Source: Rhodospirillaceae bacterium (GTDB lineage Bacteria; Pseudomonadota; Alphaproteobacteria; Rhodospirillales; Rhodospirillaceae). From it: a DNA stretch of 64,000 nt. Positions 1-64,000 of this stretch are shown here, piece by piece. Within the stretch, counting starts at the first letter, position 1. Every line of letters starts with the position of its first letter. The position numbers were made by a program, and so were the translations under genes. The DNA is taken from contig JAYRJU010000009.1 in assembly GCA_041906145.1 (NCBI GenBank), forward strand, positions 96,879-160,878. Direction: 5' to 3'. The notes under the pieces were generated by a model. The model saw nothing but the letters and a program-made list of their open reading frames with translations. It ran no database searches and was not told the origin of the DNA.

Positions 1-1274
1 ATCGCGACGGCGGCTACGGCCGCGAGAGGGCGCGTCTGGCCGGGATAGGTGCGGGCCGGGATGGTGATGGCGACATAGCTGGCCATGCCGGTGGTGAGGA
101 AGGCGATGGCGTCGCTGTCGAAGGGCAAAAGGCGAATGGGACGCCGCGCGGCGAAGTCGCGCAGGGGTGCGCTCGGGAGCGGTGCGGTGACAATGAGCGC
201 ATCGAAGGCGCCGGCTTCCAGTTGATCGAGGGCGGTCGCGGTCGGCACGGCGGCCAGCGGCGCGGCGAGGGCGGACAGGGGAACGCCGTGACCGCGCAAG
301 ACGGCTTCGGCTTCGACCGCATCGACACGCGCGGTGCCGGCAACCCCGACATGTTTGCCGAACAACTCAGCCGGAGAACCGATGGTGCTGCCCTCCTTCA
401 CGATCACATGCACGGGCTCCGGATAGAGTGCGGCGAGCGCTTCGAGTTTGTACGGCCCCGTATCGGCGTAGGGCGCAACGCCGTTGGCCGCGAGCGCGGC
501 TTCGGTGTTGCGCATGACGATGGCCGTGACACGTCCGTCGCGCAGAAAATCAAGCGCTTCCTGCGGGCCCTTCGTCGCAACGTTGGCGAAAACCATATTA
601 TTGCTATTGGCTGTGCGTTGAACGGCGTCGCCCAAATGCCAATAAACCGAGCCTTCGACGTCGGTGGCGATCGAGACGCCGCCGTCGTGGCGCGCGGCGC
701 GGCCGGCGACGGCGCGGCGCGCCAGCTTCCATTCGTCATATGAAATGGCGGTGCGCGAGGCGCGCCACGTTTTCTCAAGGTTTGCGATGCGGCGCTTGAA
801 GCCATTGCGAATGTCGGACACGAGGACGAAGCTCGGGGCCTCCTTTGGAGCGGCTTCGGGCGGTGTGGTGTCGAGCTTGAGTGTGTCGCCGTCCTTGAGA
901 TAGGCGAGGCCGCCGCGCACAGAGATCATGTCGCCGGCCGCGTTCCCATTTGGCTTCACGCCGCGGATCTGGTCGGGCGCCGCGTCCATGAGGAGGGCGA
1001 GGGTCGCGATATTGATCTGATCCCAGGCCCCAAACCGATGGTCGCGTTTTACACGCAATGCGGCGTCGTAACCGACGCGCACTTTTTCGCCGGGTCCTAA
1101 ATAGGGCAGCACGCGCGTGTGCTGCGCCGACACAACCTCAAGCAGGCCGGGTGCGAAGTTGGCTTCGATGAGGACTTGCAAATCGCTTCTGAGGATTTCA
1201 TCCGCGGGCGCGCGCGTGCACGCGGTAAGGGCAACCGTAAGGCTCGCGAAAAGAAAAACGCGTAGAGCTTTCAT
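1..1274 (-). CDS. TAXI-family TRAP-type solute-binding lipoprotein, partial (C-terminus runs off the left edge)
   Basis: Hand translation of the minus strand from ATG 1274..1272 stays open to position 3. It is absent from the ORF track because it has no stop in the window. The N-terminus MKALRVFLFASLTVALTAC has a lipobox. The C-terminal part (LYPEPVHVIVKEGSTI..LFGKHVGVAGT..FDALIVTAPLPS..ITIPARTYPGQ) matches my recollection of TAXI/NMT1-like receptors. Confidence 0.6.
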   Translation of the reverse strand, partial: MKALRVFLFASLTVALTACTRAPADEILRSDLQVLIEANFAPGLLEVVSAQHTRVLPYLGPGEKVRVGYDAALRVKRDHRFGAWDQINIATLALLMDAAPDQIRGVKPNGNAAGDMISVRGGLAYLKDGDTLKLDTTPPEAAPKEAPSFVLVSDIRNGFKRRIANLEKTWRASRTAISYDEWKLARRAVAGRAARHDGGVSIATDVEGSVYWHLGDAVQRTANSNNMVFANVATKGPQEALDFLRDGRVTAIVMRNTEAALAANGVAPYADTGPYKLEALAALYPEPVHVIVKEGSTIGSPAELFGKHVGVAGTARVDAVEAEAVLRGHGVPLSALAAPLAAVPTATALDQLEAGAFDALIVTAPLPSAPLRDFAARRPIRLLPFDSDAIAFLTTGMASYVAITIPARTYPGQTRPLAAVAAVA

Positions 1275-1296
1275 GCCCCCCCCCCGGCAACCTTAT

Positions 1297-1548
1297 CTAC
1301 TTTGCGCGCCGTTGACGGCGCCACCGGTTGAACGCCGTCGTCATCCGGTGAACGAGTTTCTTCACGATCGGAATGTCGATCGCGAGGACCGCAAGTCCGG
1401 CGGGAACCATCCAGAACCCGAGAATGGGCAGGAACCCGACAAGTCCGGAGAGGACAAGGAGGATTCCCGCCACGATCCGCACCGGCTTGGGTAGGCGCGT
1501 CACCTTCTCCCGGAAGGTTTTTATTTTCTGGCGGAACGTCATAGGCAC
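1297..1548 (-). CDS. small two-TM membrane protein, PGPGW-family-like
   Basis: 83-aa ORF with two hydrophobic helices and the segment GLVGFLPILGFWMVPAGLAVLA, which resembles the PGPGW motif region. The track start is GTG; an ATG alternative lies at 1542. Confidence 0.5.
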   Translation of the reverse strand: MPMTFRQKIKTFREKVTRLPKPVRIVAGILLVLSGLVGFLPILGFWMVPAGLAVLAIDIPIVKKLVHRMTTAFNRWRRQRRAK

Positions 1549-1661
1549 CCTAGCATATGGAGGGGCTTATATAACCTCGCAAGTAAGGCAAAAAAGTAGC
1601 GCCGTTGTGGCCCTGATGAGCAGAAGTACAAACCGCTTTTGCGGCCCATGGCGGCCAAGTC

Positions 1662-1700
1662 AAAAAAAGACCTGATCCGATCAATTGATCGGATCAGGTC
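1662..1700 (-). terminator. rho-independent terminator downstream of the EF-G paralogue
   Basis: Perfect 14-bp palindrome GACCTGATCCGATC-AATT-GATCGGATCAGGTC (1669..1700), followed on the minus strand by T7 (1668..1662). It lies 43 nt after the stop at 1743. Confidence 0.85.
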
Positions 1701-1742
1701 GGAGGCTTTTCATCACGCGCTACTAAATATTGATCGACGCGT

Positions 1743-3809
1743 TCAGTGGTGCGCCGCCGCCTCTATATTTTGTTTGCGCGACTGCACGACGCGCTCGGCG
1801 TCGCGGCCGATCAATTCCTGATAATGGCTGAATAGCGATTCAAAGGTACCGATGCCTTGCGTGATGGAGCGGATTTCGGTGATGAGATCCTGCATCGCCG
1901 CTTCGGGCATGTTGACGTGGATCTCCTCCCAACCGTCCCAGCCTTCGCGGGCGTTGAAGCCGAGGATCTGCGCCCGCCTTTGCGTGATGGCCCGCTGCAC
2001 ACGCGAGGTGAACTCAGTGGGCATGTAGATTTTTACATCGTAGATGGGTTCGAGCAGGACCGGCTCGCATTGGGGAAGCGCCTCTGTCATGGCCTGACGC
2101 CCCGCAGTGCGGAACGCCTGGTCCGAACTGTCGACGCTGTGATACTGGCCGTCGTAGAGACGCACGTTGATGTCGACGACGTTGAACCCGAGCGGGCCGT
2201 GCGCCGTGTTGTCTTTCAGGCCCGCTTCCACCGCCGGGATGAAGTTTTTCGGCACCACACCGCCGACAATCGAATCCGTGAAGACGAAACCAGAGCCGCG
2301 TGGCAGCGGTTTGATCTCCACGCGGATGTCCGCGAATTGGCCGTGTCCACCCGATTGGCGTTTGTGGCGCGCGTGGTGGGTAATGGCCTTGCGGATGGTC
2401 TCGCGGTAGGGCACTTGCGGCGTGTGGGTCTCTACCGTGAGATCGAACTTCCGCTTCAGCCTTTCGAGTGCGATTCCGAGTTGAATGTCGCCTTGTCCGC
2501 GCACCAGGAGCTCGGAGGTCTCGTTGACGTGATCGATGGAAAGCGAGGGATCTTCCTCGCTGATCTTGCGCAGGGCCTCGCCGAGTTTGACGTCGTCCTT
2601 GCGCTCCTTGGCCGAGATGGCGACGGTGAACAGCGGTGTGGGCGGTTTCGGCCACGTCTTCGGGGCAAGGGCCGCGCTTTCCGTCAGGATCGAGCCCGCC
2701 TTGCCGGCGTCGAACTTGCTCAGCGCGACGATGCCGCCCTCATTGATGTTCAGCAGTTTGCCGGATTTCGCCTGCTTTGGTTCGCCGGCCTCCTGCATGT
2801 TGCTGATGCGCACCCCCGCGAGGGTATCGCCGTCTTTCAGCGCGCCGCGCCAGAGACGTGTGAGGGACAGCTTGCCGACGTGCGGCGCGTAGACGGTCTT
2901 GAATATCTGCGCGACAGGCGCGCCCGCGGGAATCCCAAGGCGGTCGGCGGTGGCGCTGGCGGGCGGAACCTCGTGACGCAGCGCCTTCATCAGGCGCCGC
3001 ACGCCGTGGCCGTGTTCGGCGGCGCCAATCATCACCGGGACGATGAGGTCTTCCTGCATCTCGCGGGTGAGATGGCGATAGACTTCGCCGCGTTCCGGCA
3101 CGACATCCTCGAGAAGTTTCTCGAGCAGGGCATCGTCGAAGTCCGACAGCTTTTCGATGAGCTGCCGCCGCGCGCCGTCCAATGAACCGTCGCCGACCTT
3201 CTCGATGGGGATGCGCTCGGACGCCTTGTCCTCGATATAGTGATAGGCCCGTTCGGCCACGAGATCGACATAACCGGTGATGTGGCCGCTTTCCGTGATC
3301 ACGGCGTGGCGCAAGACGAGCGGCCGCGCGGACTGGCGCTGCGCCGCGGCGAGGAGTTCCTGGACCGCGTTCACGTCGGCGTCGATCTTATTGATGAACA
3401 GGAAGTGAGGGATCTTGTGGGCGTCGAGGAAGCGCAGAAGGGGGCCGAGCGCCAGCATGCGGGTTTCATCCGGATCGGCGACCACCACGACGGCGTCGGA
3501 CACCATCATCGCCTGTTGCGATTCCTGGATGAGATCGACCGCGCCGGGGCAGTCGAGCACCACCCAATCGTCGCCAAGGTAATTGAAGCGGATGGGCGTG
3601 ATCTCGGTGGACATATGCCGCGCGCGCGATTCCGGACTGACGTCGCTCACCATAGTGCCCGCTTCAATGCTTCCTCGTTTCGGAATGGCCCCGGCCGCGA
3701 CCAACATGCTTTCAATGAGCGTGGTCTTGCCGCTGGATTGCGGTCCTACCAGGGCCACGCATCGTGTGCCCTTGATGGTTCCAGTGCTTCTCGCGGTGTT
3801 GTCAGCCAT
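1743..3809 (-). CDS. elongation factor G-like translational GTPase (EF-G paralogue)
   Basis: G motifs GPQSSGKT, DCPG and NKID. The EF-G domain IV/V-like C-terminus includes GGHGQFADIRVEIKPLPRGSGFVF and VLLEPIYDVKIYMPTEF. I chose the start at the second in-frame ATG (3809), preceded by AAGGAGGAAGACGCC; the maximal ORF extends to 3857. Confidence 0.85.
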   Translation of the reverse strand: MADNTARSTGTIKGTRCVALVGPQSSGKTTLIESMLVAAGAIPKRGSIEAGTMVSDVSPESRARHMSTEITPIRFNYLGDDWVVLDCPGAVDLIQESQQAMMVSDAVVVVADPDETRMLALGPLLRFLDAHKIPHFLFINKIDADVNAVQELLAAAQRQSARPLVLRHAVITESGHITGYVDLVAERAYHYIEDKASERIPIEKVGDGSLDGARRQLIEKLSDFDDALLEKLLEDVVPERGEVYRHLTREMQEDLIVPVMIGAAEHGHGVRRLMKALRHEVPPASATADRLGIPAGAPVAQIFKTVYAPHVGKLSLTRLWRGALKDGDTLAGVRISNMQEAGEPKQAKSGKLLNINEGGIVALSKFDAGKAGSILTESAALAPKTWPKPPTPLFTVAISAKERKDDVKLGEALRKISEEDPSLSIDHVNETSELLVRGQGDIQLGIALERLKRKFDLTVETHTPQVPYRETIRKAITHHARHKRQSGGHGQFADIRVEIKPLPRGSGFVFTDSIVGGVVPKNFIPAVEAGLKDNTAHGPLGFNVVDINVRLYDGQYHSVDSSDQAFRTAGRQAMTEALPQCEPVLLEPIYDVKIYMPTEFTSRVQRAITQRRAQILGFNAREGWDGWEEIHVNMPEAAMQDLITEIRSITQGIGTFESLFSHYQELIGRDAERVVQSRKQNIEAAAHH

Positions 3810-3855
3810 GGCGTCTTCCTCCTTCGAGATGAGAGCGGGCATGAATAGGCGCGAC

Positions 3856-3881
3856 AAACAAAAAGGGACCCGTAGGGTCCC
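3856..3881 (-). terminator. intrinsic-terminator-like hairpin inside the 5' leader of the EF-G paralogue
   Basis: GGGACCC-tac-GGGTCCC (3881..3865 on the minus strand) is followed by TTTTTGTTTG. It lies only about 47 nt upstream of the ATG at 3809, and no minus-strand gene ends upstream of it. Confidence 0.5.
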
Positions 3882-4159
3882 TTGCTTATCCGCGCGCGTG
3901 CATATGTACGGCGATGTGGCGAGCGGTGCTCGTCTCCTTCCTGTTGCGTCGATTAGATAGTGATGCGTGCGTCATCTTCCCTGCGTAGCTCTTGAAAGGA
4001 AAGCTTAGCAAAGCTGATGCGGCGAGCTAAAGCGCGGAGATAGTAATGTTGCTCCGCACACAAACAGCGTGTAACAACGCCGCGCCCACGACGGCTGTGC
4101 AGAAGCCTTTGATTCCTGTACATTGTTGCGATGTTTACGACTAACGGTAGGTAGGGATC

Positions 4160-4579
4160 ATGACCCGTACGCGCACGATCCTGACGATTTTTGCACTTAT
4201 GGTTGGCTTTGCGGTCATCACGCCCGCACGCGCCCAAGTCATGCCCAGCCAGGGCATCGACCTGCCGTGGTTCACGTCCAAATCGGAAAAGGCGCAGCGC
4301 GACGCTTGCCGGCGTAATCTGCCGGAATGCCGCGCATCCGTGCGCGCGGAAATGGCGATCGAAGAATCCATCACGGTGATCGTACCGTGGGCGGGGCTCG
4401 GCATCGCGATCCTTGGTGTCCTGTTCTGGCTGCGTGCGCAGGAGAAAAAGCGCGAGCGGAAAAAGAAGCTCGCGCGCATGCATCACACGCCGGGTGCGTT
4501 CAAGAAATTGGACAAGGACAAGCAAGACCGCCGCGACCGTGACGGCGACGACGAGGAAGCCAACGGGGCGGCGTATTAG
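4160..4579 (+). CDS. hypothetical signal-peptide / single-TM protein with Lys/Arg/Asp-rich tail
   Basis: 139-aa ORF with good GC3 bias. It has a signal peptide (ILTIFALMVGFAVITPARA), a later TM helix (VPWAGLGIAILGVLFWL) and a charged tail. No family recognised. Confidence 0.6.
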   Translation: MTRTRTILTIFALMVGFAVITPARAQVMPSQGIDLPWFTSKSEKAQRDACRRNLPECRASVRAEMAIEESITVIVPWAGLGIAILGVLFWLRAQEKKRERKKKLARMHHTPGAFKKLDKDKQDRRDRDGDDEEANGAAY

Positions 4580-4605
4580 CGGCGGTCGTCAGCTCAGCCT
4601 CACAT

Positions 4606-4694
4606 GTCATCGCCCGCTTTATGCGGGCCATCCATCCGGCAACGAATATGGTGCCGGTCGATAAATGGATTGCCCGCATATAGCGGGTAATGAC
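4606..4694. repeat. composite palindromic (REP/BIME-like) intergenic element
   Basis: Two inverted copies of an approximately 29-nt unit: GTCATCGCCCGCTTTATGCGGGCCATCCA, and the reverse complement of TGGATTGCCCGCATATAGCGGGTAATGAC. Each contains its own GCCCGC/GCGGGC hairpin. They flank a third hairpin, CCGGCA..TGCCGG. The element lies between convergent genes. Confidence 0.6.
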
Positions 4695-4703
4695 AGTGAA
4701 TTT

Positions 4704-5408
4704 TTACGATACATGTTCATGCAAAAACGCCGCGCCGAAATTGGCGCCGGCGTTGTCGATGCCGTGCTGTAGGCCCGGAATGATCATGCTTTGCACCGGC
4801 ACGCCGAGCTCCTTGAGTACTTTTTCCGTTTCGACGGTGGCGCGCACCGGAATGACCGGGTCCTCGGCGCCATGCACAAGCGCGATCGGCGGCTTGGTCT
4901 TGATCTCGCCGGGAAGCTTGTCGGCCGCGCTCAATGCGCCCGAAAACCCGAGGATGGCGCCGATCTTCTGCGTACGGCGCAGGCCCACATGCAGGCTCAT
5001 GATCGTGCCTTGGGAAAAGCCGATCAGCGCAAGGCGCTCCGGCGCCAGGCTGTGCGCCGCGAGGATCTGATCCAGGAAAAGATCGAGACGCACGGCGGCT
5101 TTCACGACGCGTTCGTTCATGGCGCGGAAGGTCTCACCCATGCGCAGGGGATCGCGCTGGATGGCTTCGGGATCAAAGCCGGCGAGGCTGTACCACTGAC
5201 GTCCGCCCATCATGCCGCCTTCCCAAGGATCGGGCGCATTGGGCGAATAGAAGATTGCATCGGGCAAGGCGTGCGCGAAAAACGGGGCGAGGGAGATAAG
5301 GTCGTCGCCGTTGGAGCCGTAGCCATGCGCGAACACAACAGCCGACGTGGGGGCCTTGCCGGAAGCCGGCGCGCGCACAGGGCCTTGAAGTGCATCAACA
5401 TTCGCCAT
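4704..5408 (-). CDS. alpha/beta hydrolase, phospholipase/carboxylesterase family
   Basis: GFSQG nucleophile-elbow motif, VVFAHGYGSNGDD, and a late HG..D and H (GLQHGID), typical of PF02230-type esterases. The track start at 5411 is GTG; the ATG is at 5408. Confidence 0.75.
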   Translation of the reverse strand: MANVDALQGPVRAPASGKAPTSAVVFAHGYGSNGDDLISLAPFFAHALPDAIFYSPNAPDPWEGGMMGGRQWYSLAGFDPEAIQRDPLRMGETFRAMNERVVKAAVRLDLFLDQILAAHSLAPERLALIGFSQGTIMSLHVGLRRTQKIGAILGFSGALSAADKLPGEIKTKPPIALVHGAEDPVIPVRATVETEKVLKELGVPVQSMIIPGLQHGIDNAGANFGAAFLHEHVS

Positions 5409-5458
5409 CACGACCTCGTGCTATCCTCGCGCTGTAAAACAGTCTTATGCTGTAGCCG

Positions 5459-5875
5459 ATGTCCGAACATGACGCCATCCTGTTTGCCAATGCGGCGTTT
5501 TACGCCGCGTTCGCCACGCGCGACGTGACAGCGATGGAGACGGTGTGGGCGAAGGATGCGCCGATCAGCTGCATCCATCCCGGACGGCCGGCGCTCAGCG
5601 GCCGCGCCGCCGTGATGCGAAGCTGGAGCGCAATCCTCGGCAACCCGGAGGTGCTCACGATATCGAGCCACGGCGAGACCGTGCAGCTGCTGGGCGATGT
5701 CGCGCTGGTGACATGTATCGAGCAGATCCGGATTGGCGCGGGCGCGCAATTCCTGGCGGCGACCAACGTTTTCGTGCGCAGCGGTTCCGTTTGGCTGATG
5801 GTGCACCACCAGGCCGGCGGGGCGCAGATCGACCCGGCGACCCTGAAAACCGAGGAAAAAGGCCCCCCAAACTAA
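5459..5875 (+). CDS. NTF2-like / SnoaL-like (DUF4440-type) protein
   Basis: 138 aa. The pattern ANAAFYAAFATRDVTAMETVWAKD...CIHPG...W is typical of the NTF2-like fold family. Confidence 0.6.
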   Translation: MSEHDAILFANAAFYAAFATRDVTAMETVWAKDAPISCIHPGRPALSGRAAVMRSWSAILGNPEVLTISSHGETVQLLGDVALVTCIEQIRIGAGAQFLAATNVFVRSGSVWLMVHHQAGGAQIDPATLKTEEKGPPN

Positions 5876-5994
5876 GCCGCCAAATGAGCGCCGGGCCCAC
5901 CCTTGCCCGGTTGCGCCGCAGGGCGCACTTGTCTATAAACCGCGCAAATTTGGGTCTTTCTTTTACCACCTCATTCCGGAGCGAGACGTAAGTC

Positions 5995-6417
5995 ATGGCT
6001 AATCAACGCACCTTTTCGATCATTAAGCCCGACGCCACCCGCCGCAACCTGACCGGCGCCATCAACGCCATGCTGGAAAAGGGCGGTCTGCGCATCGTCG
6101 CGCAGAAGCGCCTACAACTCTCCCGCGCTCAGGCGGAAGCTTTCTACGGCGTCCACAAGGAGCGTCCGTTCTTCAACGACCTGTGCAACTTCATGATCTC
6201 CGGCCCGATCGTCGCTCAGGTCCTCGAAGGTGAGAACGCCGTGGCGCGCAACCGTGAGATCATGGGCGCGACCAACCCGGCGAACGCCGCTGAAGGCACG
6301 ATCCGCAAGGTCCACGCGGAATCGATCGAAGCCAATTCGGTCCACGGTTCTGACTCGCCGGAAAACGCGGCCATCGAAATCGCGTTCTTCTTCTCCGGCA
6401 TCGAAATCGTCGGCTAA
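5995..6417 (+). CDS. ndk: nucleoside diphosphate kinase
   Basis: [14 protein letters not shown]..., NSVHGSDS (active-site His) and a length of 140 aa. Confidence 0.97.
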
Positions 6418-6440
6418 CGAACGCAGCGCGGGCGGGCCTC

Positions 6441-7064
6441 ATGACCATGATGCCCGCCCGTCCGCGTATCGGTTTCCTCGCGTCCCACAACGGGACGAAC
6501 ATGCGCGTCATCGTCGCGGCGATGCGCGCCGGTGCTCTCAACGCCGACCCCGCCATTCTCATTTCCAATAATCGCGACAGCCCCGCTATCGTCTGGGCGG
6601 GCGAGAACAACGTGCCGTGGGCGCACCTCAGCGCCAAGGTCACCGGATCGGACGACGCGACAGACGCCGCGATTGCCGAAGCGCTGAAAAGCCACGGCGC
6701 GGATCTCATCGTCCTGGCGGGCTATATGCGCAAGCTGGGCCCGGCGACTTTGAAGGCCTATCAGCGGCGCATCCTCAACGTTCATCCCGCCTTGCTGCCG
6801 AAGTTCGGCGGCAAGGGCATGTACGGCGCTTTCGTGCATGAGGCCGTGCTGAAAGCCGGTGAGCGCGAGAGCGGCGCGACCATCCATGTCGTCGACGGCG
6901 AATACGACCATGGCCCGGTGGTGATGCAGGCCGCTGTGCCCGTGGAGCCGGGCGATACGGCGCAAACCCTGGCCGCGCGCGTGCAGGCGCGCGAGCAGAC
7001 GCTTTATCCGGAAGTCTTGCGGAAAATCATCTCGGGCGAGATCGATCTGGATCGGCTCGTATAA
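6441..7064 (+). CDS. purN: phosphoribosylglycinamide formyltransferase
   Basis: RIGFLASHNGTN, LIVLAGYMRKL, NVHPALLPKFGG and TIHVVDGEYDHGP motifs. Confidence 0.93.
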   Translation: MTMMPARPRIGFLASHNGTNMRVIVAAMRAGALNADPAILISNNRDSPAIVWAGENNVPWAHLSAKVTGSDDATDAAIAEALKSHGADLIVLAGYMRKLGPATLKAYQRRILNVHPALLPKFGGKGMYGAFVHEAVLKAGERESGATIHVVDGEYDHGPVVMQAAVPVEPGDTAQTLAARVQAREQTLYPEVLRKIISGEIDLDRLV

Positions 7065-7066
7065 TG

Positions 7067-7211
7067 CCCTGTCGTCCTTGGCTGCGCGCGGCAGCGCCTC
7101 ATTTAGAGGGCGGGCCTACGCCCGCCGTGCGCCGAGGACCCAGGGGTTTTTCGTATTTGGTTTAAAAACAAAACACCCTGGATCCTCGCGGCTTCGCCGC
7201 AAGGATGACGG
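7067..7211. repeat. REP-like nested imperfect palindrome / probable bidirectional terminator between purN and purM
   Basis: Short hairpin GGCGGGC-CTAC-GCCCGCC (7109..7126). Long imperfect stem CCGAGGACCCAGGGGTTTT (7132..) pairs with AAAACACCCTGGATCCTCGCGG (..7190). Outer arms GTCGTCCTTGG (7070..) pair with CAAGGATGAC (..7208). Confidence 0.55.
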
Positions 7212-7222
7212 AGCGTTGTGGG

Positions 7223-8284
7223 CTAATCCAGCCAGCGATCCAGGTTCAGCATCTTCACGCGCGGCTCGGCGTCACGGCTGACGACGATGCCGATACGCAT
7301 GACGGTTTCGCCGTGGCTGGTGAGAAGCTTCGTAGCTTCTTCAGCTTTCTCGGGCGAAACGACGACGACCATGCCGACGCCGCAGTTGAATGTGCGGGCG
7401 AGTTCGGCGCTTTCAATGCCGCCCTGTTTGGCGATCCACTTCATCATCGGCGGCAGCGAGATGGCGCCCGCGTCGATGTCGGCGCCGACACCGTCCGGCA
7501 GAACGCGCGGCACGTTATCGACGAAACCGCCACCGGTGATGTGGGCGAGGGCCTTGATGTGTCCGGCGCGGATGGCGGCGAGGCAGCTCTTCACATAAAT
7601 GCGGGTCGGCGTGAGCAGGGAATCCGCCAGCGTGCCGATGCGCGCGAACGGGGCTGGGCTGTCGTAGCCGAGGCCGCTTTTCTCAACGACGCGGCGCACT
7701 AGTGAATATCCATTCGAGTGGAAGCCCGACGAGGCAAGACCAAGAATGATGTCGCCTGGATTGACGGTCGCGCCCGTGAGGGCCTGTTCGCGTTCGACGG
7801 CGCCAATGGCGAAGCCGGCGAGGTCGTAATGGCCCGGAGCATACATGCCGGGCATTTCGGCGGTTTCTCCACCCACGAGCGCGCAACCGGCGATCTTGCA
7901 GCCTTCAGCGATGCCCGCGATGACTTCGCGCGCGGAGGCGACGTCGAGCTTGCCGGTGGCGAAGTAGTCGAGGAACAGGAGCGGTTCGGCGCCCTGCACG
8001 ACGAGGTCGTTCACGGACATGGCGACGAGATCAATTCCAATGGTGCGGTGCTTGCCCGCGGCCTGGGCGACTAGGAGTTTGGTGCCGACGCCGTCTGTGG
8101 TGGCGACGAGTACCGGATCCTTGAAACCGGCGGCCTTGAGATCGAAGAACGCGCCGAAGCCGCCGAGAGAGGCATCGGAGCCCAAGCGCGACGTAGCCTT
8201 GGCCAACGGCTTGATGGCTTCCACGAGAGCGTTACCGGCGTCGATATCGACCCCGGCGTCTTTGTAGGTTAAACCGTTCTTCAT
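7223..8284 (-). CDS. purM: phosphoribosylformylglycinamidine cyclo-ligase (AIR synthetase)
   Basis: [21 protein letters not shown] and GGETAEMPG motifs; 353 aa. Confidence 0.96.
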
Positions 8285-8359
8285 GAATGCTAAATTCGAC
8301 CCTAAGGACGCCCGCGCGCGTTCCCGCTGCGGGCGAATTATCTTTATTTGAAACAGGTT

Positions 8360-9571
8360 ATGGCAGGTGCCGTTGTGAGGGCCAACATACTTAATCGACG
8401 CCGCTTTGCAATGGCCGTAGCAGGGGCTGTTTCGGCCCTTCCGATCAGCGTTTCTTTGCTGTCCGGACGCGCCTTTGCCCAGACCGCGGCGGTCCCGACG
8501 CGCCGGGTGACGGACGTTTTCGTGGCCGAATCGGTGCCCGTGGACGTGACGGCGGGGAGCGTGGGCGAAGCCCGCGACCGTGGCCTGACGCAGGGCCGCG
8601 TGCTTGGCTTCCGCCGCATCCTAGAGCGCATCGTGGCGCGCGACGATCTCGCGCACGTGCCGCAGCAGAGCGCCGAACAGATCATCGAGATGGTACGCGA
8701 GTTCTCCATCGCCAACGAGCGCAGCTCGGCGGTGCGTTATCTCGCCGAGCTTACGGTGCGCTTCAATCCAAACGCCATCCGCCAACTTCTGCGCAACGCG
8801 GGCGTTCCCTTCACTGAGACCTTGAGCCGGCCTCTGGTGGTCGTGCCCGTGATGGTGACGGGCGGCAACGCCAGCCTATGGGGCAGCGTGTGGCATGATA
8901 CGTGGCTGCGCTCGGAACCGGATGGCGGCCTCTTGCCGCTGATCGTTCCGACGGGCGACGCGCAGGACAACGCGCAAGTGACGGCGGCGGCCGCCACCTC
9001 GAAAAACGCAGGTCCTCTGCTGCAACTCGCCGAGCGTTATCAGGCCGGCGGCGCGCTGGTCGTGGTCGCCACCATCGACGGCAACGGACCCATCAGCATG
9101 GAGATCAGCGAGATCCGCGCCGACATGCCGCCGGTGGAAACCGCGGTCACGCATTCCGGCGCGCCTGGGCAAGCCGCACCGGAAGTCATCGCGGGCGCGG
9201 TGACCACGGCCGTAAGCGCGGCCGCCGACAGCTGGCGCCGCCGTAACCGCGTGTCGTTCGGCGTGAAGAGCCAGATGACCGCGCTGGTGCCGGTGACGGA
9301 CCTGAAGGAATGGCTGAGCATCCGCAATCGGCTGGGCAACGTCGCTCTGGTCGATCAGGTGGACGTACAGGCAATGACGCGCGACCGCGTGCAGATCACC
9401 ATCCATTACGCGGGCGCCGAAGATCAGCTTCGTCTCGCCATGGGTCAGCACAATCTGGCCTTCACGCAGCAGAACGGCGTTTGGGTACTGGAGAATGCGG
9501 GCGCGGCGCGCCGTGCGTTAAATCAACCGGGGAGCCAGCCGGGCGCCGCGGCCGAAGGCACACCCCCGTGA
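8360..9571 (+). CDS. DUF2066-like secreted protein (conserved unknown between purM and hda)
   Basis: Signal peptide ([22 protein letters not shown]). The length and position between purM and the hda-like gene match the synteny I recall for DUF2066. The track start at 8348 is TTG; the ATG is at 8360. Confidence 0.6.
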
Positions 9572-9587
9572 AATACCCGTGTTCCGC

Positions 9588-10268
9588 ATGAGTGAGGCGC
9601 GGACGGCCACCCAGCTTGCGCTCGATCTCGGTCACCGGCCGGCGTTCGGGCGCGAGGATTTTCTGGTCGCGCCGGGAAACCAAGACGCCGTGGAATGGAT
9701 CGACCGCTGGCCCGCATGGCCGGGTCATGTGCTCGCGCTGTTTGGCCCGGCGGGGTGCGGCAAGTCACACCTCGCGCAGGTGTTCGCGCTGCGCGCGCAG
9801 GCTGTCGCAATCGCCGCGCCGGATTTGACGACGGATGCGGTCGGTGCGCTGCTCGGCAAATACAAGGCGTTCCTGGTCGAAGAGGGCGATGCGTGCGACG
9901 AGCGTGCGCTGTTCCATTTGTTCAACGGCGTGCGCGAGAGCAAAGGCACCCTGCTGCTGACCGGACGTGAGCCGCCGGCGCGCTGGGCAACCGAACTCGC
10001 CGATCTGAGGTCGCGACTGTCGTCCATTCCCGCCGTGCCGATCGCGCCGCCGGACGACGCGATGATGGAGGCGGTGCTGGTGAAGCTGTTCAGCGACCGC
10101 CAACTGGGCGTCGCGCCGGATGTGATCGCTTATGTCCTGCGCCGCATCGACCGCAGCTTCGCCGCCGCGCGCAAACTGGTCGCGACCGCCGATAAGGAAT
10201 CGCTTGCCGGCAAGAGGCCCATCACTATCCCCCTGATGAAAACGATCATCGGCGAGGAGAGCGTTTAG
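9588..10268 (+). CDS. hdaA: DnaA-related regulatory inactivator (HdaA-like AAA+ protein)
   Basis: QLALDL..., Walker A FGPAGCGKSHL, LLLTGREPP and RLSS motifs; about 226 aa. The track start at 9579 is GTG; the ATG is at 9588. Confidence 0.8.
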   Translation: MSEARTATQLALDLGHRPAFGREDFLVAPGNQDAVEWIDRWPAWPGHVLALFGPAGCGKSHLAQVFALRAQAVAIAAPDLTTDAVGALLGKYKAFLVEEGDACDERALFHLFNGVRESKGTLLLTGREPPARWATELADLRSRLSSIPAVPIAPPDDAMMEAVLVKLFSDRQLGVAPDVIAYVLRRIDRSFAAARKLVATADKESLAGKRPITIPLMKTIIGEESV

Positions 10269-10830
10269 TTTTCTTTTTCTGAGCGGCCTTCTTCGCGGGC
10301 GGCATATGCGCCAGATCGCGCGGACGCAGGAAACTTGCGAGCTTTCCCGTTCCCGGCGCGACATTGCGCCACGCTGTCGCCGCGTTGAAGCGGACCGATG
10401 TGAGCGCGCAGGTCGGATATTTTTCCTTCAGCTTCGCGAGCGCCTGCGCCTGGCCTGGCGCGGCGCGTCCGATGAGCGCGAGCGCCGCGTCGTGCGTCGT
10501 TGGATTGTGACCGACAATCAGAATGGACTGCGCGGTTTCGGGCGCGCGCTTGATGAAATCGAACAGGTCCTGTTCGGACACCATATAGAGCGTATCGGTG
10601 AAAACAGCGGGCACCTTGCGCAAGGGGCGACCGAGAAGCTCCAGCGTTTCGCGCGCGCGCCGGGCGGTGGAGCAAAACACGGCGTCGACCTCAAAGTCTT
10701 CGGCGGCGAGCCGCCGGCCCATGGCTTTAGCCGCTTCGATGCCGCGCTTATTGAGCGGACGCTCATGATCCGAAAGCGAAAGATCACCCCAATCGGACTT
10801 GGCGTGACGTAACAGGTGGACGATTTTCAT
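10246..10830 (-). CDS. histidine phosphatase family protein (SixA-like)
   Basis: N-terminal VHLLRHAKSDW (RHG motif) and a later VGHNP. Its 3' end overlaps the hdaA 3' end by 23 nt (convergent). Confidence 0.8.
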   Translation of the reverse strand: MKIVHLLRHAKSDWGDLSLSDHERPLNKRGIEAAKAMGRRLAAEDFEVDAVFCSTARRARETLELLGRPLRKVPAVFTDTLYMVSEQDLFDFIKRAPETAQSILIVGHNPTTHDAALALIGRAAPGQAQALAKLKEKYPTCALTSVRFNAATAWRNVAPGTGKLASFLRPRDLAHMPPAKKAAQKKKTKRSPRR

Positions 10831-10862
10831 TTACGGCGTTTCATTTATAGGCGGATGGGCGC

Positions 10863-13082
10863 ATGATACCCTTAATAGCCTTAAATCATTGCACTTTTAT
10901 GAAGCCCGCCGAACCCGCACCAGAGCAGAACCGATCCCGCAGCGTGCGCGCCAAGGCGCCGGCGGTGGACTCGTTCTCGCCGCGCGAGCGCTTCATCAAT
11001 CGCGAGCTGTCCTGGCTGGCGTTCAATACGCGCGTCTTGGAAGAGGCGCGCAATCCGCGCCACCCCGTGCTCGAGCGGGTGCGGTTCCTGTCGATCTCGG
11101 CCTCGAACCTCGATGAGTTCTACATGGTGCGCGTCGCCGGCCTCAAAGGCCAGGTGAACGCCGGCATCGCGCTGCCGTCGGCCGACGGTCTTTCACCGCG
11201 CGAACAGCTCGACGTGATCAACGACGAAGTGCGCCACCTGTTCAAGCAACAGGACGAGGCGTGGATCGAACTGAAGGCGCTGCTGGCCGAGAACCAGATT
11301 TTCGTGGTTGGGCCTGATGATCTTTCCGACGAGGACCGGCGCGAACTGGAAGCGCGTTTCCTGGAACACATCTTCCCGGTGTTCACGCCGCTAGCGGTCG
11401 ATCCGGCGCATCCGTTCCCGTTCATCCCGAATCTGGGGCATGCCCTGGTGCTGCAACTTGCCCGTATCAGCGATGGCGAAGTGATGCGCGCGCTGGTGCC
11501 GATCCCGACGCAGGTGCAGCGTTTCGTGCGCCTCAAGGGCGGCGCGGTGCGATTCATCCTCGTCGAGGACGTGGTAACGATGTTCCTGGACGCGCTGTTT
11601 CCGGGCTTCCGCGTACTGCAGACCGGCCACTTCCGTGTCATCCGCGATTCTGAAATGGAAGTCGACGAAGAAGCTCAGGACCTGGTGACGAGTTTCGAAA
11701 GCGCGTTGAAGCGCCGCCGCCGCGGGACTTGCATCCGGCTCGCCCTCGCCGGCGACATGCCCAACGATCAGGTCAAGGTGATCTGCGATGAGCTTGAAGT
11801 CTCGCCGGCCGACAGCTTTAAGATCGATGGCATGATCGGCCAGACCGATCTTAAGCAGCTCATCATCGACGAGCGGCCGGACCTCCTGTTCCCGCCGTAC
11901 AACGCGCGGTTTCCGGAACGGGTGCGCGACTTCGACGGCGATTGTTTCGCCGCCATCCGCCAGAAGGATATTGTGGTCCATCACCCGTTCGAATCTTTCG
12001 ACGTGGTGGTGCAGTTCCTGCGCCAGGCCGCGCGCGACCCCAACGTCGTTTCGATCAAGCAGACCCTGTACCGCACCAGTAAGGACAGCCCGATCGTGAA
12101 GGCGCTGGTGGAAGCCGCCGAAGCCGGGAAGTCTGTCACGGCGATGGTGGAGCTGAAGGCGCGTTTCGACGAAGAAGCCAATATCCGCTGGGCGCGCGAT
12201 TTGGAGCGCGCGGGCGCGAACGTGGTGTTCGGCTTCGTGAACCTCAAGACCCATGCCAAGATCTCGCTGGTCGTGCGCCGCGAGGGCACCGAGACGCGTA
12301 CTTATGTGCACTTCGGCACGGGCAACTATCACCCGGTGACGGCGAAGATCTACACCGACCTGTCCTACTTTACGTCGGACCCGGCGCTTGGGCGCGATGC
12401 GGGCCGCGTGTTCAACTACATGACGGGGTATGCGCAACCGGACGCGCTGGAAAAGTTGTCCATCGCGCCGCTGGGCCTGCGTGAGCGGATTATGAAACTG
12501 ATCGCCGACGAAATCGAGCACGTGAAGCAGGGGAGTCCCGGCACGATCTGGGCGAAGATGAATTCGCTGGTCGATCCCGACATCATCGACGCGCTGTACC
12601 GCGCCTCACAGGCCGGCGTGAAGATCGACCTCGTCATCCGCGGCATTTGCGGCCTGCGGCCGGGCGTGAGCGGTCTTTCCGAAAATATCCGCGTGAAGAG
12701 CATCGTCGGGCGCTTCCTGGAACACTCGCGCATCATGTGTGTCGGCAACGGTCACGAGATGCCGTCACAATACGCCAAGGTGTTCATCTCCTCAGCCGAC
12801 TGGATGCCGCGCAACCTGGTTGCGCGCGTCGAAAGCTTCGTGCCGATCGAGAATCCGACCGTGCATCAGCAGGTGCTGGACCAGATCATGGTCGCGAACA
12901 TGAACGACAACGAACAAAGTTGGGTGCTGCTGCCGGATGGGCGTTATGTCCGCGAGCAGGCCGGCGAACGGCCGTTCTCGGCGCATGAGTACTTCATGAC
13001 GAATCCGAGTCTGTCGGGTCAGGGCAGCGCGCTGGAACGCGCCAAGAAGCGCCTTCCCAAGCTGGTTCCCAGCCGCCGGTAA
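10863..13082 (+). CDS. ppk: polyphosphate kinase 1
   Basis: [19 protein letters not shown], two PLD-like HxK motifs (THAKISLV; HSRIMCV region); about 730 aa. An alternative ATG lies at 10899. Confidence 0.96.
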
Positions 13083-13147
13083 CTCTGATATCAAACGGGC
13101 ATGACGGTGGCCGCCCGGCCGCCATTTCCAATGTTTTTTCGTAGTTG

Positions 13148-14662
13148 ATGGCCCGGAAAGTCACATCCAAAACCCGGCGCGGTGAGAGCAAACGGCCCCG
13201 CAAACCGGTGGCCGTGATCGACATCGGTTCGAACTCCGTGCGTCTGGTGGTCTATGACGGCCAGACGCGCACGCCTATCCCGCTGCACAACGAAAAGGCG
13301 ATATGTGCGCTCGGCAAGGGGTTGGAGAAAACCGGCAAGCTGAATTCCGACGGCGTGAAGATGGCCTTCGACACCGTAGGCCGCTTTGTGAAAATCTCGC
13401 GCGCGCTCGGCGCCGGCAGCATCGACGCTCTAGCGACCGCGGCGGTGCGCGACGCGACGGACGGCAAGGCGTTCGCAAAAGCCTTGGCGCGCAAGACCAA
13501 GATCAACGTGCAGATCCTGAGCGGAAAACAGGAAGCCGAGCGTTCGGCGCTTGGTGTCCTGTGCGGGATTCCCGACGCGGAAGGCATCGTGGCCGATCTT
13601 GGTGGCGGTAGTTTGGAACTCGTCAAAGTCGGAAACCGCCGTATGAGCGAGCATACGACCATGCCGCTCGGTCTGCTGCGCCTGTCCGAAGCCGCCGAAG
13701 GCGACCGCGACAAGGCGCTGACGCTTATCGACAAAGCGCTCGACAAACATAAGTGGGTCACCAAGCATCGCGACCAGACTCTCTATGCGGTCGGCGGCGC
13801 ATGGCGTTCCCTCGCGCGAGTCTGTATCGCGCAAATGAACTATCCTTTGCATGTGCTCGACAATTTCACGCTGGAACGCCAGCAGGCGATTTCGCTGTTC
13901 GACGTGATCTCGCGTCTGTCGCAGCGCAGTCTCGAGCAGATCAAGGGTGTGTCAAAATCACGTCTCGCAACATTGCCGCTCGGCGCCGCCGTGCTTGAAC
14001 GCCTCCTCGAAGTCGTCAAACCGCGCGCGCTGGTGTTTTCGATCTACGGAATGCGTGAAGGGCAGTTCTTCAAGGATCTGCCGGCGAGCGTGCGCAAACA
14101 GGACCCGATCATTAGTCTCGCCGAGGAAATGGCGCGGTCCGCCGGGCGCTCGGCTGAAGCGGGCCACGAGTCCTTCAAATGGATGAGCGGCCTGTTCAAG
14201 GATGAAAGCGCGCGTCAACGCAAACTGCGTCTCGCGGCGTGCTTGCTGCGCGATGTGTGGTGGACGGAACATCCCGACTACCGCGCCGAGCAGGCATTCC
14301 TGCGCGTGCTGAGACTGCCGTTCCTCGGACTGGGGCACGAAGACCGCGCCGCTTTGGCCCTGGTGATGTACTACCGCTACCAGTCGGAGGCGACGGCGCC
14401 GATCATCGAGCAAGCGCACGCCCTTCTGGCCGAATCCCGCATTGCCCGCATCCAGACTGTTGGCCTGGCGATGCGTCTTGCTTACGCGCTGTCGGCCGGC
14501 GCCCCGGGCTGGGTGAGCAAGACGTCCATGAAGATCGACGGTGAGAAGTTGGTGCTGCGCGTGCCGGGCGGCGAGCCCTTGTTCCGCACGGGCTCCTACG
14601 AACGGCGCCTGAAGCGCCTGGCCGATCACCTGGGCCTCGTGGCCCAGATCCGCATCATTTAG
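13148..14662 (+). CDS. ppx: exopolyphosphatase (Ppx/GppA family)
   Basis: VAVIDIGSNSVRLVVY and DLGGGSLEL motifs; adjacent to ppk. The track start at 13145 is TTG; the ATG is at 13148. Confidence 0.93.
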   Translation: MARKVTSKTRRGESKRPRKPVAVIDIGSNSVRLVVYDGQTRTPIPLHNEKAICALGKGLEKTGKLNSDGVKMAFDTVGRFVKISRALGAGSIDALATAAVRDATDGKAFAKALARKTKINVQILSGKQEAERSALGVLCGIPDAEGIVADLGGGSLELVKVGNRRMSEHTTMPLGLLRLSEAAEGDRDKALTLIDKALDKHKWVTKHRDQTLYAVGGAWRSLARVCIAQMNYPLHVLDNFTLERQQAISLFDVISRLSQRSLEQIKGVSKSRLATLPLGAAVLERLLEVVKPRALVFSIYGMREGQFFKDLPASVRKQDPIISLAEEMARSAGRSAEAGHESFKWMSGLFKDESARQRKLRLAACLLRDVWWTEHPDYRAEQAFLRVLRLPFLGLGHEDRAALALVMYYRYQSEATAPIIEQAHALLAESRIARIQTVGLAMRLAYALSAGAPGWVSKTSMKIDGEKLVLRVPGGEPLFRTGSYERRLKRLADHLGLVAQIRII

Positions 14663-14665
14663 CGT

Positions 14666-15820
14666 TTAGCGTTCAAACACCTCGACATCCTTGCCGTTAG
14701 CCGACAGGCCGATGGCGAGTTTGCCGTGTTTGAGTTTGAGAGCGTCTTCGCCGAACAGTTCGCGGCGCCAGCCGTGCAGGGCTGGGACGTCGGCGGTGTC
14801 GGTGAGCGCGATGGCTTCGACGTCGTCGCTGGTGGCGATGAGACGCTGGGCCACATGATGGCGGTCCGACTTGGTTTTTAGGAGCAGTTTCAAAAGCTCG
14901 ACGATGGCGCGCGGCGCCGGATTGTCGCCGTTGTCCTGGCGGTCGGGCCTCGGGCAATCGGTTTCGGGCACGGCGCGGCCCTTGGCGATGGCGGCGAGCA
15001 CGCCTTCCACGTATTTGCCGCTGGCCAGCGGCTTGGCGAGGCGCGAGCGTTTGATGTCGTCGACCGTCACCGGCATGCTGGCCGCCAGTTCGAGCAGCGC
15101 GTCGTCCTTGGCCACGCGCTGGCGCGGCATATCGAGGGCCTGCGCCGTGAGTTCACGCCAGGCGGCGAGTTCGCGCAGGACGCATAATAGGCGCGGGGCG
15201 CGGGTGCGCGCACGGATGCGGCGCCAGGATTCCCGCGGCTCAACCCGATACGTGGCGGGATCAGTGAGGGTGTCGGTTTCCTCCTGCAGCCACGGCAGGC
15301 GGCCCGATTTTTCCAGCTTCTTGGCGAGCTGCTGGTAGACCTTGCGCAGATGGGTGACGTCGCCGAGGGCGTATTTGACCTGGCGGTCGGTGAGGGGGCG
15401 CTGCGACCAGTCCGTGAAGCGCTGGGACTTATCGAGGTGCGCGCCCGCCAACTTGGAAACCAAGGTCTCGTAGCCGACCTGGTCGCCGAAGCCGCAGACC
15501 ATGGCGGCTATCTGGGTGTCGAAGATCGGGGTGGGGACCGAGGTCGTGGCCGTATAGAAGATTTCAAGGTCCTGGCGTCCCGCGTGGAACACCTTGAGGA
15601 CCTTGGGGTTGGCCAGCAGGTCGTAAAGCGGCTTGAGATTGATCCCCGGGGCTAGCGGGTCGATGCAGTGGGCCTCGTCGGGGCCGGCGACCTGGACCAG
15701 GCAAAGCTTTGCCCAGTAGGTGGTTTCCCGCATGAATTCGGTGTCGACCGTCACGAACTCGGTCTGGCTCAGCCGTTCACAAAGTGCGCTGAGCGCGTCC
15801 GTGTCTGTAATCAACGTCAT
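14666..15820 (-). CDS. rnd: ribonuclease D
   Basis: DEDD 3'-5' exonuclease motifs (VTVDTEFMR, FHAGRQDL, YALGDVTHL) plus an HRDC-like region. I chose the start at internal ATG 15820 (MTLITDTDAL). The longer ORF would overlap the aspS start. Confidence 0.9.
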   Translation of the reverse strand: MTLITDTDALSALCERLSQTEFVTVDTEFMRETTYWAKLCLVQVAGPDEAHCIDPLAPGINLKPLYDLLANPKVLKVFHAGRQDLEIFYTATTSVPTPIFDTQIAAMVCGFGDQVGYETLVSKLAGAHLDKSQRFTDWSQRPLTDRQVKYALGDVTHLRKVYQQLAKKLEKSGRLPWLQEETDTLTDPATYRVEPRESWRRIRARTRAPRLLCVLRELAAWRELTAQALDMPRQRVAKDDALLELAASMPVTVDDIKRSRLAKPLASGKYVEGVLAAIAKGRAVPETDCPRPDRQDNGDNPAPRAIVELLKLLLKTKSDRHHVAQRLIATSDDVEAIALTDTADVPALHGWRRELFGEDALKLKHGKLAIGLSANGKDVEVFER

Positions 15821-15981
15821 GGGCAGTGTCTTAGCCCCTGAGGGGGCTGGCCGCAACCCACGGAAAAGCCTCGGCGCTTGACAAAAGGCGGGGTTCAGTG
15901 TGCTTTCACGCCCGCTTAAAAGGGCTCCGCGCCCCTGTTCGCCGAGCCCCGTTTCCGTCCCTTTCTTAAGGATTAGAGCCG

Positions 15982-17793
15982 ATGCACCGCTACCGTTCAC
16001 ATACCTGTGGCGCCCTTCGCCAGGAGGATGCAGGTAAGGAAGTGAAGATCGCGGGTTGGGTGCATCGTAAGCGCGATCACGGCAATTTGCTGTTCGTGGA
16101 CCTGCGCGATCAATTCGGGATCACCCAGTGCGTGGCCGATATCTCGGCTCCTGTCTTCAAGATCCTGGAAGCGGTGCGTCCCGAAAGCGTCATCAGCGTG
16201 CTCGGCAAGGTGGTGCCGCGCTCGGCCGAGACGGTGAACGACAAGCTCCCCACGGGCCGTATCGAGCTGGTCGTGAAGGAAGTTTCCATCCTCTCCGAAG
16301 CGGCCGTTCTCCCAATGCAGGTGGCCGGCGAGCAGGAATACTCGGAAGAGATGCGGCTCAGCTACCGCTTCCTCGACCTGCGCCGCGAGAAAATGCGCGA
16401 CAACATGCTGCTACGTTCGAAGGTCATCGCCTCGATCCGCAAGCGCATGTGGGACGCGGGCTTCTATGAATTCCAGACCCCGATCCTGACAGCCTCGTCG
16501 CCCGAAGGCGCGCGCGACTTCCTGGTGCCGTCGCGCATCCACCCGGGCAAGTTCTACGCCCTGCCGCAGGCGCCGCAGCAGTTCAAACAGCTGCTGATGA
16601 CGTCGGGCTTCGATCGCTATTTCCAGATCGCGCCTTGCTTCCGCGATGAGGACAGCCGCGCGGATCGCTCACCTGGCGAGTTCTACCAGCTCGACTTCGA
16701 AATGGCCTTCGCGACCCAGGACGATGTGTTCGACACCATCGCGCCCGTGCTCGCCGGCGTGTTCGAGGAGTTCGGCAAGGGCCGCCGCGTGACCAAGACG
16801 CCGTTCCCGCGCATCACCTTCGACGACGCGATGGCCAAGTACGGCAGCGACAAGCCGGATCTGCGTAACCCGTTGCTCATCACCGACGTCACTCCGGCCT
16901 TCAAAGGCTCGGGCTTCGGTCTGTTCGCCAAGAATATCGAAAAAGGCGGCATCGTGCGCGCCGTCGTTGGACCCAAATCCTCGGATCAGCCGCGCAGCTG
17001 GTTCGACAAGCTGAACGAATGGGCCCGTGAAAACGGCGCTGGCGGCCTCGGCTACATCCAGTTCAAGTCTGATGGTCCGGCGGGCCCGATCGCGAAGAAC
17101 CTCGACGCCGACCGCGTCGCGCAAATCAAGGCCGCCACCGGCGCGCAGGATGGCGACAGCGTCTTCTTCGTCTGCGATCAGCCGGCCGTGGCCGCGAAGT
17201 TCGCGGGCCTCGTGCGTACAAAAATCTGCAACGAACTGAATCTGCTCGACGCTGAACAGTTCGCCTTCTGCTGGATCGTAGATTTCCCGATGTACGAGCG
17301 CAACGCTGACACGGGCCAAATCGAATTCAGCCACAACCCGTTCTCGATGCCGCAAGGCGAGATGGACGCGCTGATGAACAAGGACCCGTTGGACATCAAG
17401 GCGTTCCAGTACGATATCGTCTGCAACGGTATCGAACTCTCGTCGGGCGCCATCCGTAATCACCGCCCGGACATCATGTACAAGGCGTTCGAGATTGCCG
17501 GCTACACGCAGGCCGACGTCGAGAGCCGCTTCGGCGGCATGTTGAACGCGTTCAAGCATGGCGCCCCGCCGCACGGCGGTTCTGCCCCGGGTATCGATCG
17601 TATCGTGATGCTGTTGGCCGACGAGCCGAACATCCGCGAAGTCATCCTTTTCCCGATGACCGGCCGCGCGGAAGACTTGCTGATGCAGGCCCCGAACACG
17701 GTCACGCCGCGCCAGTTGAAAGAGCTGCACATCAAGCTCGATCTGCCGAAGGAAGTGGCGAAGGCGGAAGTGAAAACGGACGTGGCGAAATAA
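15982..17793 (+). CDS. aspS: aspartate--tRNA ligase
   Basis: [31 protein letters not shown]-like class II motif 2, and the C-terminal [14 protein letters not shown] motif 3; 603 aa. Confidence 0.98.
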
Positions 17794-17811
17794 TCGCCCG
17801 CCTCGAAAAGC

Positions 17812-17846
17812 AAAAAGGCCGGTCTTCAGGACCGGCCTTTTTTATT
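17812..17846. terminator. bidirectional rho-independent terminator
   Basis: AAAAAGGCCGGTC-TTCAG-GACCGGCCTTTTTT lies between convergent aspS and the 17861..18463 gene. Confidence 0.85.
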
Positions 17847-17860
17847 GGACTCGCTCGACC

Positions 17861-18463
17861 TTATTTCTTCAACCAGCCCTGATCGCGCGGCATCGCTGGG
17901 TCGGCGGTGATCTTCAGTTCCGCGCAGTGGTGATACGTGTAGCCGCCTTCCGGATTGAAGCTATGGTCCGCCATCCACTGGATGACCTGGAGGGTGCAGT
18001 TCTCGCAGTCGATATTCGGAATGCGTACATCGGTTTCCCAGATGTGGCCGGACTCAAAACGTTCAGTGTGCACGAACAACCCGTCAACGAGGACCGGCGG
18101 CTTTGGGTTCGGGTCGATCCTCGCGGAGACGGAGCGCGGGCCTTTTTCTGTATCGCGTGTCACGGTCTCCGGGTCGGCCGGGAGATCGAGCGGTTGCGCC
18201 GCCAGAGCGATCCGGTAGTGCCCCGGATGATAGACGGTTTCCTTGATCTTGATGTGGAACTGCGAGCCGCCCTTGACCGGCGTCACCACGCCCGTCGCCG
18301 GTGTCGAGCCGCTCTTTGTGCCGCCGCACGGCTCGGGCTTTTGCGGATTGCCGCGATCGTCCTGGGCTAGGATCGGCGTGGGCTCCATCAAATAGAAATG
18401 CGAACTCGCTTCCGCCGGAACCAAGAGCGCCAGAACAGAAAGATACGCCGGATGGAATTTCAT
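17861..18463 (-). CDS. secreted His-brace candidate (LPMO-like / copper-binding-like protein)
   Basis: I chose the start at ATG 18463 (MKFHPAYLSVLALLVPAEASS). Cleavage after ASS is predicted to leave His as mature residue 1 (HFYLMEP). There are four Cys (PEPCGG, IDCENC, HHC) and further His (HPGHY, YHHC). Confidence 0.5.
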   Translation of the reverse strand: MKFHPAYLSVLALLVPAEASSHFYLMEPTPILAQDDRGNPQKPEPCGGTKSGSTPATGVVTPVKGGSQFHIKIKETVYHPGHYRIALAAQPLDLPADPETVTRDTEKGPRSVSARIDPNPKPPVLVDGLFVHTERFESGHIWETDVRIPNIDCENCTLQVIQWMADHSFNPEGGYTYHHCAELKITADPAMPRDQGWLKK

Positions 18464-18577
18464 GTGTCCCCCAAGTGGCTTTCGAGCCGAAGTGTACGCA
18501 CGGCGGTTATGCCCACGAATCACAATTGTGCGAACGGTACCACTGTTTGGTAACGACGCGGAGGGGGGCGCTTGAGC

Positions 18578-19306
18578 TTAGCGGACCTTCAGGTTCAGGC
18601 GAGCGCGGCGTTCCTGCTTGATCTTGTACATCGCCGCGTCGGCGGCTTCGAGCAGGGGCTTCACTTCGGCCTTGGAGGCATACATGTGTACACCGCAGCT
18701 GGCCTTGATCGCGATCTGATTGTTATCCCAGGCCGCGTAGGCGTTATTGAGCTTGCGGTCGAGGTCTTCGGCGCGGCGCACGCCATTGCGCTTGTTCGAA
18801 CGCGGCAGAAGGATCGCGAATTCGTCGCCGCCGAGACGGCCGATATAATCGGTGTCGCGGATGTGGCCGCGCAGGAGGTTGGCGACCGTGAGCAGGACTT
18901 CGTCGCCGGCCGCGTGGCCGTAGGTGTCATTGACCGGCTTGAATTCGTCGAGGTCGACGAAGATCAAAACGCCGCCGACGCCGTGACGGCGGGCGACGGA
19001 AAGTTCATGGGTGAGCGCTTCCTCGAAGCCGCGGCGGTTGAGCACGCGCGTGAGGCCGTCGGTCGTGGCAAGATTTTCAAGCTCGCCGATACGGCGCTCC
19101 TGGCTTTTCAGATGATCGGTGATCTCGGTCACGAGCGCATGGGCGAGCTTCGCGATCTCCAGGATCGCGCCCGTGCCGTCCTGCTCACGGTTCGGCGATG
19201 CCTGTTCCGTGAAGCGGACAAGCTGCGTAAGCTTCGTGACAATCGACTTCGAAGATGGATCGGACTCCGCAGCGGCTTTACGCTTCGGTTCCGGCGCGCC
19301 GGACAT
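18578..19306 (-). CDS. diguanylate cyclase (coiled-coil + GGDEF, no recognisable sensor domain)
   Basis: DGLTRVLNRRGFEE, RLGGDEFAILL (intact GGDEF) and an RxxD-like RRAED upstream region. The track start at 19312 is TTG; the ATG is at 19306. Confidence 0.88.
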   Translation of the reverse strand: MSGAPEPKRKAAAESDPSSKSIVTKLTQLVRFTEQASPNREQDGTGAILEIAKLAHALVTEITDHLKSQERRIGELENLATTDGLTRVLNRRGFEEALTHELSVARRHGVGGVLIFVDLDEFKPVNDTYGHAAGDEVLLTVANLLRGHIRDTDYIGRLGGDEFAILLPRSNKRNGVRRAEDLDRKLNNAYAAWDNNQIAIKASCGVHMYASKAEVKPLLEAADAAMYKIKQERRARLNLKVR

Positions 19307-19610
19307 CCCCAAACTCCCGTATCCCCAAAATTGGCTGCATTTTCGGAATGGCTGACCACTCAGTCAACAAACTAAGTTGGTCTTGGGTGCGAACCTTCAA
19401 CCTGAGATGACGATATAGGAAAGTCGCGCGCCTTTAGGTATGACGACCCAGCTTTTTCCGGCCTAAAACGCCTGATTTAACAATATAACAATTCAGATGC
19501 CCCGCTGTCAGAGTAGGGTGGCGGGACGCACATTCACCCCCTAATCTGTTTTGAGTCAAAAATAAATCGGGCGAATCGCGTCCACGGGATAAGACGGTGT
19601 CGGGCAACAG

Positions 19611-20474
19611 ATGAGGTTGAGCGTGAAGCTGGTGCGAATTTTGTGCGCGGGCGCTTTTATCGGTCTCGCGCTGACGGTGGCGCCGCAGTCGGGACGCCCC
19701 GCGGCGGCCGCGGCGCCCACGCCGGCGATCGCTAAACCGCATCAGGCGCTGGTCTCACACAAAGCGATCTACGAACTCACGCTGCTGAGAACGAAGCCCG
19801 GCGACGGCGTGCGCGCGGCGCGCGGCAGCATGATCTATACGCTTGCTGATCGTTGCGACGGCTACACCATCGAAAGCAACATCGCGATGGAGTTGTCGTT
19901 CGCCGACGGCAATACGCAGAAGGTCGATCAGCGTTACGCCTCATGGGAAGCCAAGAACGGCCGTTTCTCGAGCTTCACGATGCAGACGCTCGAGAACGGC
20001 AAGGCGGCAAAGACTTACCGCGGCACCATCACGCTGAAAGAAGACGGTTCAGGCACGGCGACATACGACGCCGACAAGCCCACGAGCTTCGAGCTCGCGC
20101 CCGGCACGCTGTTGTCCACCGCGCATACCGTGGCGCTGCTTGAGAGCGCCGCCGCCGGGAAGAAATTCTTTAGCAGTGCCGTGATCGACGGCTCGTTCGA
20201 CCAGGGACCGTTCGTGGTGACCGCGGCGATCGCCGGATCACGCAAAGGCGGCGCCGTCCTTCAAAAAGAAGATCCGGCCGCCGTGAGCGGCGGAAATTAT
20301 TTCCCGATGAGCCTTGCCTATTTCCCCGCCGCTTCGACCGCCGCCACACCCGAGTACGAACTCGGCATGCAAATCCTGCCGTCCGGCATCAGCCGTTCCA
20401 TGACGCAGGACTTTGGCGCGTTCACGATCGGATTCAAGTTGATCGATCTCGAGGCGGTTAAGCCGGAGTGCTGA
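19611..20474 (+). CDS. EipB-like cell-envelope integrity protein (DUF1849)
   Basis: Signal peptide, then HKAIYELTLLRTKPGDGV..GSMIYTLADRCDGYTIES, typical of DUF1849. The Cys in DRCDGY and the C-terminal PEC match my recollection of the conserved EipB disulfide. Confidence 0.7.
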   Translation: MRLSVKLVRILCAGAFIGLALTVAPQSGRPAAAAAPTPAIAKPHQALVSHKAIYELTLLRTKPGDGVRAARGSMIYTLADRCDGYTIESNIAMELSFADGNTQKVDQRYASWEAKNGRFSSFTMQTLENGKAAKTYRGTITLKEDGSGTATYDADKPTSFELAPGTLLSTAHTVALLESAAAGKKFFSSAVIDGSFDQGPFVVTAAIAGSRKGGAVLQKEDPAAVSGGNYFPMSLAYFPAASTAATPEYELGMQILPSGISRSMTQDFGAFTIGFKLIDLEAVKPEC

Positions 20475-21354
20475 GTTCGTTCCACAACCACGCGGCGCCG
20501 CGCACGCCGGAGGAATCGCCGTAGCGCGGTGGGACGAGCTTTGTCGTCACGGCATCGGAGAATATGCCCGCCGACCATAGGCGTGGGACATCTTCATAAA
20601 GCCGGCTGACGCGTGAGAGGCCGCCGCCCAATACGATCACGTGCGGATCGACGATGTTGACGATATGGGCAAGGCCGCGTGCGAGGCGCTCTACGTAGCG
20701 GTCCATGGCGGCGCGGGCCTGCGCGTCATCCGAAGCGGAGATCTGTTCGGCGCTCCAGCCTTGACCGTGATCGCGCGCGAGGCCGGGGCCGGAGAGGAAA
20801 GTCTCGATGCAGCCATGGCGGCCGCAATAGCACCTCGGTCCGGGACGTTCGCCGTCCTTCGGCCAGGGCAACGGATTATGGCCCCATTCGCCGGTGATGG
20901 CATTGGGTCCGCTGATTGGCCGTCTCTCAATGACGAGGCCGCCGCCGACGCCGGTGCCGAGGATCACGCCGAAGACGATGGATGCGCCCGCCGCCGCGCC
21001 GTCGACGGCTTCCGAGAGCGCAAAGCAATCGGCGTCGTTTGCCAAGCGCACCGGACGTCCCACGGCCGCCGCGATGTCTTTATCGAGCGCATGACCTATG
21101 AGGCAGGTAGAGTTGGCGTTCTTGATCAGACCCGTGGCCGGGGAGATGGCGCCGGGAATACCGACGCCGATGCTGCCCTTTTCCCCGAGGGATGCATCCA
21201 CTGTGCGCACGAGATCGGCGATGGCGCGCACTGTCGCCTCATAGTTGCCAGCGGGCGTGGCCACCCTTTGACGGAACCGCTCGCGGCCGTCGGCCGCCAG
21301 CGCGATGGCTTCGATTTTGGTTCCGCCGAGGTCTATACCGATTCGAATGGTCAT
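20458..21354 (-). CDS. ROK-family sugar kinase (N-acetylglucosamine/fructokinase-like)
   Basis: IGIDLGGTKIE, the ROK signature region and the zinc motif CYCGRHGCIETFLSG. Confidence 0.88.
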   Translation of the reverse strand: MTIRIGIDLGGTKIEAIALAADGRERFRQRVATPAGNYEATVRAIADLVRTVDASLGEKGSIGVGIPGAISPATGLIKNANSTCLIGHALDKDIAAAVGRPVRLANDADCFALSEAVDGAAAGASIVFGVILGTGVGGGLVIERRPISGPNAITGEWGHNPLPWPKDGERPGPRCYCGRHGCIETFLSGPGLARDHGQGWSAEQISASDDAQARAAMDRYVERLARGLAHIVNIVDPHVIVLGGGLSRVSRLYEDVPRLWSAGIFSDAVTTKLVPPRYGDSSGVRGAAWLWNELSTPA

Positions 21355-21398
21355 GGCCCGGTAGTCTGCCCGACAGACGGCGTGATAAGAAAGAGCTC

Positions 21399-22328
21399 AT
21401 GACGACACTGTTCATCACACATGGCGACTGTCTCGCGCATGACACGGGCGCCTATCACCCGGAGCGACCGGACCGGCTGCGTTCGGTGCTGAAGGCGATG
21501 GAGCAGGAGGCCTTCCGGGGACTGATCCGGGAAGAAGCGCCGCGCGCGACCCTCGAGGCCATGGCGCGTGCGCATCCGGGCGATTTCGTCACACAAATCC
21601 TTGATGCGATCCCTGATCACGCCTTGCGTCAGATCGACGCGGACACCGTGATCTCGCCGGGGTCTGGCGAGGCGATGCAGCGCGCCGCCGGCGCCGTTGT
21701 GCGTGCGGTGGATGCGGTGGCGAAGGGTGAGGCGGATAATGCGTTCTGCGCGGTGCGCCCGCCGGGGCATCACGCGGAATCCACCCGGGCGATGGGATTT
21801 TGCTTGGTGAACAACGCGGTCGTCGGCGCCATGCATGCGCGCGCCGCGCATGGCCACCAGCGCGTGGCGGTGGTGGATTTCGATGTGCATCACGGCAACG
21901 GCACACAGGAGATGTTCTGGGAGGATGCCGATGCGTTCTATGCCTCCACTCACCAGTATCCCTTTTATCCGGGGACCGGCGGTGTGCGGGAGCGGGGCGC
22001 ACACGGGAATATCGTAAATGTACCGCTTGCGGCCGGGTCTGGTTCGGACATTTTCCGCAGCCGGTTCTCGGATGAAATCCTGCCGGCGCTGGAGGCCTTC
22101 AAGCCCGGTCTCGTCCTCATTTCCGCCGGCTTTGACGCCCATAAGGACGATCCCCTGGCCGAACTGCGGCTGACGGAGGCCGATTTCGCCTGGGCGACGG
22201 CCAAGCTTATGGATGTGGCCCGGAAAGTCTGCGGCGGACGGGTAGTATCGGTGCTCGAAGGGGGTTACAACCTGGACGCATTGGCGGACTGTGCGACGGC
22301 GCATGTCCAAACTCTGAAGGATCACTAG
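21399..22328 (+). CDS. histone deacetylase-family amidohydrolase (acetoin utilisation / acetylpolyamine type)
   Basis: PPGHHAES..AMGFCLVNN and DFDVHHGNGTQ motifs. I chose the start at ATG 21399 (MTTLFITHGD). The longer track ORF overlaps the ROK gene. Confidence 0.88.
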   Translation: MTTLFITHGDCLAHDTGAYHPERPDRLRSVLKAMEQEAFRGLIREEAPRATLEAMARAHPGDFVTQILDAIPDHALRQIDADTVISPGSGEAMQRAAGAVVRAVDAVAKGEADNAFCAVRPPGHHAESTRAMGFCLVNNAVVGAMHARAAHGHQRVAVVDFDVHHGNGTQEMFWEDADAFYASTHQYPFYPGTGGVRERGAHGNIVNVPLAAGSGSDIFRSRFSDEILPALEAFKPGLVLISAGFDAHKDDPLAELRLTEADFAWATAKLMDVARKVCGGRVVSVLEGGYNLDALADCATAHVQTLKDH

Positions 22329-22574
22329 ATGGCGAAGGGTACCGTCCCGGCCGACATCGCGGCCATGGGCTTCGAAGAGGCCATGAAGGAACTGGAACGC
22401 ATCGTGCGGGAGCTGGAAAGCGGACAGGTAAAGCTGGACGATGCGGTGAAGGCCTATGAGCGCGGTACCGCGCTGAAGACCCATTGCGAGAGCAAGCTGG
22501 CGGAAGCGCGCACAAAGGTCGAGAAGATCACAGGCATCGGCAAGACTCTCGGTCTGGAGCCGGCGAGTGACTAG
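22329..22574 (+). CDS. xseB: exodeoxyribonuclease VII small subunit
   Basis: 81 aa, FEEAMKELERIVRELESGQVKLDDAVKAYERG. It starts on the nucleotide after the upstream stop. Confidence 0.93.
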   Translation: MAKGTVPADIAAMGFEEAMKELERIVRELESGQVKLDDAVKAYERGTALKTHCESKLAEARTKVEKITGIGKTLGLEPASD

Positions 22575-23487
22575 CGCGGCGGCGACTATGATGAACATGT
22601 CCGCGGATTTCAAAGCAGTTCTTTCGGAAGTTGGCTCGGCGATGAATGCCGAGCTTGATCGCTTGTTGCCGGCGGTGCCTGGTCCCGAAAATCGGGTCGT
22701 GGACGCGATGCGCTACGCCGCGCTGGATGGCGGCAAAAGACTGCGCCCCTTCCTGGTATGCGTCAGCGCCGATCTGTTCAACGTTCCGCGTGCCCGGGCT
22801 TTGCGCGCGGCGGCCGCCATCGAAATGGTGCACTGCTATTCGCTGGTGCATGACGATCTGCCCGCCATGGACGATGACGATCTGCGCCGCGGGCGACCGA
22901 CGGTGCATAAGAAATTCGATGAAGCGACTGCGATCCTTGCGGGCGATGCGCTGCTCACCGAAGCCTTCACTGTGCTCGCCGACGAAGCGACGCATCCCGA
23001 TGGTGCGGTGCGCGCGAACCTTGTCGCGGACCTCGCGCAGGCGTCGGGCGCCAAGGGCATGGTTGGCGGTCAGATGATAGATCTGATGGCCATTGGACTT
23101 AACCTGGATCAAGCCGGGCTGACGCGTCTCCAGAACATGAAAACGGGTTGCCTCATCGCGGGCGCCTGCCGCTTGGGGGCAATCCTGGGCGGCGCGGGGG
23201 CCATGGACCGCGATGCCTTGGGCGCCTATGGGATCACCATGGGGCTCGCATTCCAGATCGCCGACGACGTGCTGGACGTGGAATCCTCGGCGGATGTCAC
23301 GGGGAAGGCGACAGGCAAGGACGCGGCCGCCGGAAAGGCGACTTTTGTATCCCGCCTGGGGCTTGAAGGTGCTAAGACTTATGCCCGTGAATTGGCCGAA
23401 ACGGCGGCGCGGCACCTCGAGCCTTTTGGCGAGCGTGCGGGCGTGCTTCGGCAGGCGGCGTTCTTCGCCGTGGAGCGGCGTTCTTAG
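22567..23487 (+). CDS. ispA: farnesyl diphosphate synthase (polyprenyl synthetase)
   Basis: LVHDDLPAMDDDDLRRG and FQIADDVLD aspartate-rich motifs. The GTG start with GGAG upstream overlaps xseB by 8 nt. ATG alternatives lie at 22588/22597. Confidence 0.9.
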   Translation: MTSAAATMMNMSADFKAVLSEVGSAMNAELDRLLPAVPGPENRVVDAMRYAALDGGKRLRPFLVCVSADLFNVPRARALRAAAAIEMVHCYSLVHDDLPAMDDDDLRRGRPTVHKKFDEATAILAGDALLTEAFTVLADEATHPDGAVRANLVADLAQASGAKGMVGGQMIDLMAIGLNLDQAGLTRLQNMKTGCLIAGACRLGAILGGAGAMDRDALGAYGITMGLAFQIADDVLDVESSADVTGKATGKDAAAGKATFVSRLGLEGAKTYARELAETAARHLEPFGERAGVLRQAAFFAVERRS

Positions 23488-23526
23488 GTTTTGCCGCGAA
23501 GCGGCCAGTATTTCGTGAGTTCTTAA

Positions 23527-25455
23527 ATGTCGTCTTCCGGCGCCCCCCAGACACCGCTTCTCGACCGTGTCGCTTCGTCCCGCGACCTTCGCAACCTTTC
23601 GATTGAGCAGCTGACGCAGCTCTCGGACGAACTGCGCGCGGAAACCATCCATCAGGTCTCGCGGACCGGCGGTCACCTCGGCGCAGGGCTCGGCGTCGTG
23701 GAACTCACGGTCGCCATCCATCACGTGTTCGAGACCCCGACGGACCGGTTGATCTGGGACGTCGGTCATCAGTGCTATCCGCACAAGATCCTGACGGGCC
23801 GCCGCGACCGGATGTCCACCATCCGTCAAAAAGACGGTCTGTCGGGTTTCACCCTGCGCACGGAAAGCGAATACGACCCTTTTGGCGCGGGCCACAGCTC
23901 GACGTCGATCTCGGCCGGCCTCGGCATGGCCGTGGCGCGCGACCTCGCGGGCCGGGACAATCACGTCATTGCGGTCATCGGCGACGGCGCCATGAGCGCG
24001 GGCATGGCTTACGAAGCCATGAACAACGCGGGCAGCCTCAAGAGCCGGCTGATCGTGATCCTCAACGACAACGATATGTCCATCGCGCCGCCGGTCGGCG
24101 CCATGAGCGCCTATCTCTCGCGCCTGTTCTCGTCGAACTCTTATCTCAATATTCGCGAGGCCCTGAAGCAGATCGCGACGCGCTTCCCCAAGCCCATTGA
24201 GAACGCGGCGCGTCGCGTCGAGGAATACGGCCGCGGCATGGTGACCGGTGGGACGTTGTTCGAGGAGCTCGGCTTCTATTACGTGGGCCCTATCGATGGC
24301 CACAAGGTCGACCAACTGGTGCCCGTGCTGCGCAACGTGCGCGACAGCGAAGCGACGGGGCCGTTCCTGATCCATGCCGTGACCAAGAAGGGCAAAGGCT
24401 ATCCCCCGGCGGAAGCCTCGGCCGACAAGTATCACGGCGTGACGAAATTCGATGTCGTGTCCGGCACGCAGTCCAAAGCCGCCGCCAAGGCGCCGCAGTA
24501 TCAGAACGTGTTCGCCAAAGCGCTGATCGCCGAGGCCGCGGTGGACGATAAGATCATCGCCATCAACGCCGCGATGCCGAGCGGCACGGGCCTTGACAAG
24601 TTCGCCGATAAATTCCCGAACCGCTGCTTCGATGTCGGCATCGCCGAACAGCATGCGGTGACTTTCGCCGCCGGTCTGGCGACCGAAGGCTATAAACCTT
24701 TCTGCGCCATCTATTCGACCTTCCTGCAGCGCGCCTACGATCAAGTGGTGCATGACGTGGCCGTGCAGAACCTGCCGGTCCGTTTCGCCATGGACCGCGC
24801 CGGTTTCGTCGGCGCCGACGGCGCGACGCACCAAGGCACATTCGACCTCGCGTATCTGTCGTGCCTGCCGAACATGGTGATCATGGCGGCGGCCGACGAG
24901 GCGGAATTGATGCACATGGTGGCCACGGCGGCCGCGCATAACACGGGCCCCATTGCCGTGCGCTATCCGCGCGGTGAGGGCACGGGCGTGGAACTGCCGG
25001 AACGCGGTACGCCCATCGAGATCGGCCAAGGCCGTGTCATCCGCGAAGGTTCCAAGGTCGCGCTGCTCAGCCTCGGCACGCGCCTCGCCGAGTGCCTCAA
25101 GGCGGCTGATGATCTCGCCGCGCGCGGCCTGTCGACCACGGTTGTGGATGCACGGTTCGCCAAACCGCTCGACGCGGCGCTGATCGAGCGTCTCGCACGC
25201 ACGCACGAAGTGCTGGTGACGGTGGAAGAGGGCTCTTCGGGCGGTTTCGGCGCGAGTGTGCTCCAGCACCTGGCGGCGCGCGGCCTGCTCGATCACGGCC
25301 TCAAAATCCGCACCCTGTGCATCCCAGATGAATTCTTCGAGCACGCCAAGCCTGAAGATCAATTGCTAGCGGCGGGCTTGATGGCGCCGTCCATCTCGCA
25401 GACAGCTTTGTCGGCGCTCGGCGTCGTTGCGGGCGACAAGCCAGCTCGTGCCTGA
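23527..25455 (+). CDS. dxs: 1-deoxy-D-xylulose-5-phosphate synthase
   Basis: [29 protein letters not shown] (TPP motif) and the classic xseB-ispA-dxs synteny. Confidence 0.98.
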
Positions 25456-26188
25456 GAAGATTCGTCTCGATCAATTGCTCGTCGACCGCGGCCTCGTTGA
25501 GAGCCGCACCAAGGCGCAGGCCGTCATCATGGCGGGCCTGGTTTATTCCGGCGAACAGAAGCTGACGTCGGCGGGCGCGAAGTTCGACGGTGAAACGGCG
25601 ATCACGCTGCGCGGCCAGCCGCACCCCTGGGTGTCGCGCGGCGGACTCAAGCTCGAGCACGGCCTGAGACACTTCGGGTTTGATGCCAAGGACCGCATCT
25701 GCGTTGACGTGGGTTCCTCGACCGGAGGATTCACGGACGTGCTGCTGAGCAACGGCGCGGCAAAGGTCTACGCCGTAGATGTCGGCTACGGGCAACTCGC
25801 CCACAAGCTCCGCATCGATCCGCGCGTGGTGGTGATGGAACGCACCAATGCCCGTACGCTGGACGTTGCTCAAATCCCCGATCCCATCGGCGCGGTCGTA
25901 TGCGATGCGAGTTTCATCGGCTTGCGTACCGTCTTGCCGGCCGCCATGGCGCTGACCGTGTCGGGCGCCTGGATGATCGCGCTGATCAAACCGCAGTTCG
26001 AAGTGGGCAAGGACCGCGTCGGCAAGAAGGGGGTCGTGCGCGATCCCGCCCTTCACGAGGAAGTTTGCGCGACGATTTCGGGTTGGCTTACGGAACAGAC
26101 GGGTTGGAGTGTGATTGGGATTGAGAAAAGCCCAATCACCGGCCCCGAGGGAAATGTAGAATTCCTGATCGGCGCGCGGCGGGCTTAA
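25427..26188 (+). CDS. tlyA: TlyA-family rRNA (cytidine-2'-O)-methyltransferase
   Basis: S4-like N-terminus [18 protein letters not shown], then [14 protein letters not shown] (SAM motif). The start is uncertain because the ORF overlaps the dxs end by 29 nt. Confidence 0.88.
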
Positions 26189-26563
26189 TTACCAAAGCAA
26201 CGTTGTCGGATTCGGGATCGCTTTGCGATCGAGAGCGTAAATCAGACCTTTGACGCAGCGGATCAACATCCAAATCCCTAACGCGAAAATAATCACCCAG
26301 CCGATGAGGATCAGCAGGAGCGCCACGCCGATGAGCCCTCCGAGCAGGGCATACCAGAAGGTCCTTGTTTGATAGCGGTAGTGACTGAGGGCGACGGGAT
26401 CCGCGCCCTCCTGTTTCACATGCGCGACAATAACACCAGCGATGGCGGTGATGCCGACGAGGTAGCTGGCGAAATAGAGAACATAGACGGCGATGGGCCA
26501 GGTCTGCGGCTCCGTGCTGATGACCGGTTGAGCCGGGACCGCTTGCGTGTCCATCGCTGTCAT
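26189..26563 (-). CDS. small three-TM membrane protein (conserved hypothetical)
   Basis: 124 aa with three hydrophobic helices and good GC3 bias. The family is not securely recognised. Confidence 0.55.
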   Translation of the reverse strand: MTAMDTQAVPAQPVISTEPQTWPIAVYVLYFASYLVGITAIAGVIVAHVKQEGADPVALSHYRYQTRTFWYALLGGLIGVALLLILIGWVIIFALGIWMLIRCVKGLIYALDRKAIPNPTTLLW

Positions 26564-26573
26564 CGTTGTTTCC

Positions 26574-28358
26574 CTATTTCACCGCAACCGGCGCCATATA
26601 AAGTTGTGTCCCTGGTCTGTTCGCCGATTCCAATTCGTTCATCACCGGGGTGATGGCATTGCCAATCTGAACCAGTGTCTGTATGGCGCTCATGATGCCG
26701 AACGGAAGGTCTGGGTTTCCGAACCCGCTAAGAAGCTCGGCGAGGCGGCCCTTCGGTTTCGGGAATGCGACGAGTTCCAGCGTGTCGGTGGGCTGTAAAC
26801 CGACTTTTGTCTTGGTGTAGTCGATGGCCTTCGACAAGCCGCCCAGCTCATCGACGAGGCCGGCGGCGAGGGCATCTTTGCCGCTCCATACACGACCGCG
26901 CGCGACCTTCTCGATCTCTTCCTGAGTCTTCCCGCGCCCTTGCGCCGCCTTGCCTGTGAAGTCGGCATAGGTGGCATCCAGCATCTGATTTAGGCGCACG
27001 AGCTGCTGTGGGGTGAAGTCGGTCGTCGAACTGAAGATGCCGGCCGATTCACCGAATGTAATACGCTCGAAATTGACGTCGAGCTTCTCCATGGCGCCGC
27101 CGACAACCACTTTCCCCATAACGACGCCGATGGAACCGGTGATGGTGGCAGGCTGAGCAAAGATGCGATCGGCGGGCATGGAGATGAAGTACCCGCCGGA
27201 CGCTGCGAGATTACCCATGCTGACGATGACCGGCTTTTTCTTGTCCTTCGCCTTCACGACTTCGCGCCAGATGGTGTCCGAAGCGACATAGGAACCGCCA
27301 GGGCTGTCGACGCGGATCAATACGGCTGCGATATCCTTGTCCGCCAGCGCGTCGCGCACAGCCTTCGCCATCACCCCGGAGCGGACGCCGGTCGCGTTGC
27401 TGAACAGGTTCGGTTCCTCTTCCTCGTCGCCGCGCACGATTTCGCCCACGGCGTTGATGATGGCGATCTTCTTGGAGGCGCCTTTGCCCGAATAGCCAAG
27501 ATCGAGATACTCGCTGATATTGAGGTCGCTGGCGCCGGCGGATTTTTCCTTCACGGCGGCATCGAATTCATCGCGATAGCCGAGCGCGTCGACGAGGCCG
27601 CTCTCGCGGGCTTCGCTGGCCAGGAGGGGGCCGCGATCAACCAGCGTTCTCACCGCCTCAGGGGCAATCTTACGGCTTTCCGCGATGCCCGTCACCATTT
27701 GGTCGAACCAAGAGCCGAGCAGAGCCGTCAGCGCCTCGCGGTTGGCGGCGGACATGCTGGAATTGGTCAAGGGCTCGCCCGCGCTCTTGTATTCTTTGCG
27801 CTGGAGGAACGAGGCCTTGATGCCAAAGCGATCCAAGAGGTCCTTGAAGAAGTACTGCTCGGTGCCGATACCCGCGACGCCCACAGTGCCGGACGGTTGT
27901 ACCCAGATGTTGTTGAACGCTGAGGCGAGGTAATAGGACGGCATAGCGCCGACCGTCTCACCCATCGTTTCGGAGAAGAGGTAAGTCGGCTTCCCGGAGG
28001 TTTCGAACTCCGCGATCATGTCGCGCACTTCCTGCACCTGCGCGAGGCCCAGCGGCGAGACGCTCAATGTGGCGCGCAACGCGACCACGCGCGGATCATC
28101 CTTGGCCCGGCGCAGCGCGATCACGGCATCCTGCATGCGGGGCTTTGATCTACCCAGTCCGGCGAAACCATTGTGGGCGCGGCCTTCGGATATTTCTTTA
28201 TCGAGATCGAGGGTGAGGACGATCTTATCCGGCGCACGGGCCTTGTGGTCGTCGCCTTTGAAGCTGGAGACCGCGTAGACAAGGCCGACGAAGACCACGA
28301 TGACGAGAACGCCCAGGCTCGCCAGAAGGCCGAGGAGAAACTTTCCGAATGTACGCAT
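26574..28358 (-). CDS. sppA: signal peptide peptidase SppA, 67K type
   Basis: N-terminal TM helix and two ClpP/crotonase-like halves, with AASGGYF (serine nucleophile region) in the second half; 594 aa. Confidence 0.9.
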   Translation of the reverse strand: MRTFGKFLLGLLASLGVLVIVVFVGLVYAVSSFKGDDHKARAPDKIVLTLDLDKEISEGRAHNGFAGLGRSKPRMQDAVIALRRAKDDPRVVALRATLSVSPLGLAQVQEVRDMIAEFETSGKPTYLFSETMGETVGAMPSYYLASAFNNIWVQPSGTVGVAGIGTEQYFFKDLLDRFGIKASFLQRKEYKSAGEPLTNSSMSAANREALTALLGSWFDQMVTGIAESRKIAPEAVRTLVDRGPLLASEARESGLVDALGYRDEFDAAVKEKSAGASDLNISEYLDLGYSGKGASKKIAIINAVGEIVRGDEEEEPNLFSNATGVRSGVMAKAVRDALADKDIAAVLIRVDSPGGSYVASDTIWREVVKAKDKKKPVIVSMGNLAASGGYFISMPADRIFAQPATITGSIGVVMGKVVVGGAMEKLDVNFERITFGESAGIFSSTTDFTPQQLVRLNQMLDATYADFTGKAAQGRGKTQEEIEKVARGRVWSGKDALAAGLVDELGGLSKAIDYTKTKVGLQPTDTLELVAFPKPKGRLAELLSGFGNPDLPFGIMSAIQTLVQIGNAITPVMNELESANRPGTQLYMAPVAVK

Positions 28359-28407
28359 CGTGGCTCCTAGTTAAAACAGCGCCCCCGAACGTCCCCCCGG
28401 ACGTGTG

Positions 28408-29493
28408 TTAGGTATTTTGCGCCTGATGGCGCAAGAGATGATCGGCTAGAACGGCCGCGACCATGGCTTCTGCAACAGGTACGCCGCGAATGCCGACGCA
28501 GGGATCATGACGCCCCTTGGTCATGATCTCGGTGTCATTGCCGTGAATATCTATGGTTTTGCGCGGCGCGAGGATCGAACTGGTGGGCTTGATGGCGACG
28601 CGCGCGACGATGGGCTGGCCCGTCGAGATACCGCCCAGGATGCCGCCGGCTTTGTTCGAAAGAAATTCGACAGCACCGTCCGTGCCGGCGCGCATTTCGT
28701 CGGCGTTCTCTTCGCCCGAAAGCGCGGCGGATTCAAAGCCGGCGCCGATTTCGACTCCCTTCGCCGCGTTGATTCCCATGAGTGCGCCGGCGATGTCGGC
28801 GTCGAGCTTCGCGTAGATGGGCGCTCCTAGACCGACGGGAATGCCCTCGGCGACCACTTCGATCACGGCGCCGCAGGACGATCCCTGTTTGCGAACGCCT
28901 TCAAGATAGCTGGCCCAGCCTTCGGCCGCCTTTGCGTCCGGCGTGAAAAACGGATTGCGTTCGACTTCGGCCCAATCCCAGTTCGCGCGGTCGACGCGAT
29001 GCGGCCCCATTTGGATGAGAGCGCCGCGAATGGACACACCGTTCCCCAAGCGCGCGGCGAGGATCTTGCGTGCAATGGCACCAGCGGCGACACGCATCGC
29101 GGTCTCGCGCGCGGAAGAGCGCCCGCCGCCCCGATAATCGCGGATGCCGTATTTCTTCCAGTAGGTGTAGTCGGCGTGGCCCGGACGGAACTTCTCGGCG
29201 ATGTCGCCGTAATCCTTGGAGCGCGCGTCGACATTTTCGACGAGAAGGCCGATGGGCGCGCCAGTGGTGACACCTTCGAATACGCCGGAGAGGATTTTGA
29301 CCGCATCGGGTTCCTGGCGCTGCGTCGTATATTTGGATTGGCCGGGCCGGCGTTTGTCGAGCCAAACCTGGATATCGGCCTCGGTCAGCGCAATGCGCGG
29401 CGGCACGCCATCGACGACACAGCCGATGGCGGGCCCATGGCTCTCGCCGAAGGTCGTGAAGCGAAAGAGCGTGCCGAAAGTATTCGCGGACAT
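28408..29493 (-). CDS. aroC: chorismate synthase
   Basis: [20 protein letters not shown] and [10 protein letters not shown] motifs. Confidence 0.98.
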
Positions 29494-29499
29494 AATTCA

Positions 29500-30336
29500 C
29501 TACTTGGCGAGGTTCGCGCCGTTAAGCAGATCCGCAATGCCTTGTGAGGATTCAGGCGCGAGCATGCCGACGACATGATAGCCGCAGTCCACATGGTGAA
29601 CTTCGCCGGTCACACCGCTCGAGAGATCGCTGATGAAATAAAGGCCCGACTTGCCCACGTCCTCGATGGTGACGTTGCGGTCCATCGGAGCGTTGAGCTC
29701 GTTCCACTTCAGGATGTAGCGGAAATCGCCAATGCCCGACGCCGCGAGGGTCTTGATGGGACCTGCGGAGATGGCGTTCACACGGATGTTCTTGGAGCCG
29801 AGATCGGCGGCGAGATAGCGCGTGCTGGCTTCGAGCGCGGCTTTGGCGACACCCATCACATTGTAGTGCGGCATCACGCGTTCCGCGCCGTAGTACGACA
29901 AGGTCACGAGACTGCCGCCGTCTTTCATCAACGGTTCGGCGCGGCGGCAGACGTCGGTGAAAGAGAAGCAAGAGATATCCATCGTGCGCAGGAAGTTCGC
30001 GCGGCTGGTCTCGACGTAGCGGCCTTTCAACTCATCCTTGTCGGAAAACGCGATCGCGTGGACCACGAAGTCGAGCCGCCCCCATGTCTTCTCAATGGCT
30101 TCGAACACCGAAGCGACCGAGGCCTCATCCGTGACGTCGCACGACAGGATGAGGGGGCTCTTCACGCCTTCGGCGAGAGGGCGTACGCGCCTTTCCAGCG
30201 CCTCACCCTGATAGGTGAACGCCAAGGTGGCGCCATGCATAGCCGCTTGCTGGGCAATCCCCCAGGCAATCGACCGATCGTTGGCCACACCCATGATGAG
30301 GCCAAATTTTCCTTCAAGCAAACCGCCGCCACTCAT
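29500..30336 (-). CDS. fabI: enoyl-[acyl-carrier-protein] reductase (NADH)
   Basis: GLIMGVANDRSIAWGIA, the YNVMGVAKAALEAS catalytic Y/K region and SAGPIKTLA. Confidence 0.96.
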   Translation of the reverse strand: MSGGGLLEGKFGLIMGVANDRSIAWGIAQQAAMHGATLAFTYQGEALERRVRPLAEGVKSPLILSCDVTDEASVASVFEAIEKTWGRLDFVVHAIAFSDKDELKGRYVETSRANFLRTMDISCFSFTDVCRRAEPLMKDGGSLVTLSYYGAERVMPHYNVMGVAKAALEASTRYLAADLGSKNIRVNAISAGPIKTLAASGIGDFRYILKWNELNAPMDRNVTIEDVGKSGLYFISDLSSGVTGEVHHVDCGYHVVGMLAPESSQGIADLLNGANLAK

Positions 30337-30410
30337 GCGTATTTTTCCGAAAACCTTTCGGGAACCAATAACTTAGTGCATCCTACACTAAAGGCGTTAC
30401 AGGGCAAGGC

Positions 30411-31718
30411 ATGGGGCGCGCAAGGGCCATGAACGAAAGCCCGGAAAAATTTACAAAACCGGCCAGGGAAAAACCCGTCCGGCCACGCCCGGCACTGCGT
30501 GTCACAACGCGCTTCTTCCTCCGACGCATGCGCCAGCACGCGATCCTGGAGACGGCGTCGTCGTTAAGCTTTTCGACGATCTTCGCGTTGATCCCAGCGC
30601 TCGCCCTGCTGCTGGCCGCCGTCGCCGCTTATCCGGGGTTGCGCGTCCTTCGGGAACGTATGGAGCAGTTCCTGCTCATGAACCTGATGCCGGAAACCGG
30701 GTTACATGTGGGCGTGGCCATTGCCGGCTTCGTCCGCGCGGCCGGCGAATTGACCGCCGTGGGCATCATAGGGCTCGTCGCGGCGGCGCTGGTGCTGCTG
30801 GTGTCCATCGAAAGCGCCCTCAACAAGATTTTCCGGGTGGCGCGCCATAGACGCTTGGCGGTGCGCCTCCTGGTGTTCTGGACGCTGATGACCATCGGTC
30901 CCTTGCTTCTGGGGCTCGGTTTTTCCCTGTTTGGGATATTCACGGCACTACCTTTGTTTGGGGTAGGAGAGGAGGCGAACAACTTCGATCTAGTGCTGGG
31001 GAGCGTTGCACCGGCGGTGCTGGGCTGGCTTGTGCTCACGCTGCTATATGCGATCGTCCCTAACCGGCGTGTTTTCCCGAAGGACGCCATGATCGGGGCG
31101 CTGGTGGCGGCGGGGCTGCTCACCTTCGTGCGTTACACTTTCGCCTTCTATGTGCTGACGATGACGACGTATCAGGCGATCTACGGCGCCATGGCGGCGA
31201 TCCCGATTTTCCTGATCTGGAACTTTCTGGTTTGGGTGATCGTCCTGGCGGGCGCCGTGGTGGCGGCCTCGTTACCGGACTGGCGCCATGAGCGGAGCGG
31301 CGCTGTCGTCGGGCCTGCGGGGCGTTTGATGACCGCGCTGTCGATCCTGGAGCGCCTGGAGCGCGCGGCGCGCGATGGTAAGGGGCTGACAACGGCCCGG
31401 CTCGCGCGAACAATAAGCGCGCCGGATATCATTTTCGCCGCAGTACTAACGGAACTTCGCAATACACGGTTTGTCGTGGTGACCGACGCGGGCGAATGGA
31501 TGCTGGCGCGCGACCTGGACCGCACACCGCTGGCGGACCTCGTGCACTGTTTTGGGTTCGGGCTGAGTTTCGGCCTCGGCATGGTCGAGGCCCCGGAGTT
31601 CGACGACAGCGACACCGGACGCCGGATCGCCGCCGCCTTGCGTCAGGCCGCGGAGTCCGAGCAAAGGGCGCTGTCGATCACATTGGGACGCTTGATGCAG
31701 GAACCGGTGGAGGTTTAG
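30411..31718 (+). CDS. YihY/BrkB-family membrane protein with C-terminal cytoplasmic extension
   Basis: Multiple TM helices with SLSFSTIFALIPAL and YGAMAAIPIFLIWNFL motifs, typical of YihY. An alternative ATG lies at 30429. Confidence 0.8.
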   Translation: MGRARAMNESPEKFTKPAREKPVRPRPALRVTTRFFLRRMRQHAILETASSLSFSTIFALIPALALLLAAVAAYPGLRVLRERMEQFLLMNLMPETGLHVGVAIAGFVRAAGELTAVGIIGLVAAALVLLVSIESALNKIFRVARHRRLAVRLLVFWTLMTIGPLLLGLGFSLFGIFTALPLFGVGEEANNFDLVLGSVAPAVLGWLVLTLLYAIVPNRRVFPKDAMIGALVAAGLLTFVRYTFAFYVLTMTTYQAIYGAMAAIPIFLIWNFLVWVIVLAGAVVAASLPDWRHERSGAVVGPAGRLMTALSILERLERAARDGKGLTTARLARTISAPDIIFAAVLTELRNTRFVVVTDAGEWMLARDLDRTPLADLVHCFGFGLSFGLGMVEAPEFDDSDTGRRIAAALRQAAESEQRALSITLGRLMQEPVEV

Positions 31719-31748
31719 CGAACGCAGGTGACCCGGCAGTCGTTCAAC

Positions 31749-31785
31749 AAAAAAGGCGGCTCCCGTGAGAGCCGCCTTTTCGTTT
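31749..31785. terminator. bidirectional rho-independent terminator
   Basis: AAAAAAGGCGGCTC-CCGTGA-GAGCCGCCTTTTCGTTT lies between convergent genes. Confidence 0.8.
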
Positions 31786-31800
31786 CAAGCGGAGAGCGTC

Positions 31801-32280
31801 TTACGAAACGATCTTCCAGGAGCCGTCGGGCTGCTGGCAGGCGCGGCCGAAACCGCGTTCACGTTCGCCGCCGACGATGATCTCGGACTGGAACTCGCGG
31901 CAGTATTCGCCGCGCTGCGAACGTCCATCACGCACCGGCGTGACGGTGCCGCGGTGACCGGTGTCCGGGTTATTCCAGATGATGGCTTCGCCGATCGGCG
32001 CGCCGTAGGCGCGGTTTTCAGCTTCGCGCATCTTCATGCGGTCGACTTCATCCATGCGCTTGCCGACCGAGCTGCCGATGGCGGCGCCGGCGAGAGTGCC
32101 AAGCGCGGTCATGGCGAGGCGACCGTCGCCGCGACCGAATTGCGAGCCGAGCAAGCCGCCGAGGCCCGCGCCGACGAGGGTCGCGCCGGTCTGGTTGTTG
32201 CCTTCGGCGCAAGCGCTCAAGGACATGCTGGCGGCAACCGCCATGATGACAGCGAGTTTCGACGACTTAGATCTAATCAT
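31801..32280 (-). CDS. 17-kDa surface antigen-like lipoprotein (glycine-zipper)
   Basis: Lipobox SMSLSAC, glycine zipper GAGLGGLLGSQFG..GTLAGAAIGSSVG, and a C-terminal CREF...C module. ATG 32280 has AAGGTGAAGG upstream; the track start at 32289 is GTG. Confidence 0.8.
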   Translation of the reverse strand: MIRSKSSKLAVIMAVAASMSLSACAEGNNQTGATLVGAGLGGLLGSQFGRGDGRLAMTALGTLAGAAIGSSVGKRMDEVDRMKMREAENRAYGAPIGEAIIWNNPDTGHRGTVTPVRDGRSQRGEYCREFQSEIIVGGERERGFGRACQQPDGSWKIVS

Positions 32281-32516
32281 GACCTTCACCTTGGTTGTGC
32301 ATTGTAGTCCGGCGCGAAGGGCGCGGCCGGAGGCGTTCCTTAAACGATTGAGTCCGTGAATTGGTTCGCGTGCTCACCGCCCCGAGATCCCATAAGGCCC
32401 GAGAATGGTGGCGAAAATAAGTGCGCCGCATGGCGCCCGCAAGGGGCGGAACGGGCTTCAAAACCGAAAAAATCCGAAGATTGACAAGGGCCTGAGGGAG
32501 ACCGAGTTTAACGCCC

Positions 32517-33140
32517 TTGCCACAGTCTCCGCGAGTCGCCCGCTTGTCCGTTCTTATTCCCGAAGTCGCCGATCCGTTCGACCTATTCCGGCGCTGGCTC
32601 GATGAAGCCATCGCCCAGGAACCCGATGTCCCGAACGCCATGAGCCTCGCCACCGCGACGCCCGACGGGAAACCATCGGTGCGCATGGTCCTCTTGAAGG
32701 ACGTGAGCGCGGGGGGCTTCGTTTTTTACACCAACGCCGAAAGCCGCAAGGGCGGCGAGATCGCGCGCAATCCGGCGGCGGCGATCTGCTTCCACTGGAA
32801 GTCCCTGCTGCGCCAGGTGCGCGCCGAAGGAACGCTGACGGAAGTAACGCCGGCGGAAGCCGACGCCTATCACGCCACACGCCCGCGCCAGAGTCAGATC
32901 GCGGCTTGGGCGTCGGCGCAGTCCCGCGAGATCGAGGGCCGGGCAGCGCTGGAAGCTAGGGTCGCGGAGATGGAAAAGCGCTTCGCAGGCGGGCCGGTGC
33001 CCCGTCCGCCCTATTGGACGGGTTACCGTTTGAAACCGGACGCCATCGAATTCTGGTTCAACGTCGCCAACCGCCTGCATGACCGCCTCGTGTTCCACCG
33101 CGATGGCGCGGGATGGCGCACGGTACGTCTCAATCCATGA
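32517..33140 (+). CDS. pdxH: pyridoxamine 5'-phosphate oxidase
   Basis: RMVLLKDVSAGGFVFYTNAESRKG, FHWKSLLRQVRAEG and the C-terminal WRTVRLNP. The start is TTG and uncertain (another TTG at 32544). Confidence 0.9.
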   Translation: MPQSPRVARLSVLIPEVADPFDLFRRWLDEAIAQEPDVPNAMSLATATPDGKPSVRMVLLKDVSAGGFVFYTNAESRKGGEIARNPAAAICFHWKSLLRQVRAEGTLTEVTPAEADAYHATRPRQSQIAAWASAQSREIEGRAALEARVAEMEKRFAGGPVPRPPYWTGYRLKPDAIEFWFNVANRLHDRLVFHRDGAGWRTVRLNP

Positions 33141-34039
33141 CCGAACGTAGTCCCGCGGCGCTGATGCGCCTGGCCACGCGGGCGGCGGTGTTTTGCGCGC
33201 TCCTTCTGATCGCGGTGAAGACCTGGGCGTACTTGCACACCGGATCGGTCGCGCTGCTGTCCAGTCTCGCGGACTCTGCGCTCGATCTTCTCGCATCGGC
33301 GCTCAATCTGATCGCGGTCCGGTTCGCGTTGACCCCCGCCGACGACTTGCATCGTTTTGGCCACGGCAAGGCGGAGCCTTTGTCGGGCCTCGGCCAGGCG
33401 GCGTTCGTTGCGGGGTCCGCCGTGCTGATCATCGTGCAGGCGATCTCGCGTCTGCACGATACCGCGCCGGTGACCGAGGTCGGCATTGGAATCGGGGTCA
33501 CGCTGTTCTCCATCGCCGTCACCCTCGGCCTCGTGACTTTGCAGCGCTATGTGATCGCGCGCACGTCGTCCATGGCGATCAGCGCGGACTCATTGCACTA
33601 CACGGGCGATCTTCTTTTGAACGCGAGCGTCATCGCCGCGTTGGCGCTGGCGTCGGTGCCGGGGTTCGGATGGGCGGACCCGGTGTTCGGGATCGCCATC
33701 AGCATCTTCATTCTGGTGAACGCCGTTCGCATTGCCGTGAGGTCTGTCGATGCGTTGATGGACCGGGAATTACCGGCCGAAGAACGCGAGCGCATCAAAG
33801 CCGTCGCACTCAAACATCCGAAAGTGAAGCGCGTTCACGAACTGCGCACCCGCAGCTCGGGCCTGCAAAAGCATATACAAATGCATATCGTATTGGATCC
33901 GGACCTCAAATTACTGGACGCGCACCGGATCTGCGACGACGTCGAGAAGGCCATCGAAGGTGAATTCCCGGGTGTGGATATCATTATCCACGAGGACCCG
34001 GACGGCATCGCCGAATACCATCCGCGCGTGGGTTTATAA
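33137..34039 (+). CDS. cation diffusion facilitator family transporter
   Basis: Six TM helices, SLADSALDLLAS and HYTGDLLLN metal-site motifs, and a C-terminal cytoplasmic domain. ATG 33137 forms an ATGA overlap with the pdxH stop; the maximal ORF starts at 33113. Confidence 0.88.
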   Translation: MTERSPAALMRLATRAAVFCALLLIAVKTWAYLHTGSVALLSSLADSALDLLASALNLIAVRFALTPADDLHRFGHGKAEPLSGLGQAAFVAGSAVLIIVQAISRLHDTAPVTEVGIGIGVTLFSIAVTLGLVTLQRYVIARTSSMAISADSLHYTGDLLLNASVIAALALASVPGFGWADPVFGIAISIFILVNAVRIAVRSVDALMDRELPAEERERIKAVALKHPKVKRVHELRTRSSGLQKHIQMHIVLDPDLKLLDAHRICDDVEKAIEGEFPGVDIIIHEDPDGIAEYHPRVGL

Positions 34040-34208
34040 GGGGTTGGCGGTCGGCGCCGCATGTTAATGCGCCCGCCGCTGGACCCTTCGCCGGGCCAAA
34101 CCGGCCGCGCGATCAAAAGTTTTTTTGATTTCAAATATTTTTGGGTGTTTGTTGTCGGCCGAGCGTTTGGTTTTGCGTAGTGCTGGCATTCGAAATCAAC
34201 CCGAGCTC

Positions 34209-34781
34209 GTGACCACCTTTAAAACTGATCACTGCCGCTCGTTTCTCGCGCACTGGCAATCCTTGCGCGTCGGCAACGCCTTGCCGACCTTGCAGGACTA
34301 TCTCAGCAAACCGCATCCTCTTCTACAGCCGAACACGGCCATCAAGGATGCCGTGGCGCCGGGCTCCTTGCGTGTGCGCCTCTTCGGCACGCATCTTGTC
34401 GACGTGTTTGGCGTCGACGTGACCGGGCAGAATTTGATGGTGTTCGCGGGCAGCGAAGCGATGGCCGATGAACTGTGGTTCCACCAGCACGCAGTCGCCA
34501 CGCATCCCGTCGGTCTGGGCAGTGTGAAACTCGCCGCGACGGCGTCGGGCCGCTCGATCTCATTCGAAGATGTGGAACTGCCGCTCACACCCTTTCCTGG
34601 CGGTTCGCCCTGCCTGGTGTGCTGCCTCGGCTTCGTCGAGGTGATCGACTACAAGGACACCATGTTCAAGCTGCTCAAACATGCATCCATTCGCTGGTTC
34701 GACATCGGCTGGGGCGTTCCAGCGCATAGCACCGCGGTTACACGCGGACATGCGGGCCCAAACCGCGCCGCGAAAGCCTAG
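34209..34781 (+). CDS. PAS_5 (DUF1457)-like protein, tandem paralogue 1
   Basis: HWQSLRVGNALPTLQDYL..., about 190 aa. I chose the GTG start because the N-terminus (VTTFKTDHCRSFLAHWQSL) aligns residue-for-residue with paralogue 2 (MHPFRTELNRAFHAHWQSL). The maximal ORF starts at TTG 34125. Confidence 0.65.
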   Translation: MTTFKTDHCRSFLAHWQSLRVGNALPTLQDYLSKPHPLLQPNTAIKDAVAPGSLRVRLFGTHLVDVFGVDVTGQNLMVFAGSEAMADELWFHQHAVATHPVGLGSVKLAATASGRSISFEDVELPLTPFPGGSPCLVCCLGFVEVIDYKDTMFKLLKHASIRWFDIGWGVPAHSTAVTRGHAGPNRAAKA

Positions 34782-34907
34782 CCGCACGTCGATTATTGCG
34801 GCTGAAATTAGTGCCGTAAGATCTTTTTGCTCGATTTAGTTCCCTTTTCGATGTTTGCTGAAGGCCAGATAAGACGGCTCACAGCCGCGTAAGGACAGGT
34901 CATCAGA

Positions 34908-35477
34908 ATGCATCCGTTTAGAACGGAGCTTAACAGGGCTTTTCATGCCCACTGGCAATCGCTGCGCGTAGGTGACGCCTTGCCGACGCTCAAGGATTTT
35001 CTGAGCCGGCCACAACCGCGTCTTCAGCCGCACATCGTGATCAAGGATATCCTGCCTACGAAGAATATCCGTGTTCGCTTGCACGGAACGCGATTGGTGG
35101 AACTGGCGGGCGAGGATCTCACCGGGCAGGACCTGTTGGACTATTCCGACACGCCGGATATGGCGGAGGACTTATGGTGCTTTCAACGCAGCATCGTCGA
35201 GCATCGCGTTGGATTATCGGTGTTGAAAAATACCGTGACCTCGTCCGAGCGCGACATAACGTTCGAGGAGGTCTCGCTGCCGGTAGAAGGCTTCCCCGGC
35301 GGACCGCCGTGCGTAATCGGCAGCGTGGTGTTGATGGAAGCGATCAACAGCAACGACACCGTATCGCATCTGCTGGCCTATTCGGGCGCGCAGTGGATAG
35401 ACATCGGCTGGGGCGTTCCCGCCTACCATCCCCTTAGAACAATGCGAGCTGATCGCCAGCGCGCGGCGGGGGCTTGA
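34908..35477 (+). CDS. PAS_5 (DUF1457)-like protein, tandem paralogue 2
   Basis: 189 aa, collinear with paralogue 1 along its whole length, including the shared end motif IGWGVPA(H/Y). Confidence 0.65.
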   Translation: MHPFRTELNRAFHAHWQSLRVGDALPTLKDFLSRPQPRLQPHIVIKDILPTKNIRVRLHGTRLVELAGEDLTGQDLLDYSDTPDMAEDLWCFQRSIVEHRVGLSVLKNTVTSSERDITFEEVSLPVEGFPGGPPCVIGSVVLMEAINSNDTVSHLLAYSGAQWIDIGWGVPAYHPLRTMRADRQRAAGA

Positions 35478-36591
35478 ACTGAGCCGTGTCCAGGGGCGCC
35501 TGCGGTTTGTTGAGGCCGAAGCGTTTGCAGGCCAGCCTGAAGCGATCCGCCAGAGCTTCGGCGATGGGTCCATTGCCGGTCATCCGTTCGCCCCACTTCG
35601 GGTCGTAATCGAGGCCGCCGCGCATCGCGCGGATCAGGCTCATCACGCGTGAGGCCCGTTCGGGTACGCTCGCCGTCAGCCACTCCTGGAACAAATCCTT
35701 CACTTCGAGCGGCAGACGCAGCATGACGTAACCCGCCGACGTCGCCCCGGCGTCGCGCGCGGCTTCGAGCACGCCTTCGAGTTCATGATCGTTGAGACCG
35801 GGAATGGCAGGGGCGAACATCACGCCCGTCGGAACACCGAGGCTGCTGAGGTCCTTGATCGCGGCAAGGCGCCGCTGCGGCGTGGAGGCGCGTGGTTCCA
35901 TTTTTCGCGAAAGGCTATGATCGAGCGAGGTGATCGACAGCGAGACCCGCGCGAGGTTCTTCTTGGCCATGGCGTGCAAGATGTCGGCATCGCGCGCGAC
36001 CAGCGCCGACTTGGTGACGATGCCCACCGGATGATTGAAGCGCGCGAGCACCTCGAGGATGGAGCGCGTGATTTTGTAGGTCCGCTCGGCGGGCTGATAG
36101 GGATCGGTGTTGGTGCCCATCGCCATGGTGCGGCATCGATAGCTGGGCGCGCGCAGCTCTTTGTCGAGAAGGTGCGCGGCGTCGGGCTTTGCAAAGATCT
36201 TGCTCTCGAAATCGAGCCCCGGCGACATGCCCAGATAGGCGTGGGTCGGCCGGGCGAAGCAATAGGTGCAGCCGTGCTCGCAGCCTCGATACGGGTTGAT
36301 GGACCGGTCGAAGCTGATGTCGGGGGAGGTGTTGCGGGCGATGATGGTACGGGTGGAATCCTTCAGTATCTCGGTGCGCAGCGGCGGGGCCGGGGCGTCG
36401 AGATTGTCCCACCCGTCGTCCAGGGCGACCGTGCCCCGGCTTTCATACCGCCCAGAGGCGTTGCTGATCGCCCCACGGCCCCTGCGGGCGTCCGGGTGCA
36501 CGCCCACGGTCCCTTCGAGCGCGCCGCCCATATAACGCGCCTCGCCGCGGGGATTTGGATTTGGGGGCTTTCGGGCTGAACCGGGTGACAT
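35434..36591 (-). CDS. radical SAM protein, PA0069/SplB-like family
   Basis: CEHGCTYCFA (CxxxCxxC) and RGRGAISNASGRYE near the N-terminus. The start is uncertain: TTG 36621 in the track, ATG 36591 or ATG 36531. Confidence 0.8.
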   Translation of the reverse strand: MSPGSARKPPNPNPRGEARYMGGALEGTVGVHPDARRGRGAISNASGRYESRGTVALDDGWDNLDAPAPPLRTEILKDSTRTIIARNTSPDISFDRSINPYRGCEHGCTYCFARPTHAYLGMSPGLDFESKIFAKPDAAHLLDKELRAPSYRCRTMAMGTNTDPYQPAERTYKITRSILEVLARFNHPVGIVTKSALVARDADILHAMAKKNLARVSLSITSLDHSLSRKMEPRASTPQRRLAAIKDLSSLGVPTGVMFAPAIPGLNDHELEGVLEAARDAGATSAGYVMLRLPLEVKDLFQEWLTASVPERASRVMSLIRAMRGGLDYDPKWGERMTGNGPIAEALADRFRLACKRFGLNKPQAPLDTAQFKPPPRAGDQLALF

Positions 36592-36794
36592 TCCGGAATC
36601 ATAGGCCCGGAAATGGAACAAAACAAGAACTTTGCGGCTGAAAATATACCCCGGCGATGAGGGGGGTCACCGCCGGGGTGTTACCGGTCCACCCTAGGGG
36701 AGGAGGGAAGCCGTAGAGGGGAGGGGCTTCCGTAAGGACCGGTCTCGTGAGGAGCGCGGCCTGCGCCCCTCATTTCTGTCACCGCAATTCCTGG

Positions 36795-37031
36795 TCAGCG
36801 TGCCGGCGAAATCTCGACGGCAAAGCCGTGGTCATCATTCGCGATAATCTCGACATGCGCGTTGTATGTGTCCGCCGCGGCGTCGATCATGAGCTTCGTG
36901 AGATCGCCGCCCGCCGGGCGCGCGTCGAAGCGTTCGCGGCGCTCGGTGCTTTCGGGCTCGGCCGCGATGGAGGTCGCGACAAAACCGGCGACGATGAGGA
37001 TGGTGCCGGAGAAAGTAGCGGTACGGGGCAT
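36795..37031 (-). CDS. small hypothetical exported/anchored protein
   Basis: 78 aa with an N-terminal hydrophobic segment (FSGTILIVAGFVATSIAA) and high GC3. It is divergent from the ompR-like gene. Confidence 0.45.
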   Translation of the reverse strand: MPRTATFSGTILIVAGFVATSIAAEPESTERRERFDARPAGGDLTKLMIDAAADTYNAHVEIIANDDHGFAVEISPAR

Positions 37032-37102
37032 GGGGCCTTCGTGAACATGAGGATGTTATCGATGGTCTCGCAAATAATACGTCCAGGATTATGGAATCCG
37101 GC

Positions 37103-37174
37103 GTGTAACCTGTGGATGTCGCGCGACTGTGAAGGGTGTAACCGCACCCTGTTTTTGGTGTAACGTCGTGTAAC
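37103..37174. promoter_or_regulatory. four phased GTGTAAC direct repeats (candidate OmpR-family binding sites)
   Basis: Exact heptamer GTGTAAC at 37103, 37136, 37158 and 37168. The offsets of 33, 22 and 10 nt are close to helical multiples. The repeats lie in the divergent intergenic region upstream of the ompR-like gene. Confidence 0.45.
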
Positions 37175-37287
37175 AGAAGCCGCTCCGCTTACAGCGCGTT
37201 GCACTATTTTTCCCAATGGTTTCTTGGACATGGGGGGTGGCCCTCCTACACTTGGGGCAGGTTTTCTGACCATCCGGGAAGATAAAA

Positions 37288-38022
37288 ATGTCCACCGCCA
37301 GCGAAACGCCGAAGCCCCACATTCTCATCGTCGATGACGATGCCGAGATCCGCGATCTGCTCTCGCGCTTTCTGTCCAAGCACGACTTCCGCGTCACCAC
37401 GGCCAAGGATGGCCGCGAGATGCGCCAGGCGCTGCAAGACTGGTCCTTCGACCTCGTGGTGCTGGATCTGATGATGCCAGGTGAAGATGGGCTGACCCTT
37501 TGCCGCCAAGTACGCAGCGATTCCTCGATCCCTATCATCATGCTGACCGCGATGGGCGAGGAAGTGGACCGTATCATCGGCCTGGAAGTGGGCGCCGACG
37601 ATTACATGGCAAAGCCCTTCAACCCGCGTGAACTGGCCGCCCGCATCAAAGCGGTGCTGCGTCGTTCGTCCAACGGGGTCGCGGTGGAAACCGACGACGA
37701 CCGTCCGGCCAAGGTGGCCTTCGCCGATTTCGTGCTCGATTCCGCAACCCGCACCCTGCACCGTTCGGGTTCGGACATCGCCCTCACGGCCGGTGAATAC
37801 GATCTTCTGGTCGCTTTCGTGGATCACCCGCGCCGCGTGCTGAACCGCGATCAATTGCTGGATATGGCCCGCGGCCGTGCCGCGATCCCGTTCGACCGTT
37901 CCATCGACGTGCAAGTCGGCCGCCTTCGTCGTAAGATCGAGATGGATCCTAAGAATCCAAATCTGATCAAAACGGTTCGTGGCGGCGGTTATATGTTCAC
38001 CCCCGAAGTCCAGGCTTCATGA
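37288..38022 (+). CDS. ompR: OmpR-family response regulator (very OmpR-like)
   Basis: ILIVDDD, VLDLMMPGEDGL, IIMLTAMGEEVDRIIGLEVGADDYMAKPFNPRELAARIKAVLRR and a winged-helix C-terminus ending VRGGGYMF. Confidence 0.9.
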   Translation: MSTASETPKPHILIVDDDAEIRDLLSRFLSKHDFRVTTAKDGREMRQALQDWSFDLVVLDLMMPGEDGLTLCRQVRSDSSIPIIMLTAMGEEVDRIIGLEVGADDYMAKPFNPRELAARIKAVLRRSSNGVAVETDDDRPAKVAFADFVLDSATRTLHRSGSDIALTAGEYDLLVAFVDHPRRVLNRDQLLDMARGRAAIPFDRSIDVQVGRLRRKIEMDPKNPNLIKTVRGGGYMFTPEVQAS

Positions 38023-39587
38023 GATTACCGCTACTGAGCCTTCGGGCTCGGGTATTCGCGGTTCTTTTGCTGGTGGTCGCCGGGACCAACCTGGCAGCGC
38101 TATTCTTTTATTACGGCTTCCGTGACGAGTGGGCGGCGGTGGGGGCCGCCACGCAAGGCGCGGAGCAGATCATCGTCATCCGGCGCATGCTGGAGCGCGC
38201 CCCCACGCGCCAAGACCAGATCGAGCTGCTGCAGCGCCTGAACTCGCCGGTCATGCGAATGACCTTCAACACGCAGCCCCTCGTAAAGAACTCCGACCGC
38301 CAGTTGCCGTCGCGGATTTTCCTGCGCGCGCTCAGGCGTGAATTCCCCCGCGACGCCGAGATCCGCGCCGACAGCCTGTTCGACGACCGCGCCTTCGAGA
38401 ACCTGCCGTTCATGGAAGCCATGGACCAGGTGACGGACATGGATCCGCATTTTCCCCTGGGCGATCCCTCGCAAGGTCAGCAGTCGGTGGACTCGCATAC
38501 CATCCCGGAAGATTTTCCGCCGTCGCCCGCGGCCGGGGACGAGCGTCCGCGCGACAGCGGGGAGTTCTCACGGCGCGCCATCCATAGCCTGCGTTCGCTG
38601 GGCGGCACTCTTCCGGTGGCCGACGCGGTGATGTTCCGCGTTTCGGTGCGGCCGGTGAATTCCACGCGCTGGTTTAATGCGCGAGTGGTGCTCAATATCG
38701 CCGAGCCTCCGGGCCTGACGGCTTTTCCCTATTGGTTGGCGGCCGTTTCGGTGTTGCTGATGGGTGTCGCGCTGTGGGGCGTGTCGCGCGCCACCGCGCC
38801 GCTGCCTGTGTTCGCGGCCGCGGCGGAACGGCTAGGCGTGGATGTGAATGCGGAGCCCCTGAGCGAGAAGGGGCCGCCGGAGGTGCGTCGGGCGACGCGC
38901 GCCTTCAACACCATGCAGACGCGCGTGAAGCGCTACATCCAGGACCGCACACAGATGCTGGCGGCCATCAGCCACGATCTGCGCACGCCCATTACACGCT
39001 TACGCTTGCGCGCCGAGTTCGTCGAAGACGACCAGCAGCGCGAAAAGATGATGCACGACCTCAATGAAATGGAGGCGATGATCGCCGAGACGCTCGTGTT
39101 CGCACGCGACGATGCGGCGAACGAACCGGCCTCGCACATCGACGTGGCGGCAGTGGTGGCGTCCTTGTGCAGCGACCTCAGTTTCTCGGGCCGAGAGGTG
39201 GCATACACCGGACCCGATAGCCTAGAGTTCCTGACCCGTCCGCTGGCGTTCAAGCGCGCGATCACGAACCTGGTCGACAACGCGCTGAAATACGGCAAGA
39301 CCGCCCAGGTGACGATGGTGCCGACAACGGGCGAACTGCGCATCTATGTCGACGATATCGGCCCCGGCGTGCCGACGCATGAAATGGACCGCGTGTTCCA
39401 GCCGTTCGTGCGCCTGGAAAGCTCGCGCTCGCGCGAGACCGGCGGGGCGGGACTTGGTCTTACCATCGCGCGCAACGCTATCCGCAGCATGGGCGGCGAC
39501 GTGGAACTCACGAACCGCACCGAGGGCGGCCTGCGCGTGACCGTCAGCCTGCCCGTGGCGGGCGCCGAGGCGCACGGTACGGCGTAA
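38019..39587 (+). CDS. sensor histidine kinase (2 TM, periplasmic loop, HAMP, HisKA, HATPase_c), EnvZ-like partner
   Basis: ATGA start/stop overlap with the regulator gene. H-box ISHDLRTPITRL, N-box NLVDNALKYG, and G-boxes DDIGPGV and GGAGLGLTI. Confidence 0.9.
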   Translation: MRLPLLSLRARVFAVLLLVVAGTNLAALFFYYGFRDEWAAVGAATQGAEQIIVIRRMLERAPTRQDQIELLQRLNSPVMRMTFNTQPLVKNSDRQLPSRIFLRALRREFPRDAEIRADSLFDDRAFENLPFMEAMDQVTDMDPHFPLGDPSQGQQSVDSHTIPEDFPPSPAAGDERPRDSGEFSRRAIHSLRSLGGTLPVADAVMFRVSVRPVNSTRWFNARVVLNIAEPPGLTAFPYWLAAVSVLLMGVALWGVSRATAPLPVFAAAAERLGVDVNAEPLSEKGPPEVRRATRAFNTMQTRVKRYIQDRTQMLAAISHDLRTPITRLRLRAEFVEDDQQREKMMHDLNEMEAMIAETLVFARDDAANEPASHIDVAAVVASLCSDLSFSGREVAYTGPDSLEFLTRPLAFKRAITNLVDNALKYGKTAQVTMVPTTGELRIYVDDIGPGVPTHEMDRVFQPFVRLESSRSRETGGAGLGLTIARNAIRSMGGDVELTNRTEGGLRVTVSLPVAGAEAHGTA

Positions 39588-39641
39588 CTACCTCTTCCCC
39601 GCCGCCCGTCCTATGATGGCCGGCGTTCGAAAGGGAGAGAG

Positions 39642-40439
39642 ATGATCGGCCGTTTCATCGTTGGCGTTTTTATCAGCTGTGCCGTGAGCACTTCGGCTTT
39701 TGCATGGGGCGACGCCGGACATCGCATGGTGTGTCATGTAGCGTGGGACAGTTTGCAGGACAAGCAGCGCGGCGAAGTGAAGGAGCTGTTGGGCGCGGCG
39801 GGCGAGGCGGAATTTGCCGAGGCTTGCGCCTGGGCTATTCATCATCGGAACGAACACCCCGAAACCAAAGGCTGGCACGTGCTCTATGTGCCGAAGGACG
39901 CGCGCAAGGTCGATGCGACACGCGACTGCCCGGAGAAGACGAGCTGTTTGATTCGGGAGATTGACCGTAATCTCGCGATCTTAAAAAGCGGCGCGCCGCG
40001 TGAAGAGCGAGCGACGGCGCTGAAGTTCCTGGCACATTTTGTCGGCGACATCCATGAGCCGCTCCGCGTCGGTTTCGCCGAAGATCGCGGCGGCGAGGGC
40101 ATTCCCGCGACGTTCGTGGGCAAGGCGACGACCATGGGTGCGATGTGGGACGAGGGCATCTTGGCCACCGATCCGCAGGCGCTGGAATCGCTGCGCGCAA
40201 CTTATCAGGCCTATACCCCGCTCGACCGGTTGTATGTGGAATGGATCGAGACGCCGCCCGCGGAGTGGGCCACCGAGAGCTTGTGGATCATGCGCACGCC
40301 CGCGACGGGTTACGTCGGCAACCCCGGCGGGCTTGTGTTCGATGAGATTTATCTCAAGCAAAACATGCCGGTCGCGCTGGATCGAGTGGCGAAGGCGGGG
40401 ATGCGCCTTGGGCACGTCTTGAACGAAGCGTTGAGATAA
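39642..40439 (+). CDS. secreted S1/P1-type nuclease
   Basis: Signal peptide, then WGDAGHRMVCHVAW and HFVGDIHEPLR, the zinc-ligand motifs of the S1/P1 family. Confidence 0.8.
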   Translation: MIGRFIVGVFISCAVSTSAFAWGDAGHRMVCHVAWDSLQDKQRGEVKELLGAAGEAEFAEACAWAIHHRNEHPETKGWHVLYVPKDARKVDATRDCPEKTSCLIREIDRNLAILKSGAPREERATALKFLAHFVGDIHEPLRVGFAEDRGGEGIPATFVGKATTMGAMWDEGILATDPQALESLRATYQAYTPLDRLYVEWIETPPAEWATESLWIMRTPATGYVGNPGGLVFDEIYLKQNMPVALDRVAKAGMRLGHVLNEALR

Positions 40440-40446
40440 CGGGCCT

Positions 40447-41172
40447 ATGTGCGGACGGGCGCGCCTTCCTCAAGACTATTCGGAGATCCGGCGTCAGATT
40501 AAGTTCAGCACGAGCAAGCCGGCGCCGAACCTGCTGCCGACGTGGAACCTTGCGCCGACGCAAGACATTCTGTGCTGCATGCGCGACCCCGCGACCGGCG
40601 AGCGAACGCCTGTGAAAATGTGCTGGGGCTTGATCCCTGGTTGGTCGAAGGAGGCGAAGATGAGATTCGCGACCTTCAATGCGCGGGCCGAGACGCTGGA
40701 AACCACCACCAGCTTTCGCGATGCCTGGAAGAAGGGCCGCCGCTGTCTTGTCATCACCGACGGCTTCTACGAATGGCGCAAAGGCGACAAGAAGCCGTAT
40801 GCCATCGCCTGCGTGAACGACCGGCTGACGGTGATGGCCGGCCTATGGGATCAGTGGAAAGGACCGACCGGTGAGGTGGTGTTGTCGTGCACGATCATCA
40901 CGACGGAGTCTAATGAACTCATGCGTCCCCTCCACGACCGGATGCCAGTGATTCTTGATGAGAAGGATTGGCCCGCGTGGCTAGGGGAGGTCGATGTCAG
41001 CCTCGAGGAGTTGAAGACGCTCCTGCGCCCCTTCCCTTCGGAAGAGATGCACCTATGGCGGGTGGACGAGCGCGTCGGGAATGTCCGCAACGACGACGCG
41101 GCGCTTGTGACGCCCATCGCCGAACACGTTCCCGCCGCAGCCGCTCCGCCGACCCAAGGATCTCTGTTCTAA
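40447..41172 (+). CDS. SOS response-associated peptidase (SRAP/YedK family, abasic-site crosslinking)
   Basis: N-terminal MCGR (catalytic Cys2), NLAPTQ, ITDGFYEW and HDRMPVIL motifs. Confidence 0.88.
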   Translation: MCGRARLPQDYSEIRRQIKFSTSKPAPNLLPTWNLAPTQDILCCMRDPATGERTPVKMCWGLIPGWSKEAKMRFATFNARAETLETTTSFRDAWKKGRRCLVITDGFYEWRKGDKKPYAIACVNDRLTVMAGLWDQWKGPTGEVVLSCTIITTESNELMRPLHDRMPVILDEKDWPAWLGEVDVSLEELKTLLRPFPSEEMHLWRVDERVGNVRNDDAALVTPIAEHVPAAAAPPTQGSLF

Positions 41173-41855
41173 GCGCCCTTGCCGCCGTGGGCGACGGACC
41201 AGCCGACCGGGTCCTTAAGAAATTCTTTCACACCCGCGATGGCTTGCGGCGAGAAGTATTTGCCTTCCTCGGCCACGGCGATGACGTCGCGCCACGTCGC
41301 CAGGTAGTGAAGCGTGATACCTTCGTTGGCGAGCATTTCAATCGCGCCCGGGAAGGCGCCGTAGAAGAACACGACCAAACAGTGGTCGCACTTCGCGCCC
41401 GCGTCGCGCAGGGCCTTCACGAAGCCGATCTTTGAATCGCCGCTGCTGGCGAGATCTTCCACCAGGATAACGTTCTGGCCTTCGTGCAGTTCGCCTTCGA
41501 TCTGCGCCATGCGGCCGAAGCCTTTCGGCTTCTTGCGTACGTACTGCATCGGAAGGCCCATGGCGTCCGAGATCCAGGCCGCGTAGGGGATGCCGGCGGT
41601 CTCGCCGCCCGCGACGGTGTCGATCTTCCCGGGGCCGATGGCCTCATTGAGTTCTTCCTTCGCGAGACGCGTAATGGTCTGGCGCGCTTCGACGAAGGAG
41701 ATGACCTTGCGGCAGTCGATGTAGACCGGGCTGGCCCAGCCGGCCGTGAGTTTGTAGGGCTCCTCGGGGCGGAAATTCACGGCTTTGATGTCGAGCAGGA
41801 ATTTGGCGACGATCTTTCCGGCGGCGTCCTGACGGGCATTGCGCGTGACGGTCAT
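41169..41855 (-). CDS. pyrE: orotate phosphoribosyltransferase
   Basis: PRPP-binding loop VILVEDLASSGDS and GGETAGIPYA. ATG 41855 has AGGAGAAGCA upstream; the maximal ORF extends to 41909. Confidence 0.9.
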   Translation of the reverse strand: MTVTRNARQDAAGKIVAKFLLDIKAVNFRPEEPYKLTAGWASPVYIDCRKVISFVEARQTITRLAKEELNEAIGPGKIDTVAGGETAGIPYAAWISDAMGLPMQYVRKKPKGFGRMAQIEGELHEGQNVILVEDLASSGDSKIGFVKALRDAGAKCDHCLVVFFYGAFPGAIEMLANEGITLHYLATWRDVIAVAEEGKYFSPQAIAGVKEFLKDPVGWSVAHGGKGA

Positions 41856-41972
41856 TGCTTCTCCTATTTCCCCTGGGTTCCCGAGATTTTCGAGCTTATT
41901 TAGCGACAATGCAGGAACGGTACAACGCCCGGCAATCTGCTATAGAAAACCCAACGGATTTCGGGATTTTTG

Positions 41973-42959
41973 ATGCACGGCCAACCACTGATCTGGGTTC
42001 TGACCGACGACCGCGCGGGCAATGTGGCCCAGGCGGTTGGCGTGGCCGAAGCCCTGGGTCGGGACTTCAAGACCGTCCCCATCCGCTACAATCCGCTGGC
42101 GCGCCTTCCGAACGCGCTGACCGGAGCGAGCCTGATCGGCCTCGCGCCGGAAACTCGCATGACTTTTGGTCCCCCCTGGCCCGACGTCGTGATCGCGGCC
42201 GGACGCCGGACGGGTCCCATCGCGCGCTGGATAAAGAAACATGCGGGGAAACCGGTGATCCTGACGCAGATCATGAACCCAGGACGCCGCGGCGCCGAGG
42301 ACTTCGACCTGATCGCCGTGCCCCGGCATGACTGCGAGCTTCCCACCGGCGATGCGCCTAACGTGATGCGCATTACCGGCGCGCCGCACCGTTTGACCAC
42401 GGAACGCCTTGCCAGCGCCGCCGATACCTGGCGCGGGCGGATCAAAGCTATACCGAAGCCGCGCATCGCGTTGATCGTGGGCGGCGCGACCCACCGCAAG
42501 CCGTTCCCGGCGGACCTTGCCCGGACGCTGGCCGCGGACGTCTCAAAGCTCGCCGAGAAACAGGGTGGAGCTGTTCTGCTCGCAAGTTCGCGGCGGACCG
42601 GATTGGACGCCGAACAGGCCATGGAAGCGGCCGTTAACGTGCCGCATCATGCGTTCTTCTGGAGTGCAGGTGGGGACAATCCATATTTCGGCTATCTCGC
42701 GCTGGCGGACGCCGTCGTCGTCACCGGCGATTCCGTGTCCATGTGCTCGGAAGCCTGCGCGACCTCGGCGCCGGTCTATATCTATTCGCCCGATGGAATG
42801 GTAGCGCCGAAGCACGCGCGCCTGCACCGGCATCTTTACGATGCGGGCTTCGCCCGGCCCTTCAATGGGCAATTCGAGCGCTGGTCGCATCCACCCTTGA
42901 ACGCGGCTGGGGAAGTAGCGCAAAAGATCGACAATCTCATTCGCCGCCGTTTTGGATAA
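41973..42959 (+). CDS. ELM1-family (DUF1022) protein
   Basis: IWVLTDDRAGNVAQAVGVAEALG N-terminus, SRRT and GDSVSM motifs, as I recall for the mitochondrial fission ELM1 family in alphaproteobacteria. Confidence 0.7.
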   Translation: MHGQPLIWVLTDDRAGNVAQAVGVAEALGRDFKTVPIRYNPLARLPNALTGASLIGLAPETRMTFGPPWPDVVIAAGRRTGPIARWIKKHAGKPVILTQIMNPGRRGAEDFDLIAVPRHDCELPTGDAPNVMRITGAPHRLTTERLASAADTWRGRIKAIPKPRIALIVGGATHRKPFPADLARTLAADVSKLAEKQGGAVLLASSRRTGLDAEQAMEAAVNVPHHAFFWSAGGDNPYFGYLALADAVVVTGDSVSMCSEACATSAPVYIYSPDGMVAPKHARLHRHLYDAGFARPFNGQFERWSHPPLNAAGEVAQKIDNLIRRRFG

Positions 42960-42965
42960 CAGCCC

Positions 42966-43745
42966 ATGCCGCGTTTCGCCGCCAATATCTCGCTTCTGTT
43001 CACCGAGCTTCCGTTCGTGGAGCGGATCAAAGCCGCCGCCGACGCCGGCTTCAAGGCGGTCGAGTGCCAACTGCCTTACCACGTCGACGCGATCGACATC
43101 GCCGACGCCTGCGGTATGGCCGGCGTGCCGCTTGTGCTGATCAACGCGCCCCCGGGCAACTGGGAGGCGGGTGAGCGCGGTCTCGCGGCCTTGCCGGGCC
43201 GTGAAGACGAGTTCCGTGACACCATCGATATCGCGCTTGCATTCGCCGAGACGGCGGAGTGCCCGCGTATCCACGTGATGGCGGGCTGCATTTCGCAGGA
43301 CGAAGACGGCGCCATGGAGACGTACGAAAAGAACATCGTGTACGCCTGCGAACGGGCGCGCAAAGAGGATGTGGAGATCGTGCTCGAGAACGTGGTGATC
43401 CCGGACTATTTCCTGGTGTTCCCGGATCAGGTCGCCGACATAGTGCGCCGCCTCGAACAGAAGAATTTAAAAGTGCTGTTCGACGCCTATCATGCTCAAC
43501 GCGCACAGGGGAACCTCGCCGACTTCCTGGAGCATAATCTCGATATCATCGGGCATGTGCAGGTCGCCGGCGTGCCGGGCCGTCACGAGCCGGACAAGTT
43601 CAACGAAGTGAACTGGCGGTTCATCTTCGATTTCCTCGACGGCCAGGGCTACGACGGATGGGTCGGCATGGAATACAACCCGCGCGGCGAGACGCTGCGG
43701 GGACTGTCGTGGGCGAAAGAGTGGGGTTTGGGGCCGAAGGCCTAA
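42966..43745 (+). CDS. hydroxypyruvate isomerase-family TIM-barrel protein
   Basis: MPRFAANISLLFTELPFVERIKAAADAGFKAVE, and GHVQVAGVPGRHEPD, typical of Hyi/OtnI-like isomerases. Confidence 0.85.
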   Translation: MPRFAANISLLFTELPFVERIKAAADAGFKAVECQLPYHVDAIDIADACGMAGVPLVLINAPPGNWEAGERGLAALPGREDEFRDTIDIALAFAETAECPRIHVMAGCISQDEDGAMETYEKNIVYACERARKEDVEIVLENVVIPDYFLVFPDQVADIVRRLEQKNLKVLFDAYHAQRAQGNLADFLEHNLDIIGHVQVAGVPGRHEPDKFNEVNWRFIFDFLDGQGYDGWVGMEYNPRGETLRGLSWAKEWGLGPKA

Positions 43746-44977
43746 GCCACTTTCTGCCGCAGCATGTGGTCGATGGCGAAACCTTGGAAGGTTTCGACGC
43801 CGAGTTCGGCTCCGACCGCGATGGCCTTCGCGCTGTCGACGCGGATGAGGATCGGCTGGATGCCGCAGCTCTTCATGTAATTGAAGGTCTTGCCGCGCTC
43901 GCGCAGGAGGTCTTCCGCACCGGTGCGCCAATGTACCTTAGCGTACTTGGCGCCGATGTAATCGAGATCCACGAGACCAAGGGTCTGCGGGAAGATTTTG
44001 TCGACGCCGATATTGGCGCCCATGGCCTTGATCATGCCGCGCGCGACTTCAAATTCGTCGAAATGCTCGACGATGTCGGCCTGGCGGAATTCAAACACCA
44101 TGCGGGACAGGACGTCTTTCGCCGTCTGGTCCATGAAATCGGCGAAGGCCGCCGTGAATGTGGTGACCACGTTCACATTGAGCGAGAAGGGCATCGCAGT
44201 GACCTCGCTCATGTGCTGGAACGAACGCAGCACGATCTGATCGAGGACGCGGGTGAACTCGTTGAACAGCGGGCCCGAGGCGCGCATTTCGACGTCGATG
44301 AATAGCGGCTTGCGCAGCGCATCCATGCTGACGAAATACTCGTGCATCGTCGGCACCGGCATGAAGCCCGGTTTCGCATGCGCGACCATCTGGTCGCGCA
44401 TGAAGGCTTTCAGGAATTTGTCCGCGCCGAAGCGCTTGAAGGCCTGAAGGATGTTATCGAGATCCTCGGGCGAGAGCGGGCGCAGTTCGTGCTTCTTGGC
44501 CTCCGGATCTGCAGCCTTCTGGGCATCGGCGGTATAGCGGGCGATGCGCTCGGCGGCGCCGCGGAAATTCTGTTCGAGATCGTAAATCAGCGCGAAGCGC
44601 GCTTGATTGATGTTGCCGAAATTCTCGGGGCAGTGTTTCTCGACCGCGCGCAACATGGCGACTTTGATGTCGCGCAGAAGTTCAAGGCTGTGCGCACCAG
44701 GCGAATGGGCGAGCAACGCGTATTCGGTCGGCGCGACTTTGTAGACCTTCGCGCCGTAACGCGCGGCGACATAACACAGGCCGGTGACGAGCGTGGTCGT
44801 CATCTCGGCGGTCTGCTTGGCGACCGGAACCGCGCCGTTGGCGTCCACGATGAAAAGTTGTGTGCCGGTGACGGGCTTGTGACGCCACTCGGACATATCC
44901 TCGACCAGCGCACGCAAATCCTGCGGCGGGTGAAGCGTCACTCGCGGAATCGGAACGACTCTGTCCTGTACCGTCAC
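43742..44977 (-). CDS. hypothetical protein with degenerate EAL-like C-terminal half
   Basis: GTG start with GGGGAG upstream. The C-terminal 220 aa aligns by eye to the EAL-domain landmarks with substitutions. See the finding for 43742..44977. Confidence 0.6.
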   Translation of the reverse strand: MTVQDRVVPIPRVTLHPPQDLRALVEDMSEWRHKPVTGTQLFIVDANGAVPVAKQTAEMTTTLVTGLCYVAARYGAKVYKVAPTEYALLAHSPGAHSLELLRDIKVAMLRAVEKHCPENFGNINQARFALIYDLEQNFRGAAERIARYTADAQKAADPEAKKHELRPLSPEDLDNILQAFKRFGADKFLKAFMRDQMVAHAKPGFMPVPTMHEYFVSMDALRKPLFIDVEMRASGPLFNEFTRVLDQIVLRSFQHMSEVTAMPFSLNVNVVTTFTAAFADFMDQTAKDVLSRMVFEFRQADIVEHFDEFEVARGMIKAMGANIGVDKIFPQTLGLVDLDYIGAKYAKVHWRTGAEDLLRERGKTFNYMKSCGIQPILIRVDSAKAIAVGAELGVETFQGFAIDHMLRQKVA

Positions 44978-45220
44978 GTAAGCAACTCCCCAGACGCGGG
45001 TCTTGCGCCCGCGTTTCCAACCCGGACAGCTCTAGGACCAGGAGAGCAAAAACGCCACGTGGTTTCTCTGACTTGCAATAATTCGATACAAAACCACCGG
45101 GTTCCTCTACCTATCGTCGGATAGCTGGGGCGCCGCTCTATCCGTGGTTCGTCAGGAAATATTCGAGCCGAATTGATTCTCGGCGCAAATTGTACAGACA
45201 AAGCGTGGAGTCGCTCGGCC

Positions 45221-45700
45221 TTAGGCCGAAGCCGCTTTCGGCAAACCGGGCACGACGGTAACGGGGATCCCGATCTTGCCGGCATATTTTCCCGTCACCG
45301 CTTCGACCAGCGGGCCCGGTTTTCTTCCGGGCGCGGCGGAGAGGATGAGAATCGAAAGCTCGGGATGTTCCTTCACGAGCTTGAACAACTCGGCGCGGCG
45401 CGCGCCCTGACGCACATACGTGTCGGGCGTGCGGCCGGTTTCCTGAACGATGCGAAGCGCGTGGAGGCGGACAACGTCCTCGGCTTCACGGCGCGCTTCC
45501 TGATCGGCAAGTTCAGACACGAACTTGAAGTGATGAAATTCGTGATCGACTTGATAGACGTAGAGTAATGCGACGCGCCCTCCGGTCTTGCGGGCGCGTT
45601 CGCACGCATAGTCGATGGCCGCGGGCAGCTCCGGAGAATCATCGACCACCACCAGGAAGAGGCGGTGATCTTCGGGCTTGCGCGGCGCGGGGACGTTCAC
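45221..45700 (-). CDS. universal stress protein family
   Basis: FLVVVDDSPE...ALLYV N-terminus and the C-terminal G..G(9)G(S/T)-like region AAPGRKPGPLVEAVTGKYAGKIGIPVTVVP. The GTG start has GAGGAAGG upstream. Confidence 0.75.
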   Translation of the reverse strand: MNVPAPRKPEDHRLFLVVVDDSPELPAAIDYACERARKTGGRVALLYVYQVDHEFHHFKFVSELADQEARREAEDVVRLHALRIVQETGRTPDTYVRQGARRAELFKLVKEHPELSILILSAAPGRKPGPLVEAVTGKYAGKIGIPVTVVPGLPKAASA

Positions 45701-45703
45701 CGT

Positions 45704-46039
45704 CTAGCCTTCCTCGACCTCGTAACCGGACTGAAGCCAGCCGAGGATTCCGCCTTGCAGGCGCGTGATATGCCCCTGAAAGCCTCCGGCGAGGGCTTTC
45801 TGCGCGGCCATTCCGCAGCGGACGCCGCTCTTGCAATGGAAGACCAGGTGTTTTCCGCCGGCGTTCGGAATTTGCGTGGGATCGAAGGTCGACAGCGGCA
45901 TCAGGATGGCGCCCGGGATGTGGACCTGATCCCATTCGTTCTGCTCGCGCACGTCAATAATCACGGCATCATCGGCCGCGCGCCACGCGGCGACGTCGGC
46001 GGGGCTGGCAAAGGTAACCTGACCTTCCGGTGTGGACAT
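45704..46039 (-). CDS. single-domain rhodanese-like sulfurtransferase
   Basis: Active-site loop FHCKSGVRC. I chose the start at ATG 46039 (MSTPEGQVTF) with GGAG upstream. The maximal ORF to 46120 would overlap the divergent regulator gene. Confidence 0.8.
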   Translation of the reverse strand: MSTPEGQVTFASPADVAAWRAADDAVIIDVREQNEWDQVHIPGAILMPLSTFDPTQIPNAGGKHLVFHCKSGVRCGMAAQKALAGGFQGHITRLQGGILGWLQSGYEVEEG

Positions 46040-46097
46040 CTGAAACTCCAAAACGATACCCAAAGACTGTATAGTCCACCGGGCAAGGATAAAAGTG

Positions 46098-46475
46098 ATG
46101 AAAGCCAAGGTCACAGCCAAGACAGCACACCGGGTTGGACCACGATTGCGCGTCTATCTCGGAATCGCGGATCACCTCGGACCGGGAAAGGCTGATCTCT
46201 TGACTGGTATCGACGAGACCGGTTCCATCGTGGCGGCGGGCAAGCGCATGAATATGAGCTACCGCCGCGCGTGGCTCCTGGTGGACGCGATGAACAAGAT
46301 GTTCAGATTGCCCTTGGTCACGAAAAGCAAAGGCGGGAAGGGTGGCGGTGGTGGTGCGGAACTCACCGCACTCGGCCGCGAAGTCCTCACGCGATTCCGC
46401 AGAATGGAAAAAAAGACCGCGAAGGCGATCGCCAGCGATCTCACGGCACTGCGCAAAGTCATCAGCGCACGCTAG
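46098..46475 (+). CDS. ModE-N-terminal-like winged-helix regulator
   Basis: GPGKADLLTGIDETGSIVAAGKRMNMSYRRAWLLVDAMN is the LysR/ModE-type HTH. About 125 aa, with no effector domain. Confidence 0.7.
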   Translation: MKAKVTAKTAHRVGPRLRVYLGIADHLGPGKADLLTGIDETGSIVAAGKRMNMSYRRAWLLVDAMNKMFRLPLVTKSKGGKGGGGGAELTALGREVLTRFRRMEKKTAKAIASDLTALRKVISAR

Positions 46476-46640
46476 GGTCCCTTCAAGCGCGAGATTGATC
46501 TCGCGCGTGTCCCTGGAAATGCAGACAACATGCCAGGACGCGTTGGCCATCGCGGTCTTGGGCCTTTGCCGGCGTTGCGGCGCCGAACAGAACTAAACTG
46601 GCGGCGCCAATACGTCGTCTCATGAGGACCATCTTACGCT

Positions 46641-47711
46641 TTAGCTTCGCTTAAGGGCGAGCTTAAGACCGCTCCAGACCCCGCCGGCTTCGTGATACCG
46701 GATGCCCCAAATACTCCCAGCTACCATACCCATAGTTGCGATAAGGGATGTAAGGGAAAGGGTGGAGACCCCGGAGAGGCCCTGGCCGAAGGTGCAGCCC
46801 ATCGCGAGCGTACCCCCGCTGCCCATAAGAACGCCGCCGATCAGGCTGCGTATGAAGTCCTCGCGGACCATAAAGGTATCAAAGGCTAGGTTGCGGGTGA
46901 GAAGGCCGGCGATGAAGGCGCCGAGCGGGACGCCAAGGGTCAGCATGAGCGGAAACAGCGCGGGGCCGCGGCCACCGAAAGCGAGCACGGCTTCGCCGAG
47001 GGGCGGGACAAAATTGATGGCGGTGAAGGCGCTTGCGCCGCTTTTTTCAAACAGCCCGCCGGCCACGAACCAAGCGGCGGCGATCATTAAGCCGATGATC
47101 AAACCGCCGACGAGGTGATCGCGCGAGGCGCGGAACCAGGAATCTTTCAGCGCGAACCACAAGGCGCCGCCGCCGAACACGGCGACAATGATCCACCGCA
47201 CCGTTTCAGCGCCGATGAATGGCAGGTTGCCGAATATCCGATGCACCCCGCCAGGCCCGAACGTGCCGAGCACGGCGGTGCGGTTCAGCACATCTTGAAG
47301 TGGTGCGAGCCAGTTCATGGTCGCCGCCGCGCTGAGGGCGATGGCGAGGATGATGGCGAGGGACTTGAGCGAACCGGCGCCAACGCGTGCGAGAGCGCGG
47401 CTGATGCAGCCGCCGCCAAGGGCCATGCCGAAGCCGAACAAGAGGCCGCCGAGAAGGGCGGGGAGCCAGAGGATGTAGGGCGCCAAGCTCTCGGCCCGAT
47501 CCAACGGCACGAGGCCTGCGGCGTCCAGGGCGTGCGTGCCGACGATGGCGACGCCGGCCGCCAGCACCCAAGCGCGGAATCGGCGCCAGTCCTTAGCGAA
47601 GAGGATATCGGCGATGCCGCCGAGGGCGCAGAAGTTGGTCAGAAGCACGGCGGCGCCGATGACTCCGCCGATGGCCAAGCCCGCCAGGATCGCTCCTCCC
47701 ATCTCAAACAT
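46641..47711 (-). CDS. YeeE/YedE-family inner-membrane sulfur (thiosulfate) transporter-like protein
   Basis: Polytopic protein with the conserved Cys motifs FCALGG, GGGCISR and AMGCTFGQG. Confidence 0.82.
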   Translation of the reverse strand: MFEMGGAILAGLAIGGVIGAAVLLTNFCALGGIADILFAKDWRRFRAWVLAAGVAIVGTHALDAAGLVPLDRAESLAPYILWLPALLGGLLFGFGMALGGGCISRALARVGAGSLKSLAIILAIALSAAATMNWLAPLQDVLNRTAVLGTFGPGGVHRIFGNLPFIGAETVRWIIVAVFGGGALWFALKDSWFRASRDHLVGGLIIGLMIAAAWFVAGGLFEKSGASAFTAINFVPPLGEAVLAFGGRGPALFPLMLTLGVPLGAFIAGLLTRNLAFDTFMVREDFIRSLIGGVLMGSGGTLAMGCTFGQGLSGVSTLSLTSLIATMGMVAGSIWGIRYHEAGGVWSGLKLALKRS

Positions 47712-47760
47712 GCTTCTTCGCTTCCGCCGCCATGGCCCCGCACACTACAGTGCGGGCCTC

Positions 47761-48009
47761 ATGACGCAACCCGGCCCTCACGCATTGCAGCCCATCATCA
47801 TCGACGCGCGCGGCCTGAGCTGCCCGCTGCCGGTCCTGCGTCTCAATAAGACGCTGAAAGGCATTCCGGGCGGGGCGGAGATCATTCTCCTCGCGACCGA
47901 CCCAGCGGCCTTGCGCGACGTTCCAGCGTTCTGCACCGCCCACGGCCATCAAGTTATCCACAGTCCGGAAGGGGAATTTTTCAGATTCCACATTCGTAAG
48001 ATTGCCTAA
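47761..48009 (+). CDS. TusA/YeeD-like sulfur carrier
   Basis: IDARGLSCPLPVLRL (CPxP active-site motif), 82 aa from the internal ATG 47761. The upstream part of the track ORF overlaps yeeE antisense. Confidence 0.82.
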   Translation: MTQPGPHALQPIIIDARGLSCPLPVLRLNKTLKGIPGGAEIILLATDPAALRDVPAFCTAHGHQVIHSPEGEFFRFHIRKIA

Positions 48010-48087
48010 ACCTTAGCCATAGGGCATCTAAAGACATTAGCTCGCCTTAAAAAGCAGCAATTCTGGGGTTTAGGTTTAGGGGGACTT

Positions 48088-49296
48088 ATGGGCGGAGACG
48101 TCTTTTTCATTCTGATGGGCGCGATCATGGTCCTGGCGATGCATGCCGGCTTCGCGTTCTTGGAAGTTGGTACGGTGCGCAAGCGTTCCCAGGTGAACGC
48201 GCTCGTGAAAATCCTGGTCGATTTCTCGGGCTCGACGATCGCCTACTTCTTCGTCGGCTTCTCGATCGCTTATGGAATGAGCTTCCTCGACAGCGCGCCG
48301 ATCATTTCAGGCGCGGCGGGCACCGGCTATCAGGGCCAGGGCTACGACCTCGTGAAATATTTTTTCCTCCTGACCTTCGCAGCCGCCGTGCCCGCGATCA
48401 TCTCGGGCGGTATCGCGGAGCGCGCGAAGTTCTACCCGCAGCTCGTCGCGACGTTTCTGATCGTCGGGCTGATCTATCCGTTCTTTGAAGGCATGGCGTG
48501 GAACAACAACTACGGCTTCCAGGACATGGTAGAGGCGCTCACCGGCGCGAAGTTCCATGACTTCGCCGGTTCGGTGGTCGTGCACGCCATGGGCGGTTGG
48601 ATCGCGCTCGGCGCGGTGATCATGCTCGGCAACCGCAAGGGCCGCTTCACCGCCGACGGTCGCGCGATCGGCATGCCGCCTTCCAACATCGTATGGCTCG
48701 CGCTTGGCGCGTGGATCCTTTCGGTCGGCTGGTTCGGTTTCAACGTGATGAGCGCGCAGCGGCTCGAATCGGTAACGGGACTTGTCGCCGTCAACTCGTT
48801 GATGGCCATGGTCGGCGGCGTCATCACGGCCCTATTGGTTGGCCGCAACGATCCAGGCTTCGTGCACAACGGCGCGTTGGCGGGTCTCGTGGCCGTCTGC
48901 GCGGGCTCGGACGTGATGCATCCGATCGGCGCCCTCGCGACGGGCGGTATCGCCGGCGCCTTGTTCGTGTGGGCCTTCAACTTCATGCAGGACAAGCTGC
49001 GGATCGACGACGTGCTCGGCGTGTGGCCGCTGCATGGCCTTTGCGGCACCCTCGGCGGCCTGCTGTGCGGCGTCTTCGGCATGGAAAACCTGGGCGGCAT
49101 GGGCGGCGTGAACTTTATGGGCCAGTTGGTCGGCACTGTGACGGGCGTGCTCATCGGCCTCGTCGCGGGCTTTGTGGTCTACGGCGCGCTGAAAGCCACC
49201 GTTGGAATCCGCTTGTCGGAAGAGCAGGAGTTCAACGGCGCGGACCTGTCAATACACAAGATCACCTCGACGCCGGACGAAGATATCGTTCGCTAG
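48088..49296 (+). CDS. amt: ammonium transporter (Amt family)
   Basis: 11-TM profile, with DFAGSVVVHAMGGWIALG and VWPLHGLCGTLGG (twin-His) motifs. No glnK is adjacent. Confidence 0.93.
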   Translation: MGGDVFFILMGAIMVLAMHAGFAFLEVGTVRKRSQVNALVKILVDFSGSTIAYFFVGFSIAYGMSFLDSAPIISGAAGTGYQGQGYDLVKYFFLLTFAAAVPAIISGGIAERAKFYPQLVATFLIVGLIYPFFEGMAWNNNYGFQDMVEALTGAKFHDFAGSVVVHAMGGWIALGAVIMLGNRKGRFTADGRAIGMPPSNIVWLALGAWILSVGWFGFNVMSAQRLESVTGLVAVNSLMAMVGGVITALLVGRNDPGFVHNGALAGLVAVCAGSDVMHPIGALATGGIAGALFVWAFNFMQDKLRIDDVLGVWPLHGLCGTLGGLLCGVFGMENLGGMGGVNFMGQLVGTVTGVLIGLVAGFVVYGALKATVGIRLSEEQEFNGADLSIHKITSTPDEDIVR

Positions 49297-49315
49297 AAAG
49301 CGAATGGAGAAACAA

Positions 49316-49345
49316 GAAGGGCGGTCGCGAGACCGCCCTTTTTTG
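49316..49345. terminator. bidirectional rho-independent terminator
   Basis: GGGCGGTC-GCGA-GACCGCCC is followed by TTTTTT on the plus strand and by a T-rich run on the minus strand. It lies between convergent amt and the DUF411 gene. Confidence 0.85.
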
Positions 49346-49822
49346 TTATGCGCCGTTATGGCGAGACCAGACTCTAAGTTCTCCGTCGGTCCTGAACGCG
49401 AGAACAGTGTACGGATCGGCCCTGCCATCGGGCGATTCCATTCCCGGCGCGCCAATGGGCATGCCCGGTACCGAAAGTCCCCGTACGTTGTCGGGGCGCT
49501 CGCGCAAGAGCCGCTCGATGTCCGCGGGCGGCACATGGCCTTCGATGATGTACTTGTCGACCACGCCCGTGTGGCAGGCCCAGAGGTCGTAGGGGATATC
49601 GAGTTGCTTATTCACTTCAGCCAGCGGGCGCGACGTGACCATCTCAACCACAAAAATCTTTTCAACGACGGCAACCCAGTCAAGGCAGCACGCGCAGTGC
49701 GGATCGCGGTAGAGCGTTAGCCGATAAGGTGAGGAGGCGGCGCGGCCCGCTCCAGTGCGCGCAAGGACAGCCAGCGCGACCCCGCCCATTAAAGCTTTGC
49801 GACGGCTTAAGTCTCCAGTCAT
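49346..49822 (-). CDS. DUF411 metal-binding periplasmic protein
   Basis: Tat-like SRRKALMGG signal, CACC, CHTGVV..YIIEGHVP and VPGMPIGAPGME motifs. Confidence 0.8.
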   Translation of the reverse strand: MTGDLSRRKALMGGVALAVLARTGAGRAASSPYRLTLYRDPHCACCLDWVAVVEKIFVVEMVTSRPLAEVNKQLDIPYDLWACHTGVVDKYIIEGHVPPADIERLLRERPDNVRGLSVPGMPIGAPGMESPDGRADPYTVLAFRTDGELRVWSRHNGA

Positions 49823-49880
49823 GGCAGGTCACCCCCGTGTAGCCACGAACAGGACCCAAGCCTAACACCAGTTGTGGAAT

Positions 49881-50261
49881 CTATTCCACGCCGTTCATCT
49901 CGCGCTCCACGTCCCGGAACCGGTATTGGAGGGCGATCATGGTGGCTTTAACCGGCCGCAGGGCCAGCCCGGCGGTCAGGCTGATGAAGGCCGGCCAAAT
50001 CACGAAATGGACCCAGATGGGCGGCGTCACGAAGCGATCGAAAAGCAGGGCCGCGACCGCGGTGATAATGCAGAGCGGCATCATGATGAAGAAAGCAGGT
50101 CCGTCGGCGGTGTCGTGGCCCGCGAAGCTCAGGCCGCAGACCTCGCAGCCCGGCCGCACGGTAAGGTAGCCCTCGAAGAGCCGTCCTCGGCCGCAGCGCG
50201 GGCAGCGGCAGAAAAGTCCGGCGACGGCGAGCGGCGCGCGCGGCTTATGGGATGTGGACAT
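49881..50261 (-). CDS. DUF983 membrane protein
   Basis: CPRCGRGRLFEGYL...CEVCG zinc-ribbon-like N-terminus followed by two TM helices. This family is commonly near cta genes. Confidence 0.8.
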   Translation of the reverse strand: MSTSHKPRAPLAVAGLFCRCPRCGRGRLFEGYLTVRPGCEVCGLSFAGHDTADGPAFFIMMPLCIITAVAALLFDRFVTPPIWVHFVIWPAFISLTAGLALRPVKATMIALQYRFRDVEREMNGVE

Positions 50262-50342
50262 GGACTACTATAGGAGCCCCGGGTCCCGGTAATCACGCGA
50301 AAACTCTCGCCCGCGCGCGGGGCGGCCAGGTACTCTCGCTGC

Positions 50343-51500
50343 ATGCCGCGCCGTACCGGTCACCTCCCGCGTATTCTCGCCGTCCTTTTTACGCTAGGGC
50401 TGGCAAGCGCCTGCGCGGCTCCCGCGCGAATCGCCTATACCGCGGCCGAGCAGCGTGCGGCTGTGCCGCCGGGATTCGCGGATGTCCGCCTGTCGATTTC
50501 GGAGCGCCCCGAGGCCGAGAAGCTCGTCGCGCTTTTCCGCACCCAACGCGATGCCCGCGGGCGGCCCCTCGAAATTCTGTCGTTATCCGGCGGCGGGGCG
50601 AATGGGGCCTTCGGTGCGGGGGTTCTCTATGGCTGGAGCCAGCACGGCGACCGCCCCGCCTTTGACGTGGTCACCGGCATCAGTACAGGCGCGCTGGCCG
50701 CGCCGTTCGCATTCCTCGGTCCGGCTTATGATGAAGCCCTGAAGGCCGGTTACACGAGCGGTCGGTCGGCGGAACTTCTCGACTTCCGAGGCCTGCTCGC
50801 ATTTTTTCGGCCCAGCCTTTTCAGCGGTCGCCCGCTCGCGCGGCTGGTCGAGGACCTCGTCGACGATCAGGTCGTCGCGGCCGTCGCCAGGGAGCACAAA
50901 GCGGGGCGGCGCCTGCTGGTCGGCACCACCAACCTCGATACTCAGGCGCTCACGCTGTGGGATATGGGCGCGATCGCCGCGGCGGGCGGGCCCCGCGCGA
51001 CCAAGCTGTTCCGTACTGTGCTGGTAGCCTCGGCGAGTGTGCCCGGCGTCTTCCCGCCGGTGATGGTCGAGGTTGAAGCCAACGGGCGTCGGTTCGCCGA
51101 AATGCATGTGGACGGAAGCGCGATTTCGTCGTTTTTCGCCGTACCCAATTCCCTTTTGCTGTGGACGGGGCAAGACACAAATGAGCTTAAGGCGCGGCTG
51201 TATGTGTTGATCAACGGTGCGCTCGACGAGGATTTCGCCGTCACGCCGAACGAGACGCTGCCGATCCTGCGGCGGAGTTTCGATGTCGCCAGTAAGACCA
51301 ATACCCGCACCGAACTTACCGCTGTCGCCGCTTTCGCTGAACGAAACGGCCTCGCGCTGCGCATGAGTCATGTGCCGCCGGGCGTGAACCCGTCGCCACT
51401 CGATTTCGATCAGCAGCGCATGACGGCGTTGTTCGAACAGGGGCGGGCGGCCGGCGCTGCAGGAGCGGCGTGGGAGGATCTGAAAGCCTTAGATCCCTAA
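50343..51500 (+). CDS. patatin-like phospholipase, predicted lipoprotein
   Basis: Lipobox LGLASAC, oxyanion SGGGANGAFGAG, nucleophile GISTGA and catalytic Asp HVDGS. Confidence 0.85.
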   Translation: MPRRTGHLPRILAVLFTLGLASACAAPARIAYTAAEQRAAVPPGFADVRLSISERPEAEKLVALFRTQRDARGRPLEILSLSGGGANGAFGAGVLYGWSQHGDRPAFDVVTGISTGALAAPFAFLGPAYDEALKAGYTSGRSAELLDFRGLLAFFRPSLFSGRPLARLVEDLVDDQVVAAVAREHKAGRRLLVGTTNLDTQALTLWDMGAIAAAGGPRATKLFRTVLVASASVPGVFPPVMVEVEANGRRFAEMHVDGSAISSFFAVPNSLLLWTGQDTNELKARLYVLINGALDEDFAVTPNETLPILRRSFDVASKTNTRTELTAVAAFAERNGLALRMSHVPPGVNPSPLDFDQQRMTALFEQGRAAGAAGAAWEDLKALDP

Positions 51501-51520
51501 AAGAGCCAAGATCCTCAAAC

Positions 51521-51560
51521 AAAAACGCCGCTCCTTTTGGGGAGCGGCGTTTTCTTTTTC
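51521..51560. terminator. bidirectional rho-independent terminator
   Basis: AAAAACGCCGCTCC-TTTTGG-GGAGCGGCGTTTTCTTTTT lies between the convergent patatin gene and ctaE. Confidence 0.85.
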
Positions 51561-51576
51561 GAGGCTTTTGGGGCTA

Positions 51577-52407
51577 TTAGCCGCCAAACGTGCGGACCGG
51601 GGCGCCGAGGAGCCAGTAGACCCACACGAACAGGAACAGCCACACCACGTCAACGAAGTGCCAGTACCAGGCAGCGGCCTGGAAGCCGATGTGCTTATGG
51701 GGCGAGAACTGGCCTTTCGCGGCGCGGAAGCCACAGACGATCAGGAAGACGGTGCCGACGAACACGTGGAAGCCGTGGAACCCCGTGGCGAGGTAGAAGG
51801 CGGACGGATAGATGCCGTCCGTCAGCTTGAACGTCGCGTGGTGGTATTCGTAGACCTGCAGGCCAAGGAAAAGGGCGCCCAGGGCCGCGGTGATGAAGAT
51901 CCACTTGGCGGCCTTCTGGTTATTGCCTTCTTCGATGTAGATGTGCGCGCGCGTGACGGTTCCGCCCGAGGTGAGCAGGATCACGGTGTTGTAGAACGGC
52001 AGTTCCCAGGCTTCGAGCGGCGTGATGCCGGCCGGCGGCCACTGCAGGGTCGAGGTCGAGAAGCCCAGTGCGTTATGGAAGAAGGCCCAGAAGAAGGCGA
52101 CGAAGAACATCACTTCCGAGGTGATGAACAGGGCCATGCCGAGGCGCAGGCCGTGGCTGACTTCTGCGGTGTGCGCCTTTTCCTTCACCGACTCGCTGAT
52201 GATGTCGCGCCACCACATCCACATCGTCATAAGCACGAGGACGAAGCCGGGCAGCAGCTTAAAGACGCCTGGCTCCATGCCGAACACAGGCACCTTGTGG
52301 AAGAACAGGACCGCGCCGATGGCGAGGATCAGCACCGAGAAGGAACCCATTGCCGGCCAGGGGCTCGGGTTCACCATGTGGAAGTTATGTTTGGCGTGTC
52401 CGCTCAT
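51577..52407 (-). CDS. ctaE: cytochrome c oxidase subunit III
   Basis: HNFHMVNPSPWP, ITSEVMFF and FHGFHVFVGT motifs; 276 aa. Confidence 0.96.
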   Translation of the reverse strand: MSGHAKHNFHMVNPSPWPAMGSFSVLILAIGAVLFFHKVPVFGMEPGVFKLLPGFVLVLMTMWMWWRDIISESVKEKAHTAEVSHGLRLGMALFITSEVMFFVAFFWAFFHNALGFSTSTLQWPPAGITPLEAWELPFYNTVILLTSGGTVTRAHIYIEEGNNQKAAKWIFITAALGALFLGLQVYEYHHATFKLTDGIYPSAFYLATGFHGFHVFVGTVFLIVCGFRAAKGQFSPHKHIGFQAAAWYWHFVDVVWLFLFVWVYWLLGAPVRTFGG

Positions 52408-52430
52408 GGAAATGATCCCTCTACGTCTCT

Positions 52431-53045
52431 CTAATTGGTGGCGCCGCCAGCTTCCGTAGAAGCGGGCGTAATGGATTTGGATTCAGCGCTGTCTTCCACC
52501 GGGAAGCCGTCTTTGGAACGGAAGAAGGTGTACGACAGGGTAATGGTCTTCACTTCTTCGGTGTGTTCGTCGCTGACGAGCGCCGGGTCCACGTAGAAGG
52601 TGACGCCCAATTCAGCACTCTGGCCGGGGGCGAGAATTTGCTCCTGGAAGCAGAAGCATTCGATCTTATTGAAGTACTGACCGATCTTGTCCGGAGTGAC
52701 GTTGAACGTCGCCGTGCCGGTGGTTGTCTCGATCCCCATGTTGGTGGCCGTGTAGTGGATGGTCACCGTTTCGCCGAGCTTCGTCGTGACCGACGGCTGC
52801 GAGGGTGTGAACTTCCACGGCAGTTGGGGATCGGTATTGGCGTCAAACCGCACCGTAACCGGGCGGTCGATAATCTGGGTCGTGTTTGCCGCCACGATCT
52901 GCGGATCGCCGCCGATGCCGATCGCGCGGCAGAAGGCGTCGTAATAGGGCACGAGCGCGAATGCACACCCCACCATCACCGCGGCTCCCCCAAGGGAAGC
53001 CGCGGCGACGCGGGCGTTACGGCGTTTCAGGTTGGACTTGTCCAT
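52431..53045 (-). CDS. ctaG: cytochrome c oxidase assembly protein CtaG/Cox11
   Basis: N-terminal TM helix, the copper motif IECFCFQEQ and VTFYVDP. Confidence 0.95.
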   Translation of the reverse strand: MDKSNLKRRNARVAAASLGGAAVMVGCAFALVPYYDAFCRAIGIGGDPQIVAANTTQIIDRPVTVRFDANTDPQLPWKFTPSQPSVTTKLGETVTIHYTATNMGIETTTGTATFNVTPDKIGQYFNKIECFCFQEQILAPGQSAELGVTFYVDPALVSDEHTEEVKTITLSYTFFRSKDGFPVEDSAESKSITPASTEAGGATN

Positions 53046-53069
53046 TACCTTTTGTGCCTTATGCGCTGA

Positions 53070-54719
<1,650 letters not shown>

Positions 54720-55565
54720 CTATTGAGCCGAGGCAAGTTTCACGCTGTCCGCCGTGGCGGGCGTGAGGCCGGCTTTTTGTTGTTCAACCCAGCGCTGGTA
54801 CTCTTCCTTGCTGACCGCATCGACAACGATCGGCATGAAGGAGTGGTCGACGCCGCACAGTTCCGAGCACTGGCCGTAGTAGCGGCCCGGTTTGGTGATG
54901 CGCGTCCAGGTTTCGTTGATGCGGCCCGGCATATTGTCGAGTTTCACGCCGAAGGCCGGGATCGTCCAAGCATGGATCACGTCGTTGGCGGTGAAGAGCA
55001 GGCGGATGTTGGTATCGACCGGCAGGATGACGTGGCGGTCGGTTTCGAGGAGGCGGTGCTGACCGGCCTTCACGTCGATTTCCGCATCGGGGATTGCGAT
55101 CGCATCGAAGGAAACCCCCGTGTCCGGGTATTCGTAAGACCAAAACCACTGATTGCCCGTGATCTTGAGGGTCATTTCAGCTTCGGTGGTGTGATCGAGG
55201 TAGTAGAGGATGCGGTAGGACGGAACCGCGATGCCCACCAAGATGAAGACCGGAACGATGGTCCAAATCACTTCGATGAGCGTGTTATGCGACCACTTGG
55301 CCGGCACCGGATTGCGCTTCTCGTTGAAGCGGAAGATGCAGATCAGGAGCAAGATCGCCACGAAAACGCTGATGACGGTGATGATCCACAGGAGGAGCGT
55401 GTGGAAATCATGGAGCATTTCGGCTTGAGGAGTCGCCGGAGTCTGGATGCCGAGCTGCCACTCCGTTGGGAAGGAGGGGGTGGGCATTTGCTCAGCGGCA
55501 AACGCGGTCCCCATGGAAAAGATGCTCGAAACGACGGCGCCAAGCGCCAATGCCAAACGACTCAC
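54720..55565 (-). CDS. ctaC: cytochrome c oxidase subunit II
   Basis: CuA motif HAWTIP...CSELCGVDHSFM. I chose the GTG start at 55565 (GGAGA 7 nt upstream; signal-like VSRLALALGAVVSSIF). The track ORF to 55670 begins with TTG. Confidence 0.93.
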   Translation of the reverse strand: MSRLALALGAVVSSIFSMGTAFAAEQMPTPSFPTEWQLGIQTPATPQAEMLHDFHTLLLWIITVISVFVAILLLICIFRFNEKRNPVPAKWSHNTLIEVIWTIVPVFILVGIAVPSYRILYYLDHTTEAEMTLKITGNQWFWSYEYPDTGVSFDAIAIPDAEIDVKAGQHRLLETDRHVILPVDTNIRLLFTANDVIHAWTIPAFGVKLDNMPGRINETWTRITKPGRYYGQCSELCGVDHSFMPIVVDAVSKEEYQRWVEQQKAGLTPATADSVKLASAQ

Positions 55566-55893
55566 ACTCTGTCTCCATTGCAACCCAGCAGGTGGCCACC
55601 CTTTAAGGGGCCGGACCGGGCGGTTCAACCGATATTTTTTGGGCGTTTGCAAATTCCCCTGCCGCGCCAATGGGTTCCGCAGAATCCCTCAGTGCCGCCC
55701 CGCGCGGAGACTAACCGAATGGGCTTCTCACGTAAAGGTAAAGCCCCGTATTCACAAAGGGTTGTTAACCCTTTCGGCCGTGTAAGTTTTCCGCAGCCCG
55801 CGCGCTCGTCTGTGACAGATCAAAGGGTTTTGTTTAACCGGCCGGTCGGTTAGACAGGCGCGAGACTCTGGTGCGCGCTTCAGGAGAATTTTG

Positions 55894-56046
55894 GTGAACG
55901 CAGTTCCGCCGCATGATTCCAATAACGCCGATTCTAACGAGAAGGCCAAACGCCGCCGGCTGGTGCTGTTTGGCTTCGCCTTGGCCCTCGTGCCGGTGTT
56001 CATGTACGTGAGCTTCATCATCAAGACCGCCGTGCGTGGGCCTTAA
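55894..56046 (+). CDS. unlisted 50-aa single-TM peptide, possible small cytochrome-oxidase assembly protein
   Basis: GTG start preceded by AGGAGA. VNAVPPHDSNNADSNEKAKRRRLVLFGFALALVPVFMYVSFIIKTAVRGP has a positive-inside charge cluster and one TM helix. Its stop is 9 nt before the DUF420 ATG. It is below the track length cutoff. Confidence 0.5.
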   Translation: MNAVPPHDSNNADSNEKAKRRRLVLFGFALALVPVFMYVSFIIKTAVRGP

Positions 56047-56055
56047 GGACGAGTG

Positions 56056-56487
56056 ATGAGCACAGCCACCGTCCTTCCGCACGTCAACGCGGTCTTGAAT
56101 GCGCTTTCAACGATCCTGCTGATTATCGGATTCGTCCTCATCCGCTCCGGACGGCGCGAGCAGCACCGCAAGGTCATGTTGTCCGCGCTTATCGTCTCCG
56201 GCGTTTTCCTGATCAGCTATCTGACCTATCACTTCACCGCGCCGACATTTGTCTTCCCAGGCACGGGTTGGACCAGACCGGTCTACTTCGGCATGCTGAT
56301 CAGTCACGTCGTGTTGGCGACGATCGTGACGCCAATGGTCGTGGTGACCGCGTACCGTGCGCTGAAGGGCACATTCGACCGCCATAAGGCGATCGCGCGC
56401 TGGACCATCGGCGCGTGGCTATATGTTACCGTAACGGGTGTGCTGATTTACGTGATCCTGTACCACGTCTATCCGCCTTCGGCTTAA
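56056..56487 (+). CDS. DUF420 membrane protein (CtaM-like)
   Basis: LPHVNAVLNALSTILLIIGFVLIR..HRKVMLSA..FLISYLTYH, four TM helices, 143 aa. Confidence 0.85.
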   Translation: MSTATVLPHVNAVLNALSTILLIIGFVLIRSGRREQHRKVMLSALIVSGVFLISYLTYHFTAPTFVFPGTGWTRPVYFGMLISHVVLATIVTPMVVVTAYRALKGTFDRHKAIARWTIGAWLYVTVTGVLIYVILYHVYPPSA

Positions 56488-56491
56488 AAGC

Positions 56492-57934
56492 ATGGACGAG
56501 AAAGAAGTCCTCGCACGCACCATGCCGCCGCCGGTCGATACAGCGGTGGACGGCAATTTCGCCGGCAAGATCACGCCGCAGTTCATGCACGAGCTGCGCG
56601 GCTGGGTGAGTTTGCCCTTGGCCGCTTTGGCACTGGCGGGCCTGCTGGCGCTTCTGCTGGCCGCCTCGCGCGTGCCGGGCGCCGAGAAGGTGCTGACCTG
56701 GACCGGCGACAGCTTTTTCCAAAAAGGCCTCGTGGCGCATGTCACCTTCGCCTTCGTCATTTGGTACATGGGCGTGCACGGCGCGTTGACCGTACTGATG
56801 ACTGCGCAAATGCAAGGCGGGCGCGCCGCCCCGGGGTTTTTGTCGATCGCCATCGGGCGCCTCGGTGTTTTCGGCGCGTGGTTGAGCCTGTTCCTGCTGC
56901 TCGGACCTGTGCTCGCCGATTTGGGCGAGCCGTCACTCAATAACTACATCCCGGTCCTCGACCACCCGGTTTATTATGCCGGGCTCGCGTTGCTTGCCGG
57001 GTGCGTGGCCCTGCCGGTGCTGCGCCTGCTGGCGCTGATGGCGCGTGAGCGGAACCCGGACGCGGCGGTGTTCTCGGTGGCCGCCGCGGGACTCATATAC
57101 GTGCTGGCGCTGGTGTGTATCGCCGCGGCCGGCCTGACAATGCCGGAGAACGTCGGTCGTCAGGGCGCGAACGAATACTTGATGTGGGGCGGCGGCCATG
57201 TGCTGCAGTTCGCTAACACCGCGCTAATGCTGTGCTCCTTCTATCTGATCGCGCGCGCCGCACTCGGCGAAACGCCGCTGTCGGGCTCGTGGTTGAAGAC
57301 CATGATGCTTGTGCTGGTCGCGGGCGCGGCCGCCGGGCCGCTTCTGTATCTAACGCACGAGGCGGGCGGCGCCACTCAGCGCGATCTGTTCACGCGGCTT
57401 TATTGGTATGCGCTGCCGGTTCCGACCGCGATGGTGCTCGGAAGCGTCGGGCTTCTTCTGTTCCGCCGCTGGAAAGACGCCATGAAAGGCGCGCCGGAGA
57501 TCAAGGCGATCGCGGCGGCATTATTCTTGTTCGCATACGGCGGTGTGCTCGGCTTCTTCGAGGGCTCGATCGACACACGCACGCCCAGCCATTACCACGC
57601 GATGCTGATTGCGGTGACCCTGGCCTTCATGGCGCTCTACTTTGCACTTTTCCTGCCGCTGCTGGGCCTGCGGACCCAACGCAAGAAATTGCGTACCGCG
57701 ATGTACCTGCTGCTGGGCGGCGGTCAGTTCCTCCATTCGACCGGTCTATATCTAGCGGGTCTGGAAGGCGTGCTGCGCAAGACCCCCGGTGCGGCGCAAG
57801 GCCTTGATAGCCCTTGGAAGATCGCAAGCATGTCGTTGATGGGCCTCGGCGGCCTCATTGCGGTGGCCGGTGGCATCATCTTCATTTTTCTCGCGGGGAA
57901 AATGCTTATTGGCAAACCCGGACCGGACCGGTAG
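56492..57934 (+). CDS. divergent heme-copper oxidase subunit I-like 12-TM protein
   Basis: About 12 hydrophobic helices. By-eye collinearity with CtaD of this window at TM2 (LVAHVTFAF), TM6 (WGGGHVLQF), TM10 (DTRTPSHYHAML) and TM11 (FLHSTGLYLAGLEGVLRK). The TM7 HH pair is not conserved. Confidence 0.6.
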   Translation: MDEKEVLARTMPPPVDTAVDGNFAGKITPQFMHELRGWVSLPLAALALAGLLALLLAASRVPGAEKVLTWTGDSFFQKGLVAHVTFAFVIWYMGVHGALTVLMTAQMQGGRAAPGFLSIAIGRLGVFGAWLSLFLLLGPVLADLGEPSLNNYIPVLDHPVYYAGLALLAGCVALPVLRLLALMARERNPDAAVFSVAAAGLIYVLALVCIAAAGLTMPENVGRQGANEYLMWGGGHVLQFANTALMLCSFYLIARAALGETPLSGSWLKTMMLVLVAGAAAGPLLYLTHEAGGATQRDLFTRLYWYALPVPTAMVLGSVGLLLFRRWKDAMKGAPEIKAIAAALFLFAYGGVLGFFEGSIDTRTPSHYHAMLIAVTLAFMALYFALFLPLLGLRTQRKKLRTAMYLLLGGGQFLHSTGLYLAGLEGVLRKTPGAAQGLDSPWKIASMSLMGLGGLIAVAGGIIFIFLAGKMLIGKPGPDR

Positions 57935-57992
57935 ACCAAGCGCGCGGAACGGTCCCTTCCTGGCGGTTGGGTATTAGGGATTCCAATACGTT

Positions 57993-58859
57993 ATGCAAAT
58001 TCGCAGTTACATTGAGCTGATGAAGCTGCGCATCGGCTTTCTCATCGCGGTCAGCGCGATGGCGGGCTATGCGGCAGTAGCGAGCCATGTCGATGCATGG
58101 CAGCTCGTTGTGCTGTTCGTGGCCATGGTGCTCGGTTCGTCGGGCTCGGCCGTCTTCAATCAATACTACGACCGCGACATCGACCGCCTGATGGCGCGCA
58201 CAGCGAACCGTCCGCTCGCGGCCGGTACGATGGCCGACGCGCGCAAGGCGCTGCTGTTCGCCGGTGTGCTGCTCGTGACGGGATGCGTGCTCGCCGCGAT
58301 AGCCTTTAATTGGGTTGTCGCGACCCACCTGTTCCTTGGCGCCTTTGTGTACGGCGTCGTCTACACCGTGTGGCTCAAGCGCCTTCACTGGACCAACATC
58401 ATCATCGGCGGCGCCGCCGGCAGCTTCGCCGTGCTCGCGGGCGCGGCCGCGGTGGATCCAAACATCTGGCTGCTGCCCACACTGATGGCGATCACGCTGT
58501 TCCTGTGGACCCCCTCGCACTTCTGGTCGCTCGCCATCCTCATCAAGGACGACTACGCGAAAGCCGGCGTTCCGATGCTGCCCGTCATCGCGGGTGACGC
58601 GACCTGCGCCAAATGGATCTTCGGCAACACCGTTCTGCTCGTCATCTCGGCCATGCTGCCGGTGGCGTTCGGTGAACTCGGCCTGCTGTACGGCGTGATC
58701 TCCACGGCGTTCGGTGCGCGCTTCCTGTTCCTTAACGTGAAGCTGATGAAGGACTCGAGCCGCGATCTCGCGCGCCGGAATTTCCTATTCTCCATGCAGT
58801 ACCTGGCAGGCGTGTTCCTCGCCGTGGTCGTGGACAAGCACGTCCCACTACCCTTCTAG
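57993..58859 (+). CDS. ctaB: protoheme IX farnesyltransferase (heme O synthase)
   Basis: UbiA-family motifs NQYYDRDIDRLMARTANRPL and YTVWLKR, with nine TM helices. Confidence 0.95.
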   Translation: MQIRSYIELMKLRIGFLIAVSAMAGYAAVASHVDAWQLVVLFVAMVLGSSGSAVFNQYYDRDIDRLMARTANRPLAAGTMADARKALLFAGVLLVTGCVLAAIAFNWVVATHLFLGAFVYGVVYTVWLKRLHWTNIIIGGAAGSFAVLAGAAAVDPNIWLLPTLMAITLFLWTPSHFWSLAILIKDDYAKAGVPMLPVIAGDATCAKWIFGNTVLLVISAMLPVAFGELGLLYGVISTAFGARFLFLNVKLMKDSSRDLARRNFLFSMQYLAGVFLAVVVDKHVPLPF

Positions 58860-59020
58860 CGCGCCGGAGCTGCCCGAGGAGCGAAGACGGGTGCCGTTCT
58901 AAAAAACGGTTGTCATTGCCCGCATAGCGACGCGAGTGCGGGACTCCATCTTTCAAAATTGCTTGCTTCACGATGGATTACCCGGATGCGGACCCGTGGA
59001 CGCGGGGGATGGCGGGAGGC

Positions 59021-59668
59021 CTAGTGATGCGGAACTGCGATGATGTAGGCGAGATTTTGCCCGCCCGCGCCGCGATCAAAGACGAAGGGCAGCGTGGGAT
59101 TTGTTTTCGCCGCTTCGGCTGTGTATCCGAGGTCGGCGCTGGTCACGCCCGGTGCGTAAAACATCATGTGGCCTGGGAAGGCGGTGGCCGTGATTTTGCC
59201 TGACGCGTCGAGCCTGATGTCGCCCGCTGTCATATAGGCGACACCGCTTTTCGCGGGACGCTTGAAGCGTCCATCCTTGAAGCCGCCATCGATGTCGGCG
59301 CGGATTTCGTCGGTGCTCTTACCGGCGGCGAGAAGTTCGCCCACGCGTAACATCGCCGGCACGTAGCTGCTCTGGCCTTCAGCGTCCCAGCAGGTCGGCT
59401 TGAAATTCTCAACGCCGTAGAAGAACCCGTCGCGATTGACGAAGCATGTAAAACCATTCGTGCCGTCCTTCGCCTTCTCATAACCCTTGGCGCCATAGAC
59501 ATAGACGGCTGCGCCGTCGCGCAGATGCGCGGGGCCCCCTGAAAGGGCGAGCGCGATTTCGACGTCGCGCGGAAAGGCGACATTCAGAGTCTTGCGCGTG
59601 TCGGCCATATCGGCGGCTTGGGCCGTCAGAGGCAGCAGCGCCGCGAGCGCAACCGTTTTAATCTTCAT
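59021..59668 (-). CDS. hypothetical secreted protein
   Basis: Signal peptide MKIKTVALAALLPLTAQA, two Cys (TCFVN, PTCWD), and AAGGGG upstream of ATG 59668. No family recognised. Confidence 0.6.
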   Translation of the reverse strand: MKIKTVALAALLPLTAQAADMADTRKTLNVAFPRDVEIALALSGGPAHLRDGAAVYVYGAKGYEKAKDGTNGFTCFVNRDGFFYGVENFKPTCWDAEGQSSYVPAMLRVGELLAAGKSTDEIRADIDGGFKDGRFKRPAKSGVAYMTAGDIRLDASGKITATAFPGHMMFYAPGVTSADLGYTAEAAKTNPTLPFVFDRGAGGQNLAYIIAVPHH

Positions 59669-59677
59669 AAGCACCCC

Positions 59678-60073
59678 TTACATCAAATCAACGGCGTGTT
59701 TTTTGAGGTCGGCGAGCTCGCAGTGTTCGAGTGCGCCCTCGTGGGTGGCTGTCAATACGACCTTTGGCGCCTGGCCCGCGGCGAACGCCTGCTGCCAGCG
59801 TGGGGCGCACAGGCACCAGCGATCGCCCGGATTGAGGCCGGGGAAGGCATACTCTGGAATCGGCGTAGAGAGGTCGTTGCCCGATCGTTTGCTGTAGGCG
59901 AGGAACTCGGCGGTCATGACCACACACACGGTGTGCGAACCAATATCGCTGGGGCCTGTATTGCAGCAACCGTCGCGGAAGAAGCCTGTGACGGGCTTGG
60001 CCGAGCACATCTGCAGGGCACCGCCGAGGACATTGCGCGCGGGACGCTGCTGTTCGCTCATATCACGCGGCAT
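59678..60073 (-). CDS. DUF2237 protein
   Basis: GFFRDGCCNTGPSDIGSHTVC and GDRWCLCAPRW, the Cys-rich motifs I recall for DUF2237. An alternative ATG lies at 60061. Confidence 0.8.
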   Translation of the reverse strand: MPRDMSEQQRPARNVLGGALQMCSAKPVTGFFRDGCCNTGPSDIGSHTVCVVMTAEFLAYSKRSGNDLSTPIPEYAFPGLNPGDRWCLCAPRWQQAFAAGQAPKVVLTATHEGALEHCELADLKKHAVDLM

Positions 60074-60191
60074 GCAAGATCCTTATTCCAGCCGGCTCTG
60101 AATTTAGGCAGCGCACAAAAGTCCTGCAAGCCTTGGCGGGCTGCGCCGCGAAGCCTATGCTTGGGTTCTCACGCGTGTTTGTCAGGTCACT

Positions 60192-62228
60192 ATGTCGGAG
60201 AAAAAGGTAACGGCCCCGGGCGCAGCCCCGGGAGCTGCGGGGACAGCCACCGTGGCGCCGGCCGATGTCGCCCGTATCTGGGCGGTTATGAGCCATGAAA
60301 TCCGTACGCCTTTGATGGGTGTCGTCGGCATGCTCGAAGTGCTTAACCGCACCAGCCTTTCCGACGAACAGCGCCGGATCATTTCGACAGCCGAAGAGTC
60401 ATCGGTCGCGCTCATGCGCATCATCGACGACGTGCTTGATTTCGCCAAACTCGAATCCGCGCAAGTCAAACTCGAGGAATCCATCGCCGATCCGCTCGCT
60501 ATACTGGAAGGCACGGCCGACCTTCTTGCGACGATCGCGGGAACCAAGCGGCTTGTGTTGACTTGCGAGGCTGAAGGCGAGCTGCCGCTTGTGTTGTGCG
60601 ATGCGCTGCGCCTGCGCCAGGTGCTTTTGAACATAGGCGCGAACGCGCTGAAATACACGGACACCGGAACGGTTGCGCTGACGGTGTCACTCATTGACCG
60701 GCGCGATGATGCGGCGATGCTGCGGTTCAGCGTGACCGATACCGGTCAGGGCGTACCGCTTGATTTGCAAGGCTATCTATTCCAGCCGTTCTGGCAGCTC
60801 GCGGGCCGCGAAGCCTCCTTGAGCGGTATGGGCGGGGTCGGACTGGGCCTGGCCATTTGCCGCACGCTGGTGGACGCCATGGGCGGGCAGATCGCGGTGG
60901 ACAGCCGTCCCGGCGAGGGCACACGGTTTGACGTCGACGTGACGTTCAGGATCGCACCGGCCGAAGTCACGCGGCCCCGCCTCGACGATATGGAAGTTGT
61001 CACGGTGGACAGTGCCGATGGGGCGCTCGGCATTGCCGCGCGTTATCTGGAAGGCGCGGGCGCGTCGATCGTGCGCGTCGATACGCTGGGCGCTTTGGCG
61101 CGGCATGTGCCGACAGCGAAGAAACGCATCATCTTGCTGCTTGGCGCGGACGCGGAATCCGAGGATGTCGAAGCGATATCGGCGGCGTTGCAGCGCATGG
61201 GTTCGGACCACTTGTCCTCGATCGTCTGGCTGCACCGTGGGGCGACGGGAAGTTTGCCTGTGCGTTCGGCCGTCTGGCCTGTACGTGCGAACCCGATGCG
61301 GCGCGGCGACCTTTTCGCAGCCGTCACGAAAACCGGCGGCACGCGCGAGGGCGACGGCATGGAGGTTATCGCGCGCTATCAGGAACGCCTGATCGATCCG
61401 AACGCGGCGGTGCAAGCCGCGCGCGCCGACGGCATGGTCATCTTGATTGCCGAGGACAATAAGGTGAACCAGGAAGTCTTGCGCCAGCAACTCGCCATCC
61501 TCGGGTACGACTGCGATATCGCATCGACAGGCCACGCGGCTTTGAAGAAGCTCGGCGAGCGGAGTTATCCGCTTCTACTGTGCGACTGTCACATGCCGGG
61601 AATGGACGGCTTTGAGCTGACGCGCGCCATCCGCACCAACGAGAACGGTCAAGCGCATATGCCGATCGTGGCCGTGACGGCAAATGCGGTACCCGGTGAA
61701 GCGCAGCGCTGCCGCGCGGCGGGCATGGATGACTATCTCGCCAAACCGATCGAAATCAGCGCGCTTCAGGCTAAGCTGAACCGGTGGATTGGCCCTGCGC
61801 AGGCATATCCAACATGGTCGGGGGTTAGCTCAATATCGGCGGCGCAACCGCCCGAGCGGTTGCTTGACTTGCGCGGGCTTTCTGTCGTGTACGGCGGCGA
61901 TCCACAGCGCTTGGCGCCGGTGCTTGAACAATGGTCGAGCGGTATGACCGAGGTGCTACGAGATCTCGAAACAAGTGTGGATGCAAAGGCCTGGGAAGCC
62001 GCGCTGGCCGCAACGCATCGCATTAAGGGCAGCGCGGGCATCGCCGGCGCCGCACGTGTTTCGGCGGCGGCGGCGGCGCTTGAGGTGGCTTTACGCGGTG
62101 GCGATGCTGCTGTCATCGCGAGTGAGCGGGCGCGCGTTCGCGCGTTGATGCAAGCGTCGTTAAAGGAAGCCGCGGATTGGCGCCAAGCGGCGAATGACCC
62201 CGCGCGGGTCACTCAAACGTCTGCGTAA
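60192..62228 (+). CDS. cytoplasmic hybrid histidine kinase: HisKA-HATPase_c, receiver-like domain, REC, Hpt
   Basis: H-box MSHEIRTPL at about residue 33, with no TM helix or sensor domain before it. N/G boxes NIGANALKYT, DTGQGV and GGVGLGLAI. Canonical REC (ILIAEDN...LLLCDCHMPGMDG...AKP). C-terminal Hpt HRIKGSAGIAGA. Confidence 0.88.
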   Translation: MSEKKVTAPGAAPGAAGTATVAPADVARIWAVMSHEIRTPLMGVVGMLEVLNRTSLSDEQRRIISTAEESSVALMRIIDDVLDFAKLESAQVKLEESIADPLAILEGTADLLATIAGTKRLVLTCEAEGELPLVLCDALRLRQVLLNIGANALKYTDTGTVALTVSLIDRRDDAAMLRFSVTDTGQGVPLDLQGYLFQPFWQLAGREASLSGMGGVGLGLAICRTLVDAMGGQIAVDSRPGEGTRFDVDVTFRIAPAEVTRPRLDDMEVVTVDSADGALGIAARYLEGAGASIVRVDTLGALARHVPTAKKRIILLLGADAESEDVEAISAALQRMGSDHLSSIVWLHRGATGSLPVRSAVWPVRANPMRRGDLFAAVTKTGGTREGDGMEVIARYQERLIDPNAAVQAARADGMVILIAEDNKVNQEVLRQQLAILGYDCDIASTGHAALKKLGERSYPLLLCDCHMPGMDGFELTRAIRTNENGQAHMPIVAVTANAVPGEAQRCRAAGMDDYLAKPIEISALQAKLNRWIGPAQAYPTWSGVSSISAAQPPERLLDLRGLSVVYGGDPQRLAPVLEQWSSGMTEVLRDLETSVDAKAWEAALAATHRIKGSAGIAGAARVSAAAAALEVALRGGDAAVIASERARVRALMQASLKEAADWRQAANDPARVTQTSA

Positions 62229-62237
62229 GATGTGCGG

Positions 62238-63008
62238 CTAAGCCGCGGTTTCGGATGCGGCTGCGGCATCGTCCGGCGAAAGGATGTAACCCGATCCCCG
62301 CACTGTCTTGATCATCAGCGGGCGTTTCGGATCGACCTCGATCTTGTGACGAAGGCGCGTGACCAGCACGTCGATGCTGCGGTCCATCGGATCCCATTCG
62401 CGCGACAGCACCTTGTCCATCAGGTCTTCGCGCGTCTGGACCTTGCCAGCGTTGCGGATGAGGTGGGCGAGCAGGCGGGACTCGTTGCCGGTCAGCATCG
62501 CTTCCGCGCCGCTCTTGGAGCGGAACAGGCCGGCGTCCAGGTCGAGAACCCAGCCTTGATAGCTGAGCTTGCCGTGCGGAACTTCACTAAGCGCAGCGTG
62601 CGGCGCGGCCGCGAGAGCGCCGGTGCGGCGCAAGACGCTACGGATGCGCGCGAGAAGTTCGCGTTCCTCGAAAGGCTTGGTGAGATAATCGTCGGCGCCG
62701 CATTCCAGGCCGACGACGCGGTCCATGATCTCGTGGCGCGTGGATAGAATAATGATGCCGAGCGTCTTGTACTGTTCGCGCAGGTAGCGCGTCAGCGCGA
62801 AGCCGTCTTCTCCGGGAAGGCGCAAGTCCATGATGACGAGGTGGATGGGCGTAGCGGCCAGGACCTGGCGCATGTCCATGCCGTCTGTCGCCAAGGTGAC
62901 TTCATATCCTTCGCCGCGCAGGTATATATCTAGGACGTCGCGGACGAAGGGATCGTCCTCGACCACAAGGATACGGGGCGGGGTCTGCGAAACCTTGGAG
63001 TTGTCCAT
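62238..63008 (-). CDS. OmpR/PhoB-family response regulator
   Basis: ILVVEDDP, VIMDLRLPGEDG, TKPF and the winged-helix end TVRGSGYIL. I chose the start at ATG 63008; the maximal ORF extends to 63086. Confidence 0.9.
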   Translation of the reverse strand: MDNSKVSQTPPRILVVEDDPFVRDVLDIYLRGEGYEVTLATDGMDMRQVLAATPIHLVIMDLRLPGEDGFALTRYLREQYKTLGIIILSTRHEIMDRVVGLECGADDYLTKPFEERELLARIRSVLRRTGALAAAPHAALSEVPHGKLSYQGWVLDLDAGLFRSKSGAEAMLTGNESRLLAHLIRNAGKVQTREDLMDKVLSREWDPMDRSIDVLVTRLRHKIEVDPKRPLMIKTVRGSGYILSPDDAAAASETAA

Positions 63009-63154
63009 CCAAAAAACTCGCGTTTTCAATGCGATAAGAGACGCAGATCGGGGATTGAACCGTTCCCCCACGAGTTGAGTATACAACCCAGGATGAAATT
63101 TCCTACCCCTCGTTTGAGCCTTCTAATAATAGCGGCGGGCGCTGGAGACTGCGG

Positions 63155-63868
63155 ATGAACACGCTCTCGGTCATGCTGGTCGATGATGACGCATTCATCC
63201 GCGAGGTGGTAGCCGCGGCGCTCAGCGTCAGGCCGGGCGTGCACGTCCAAAGTTTCGCCTCAGGCGACGACGCGCTCGCGGGCGCGCGTCTCGCGACGCC
63301 GGATATCATCGTGCTCGATTTCACCATGCCTGGGACGGACGGCCTTGCGATCTACCATGATCTGAAAAGCGCATTGGCGGAGATGCCGCCTGTGATTTTT
63401 CTCACCGCCCACGAGGATACCGACCTTGTCGCGCGGTTGCGCGCCGCCGGTGCGGTGGGGGTGCTGGCGAAACCTTTCGATCCCTTGATGATCGCGGGAG
63501 AGATTCTGAAATTCGGTGAACAAGAACGCGCCGGGGCGCCGCGTGATGCGCGCCTTGATGCCGTTGCCGCGAGCTTTCGCGCAAGCCTGCCGCAGACCAT
63601 GGCCGAGATCGACAAGGAGTGGAGCGTGCTGCGCCGCGAATGGCAGGGGACCGTTGCTCAGAGCTTGATCATGAGGACGCATAAATTAGCTGGCGCGGCG
63701 GGGCTCTTTAAACTGCACGAGTTTGGGAGCGCCGCGCGCGCTGTCGAAGTCGCCGCGGTGGCGCAGGTTGACGCGGAGAAGCGCGGCGAGGCGGTCGAGA
63801 TCGGCGTGCTCGCGCAAGCGGTGGCGGCGTTGTGGGAGCGCGCTATCACGGCGATGGACAAGAGGTGA
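63155..63868 (+). CDS. REC-Hpt fusion protein (receiver plus histidine phosphotransfer domain)
   Basis: VMLVDDD, IIVLDFTMPGTDG and LAKPFDP form the receiver. MRTHKLAGAAGLFKL is an Hpt-type HxxKG-like motif. Confidence 0.8.
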   Translation: MNTLSVMLVDDDAFIREVVAAALSVRPGVHVQSFASGDDALAGARLATPDIIVLDFTMPGTDGLAIYHDLKSALAEMPPVIFLTAHEDTDLVARLRAAGAVGVLAKPFDPLMIAGEILKFGEQERAGAPRDARLDAVAASFRASLPQTMAEIDKEWSVLRREWQGTVAQSLIMRTHKLAGAAGLFKLHEFGSAARAVEVAAVAQVDAEKRGEAVEIGVLAQAVAALWERAITAMDKR

Positions 63869-64000
63869 GCTTGGCCCTGCATCGCGCCCTTGGGCACCCA
63901 ATTCTGCGAAGTGCCGTTAGACCCGAGCCCGAGGGTCGGTAATTGCCGAACCGTCCCTTCGGGGGATTCATTATGAAACGCAGTGCGATTTTATGATGGA

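Follow-up and report, generated by a model that had tools for sequence, protein, structure and literature searches.

Introduction

Several described systems bear on the locus reported here. Among the heme-copper oxidoreductases (HCOs), the eNOR enzymes carry a variant of heme a in both heme sites, and CtaA is encoded in many eNOR operons (Murali et al., 2024, PMC11214002); how O2 gets to CtaA in near-anoxic users of eNOR is a question raised in a 2026 preprint. gNOR has been described as the first family in which one active-site histidine is replaced. Among the accessory factors, the DUF420 protein CtaM has been shown experimentally to be required for active heme-A oxidases, yet it is dispensable for heme insertion and has been tied to copper trafficking (PMC9145763; PMC13344008). 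Its gene, which adjoins ctaB in Staphylococcus aureus, has a limited distribution among bacteria and is missing from P. denitrificans and R. sphaeroides (review PMC9145763); only a few Alphaproteobacteria were found to have it (Hammer et al., 2016). A 'simplified' COX operon variant is known from Caenispirillum and other Rhodospirillaceae, in which the operon contains neither ctaB nor SURF1 (PMC10411912).

In this study, we analysed a window of 64,000 nucleotides from a Rhodospirillaceae bacterium, in which a DUF420 gene, a gene for a 480-residue HCO-like protein (HCOL, a name used below for the protein, its gene and its family) and ctaB stand opposite an aa3 oxidase cluster. HCOL is, judged by its sequence, a real and strongly conserved relative of subunit I, in which both heme sites are kept and the second-metal (copper/iron) site is lost. 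It may be an unrecognised helper in oxidase maturation or a heme-only enzyme. No clear published description of the family was found in the literature.

Layout of the locus

The genes and the region between the two operons are as follows.

51577..55670, minus strand: ctaC-ctaD-ctaG(Cox11)-ctaE, A-family aa3 cytochrome c oxidase cluster (Pfam and NCBIfam matches)
55671..55893, no strand: intergenic stretch from which ctaC and the peptide gene diverge (gene coordinates)
55894..56046, plus strand: gene for a 50-residue peptide (ORF)
56056..56487, plus strand: gene for a DUF420 (CtaM-like) membrane protein (PF04238, E = 6.5e-42)
56492..57934, plus strand: HCOL gene, 480 residues, predicted subunit-I paralogue without the second-metal site (PF00115)
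57993..58859, plus strand: ctaB, heme O synthase (protoheme IX farnesyltransferase), last gene of the operon (TIGR01473, PF01040)

An initial annotation of this DNA had described a four-gene plus-strand operon facing ctaCDGE, and the ORF list bears this out, including the gene boundaries and the spacers of 9, 4 and 58 nt; a TTG at 55891 is a possible alternative start of the peptide gene. The assignments of ctaC, ctaD, ctaG (Cox11) and ctaE were each confirmed with Pfam or NCBIfam models, and ctaB matches TIGR01473 with 266.6 bits (cut-off 210.3) and PF01040 with E = 2e-53. All four plus-strand genes are under purifying selection (dN/dS 0.05–0.19), with values of 0.11–0.14 for the peptide gene and 0.06–0.12 for HCOL, on which selection is comparable to that on ctaB. 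Since the same arrangement also recurs in dozens of genomes, the four are not chance ORFs. With neither ctaB nor SURF1, the minus-strand aa3 cluster belongs to the 'simplified' variant. The sole ctaB in or near the oxidase cluster is that of the plus-strand operon, and expression of this operon is therefore probably needed for aa3 synthesis. Both operons are probably controlled from the shared 55671..55893 region. Since the annotated ctaC start (TTG 55670) probably lies too far upstream, the real extent of this region is uncertain; the absence of a sigma-70 consensus match within it is uninformative.

The 50-residue peptide has basic residues near its N-terminus (KAKRRR), a single transmembrane (TM) helix and a conserved C-terminal motif, FMYVSFIxKTAxxGP, which runs to the stop codon. 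Of 72 loci, 53 encode a peptide with this motif at the equivalent place, and in another genome it is annotated as a 46-residue gene; it matches no Pfam or NCBIfam family. For the DUF420 protein, four TM helices are expected by analogy with CtaM; it contains conserved His residues at positions 9, 37, 59, 84, 110 and 137 and is weakly but collinearly similar to the four C-terminal helices of COX3.

Family membership and fold of HCOL

An hmmsearch with PF00115 places HCOL in the COX1 family (E = 1.5e-14; 54.2 bits, cut-off 34.8), at a score far below the 534.8 bits of CtaD from the same window; no NCBIfam model matches it. The protein has 12 or more TM helices, and its AF2 model (pLDDT 86, pTM 0.88) adopts the subunit-I fold, the top Foldseek match being subunit I of Thermus ba3 oxidase (TM score 0.75). 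The family closest to the HCOL profile is the eNOR-type subunit I, which scores 175–187 bits compared with 98 bits for ba3 and 2–9 bits for A-type CtaD proteins (2.4 bits for that of the window). A phmmer search of the PDB with HCOL returned no matches, and the family profile matches just two oxidases among the solved structures, ba3 and PDB 7DEG (63 bits). The collinearity with CtaD proposed at the outset is right for the ligand motifs, but the relevant relative is the eNOR-type subunit I, on the B-family branch, of which HCOL is, on these profile scores, a paralogue.

The initial annotation also regarded HCOL as an orphan, which it is not: the family is very large, with about 1,000 clusters at 50% identity and members numbering in the thousands, and it occurs in at least 449 species genomes, extending to Rickettsiales and Gammaproteobacteria. 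The gene is kept even in small endosymbiont-like genomes, amid housekeeping genes.

Ligand map of HCOL

The whole of the HCOL family profile aligned with subunit I of Thermus ba3 (E = 3e-27), and the coordinates of the HCOL residues were confirmed by translation.

56738..56740, plus strand: codon of H83 in TM2, predicted axial ligand of the low-spin heme (ba3 H72; aligned to ba3 LTLHG)
57185..57211, plus strand: TM6 motif W232-G-G-G-H236-V-L-Q239-F240 (aligned to ba3 WWTGHPIVY)
57341..57346, plus strand: L284-L285, counterpart of the TM7 metal-ligand His pair (ba3 H282/H283; profile alignment, translation GPLLYLTHE)
57590..57598, plus strand: H367-Y368-H369 in TM10 (ba3 H384/H386; aligned to ba3 PGHFHL)
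57776..57781, plus strand: R429-K430, counterpart of the heme-propionate Arg pair (ba3 R449/R450; aligned to ba3 VPRRA)

In this alignment, the TM2 His, the TM6 His (H236, equivalent to the CuB ligand H233 of ba3) and the TM10 HxH pair are all kept, and the cross-link Tyr is replaced by Phe (F240 for ba3 Y237), as originally proposed. By the same alignment, H367 is the predicted proximal ligand of the high-spin heme and H369 the second ligand of the low-spin heme. The reading of TM7 has to be revised: the 'TH' had been taken as the remnant of the HH pair, whereas the two ba3 histidines align to L284/L285, so that both are lost, not one. H289, the His of 'TH', lies about five residues beyond these leucines and is F, Y, T or S in other members; being off the aligned position and unconserved, it is ruled out as a remnant CuB ligand.

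This pattern holds family-wide. Among 118–130 diverse members, 24–67% identical to the HCOL of the window, H83, W232-G-G-G-H236-x-L-Q239, P-[AS]-H-Y-H and R-K are all kept, and the TM7 His pair is absent from 130 of 130 representatives, none of which has a conserved His in the TM7 stretch. H83 is invariant in A1 and A2, W232, G235, H236 and Q239 across 118 diverse members, and H367, Y368 and K430 are likewise invariant; H369 and R429 are conserved in at least 90% of members. Strict conservation also extends to the polar residues of the distal pocket (H236, Q239, W232, N151 and Y152). HCOL thus appears to keep all that is needed to hold two hemes, namely a bis-His low-spin site, a high-spin proximal His and the propionate R/K pair, and it lacks two of the three His residues of the non-heme metal site as well as the cross-link Tyr, the latter as in eNOR. 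The original proposal, that of an oxidase scaffold which binds heme, has an incomplete CuB/Tyr site and is co-transcribed with the genes of heme O synthase and a CtaM-like protein, finds support in the sequence, in the profile alignment, in the structure prediction and in comparative genomics.

Gene neighbourhoods and partners

Across the family, HCOL genes are recurrently linked to ctaB, ctaA, DUF420, Sco genes and heme-A-dependent oxidases. A survey of neighbourhoods showed the DUF420-HCOL-ctaB arrangement of the window to be a recurrent one: DUF420 lies directly upstream of HCOL in 73 of 75 loci and ctaB directly downstream in 68 of 75, with ctaCDGE divergent from the operon in 60 of 72. 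The trio is kept in members of about 40% identity (Caenispirillum, Novispirillum) even without a neighbouring oxidase, and one locus (L063) has the order ctaA-orf-ctaB-DUF420-HCOL.

The genes of a more remote subfamily are located in eNOR operons, by ctaA or by aa3 clusters. Among 62 metagenomic loci of this kind, 34 are in eNOR-type clusters and six adjoin A-type clusters; ctaA is present in 19, ctaB in 24 and DUF420 in five, and 16 show no linkage whatever. CtaA is encoded immediately upstream of HCOL, at 24 nt, in an apparent operon (L089), divergently adjacent to it (L086) and, in Rickettsiales Ac37b, at a distance of two genes; in L136 the gene is surrounded by ctaA, ctaB, two Sco genes and DUF420. 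In the family as a whole, ctaA also stands beside HCOL in L063, L079 and L084. SURF1 belongs to the HCOL cluster in L092 and L159 and lies about 1.4 kb downstream in L124.

The statement that no subunit II accompanies HCOL is correct for the locus of the window but does not extend to the family. A subunit II with the complete CuA ligand set, H...CxExCGxxHxxM, is encoded directly downstream in five loci (L057, L059, L063, L066 and L079) and is fused to HCOL in three separate 50%-identity clusters (P0146, P0154 and P0160). In other members the partner is a cytochrome b protein, either fused to HCOL, as seen on two contigs, or encoded next to it; most eNOR-type clusters have a cytochrome b/4Fe-4S gene upstream of HCOL.

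Possible functions of HCOL

HCOL itself is probably not a terminal oxidase. The reading that we tentatively prefer is that of an accessory di-heme protein in the maturation of heme-A-dependent oxidases, and the heme-handling or assembly role guessed at in the initial annotation appears to be the best-supported direction. That HCOL binds heme, and of which type, is inferred, as are its complex with other proteins and its part in maturation. HCOL, the CtaM-like DUF420 protein and the 50-residue peptide would form a small membrane complex that assists cofactor maturation on the path from CtaB through CtaA to subunit I; its client in the genome of the window would be the aa3 oxidase of the divergent cluster. 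The canonical subunit-I pockets of HCOL would take up farnesylated heme (O or A), and HCOL would hold or redox-poise this heme during hand-over or template the assembly of the real subunit I, with DUF420 taking a late, copper-linked step. Heme A is the common denominator of the two client enzyme families, aa3 and eNOR. However, linkage to ctaA and ctaB is expected for any protein that needs heme O or A (compare cyoE in cyoABCDE). Moreover, Bacillus, Paracoccus and Rhodobacter make and insert heme A without HCOL, which is therefore no universal requirement. The CuA subunit or cytochrome b possessed by some members is hard to reconcile with a pure chaperone and indicates redox turnover, and the strict conservation of both heme sites and of the polar distal pocket looks more enzyme-like than expected for a transient carrier.

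These last features would suit the main rival reading, which we consider rather unlikely: that HCOL works on its own as a redox enzyme whose active site contains heme and no second metal. Electrons would pass from CuA, cytochrome b or quinol to the low-spin and then the high-spin heme, where the distal pocket (His236, Gln239, Trp232 and Asn/Tyr of the NNY loop) would take the place of the second metal and act on a small molecule such as O2, NO, H2O2 or nitrite; ctaB, ctaA and DUF420 would be nearby only for the heme O/A and CtaM-type maturation needs of HCOL itself. Besides the electron-input modules, this account draws on the invariance of the heme sites, the propionate R/K and the remodelled pocket down to 24–27% identity, on the weak resemblance of DUF420 to subunit III, which makes the operon look like a miniature oxidase operon, and on the several HCO active-site types that support NO reduction (Murali et al.). 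It is opposed by the lack of a subunit II or other visible donor in the clade of the window and in most alphaproteobacterial and Rickettsiales members, by non-polar consensus residues at the K-channel positions S309 and T312 of ba3 (read from one profile alignment) and by the setting in eNOR clusters, where HCOL has no structural operon of its own and lies amid the assembly genes Sco, ctaA, ctaB and DUF420. To our knowledge, no HCO functions without a second metal.

It is improbable that HCOL serves heme A synthase by passing electrons or O2 on to CtaA during the O2-dependent conversion of heme O to heme A, a role that would have special weight in micro-oxic organisms still making heme A for eNOR. 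We know of no bacterial electron donor of CtaA, the variable electron-input modules would suit an electron-consuming process, and CtaA is adjacent to HCOL in L089 and L086 and encoded inside many eNOR loci; but E. coli supplied with CtaA and CtaB of B. subtilis makes heme A with no HCOL-like partner, the subfamily of the window is linked to ctaB and DUF420, not ctaA, and a 12-helix two-heme scaffold is elaborate for a mere relay. Very improbable is a substitution by HCOL for a missing factor, either as a non-homologous heme A synthase in place of CtaA or as a heme a chaperone in place of SURF1, in lineages without these genes in the COX operon. In favour of this, neither ctaA nor SURF1 was found in the window, whether among its candidate membrane proteins or by motif and tblastn searches; a SURF1 motif that finds SURF1 elsewhere was absent from 1.49 Mb of loci, nearly all from Rhodospirillales-type Alphaproteobacteria, and SURF1 and ctaB are missing from the COX operon published for these taxa. 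The absence from the window is uninformative, since relatives carry ctaA or SURF1 beside HCOL in the loci listed above, and this co-occurrence indicates that HCOL replaces neither in general. A decaying oxidase relic or an annotation artefact, which the loss of ligands once deemed universal and the weak Pfam score might suggest, is effectively refuted by the dN/dS of the gene, the thousands of members with invariant motifs, the confident structure prediction and the conserved operon structure.

Comparison with known systems

The DUF420 protein of the window is a full-length relative of CtaM of S. aureus and Bacillus subtilis, but CtaM in Firmicutes acts without an HCO-like partner whereas here DUF420 is tightly paired with HCOL. 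SURF1/Shy1 and CtaA/Cox15 keep the same genomic company as HCOL (oxidase and heme A genes), with which they share clusters in some genomes, and may have a role in common with it in handling heme a between CtaA and subunit I; neither has any sequence or fold relationship to HCOL.

Within the superfamily, the A-family CtaD of the same window shares PF00115 with HCOL and is only distant kin, with a full CuB/Tyr site and a D-channel, unlike HCOL. gNOR and NOD resemble HCOL as HCO members in which canonical active-site residues are replaced; in gNOR, however, one His has become Asp and the metal site and the cupredoxin subunit are kept, whereas HCOL has lost two of three His without a conserved replacement, and NOD, unlike HCOL, is qNOR-derived. 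The ba3 oxidase of Thermus thermophilus (PDB 1EHK/3S8F) is the best structural match, with collinear heme ligands, propionate Arg pair and TM6 His; its H282/H283 and Y237 are missing from HCOL and its K-channel residues S309 and T312 apparently unconserved. The HCOL operon of the window has no gene for a CuA subunit II or IIa, although the 50-residue peptide is a single-TM protein similar in size to IIa.

Subunit I of eNOR, a relative of the B family (Murali et al., 2024, PMC11214002), shares its fold and heme ligands with HCOL, and both have G-H-x-x-Q in TM6, with an invariant Gln at +3 from the His (eNOR motif WWGMGHSSQQ), and no cross-link Tyr. In contrast, eNOR has AHH at TM7 (FeB site), the two His of which HCOL lacks, and NO reductase activity of HCOL by the canonical two-metal mechanism is unlikely. 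HCOL is also about 100 residues shorter, is without a subunit II in the window and, in Rhodospirillaceae, goes with the aa3 oxidase and not with eNOR. Nevertheless, remote HCOL members are encoded within eNOR operons together with ctaA, ctaB and Sco, and one HCOL clade has an eNOR-II-like CuA subunit.

The HCOL operon and the adjacent oxidase genes

The heme-copper oxidoreductase (HCO)-like protein of 480 residues, hereafter HCOL, is encoded in a plus-strand operon that runs divergently from the ctaCDGE oxidase genes. The four reading frames described in the initial annotation were all recovered in the ORF list at the positions proposed there, with spacers of 9, 4 and 58 nt.

Genes of the HCOL operon and its surroundings in the window
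55894 or 55891 to 56046, plus strand: peptide of 50/51 residues (ORF list)
56056 or 56053 to 56487, plus strand: DUF420 protein, 143/144 residues (PF04238, E 6.5e-42)
56492-57934, plus strand: HCOL, 480 residues (PF00115, 54.2 bits)
57993-58859, plus strand: ctaB, 288 residues (UbiA/heme O synthase, TIGR01473)
54720-55670, opposite (minus) strand: ctaC (ORF list)
53070-54695, opposite (minus) strand: ctaD (ORF list)
52431-53045, opposite (minus) strand: ctaG/Cox11 (ORF list)
51577-52407, opposite (minus) strand: ctaE (ORF list)
50343-51500, plus strand: patatin-like gene, separating ctaE from the DUF983 gene
49881-50261: DUF983 gene, on the ctaE side of the aa3 cluster
49346-49822: DUF411 gene, followed by an ammonium transporter gene

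The ctaB product is a heme O synthase (ctaB/cyoE; 266.6 bits against the TIGR01473 equivalog, cut-off 210.3), and the PF04238 match of the DUF420 protein spans the full model (positions 1-130 of 130). All four genes are under purifying selection, with dN/dS values of 0.06-0.12 for HCOL, 0.06-0.09 for ctaB, 0.05-0.19 for DUF420 and 0.11-0.14 for the peptide, computed against orthologues of 83-91% protein identity, at which dS is near saturation. The aa3 cluster (51577-55670) is of the 'simplified' ctaC-ctaD-ctaG-ctaE type and carries neither ctaB nor SURF1; a DUF983 gene usually precedes SURF1. A hydropathy shortlist with Pfam and a motif search detected no ctaA or SURF1 in the window, in line with what had been seen by eye. 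The longest ctaC ORF begins at TTG and encodes 316 residues with a long N-terminal extension, whereas its orthologues are called at 263-279 residues; the true start therefore probably lies further downstream, and the divergent intergenic region is then probably longer than 223 bp. After ctaB, a DUF2237 gene (59678-60073) lies on the opposite strand, a position that is kept in many related loci (orf131).

The first product of the operon is a conserved single-TM micro-protein of 46-51 residues, in which a conserved basic patch and a TM helix precede a C-terminal FMYVSFIxKTAxxGP motif ending at the stop codon. It is present in 53 of 72 loci of the window's subfamily (the relatives close to HCOL), and the window copy (55894-56046) matched no Pfam or NCBIfam family. 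Its size and topology resemble those of small oxidase subunits such as subunit IIa of the Thermus thermophilus B-family oxidase ba3, a likeness from which homology is not demonstrable.

Predicted fold, heme sites and the lost metal site

HCOL is predicted to adopt the 12-TM subunit-I fold of the HCO superfamily. Its match to PF00115 (COX1) is weak yet above threshold (54.2 bits, cut-off 34.8), the window's CtaD scoring 534.8 bits with the same model. An AlphaFold2 model built from 21 homologues (pLDDT 86, pTM 0.88) retrieved only HCO subunits I from the PDB in a Foldseek search, with ba3 as the best match (TM 0.75, probability 1.0), followed by A-family oxidases, C-family (cbb3) oxidases and cNOR. 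Since phmmer against PDB sequences and hhalign against a single CtaD were unproductive, a profile built from 118 diverse members of the family, whose identity to the window protein is 24-67%, was searched against the PDB sequences instead; it aligns over its full length to ba3 subunit I (E 3e-27). The residue coordinates of HCOL were confirmed by translation.

HCOL residues and their ba3 counterparts in the profile alignment
H83, ba3 H72: low-spin heme ligand
H236, ba3 H233: TM6 CuB ligand
F240, ba3 Y237: cross-link Tyr, lost in HCOL
L284/L285, ba3 H282/H283: TM7 CuB ligands, lost in HCOL
H367, ba3 H384: proximal ligand of the high-spin heme
H369, ba3 H386: low-spin heme ligand
R429/K430, ba3 R449/R450: heme propionate binding

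The heme histidines H83, H367 and H369, which had been aligned by eye with those of CtaD, proved to be invariant or at least 90% conserved in the 118 members, and HCOL is thus predicted to bind heme at a low-spin bis-His site (TM2 and TM10) and at a high-spin site with a proximal His from TM10. Also invariant or nearly so throughout the family are H-V in TM2, N-N-Y-x-P in the TM3-4 loop, E228-x3-W-G-G-G-H-x-L-Q-F in TM6, P-[AS]-H-Y-H in TM10 and R-K in the region matching the ba3 R449/R450 motif.

The His triad of the second metal (CuB/FeB) is incomplete, with H236 of TM6 alone present. The TM7 His pair occurs in 0 of 130 representatives and no conserved His is found there. A Thr-His pair in TM7 had been read as a remnant of the CuB site; this reading fails, as H289 lies about five residues past the ligand position and is not conserved. 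The suspected loss of the cross-link Tyr was borne out for the TM6 position, where the column of ba3 Y237 holds Phe in 98 of 130 representatives and Tyr in six; in the C family this Tyr sits on a different helix.

Family size, distribution and database names

Far from being the orphan that it was first taken for, HCOL belongs to a large family, with at least 997 relatives in a word-indexed search. When 50%-identity representatives were searched exhaustively, 1,041 clusters passed E<=1e-3, of which 242 passed E<=1e-30. In GTDB, a motif scan tuned to the window's subfamily detected 449 species-level genomes; the 80 that were retrieved are nearly all Rhodospirillales-type Alphaproteobacteria. Cultured bacteria with the gene include Caenispirillum bisanense, C. 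salinarum, Novispirillum itersonii and Paramagnetospirillum kuznetsovii, and one Rhodospirillaceae MAG contig (L001) is 99% identical to the window at the protein level. The window protein shares about 29% identity with a remote subfamily, which comprises 7,261 clusters (90% identity) at E<=1e-10 and takes in Rickettsiales (e.g. strain Ac37b) and Gammaproteobacteria (e.g. Marithrix).

Members are named 'cbb3-type cytochrome c oxidase subunit I' by the NCBI pipeline, which is a generic mislabel. An identity with cbb3 subunit I (CcoN) was rejected: the PDB-sequence profile search matched ba3 and one other oxidase (PDB 7DEG) and no cbb3 chain, ccoO and ccoP are absent nearby, and cbb3 structures rank below those of the B and A families. 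An A-family CtaD identity (TIGR02891) was likewise discarded, HCOL having no NCBIfam match at E<=0.1 where the real CtaD scores 709 bits. Under the 'cbb3-type' label, high-affinity oxidases are overcounted in metagenomic surveys and in studies of alphaproteobacterial and mitochondrial ancestry. Other misleading record names, from JGI, are 'tetrahydromethanopterin S-methyltransferase subunit F' and 'YozB (DUF420 family)'; names of this sort could bias surveys of terminal oxidases.

Gene context

The context of the window's subfamily was surveyed in 79 loci with a full-length gene, the denominators being loci with enough flank. The operon arrangement is widely kept: DUF420 lies directly upstream on the same strand in 73 of 75 loci (71 scored and two with overlapping genes), ctaB lies directly downstream in 68 of 75, and ctaC is divergent in 60 of 72. 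Members of about 40% identity (Caenispirillum, Novispirillum) keep DUF420-HCOL-ctaB, with the oxidase cluster not adjacent. Because the displaced ctaB is the one in the HCOL operon, aa3 biogenesis probably depends on expression of this operon.

No SURF1-like ORF was found by motif scan of 1.49 Mb of loci from the window's subfamily, and in the same sequence ctaA was detected (motif and tblastn) only at L063, an alphaproteobacterial MAG locus, and at L079 from Paramagnetospirillum. The gene order is ctaA-orf-ctaB-DUF420-HCOL-CuA subunit in L063, and ctaA-CuA subunit II-eNOR-type subunit I-cytochrome b/FeS protein-HCOL-CuA subunit in L079. The L063 CtaA (183-1325) is about 60% identical to CtaA of the Betaproteobacteria Nitrosospira and Nitrosovibrio, and its best 120 database matches are of the Nitrosospira type; this likeness suggests that the heme A module, or else the entire cluster, was transferred horizontally. 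In six more distant alphaproteobacterial loci of cluster c4 (L057, L064, L071, L073, L077 and L078), oxidase or HCO-like genes have a DUF2189 membrane protein gene as a repeated neighbour.

In the remote subfamily, CtaA is encoded immediately upstream of HCOL with a 24-nt spacer (L089), divergently adjacent to it (L086) or two genes away (Rickettsiales Ac37b). In L085 HCOL borders on a cluster that contains cytochrome c, COX3, Sco, COX2, COX1, UbiA and Sco genes, and in L087 and L088, from endosymbiont-like genomes, its surroundings are housekeeping genes. A metagenome scan contributed 80 further loci, which were combined with five of these six earlier loci (L085 duplicates L090); 62 had at least 4 kb of flank.

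Genes near HCOL in remote-subfamily loci with at least 4 kb of flank (n=62)
eNOR-type subunit I and/or cytochrome b/4Fe-4S partner: 34/62
A-type oxidase genes: 6/62
ctaA: 19/62
ctaB: 24/62
DUF420: 5/62
none of these genes: 16/62

One complete locus of this kind, L136, reads ctaA / CuA-II, eNOR-I, ctaB, Sco-like, cytochrome b/4Fe-4S/FlpD, orf175, HCOL -> <- DUF420 <- Sco. In eNOR-type clusters (L136 5785-7831; L079 7306-9462), a cytochrome b N-terminal domain is fused to a 4Fe-4S dicluster and an FlpD-like domain, and in L136 this fusion is followed by a 175-residue ORF without a Pfam family, directly upstream of HCOL. A 2026 preprint refers to a cytochrome b/Fe-S protein of this type. SURF1 shares a cluster with HCOL in L092 and L159, and in L124 it lies about 1.4 kb downstream of HCOL, which validates the SURF1 motif search and means that the family is not a general SURF1 substitute.

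Electron-input partners

A small subunit II follows HCOL in L057, L059, L063, L066 and L079, and consists of one TM helix and a cupredoxin domain with the complete H...CxExCGxxHxxM ligands. A CuA subunit is fused to the C-terminus of HCOL in three independent 50%-identity clusters, and a cytochrome b-HCOL fusion was found on two contigs. The CuA-linked members form one nested clade in a crude neighbour-joining tree with unreliable rooting, and no CuA or cytochrome b partner or fusion was detected in the window's clade. An HCOL-CtaB fusion (the 50%-identity cluster P0190) was set aside as Rosetta-stone evidence, being a singleton on one 5.6-kb contig.

The DUF420 partner

DUF420 is the CtaM family. 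CtaM is needed for active aa3 and caa3 oxidases in Staphylococcus aureus and Bacillus subtilis and is not needed to insert hemes a and a3 (PMC9145763; PMC4958251), and a 2026 study assigns it to a pathway of copper trafficking or efflux that supports the oxidases (PMC13344008). The requirement for CtaM by heme-A oxidases is known for these two species only (PMC9145763; PMC4958251; PMC13344008). The window's CtaE (COX3) matches the whole DUF420 Pfam model below threshold (E 5.8e-5), and aligning the DUF420 and COX3 families with hhalign yields E 9e-5 across 134 collinear columns corresponding to the last four COX3 helices; DUF420/CtaM may accordingly share ancestry with this part of oxidase subunit III. 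The similarity is weak; as a lead, the operon could then be read as a peptide, a subunit-III-like protein, a subunit-I-like protein and a heme O synthase. The published idea of DUF420 as a half-CtaA found no support (hhalign of DUF420 against CtaA, E 0.15).

Possible functions

The aa3 oxidases use heme A. In the eNOR enzymes both sites hold a variant of heme a; their operons often carry ctaA (PMC11214002). Heme A is the feature common to all HCOL-linked enzymes. Together with the company of assembly genes (ctaA, ctaB, Sco and DUF420) and the retention of HCOL in small endosymbiont-like genomes, this favours an accessory role, and our tentative preference is that HCOL acts as an accessory factor in the maturation of heme-A-dependent oxidases. 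It would accept farnesylated heme in its canonical subunit-I pockets and then work with DUF420 during hand-over or assembly. As such a factor, HCOL would be an unrecognised player in the delivery of heme A to subunit I, an open question in bacteria and mitochondria, and would give DUF420/CtaM a functional context. The main rival, somewhat doubtful in our judgement, is a stand-alone heme-only redox enzyme; it draws on the pairing of some members with CuA or cytochrome b proteins and on the fact that both heme sites and a polar distal pocket are strictly conserved, and under it ctaA, ctaB and DUF420 would be nearby simply as the enzyme's own needs. Such an enzyme would be the first HCO without a second metal. 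A catalytically active 'heme-only' HCO branch lacking that metal, with a distal pocket of His/Gln/Trp/Tyr on a cofactor of the heme A type and an O2 or NO chemistry, for example O2 capture/activation or electron relay for heme A synthesis in micro-oxic cells, seems to us unlikely; were it real, heme A biogenesis would gain a component so far missing, shared by thousands of Proteobacteria, Rickettsiales among them.

That HCOL is a redox or O2 partner of CtaA we regard as improbable. Replacement of CtaA or SURF1 by HCOL, which their absence from the window might suggest, is very improbable and is contradicted by co-occurrence with both, CtaA being adjacent in many loci. A relic status has next to no credence, given the conservation of the family. 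The preferred maturation role and its rivals are directly testable in the cultured hosts (Caenispirillum, Novispirillum and Magnetospirillum relatives).

Comparison with known heme-copper oxidoreductases

The signature of the HCO superfamily has been taken to be the set of six histidine ligands in subunit I. The HCOL family is a metal-site-less branch of this superfamily and breaks the rule, since a very large family under purifying selection has lost two of the three second-metal ligands throughout. The exception extends over about 1,000 clusters at 50% identity, with more than 7,000 at 90% identity in one subfamily, and across Rhodospirillales, Rickettsiales and Gammaproteobacteria, and the family is consistently tied to genes for heme O/heme A synthesis, CtaM/DUF420 and Sco, beside aa3 oxidase and eNOR. 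Twelve HCO families were described by Murali et al. (2024; PMC11214002), among which the HCOL family does not figure; gNOR, with Asp in place of one His, was called 'the first example' of an HCO family in which a histidine of the active site is replaced (PMC11214002). In the openly searchable literature, supplements aside, we found no description of an HCO family without the TM7 histidine pair or of a protein resembling subunit I that partners CtaA, CtaB or DUF420, the nearest mention being an unexplained 'eNOR scaffold protein'.

The collinearity with CtaD that was first noticed holds as a superfamily relationship, but the nearest relative is eNOR. The family HMM gives 175-187 bits to two eNOR-type subunits I, which come from loci gathered here and were assigned by operon content and literature description and not by a curated model, compared with 98 bits for ba3 and 2-9 bits for A-type CtaD, including that of the window. 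Both groups share G-H-x-x-Q in TM6 (WWGMGHSSQQ in eNOR and WGGGHxLQ in the HCOL family). In TM7, however, the eNOR type keeps AHH (the FeB site), whereas the HCOL family has no conserved His; and a CuA subunit II is encoded alongside eNOR, in contrast to HCOL in the window and its clade, the sole CuA subunit gene of the window being ctaC of the A-type oxidase. On the HMM scores, the TM6 motif and the AHH of eNOR, the family is best described as a paralogue of eNOR subunit I minus the FeB His pair.
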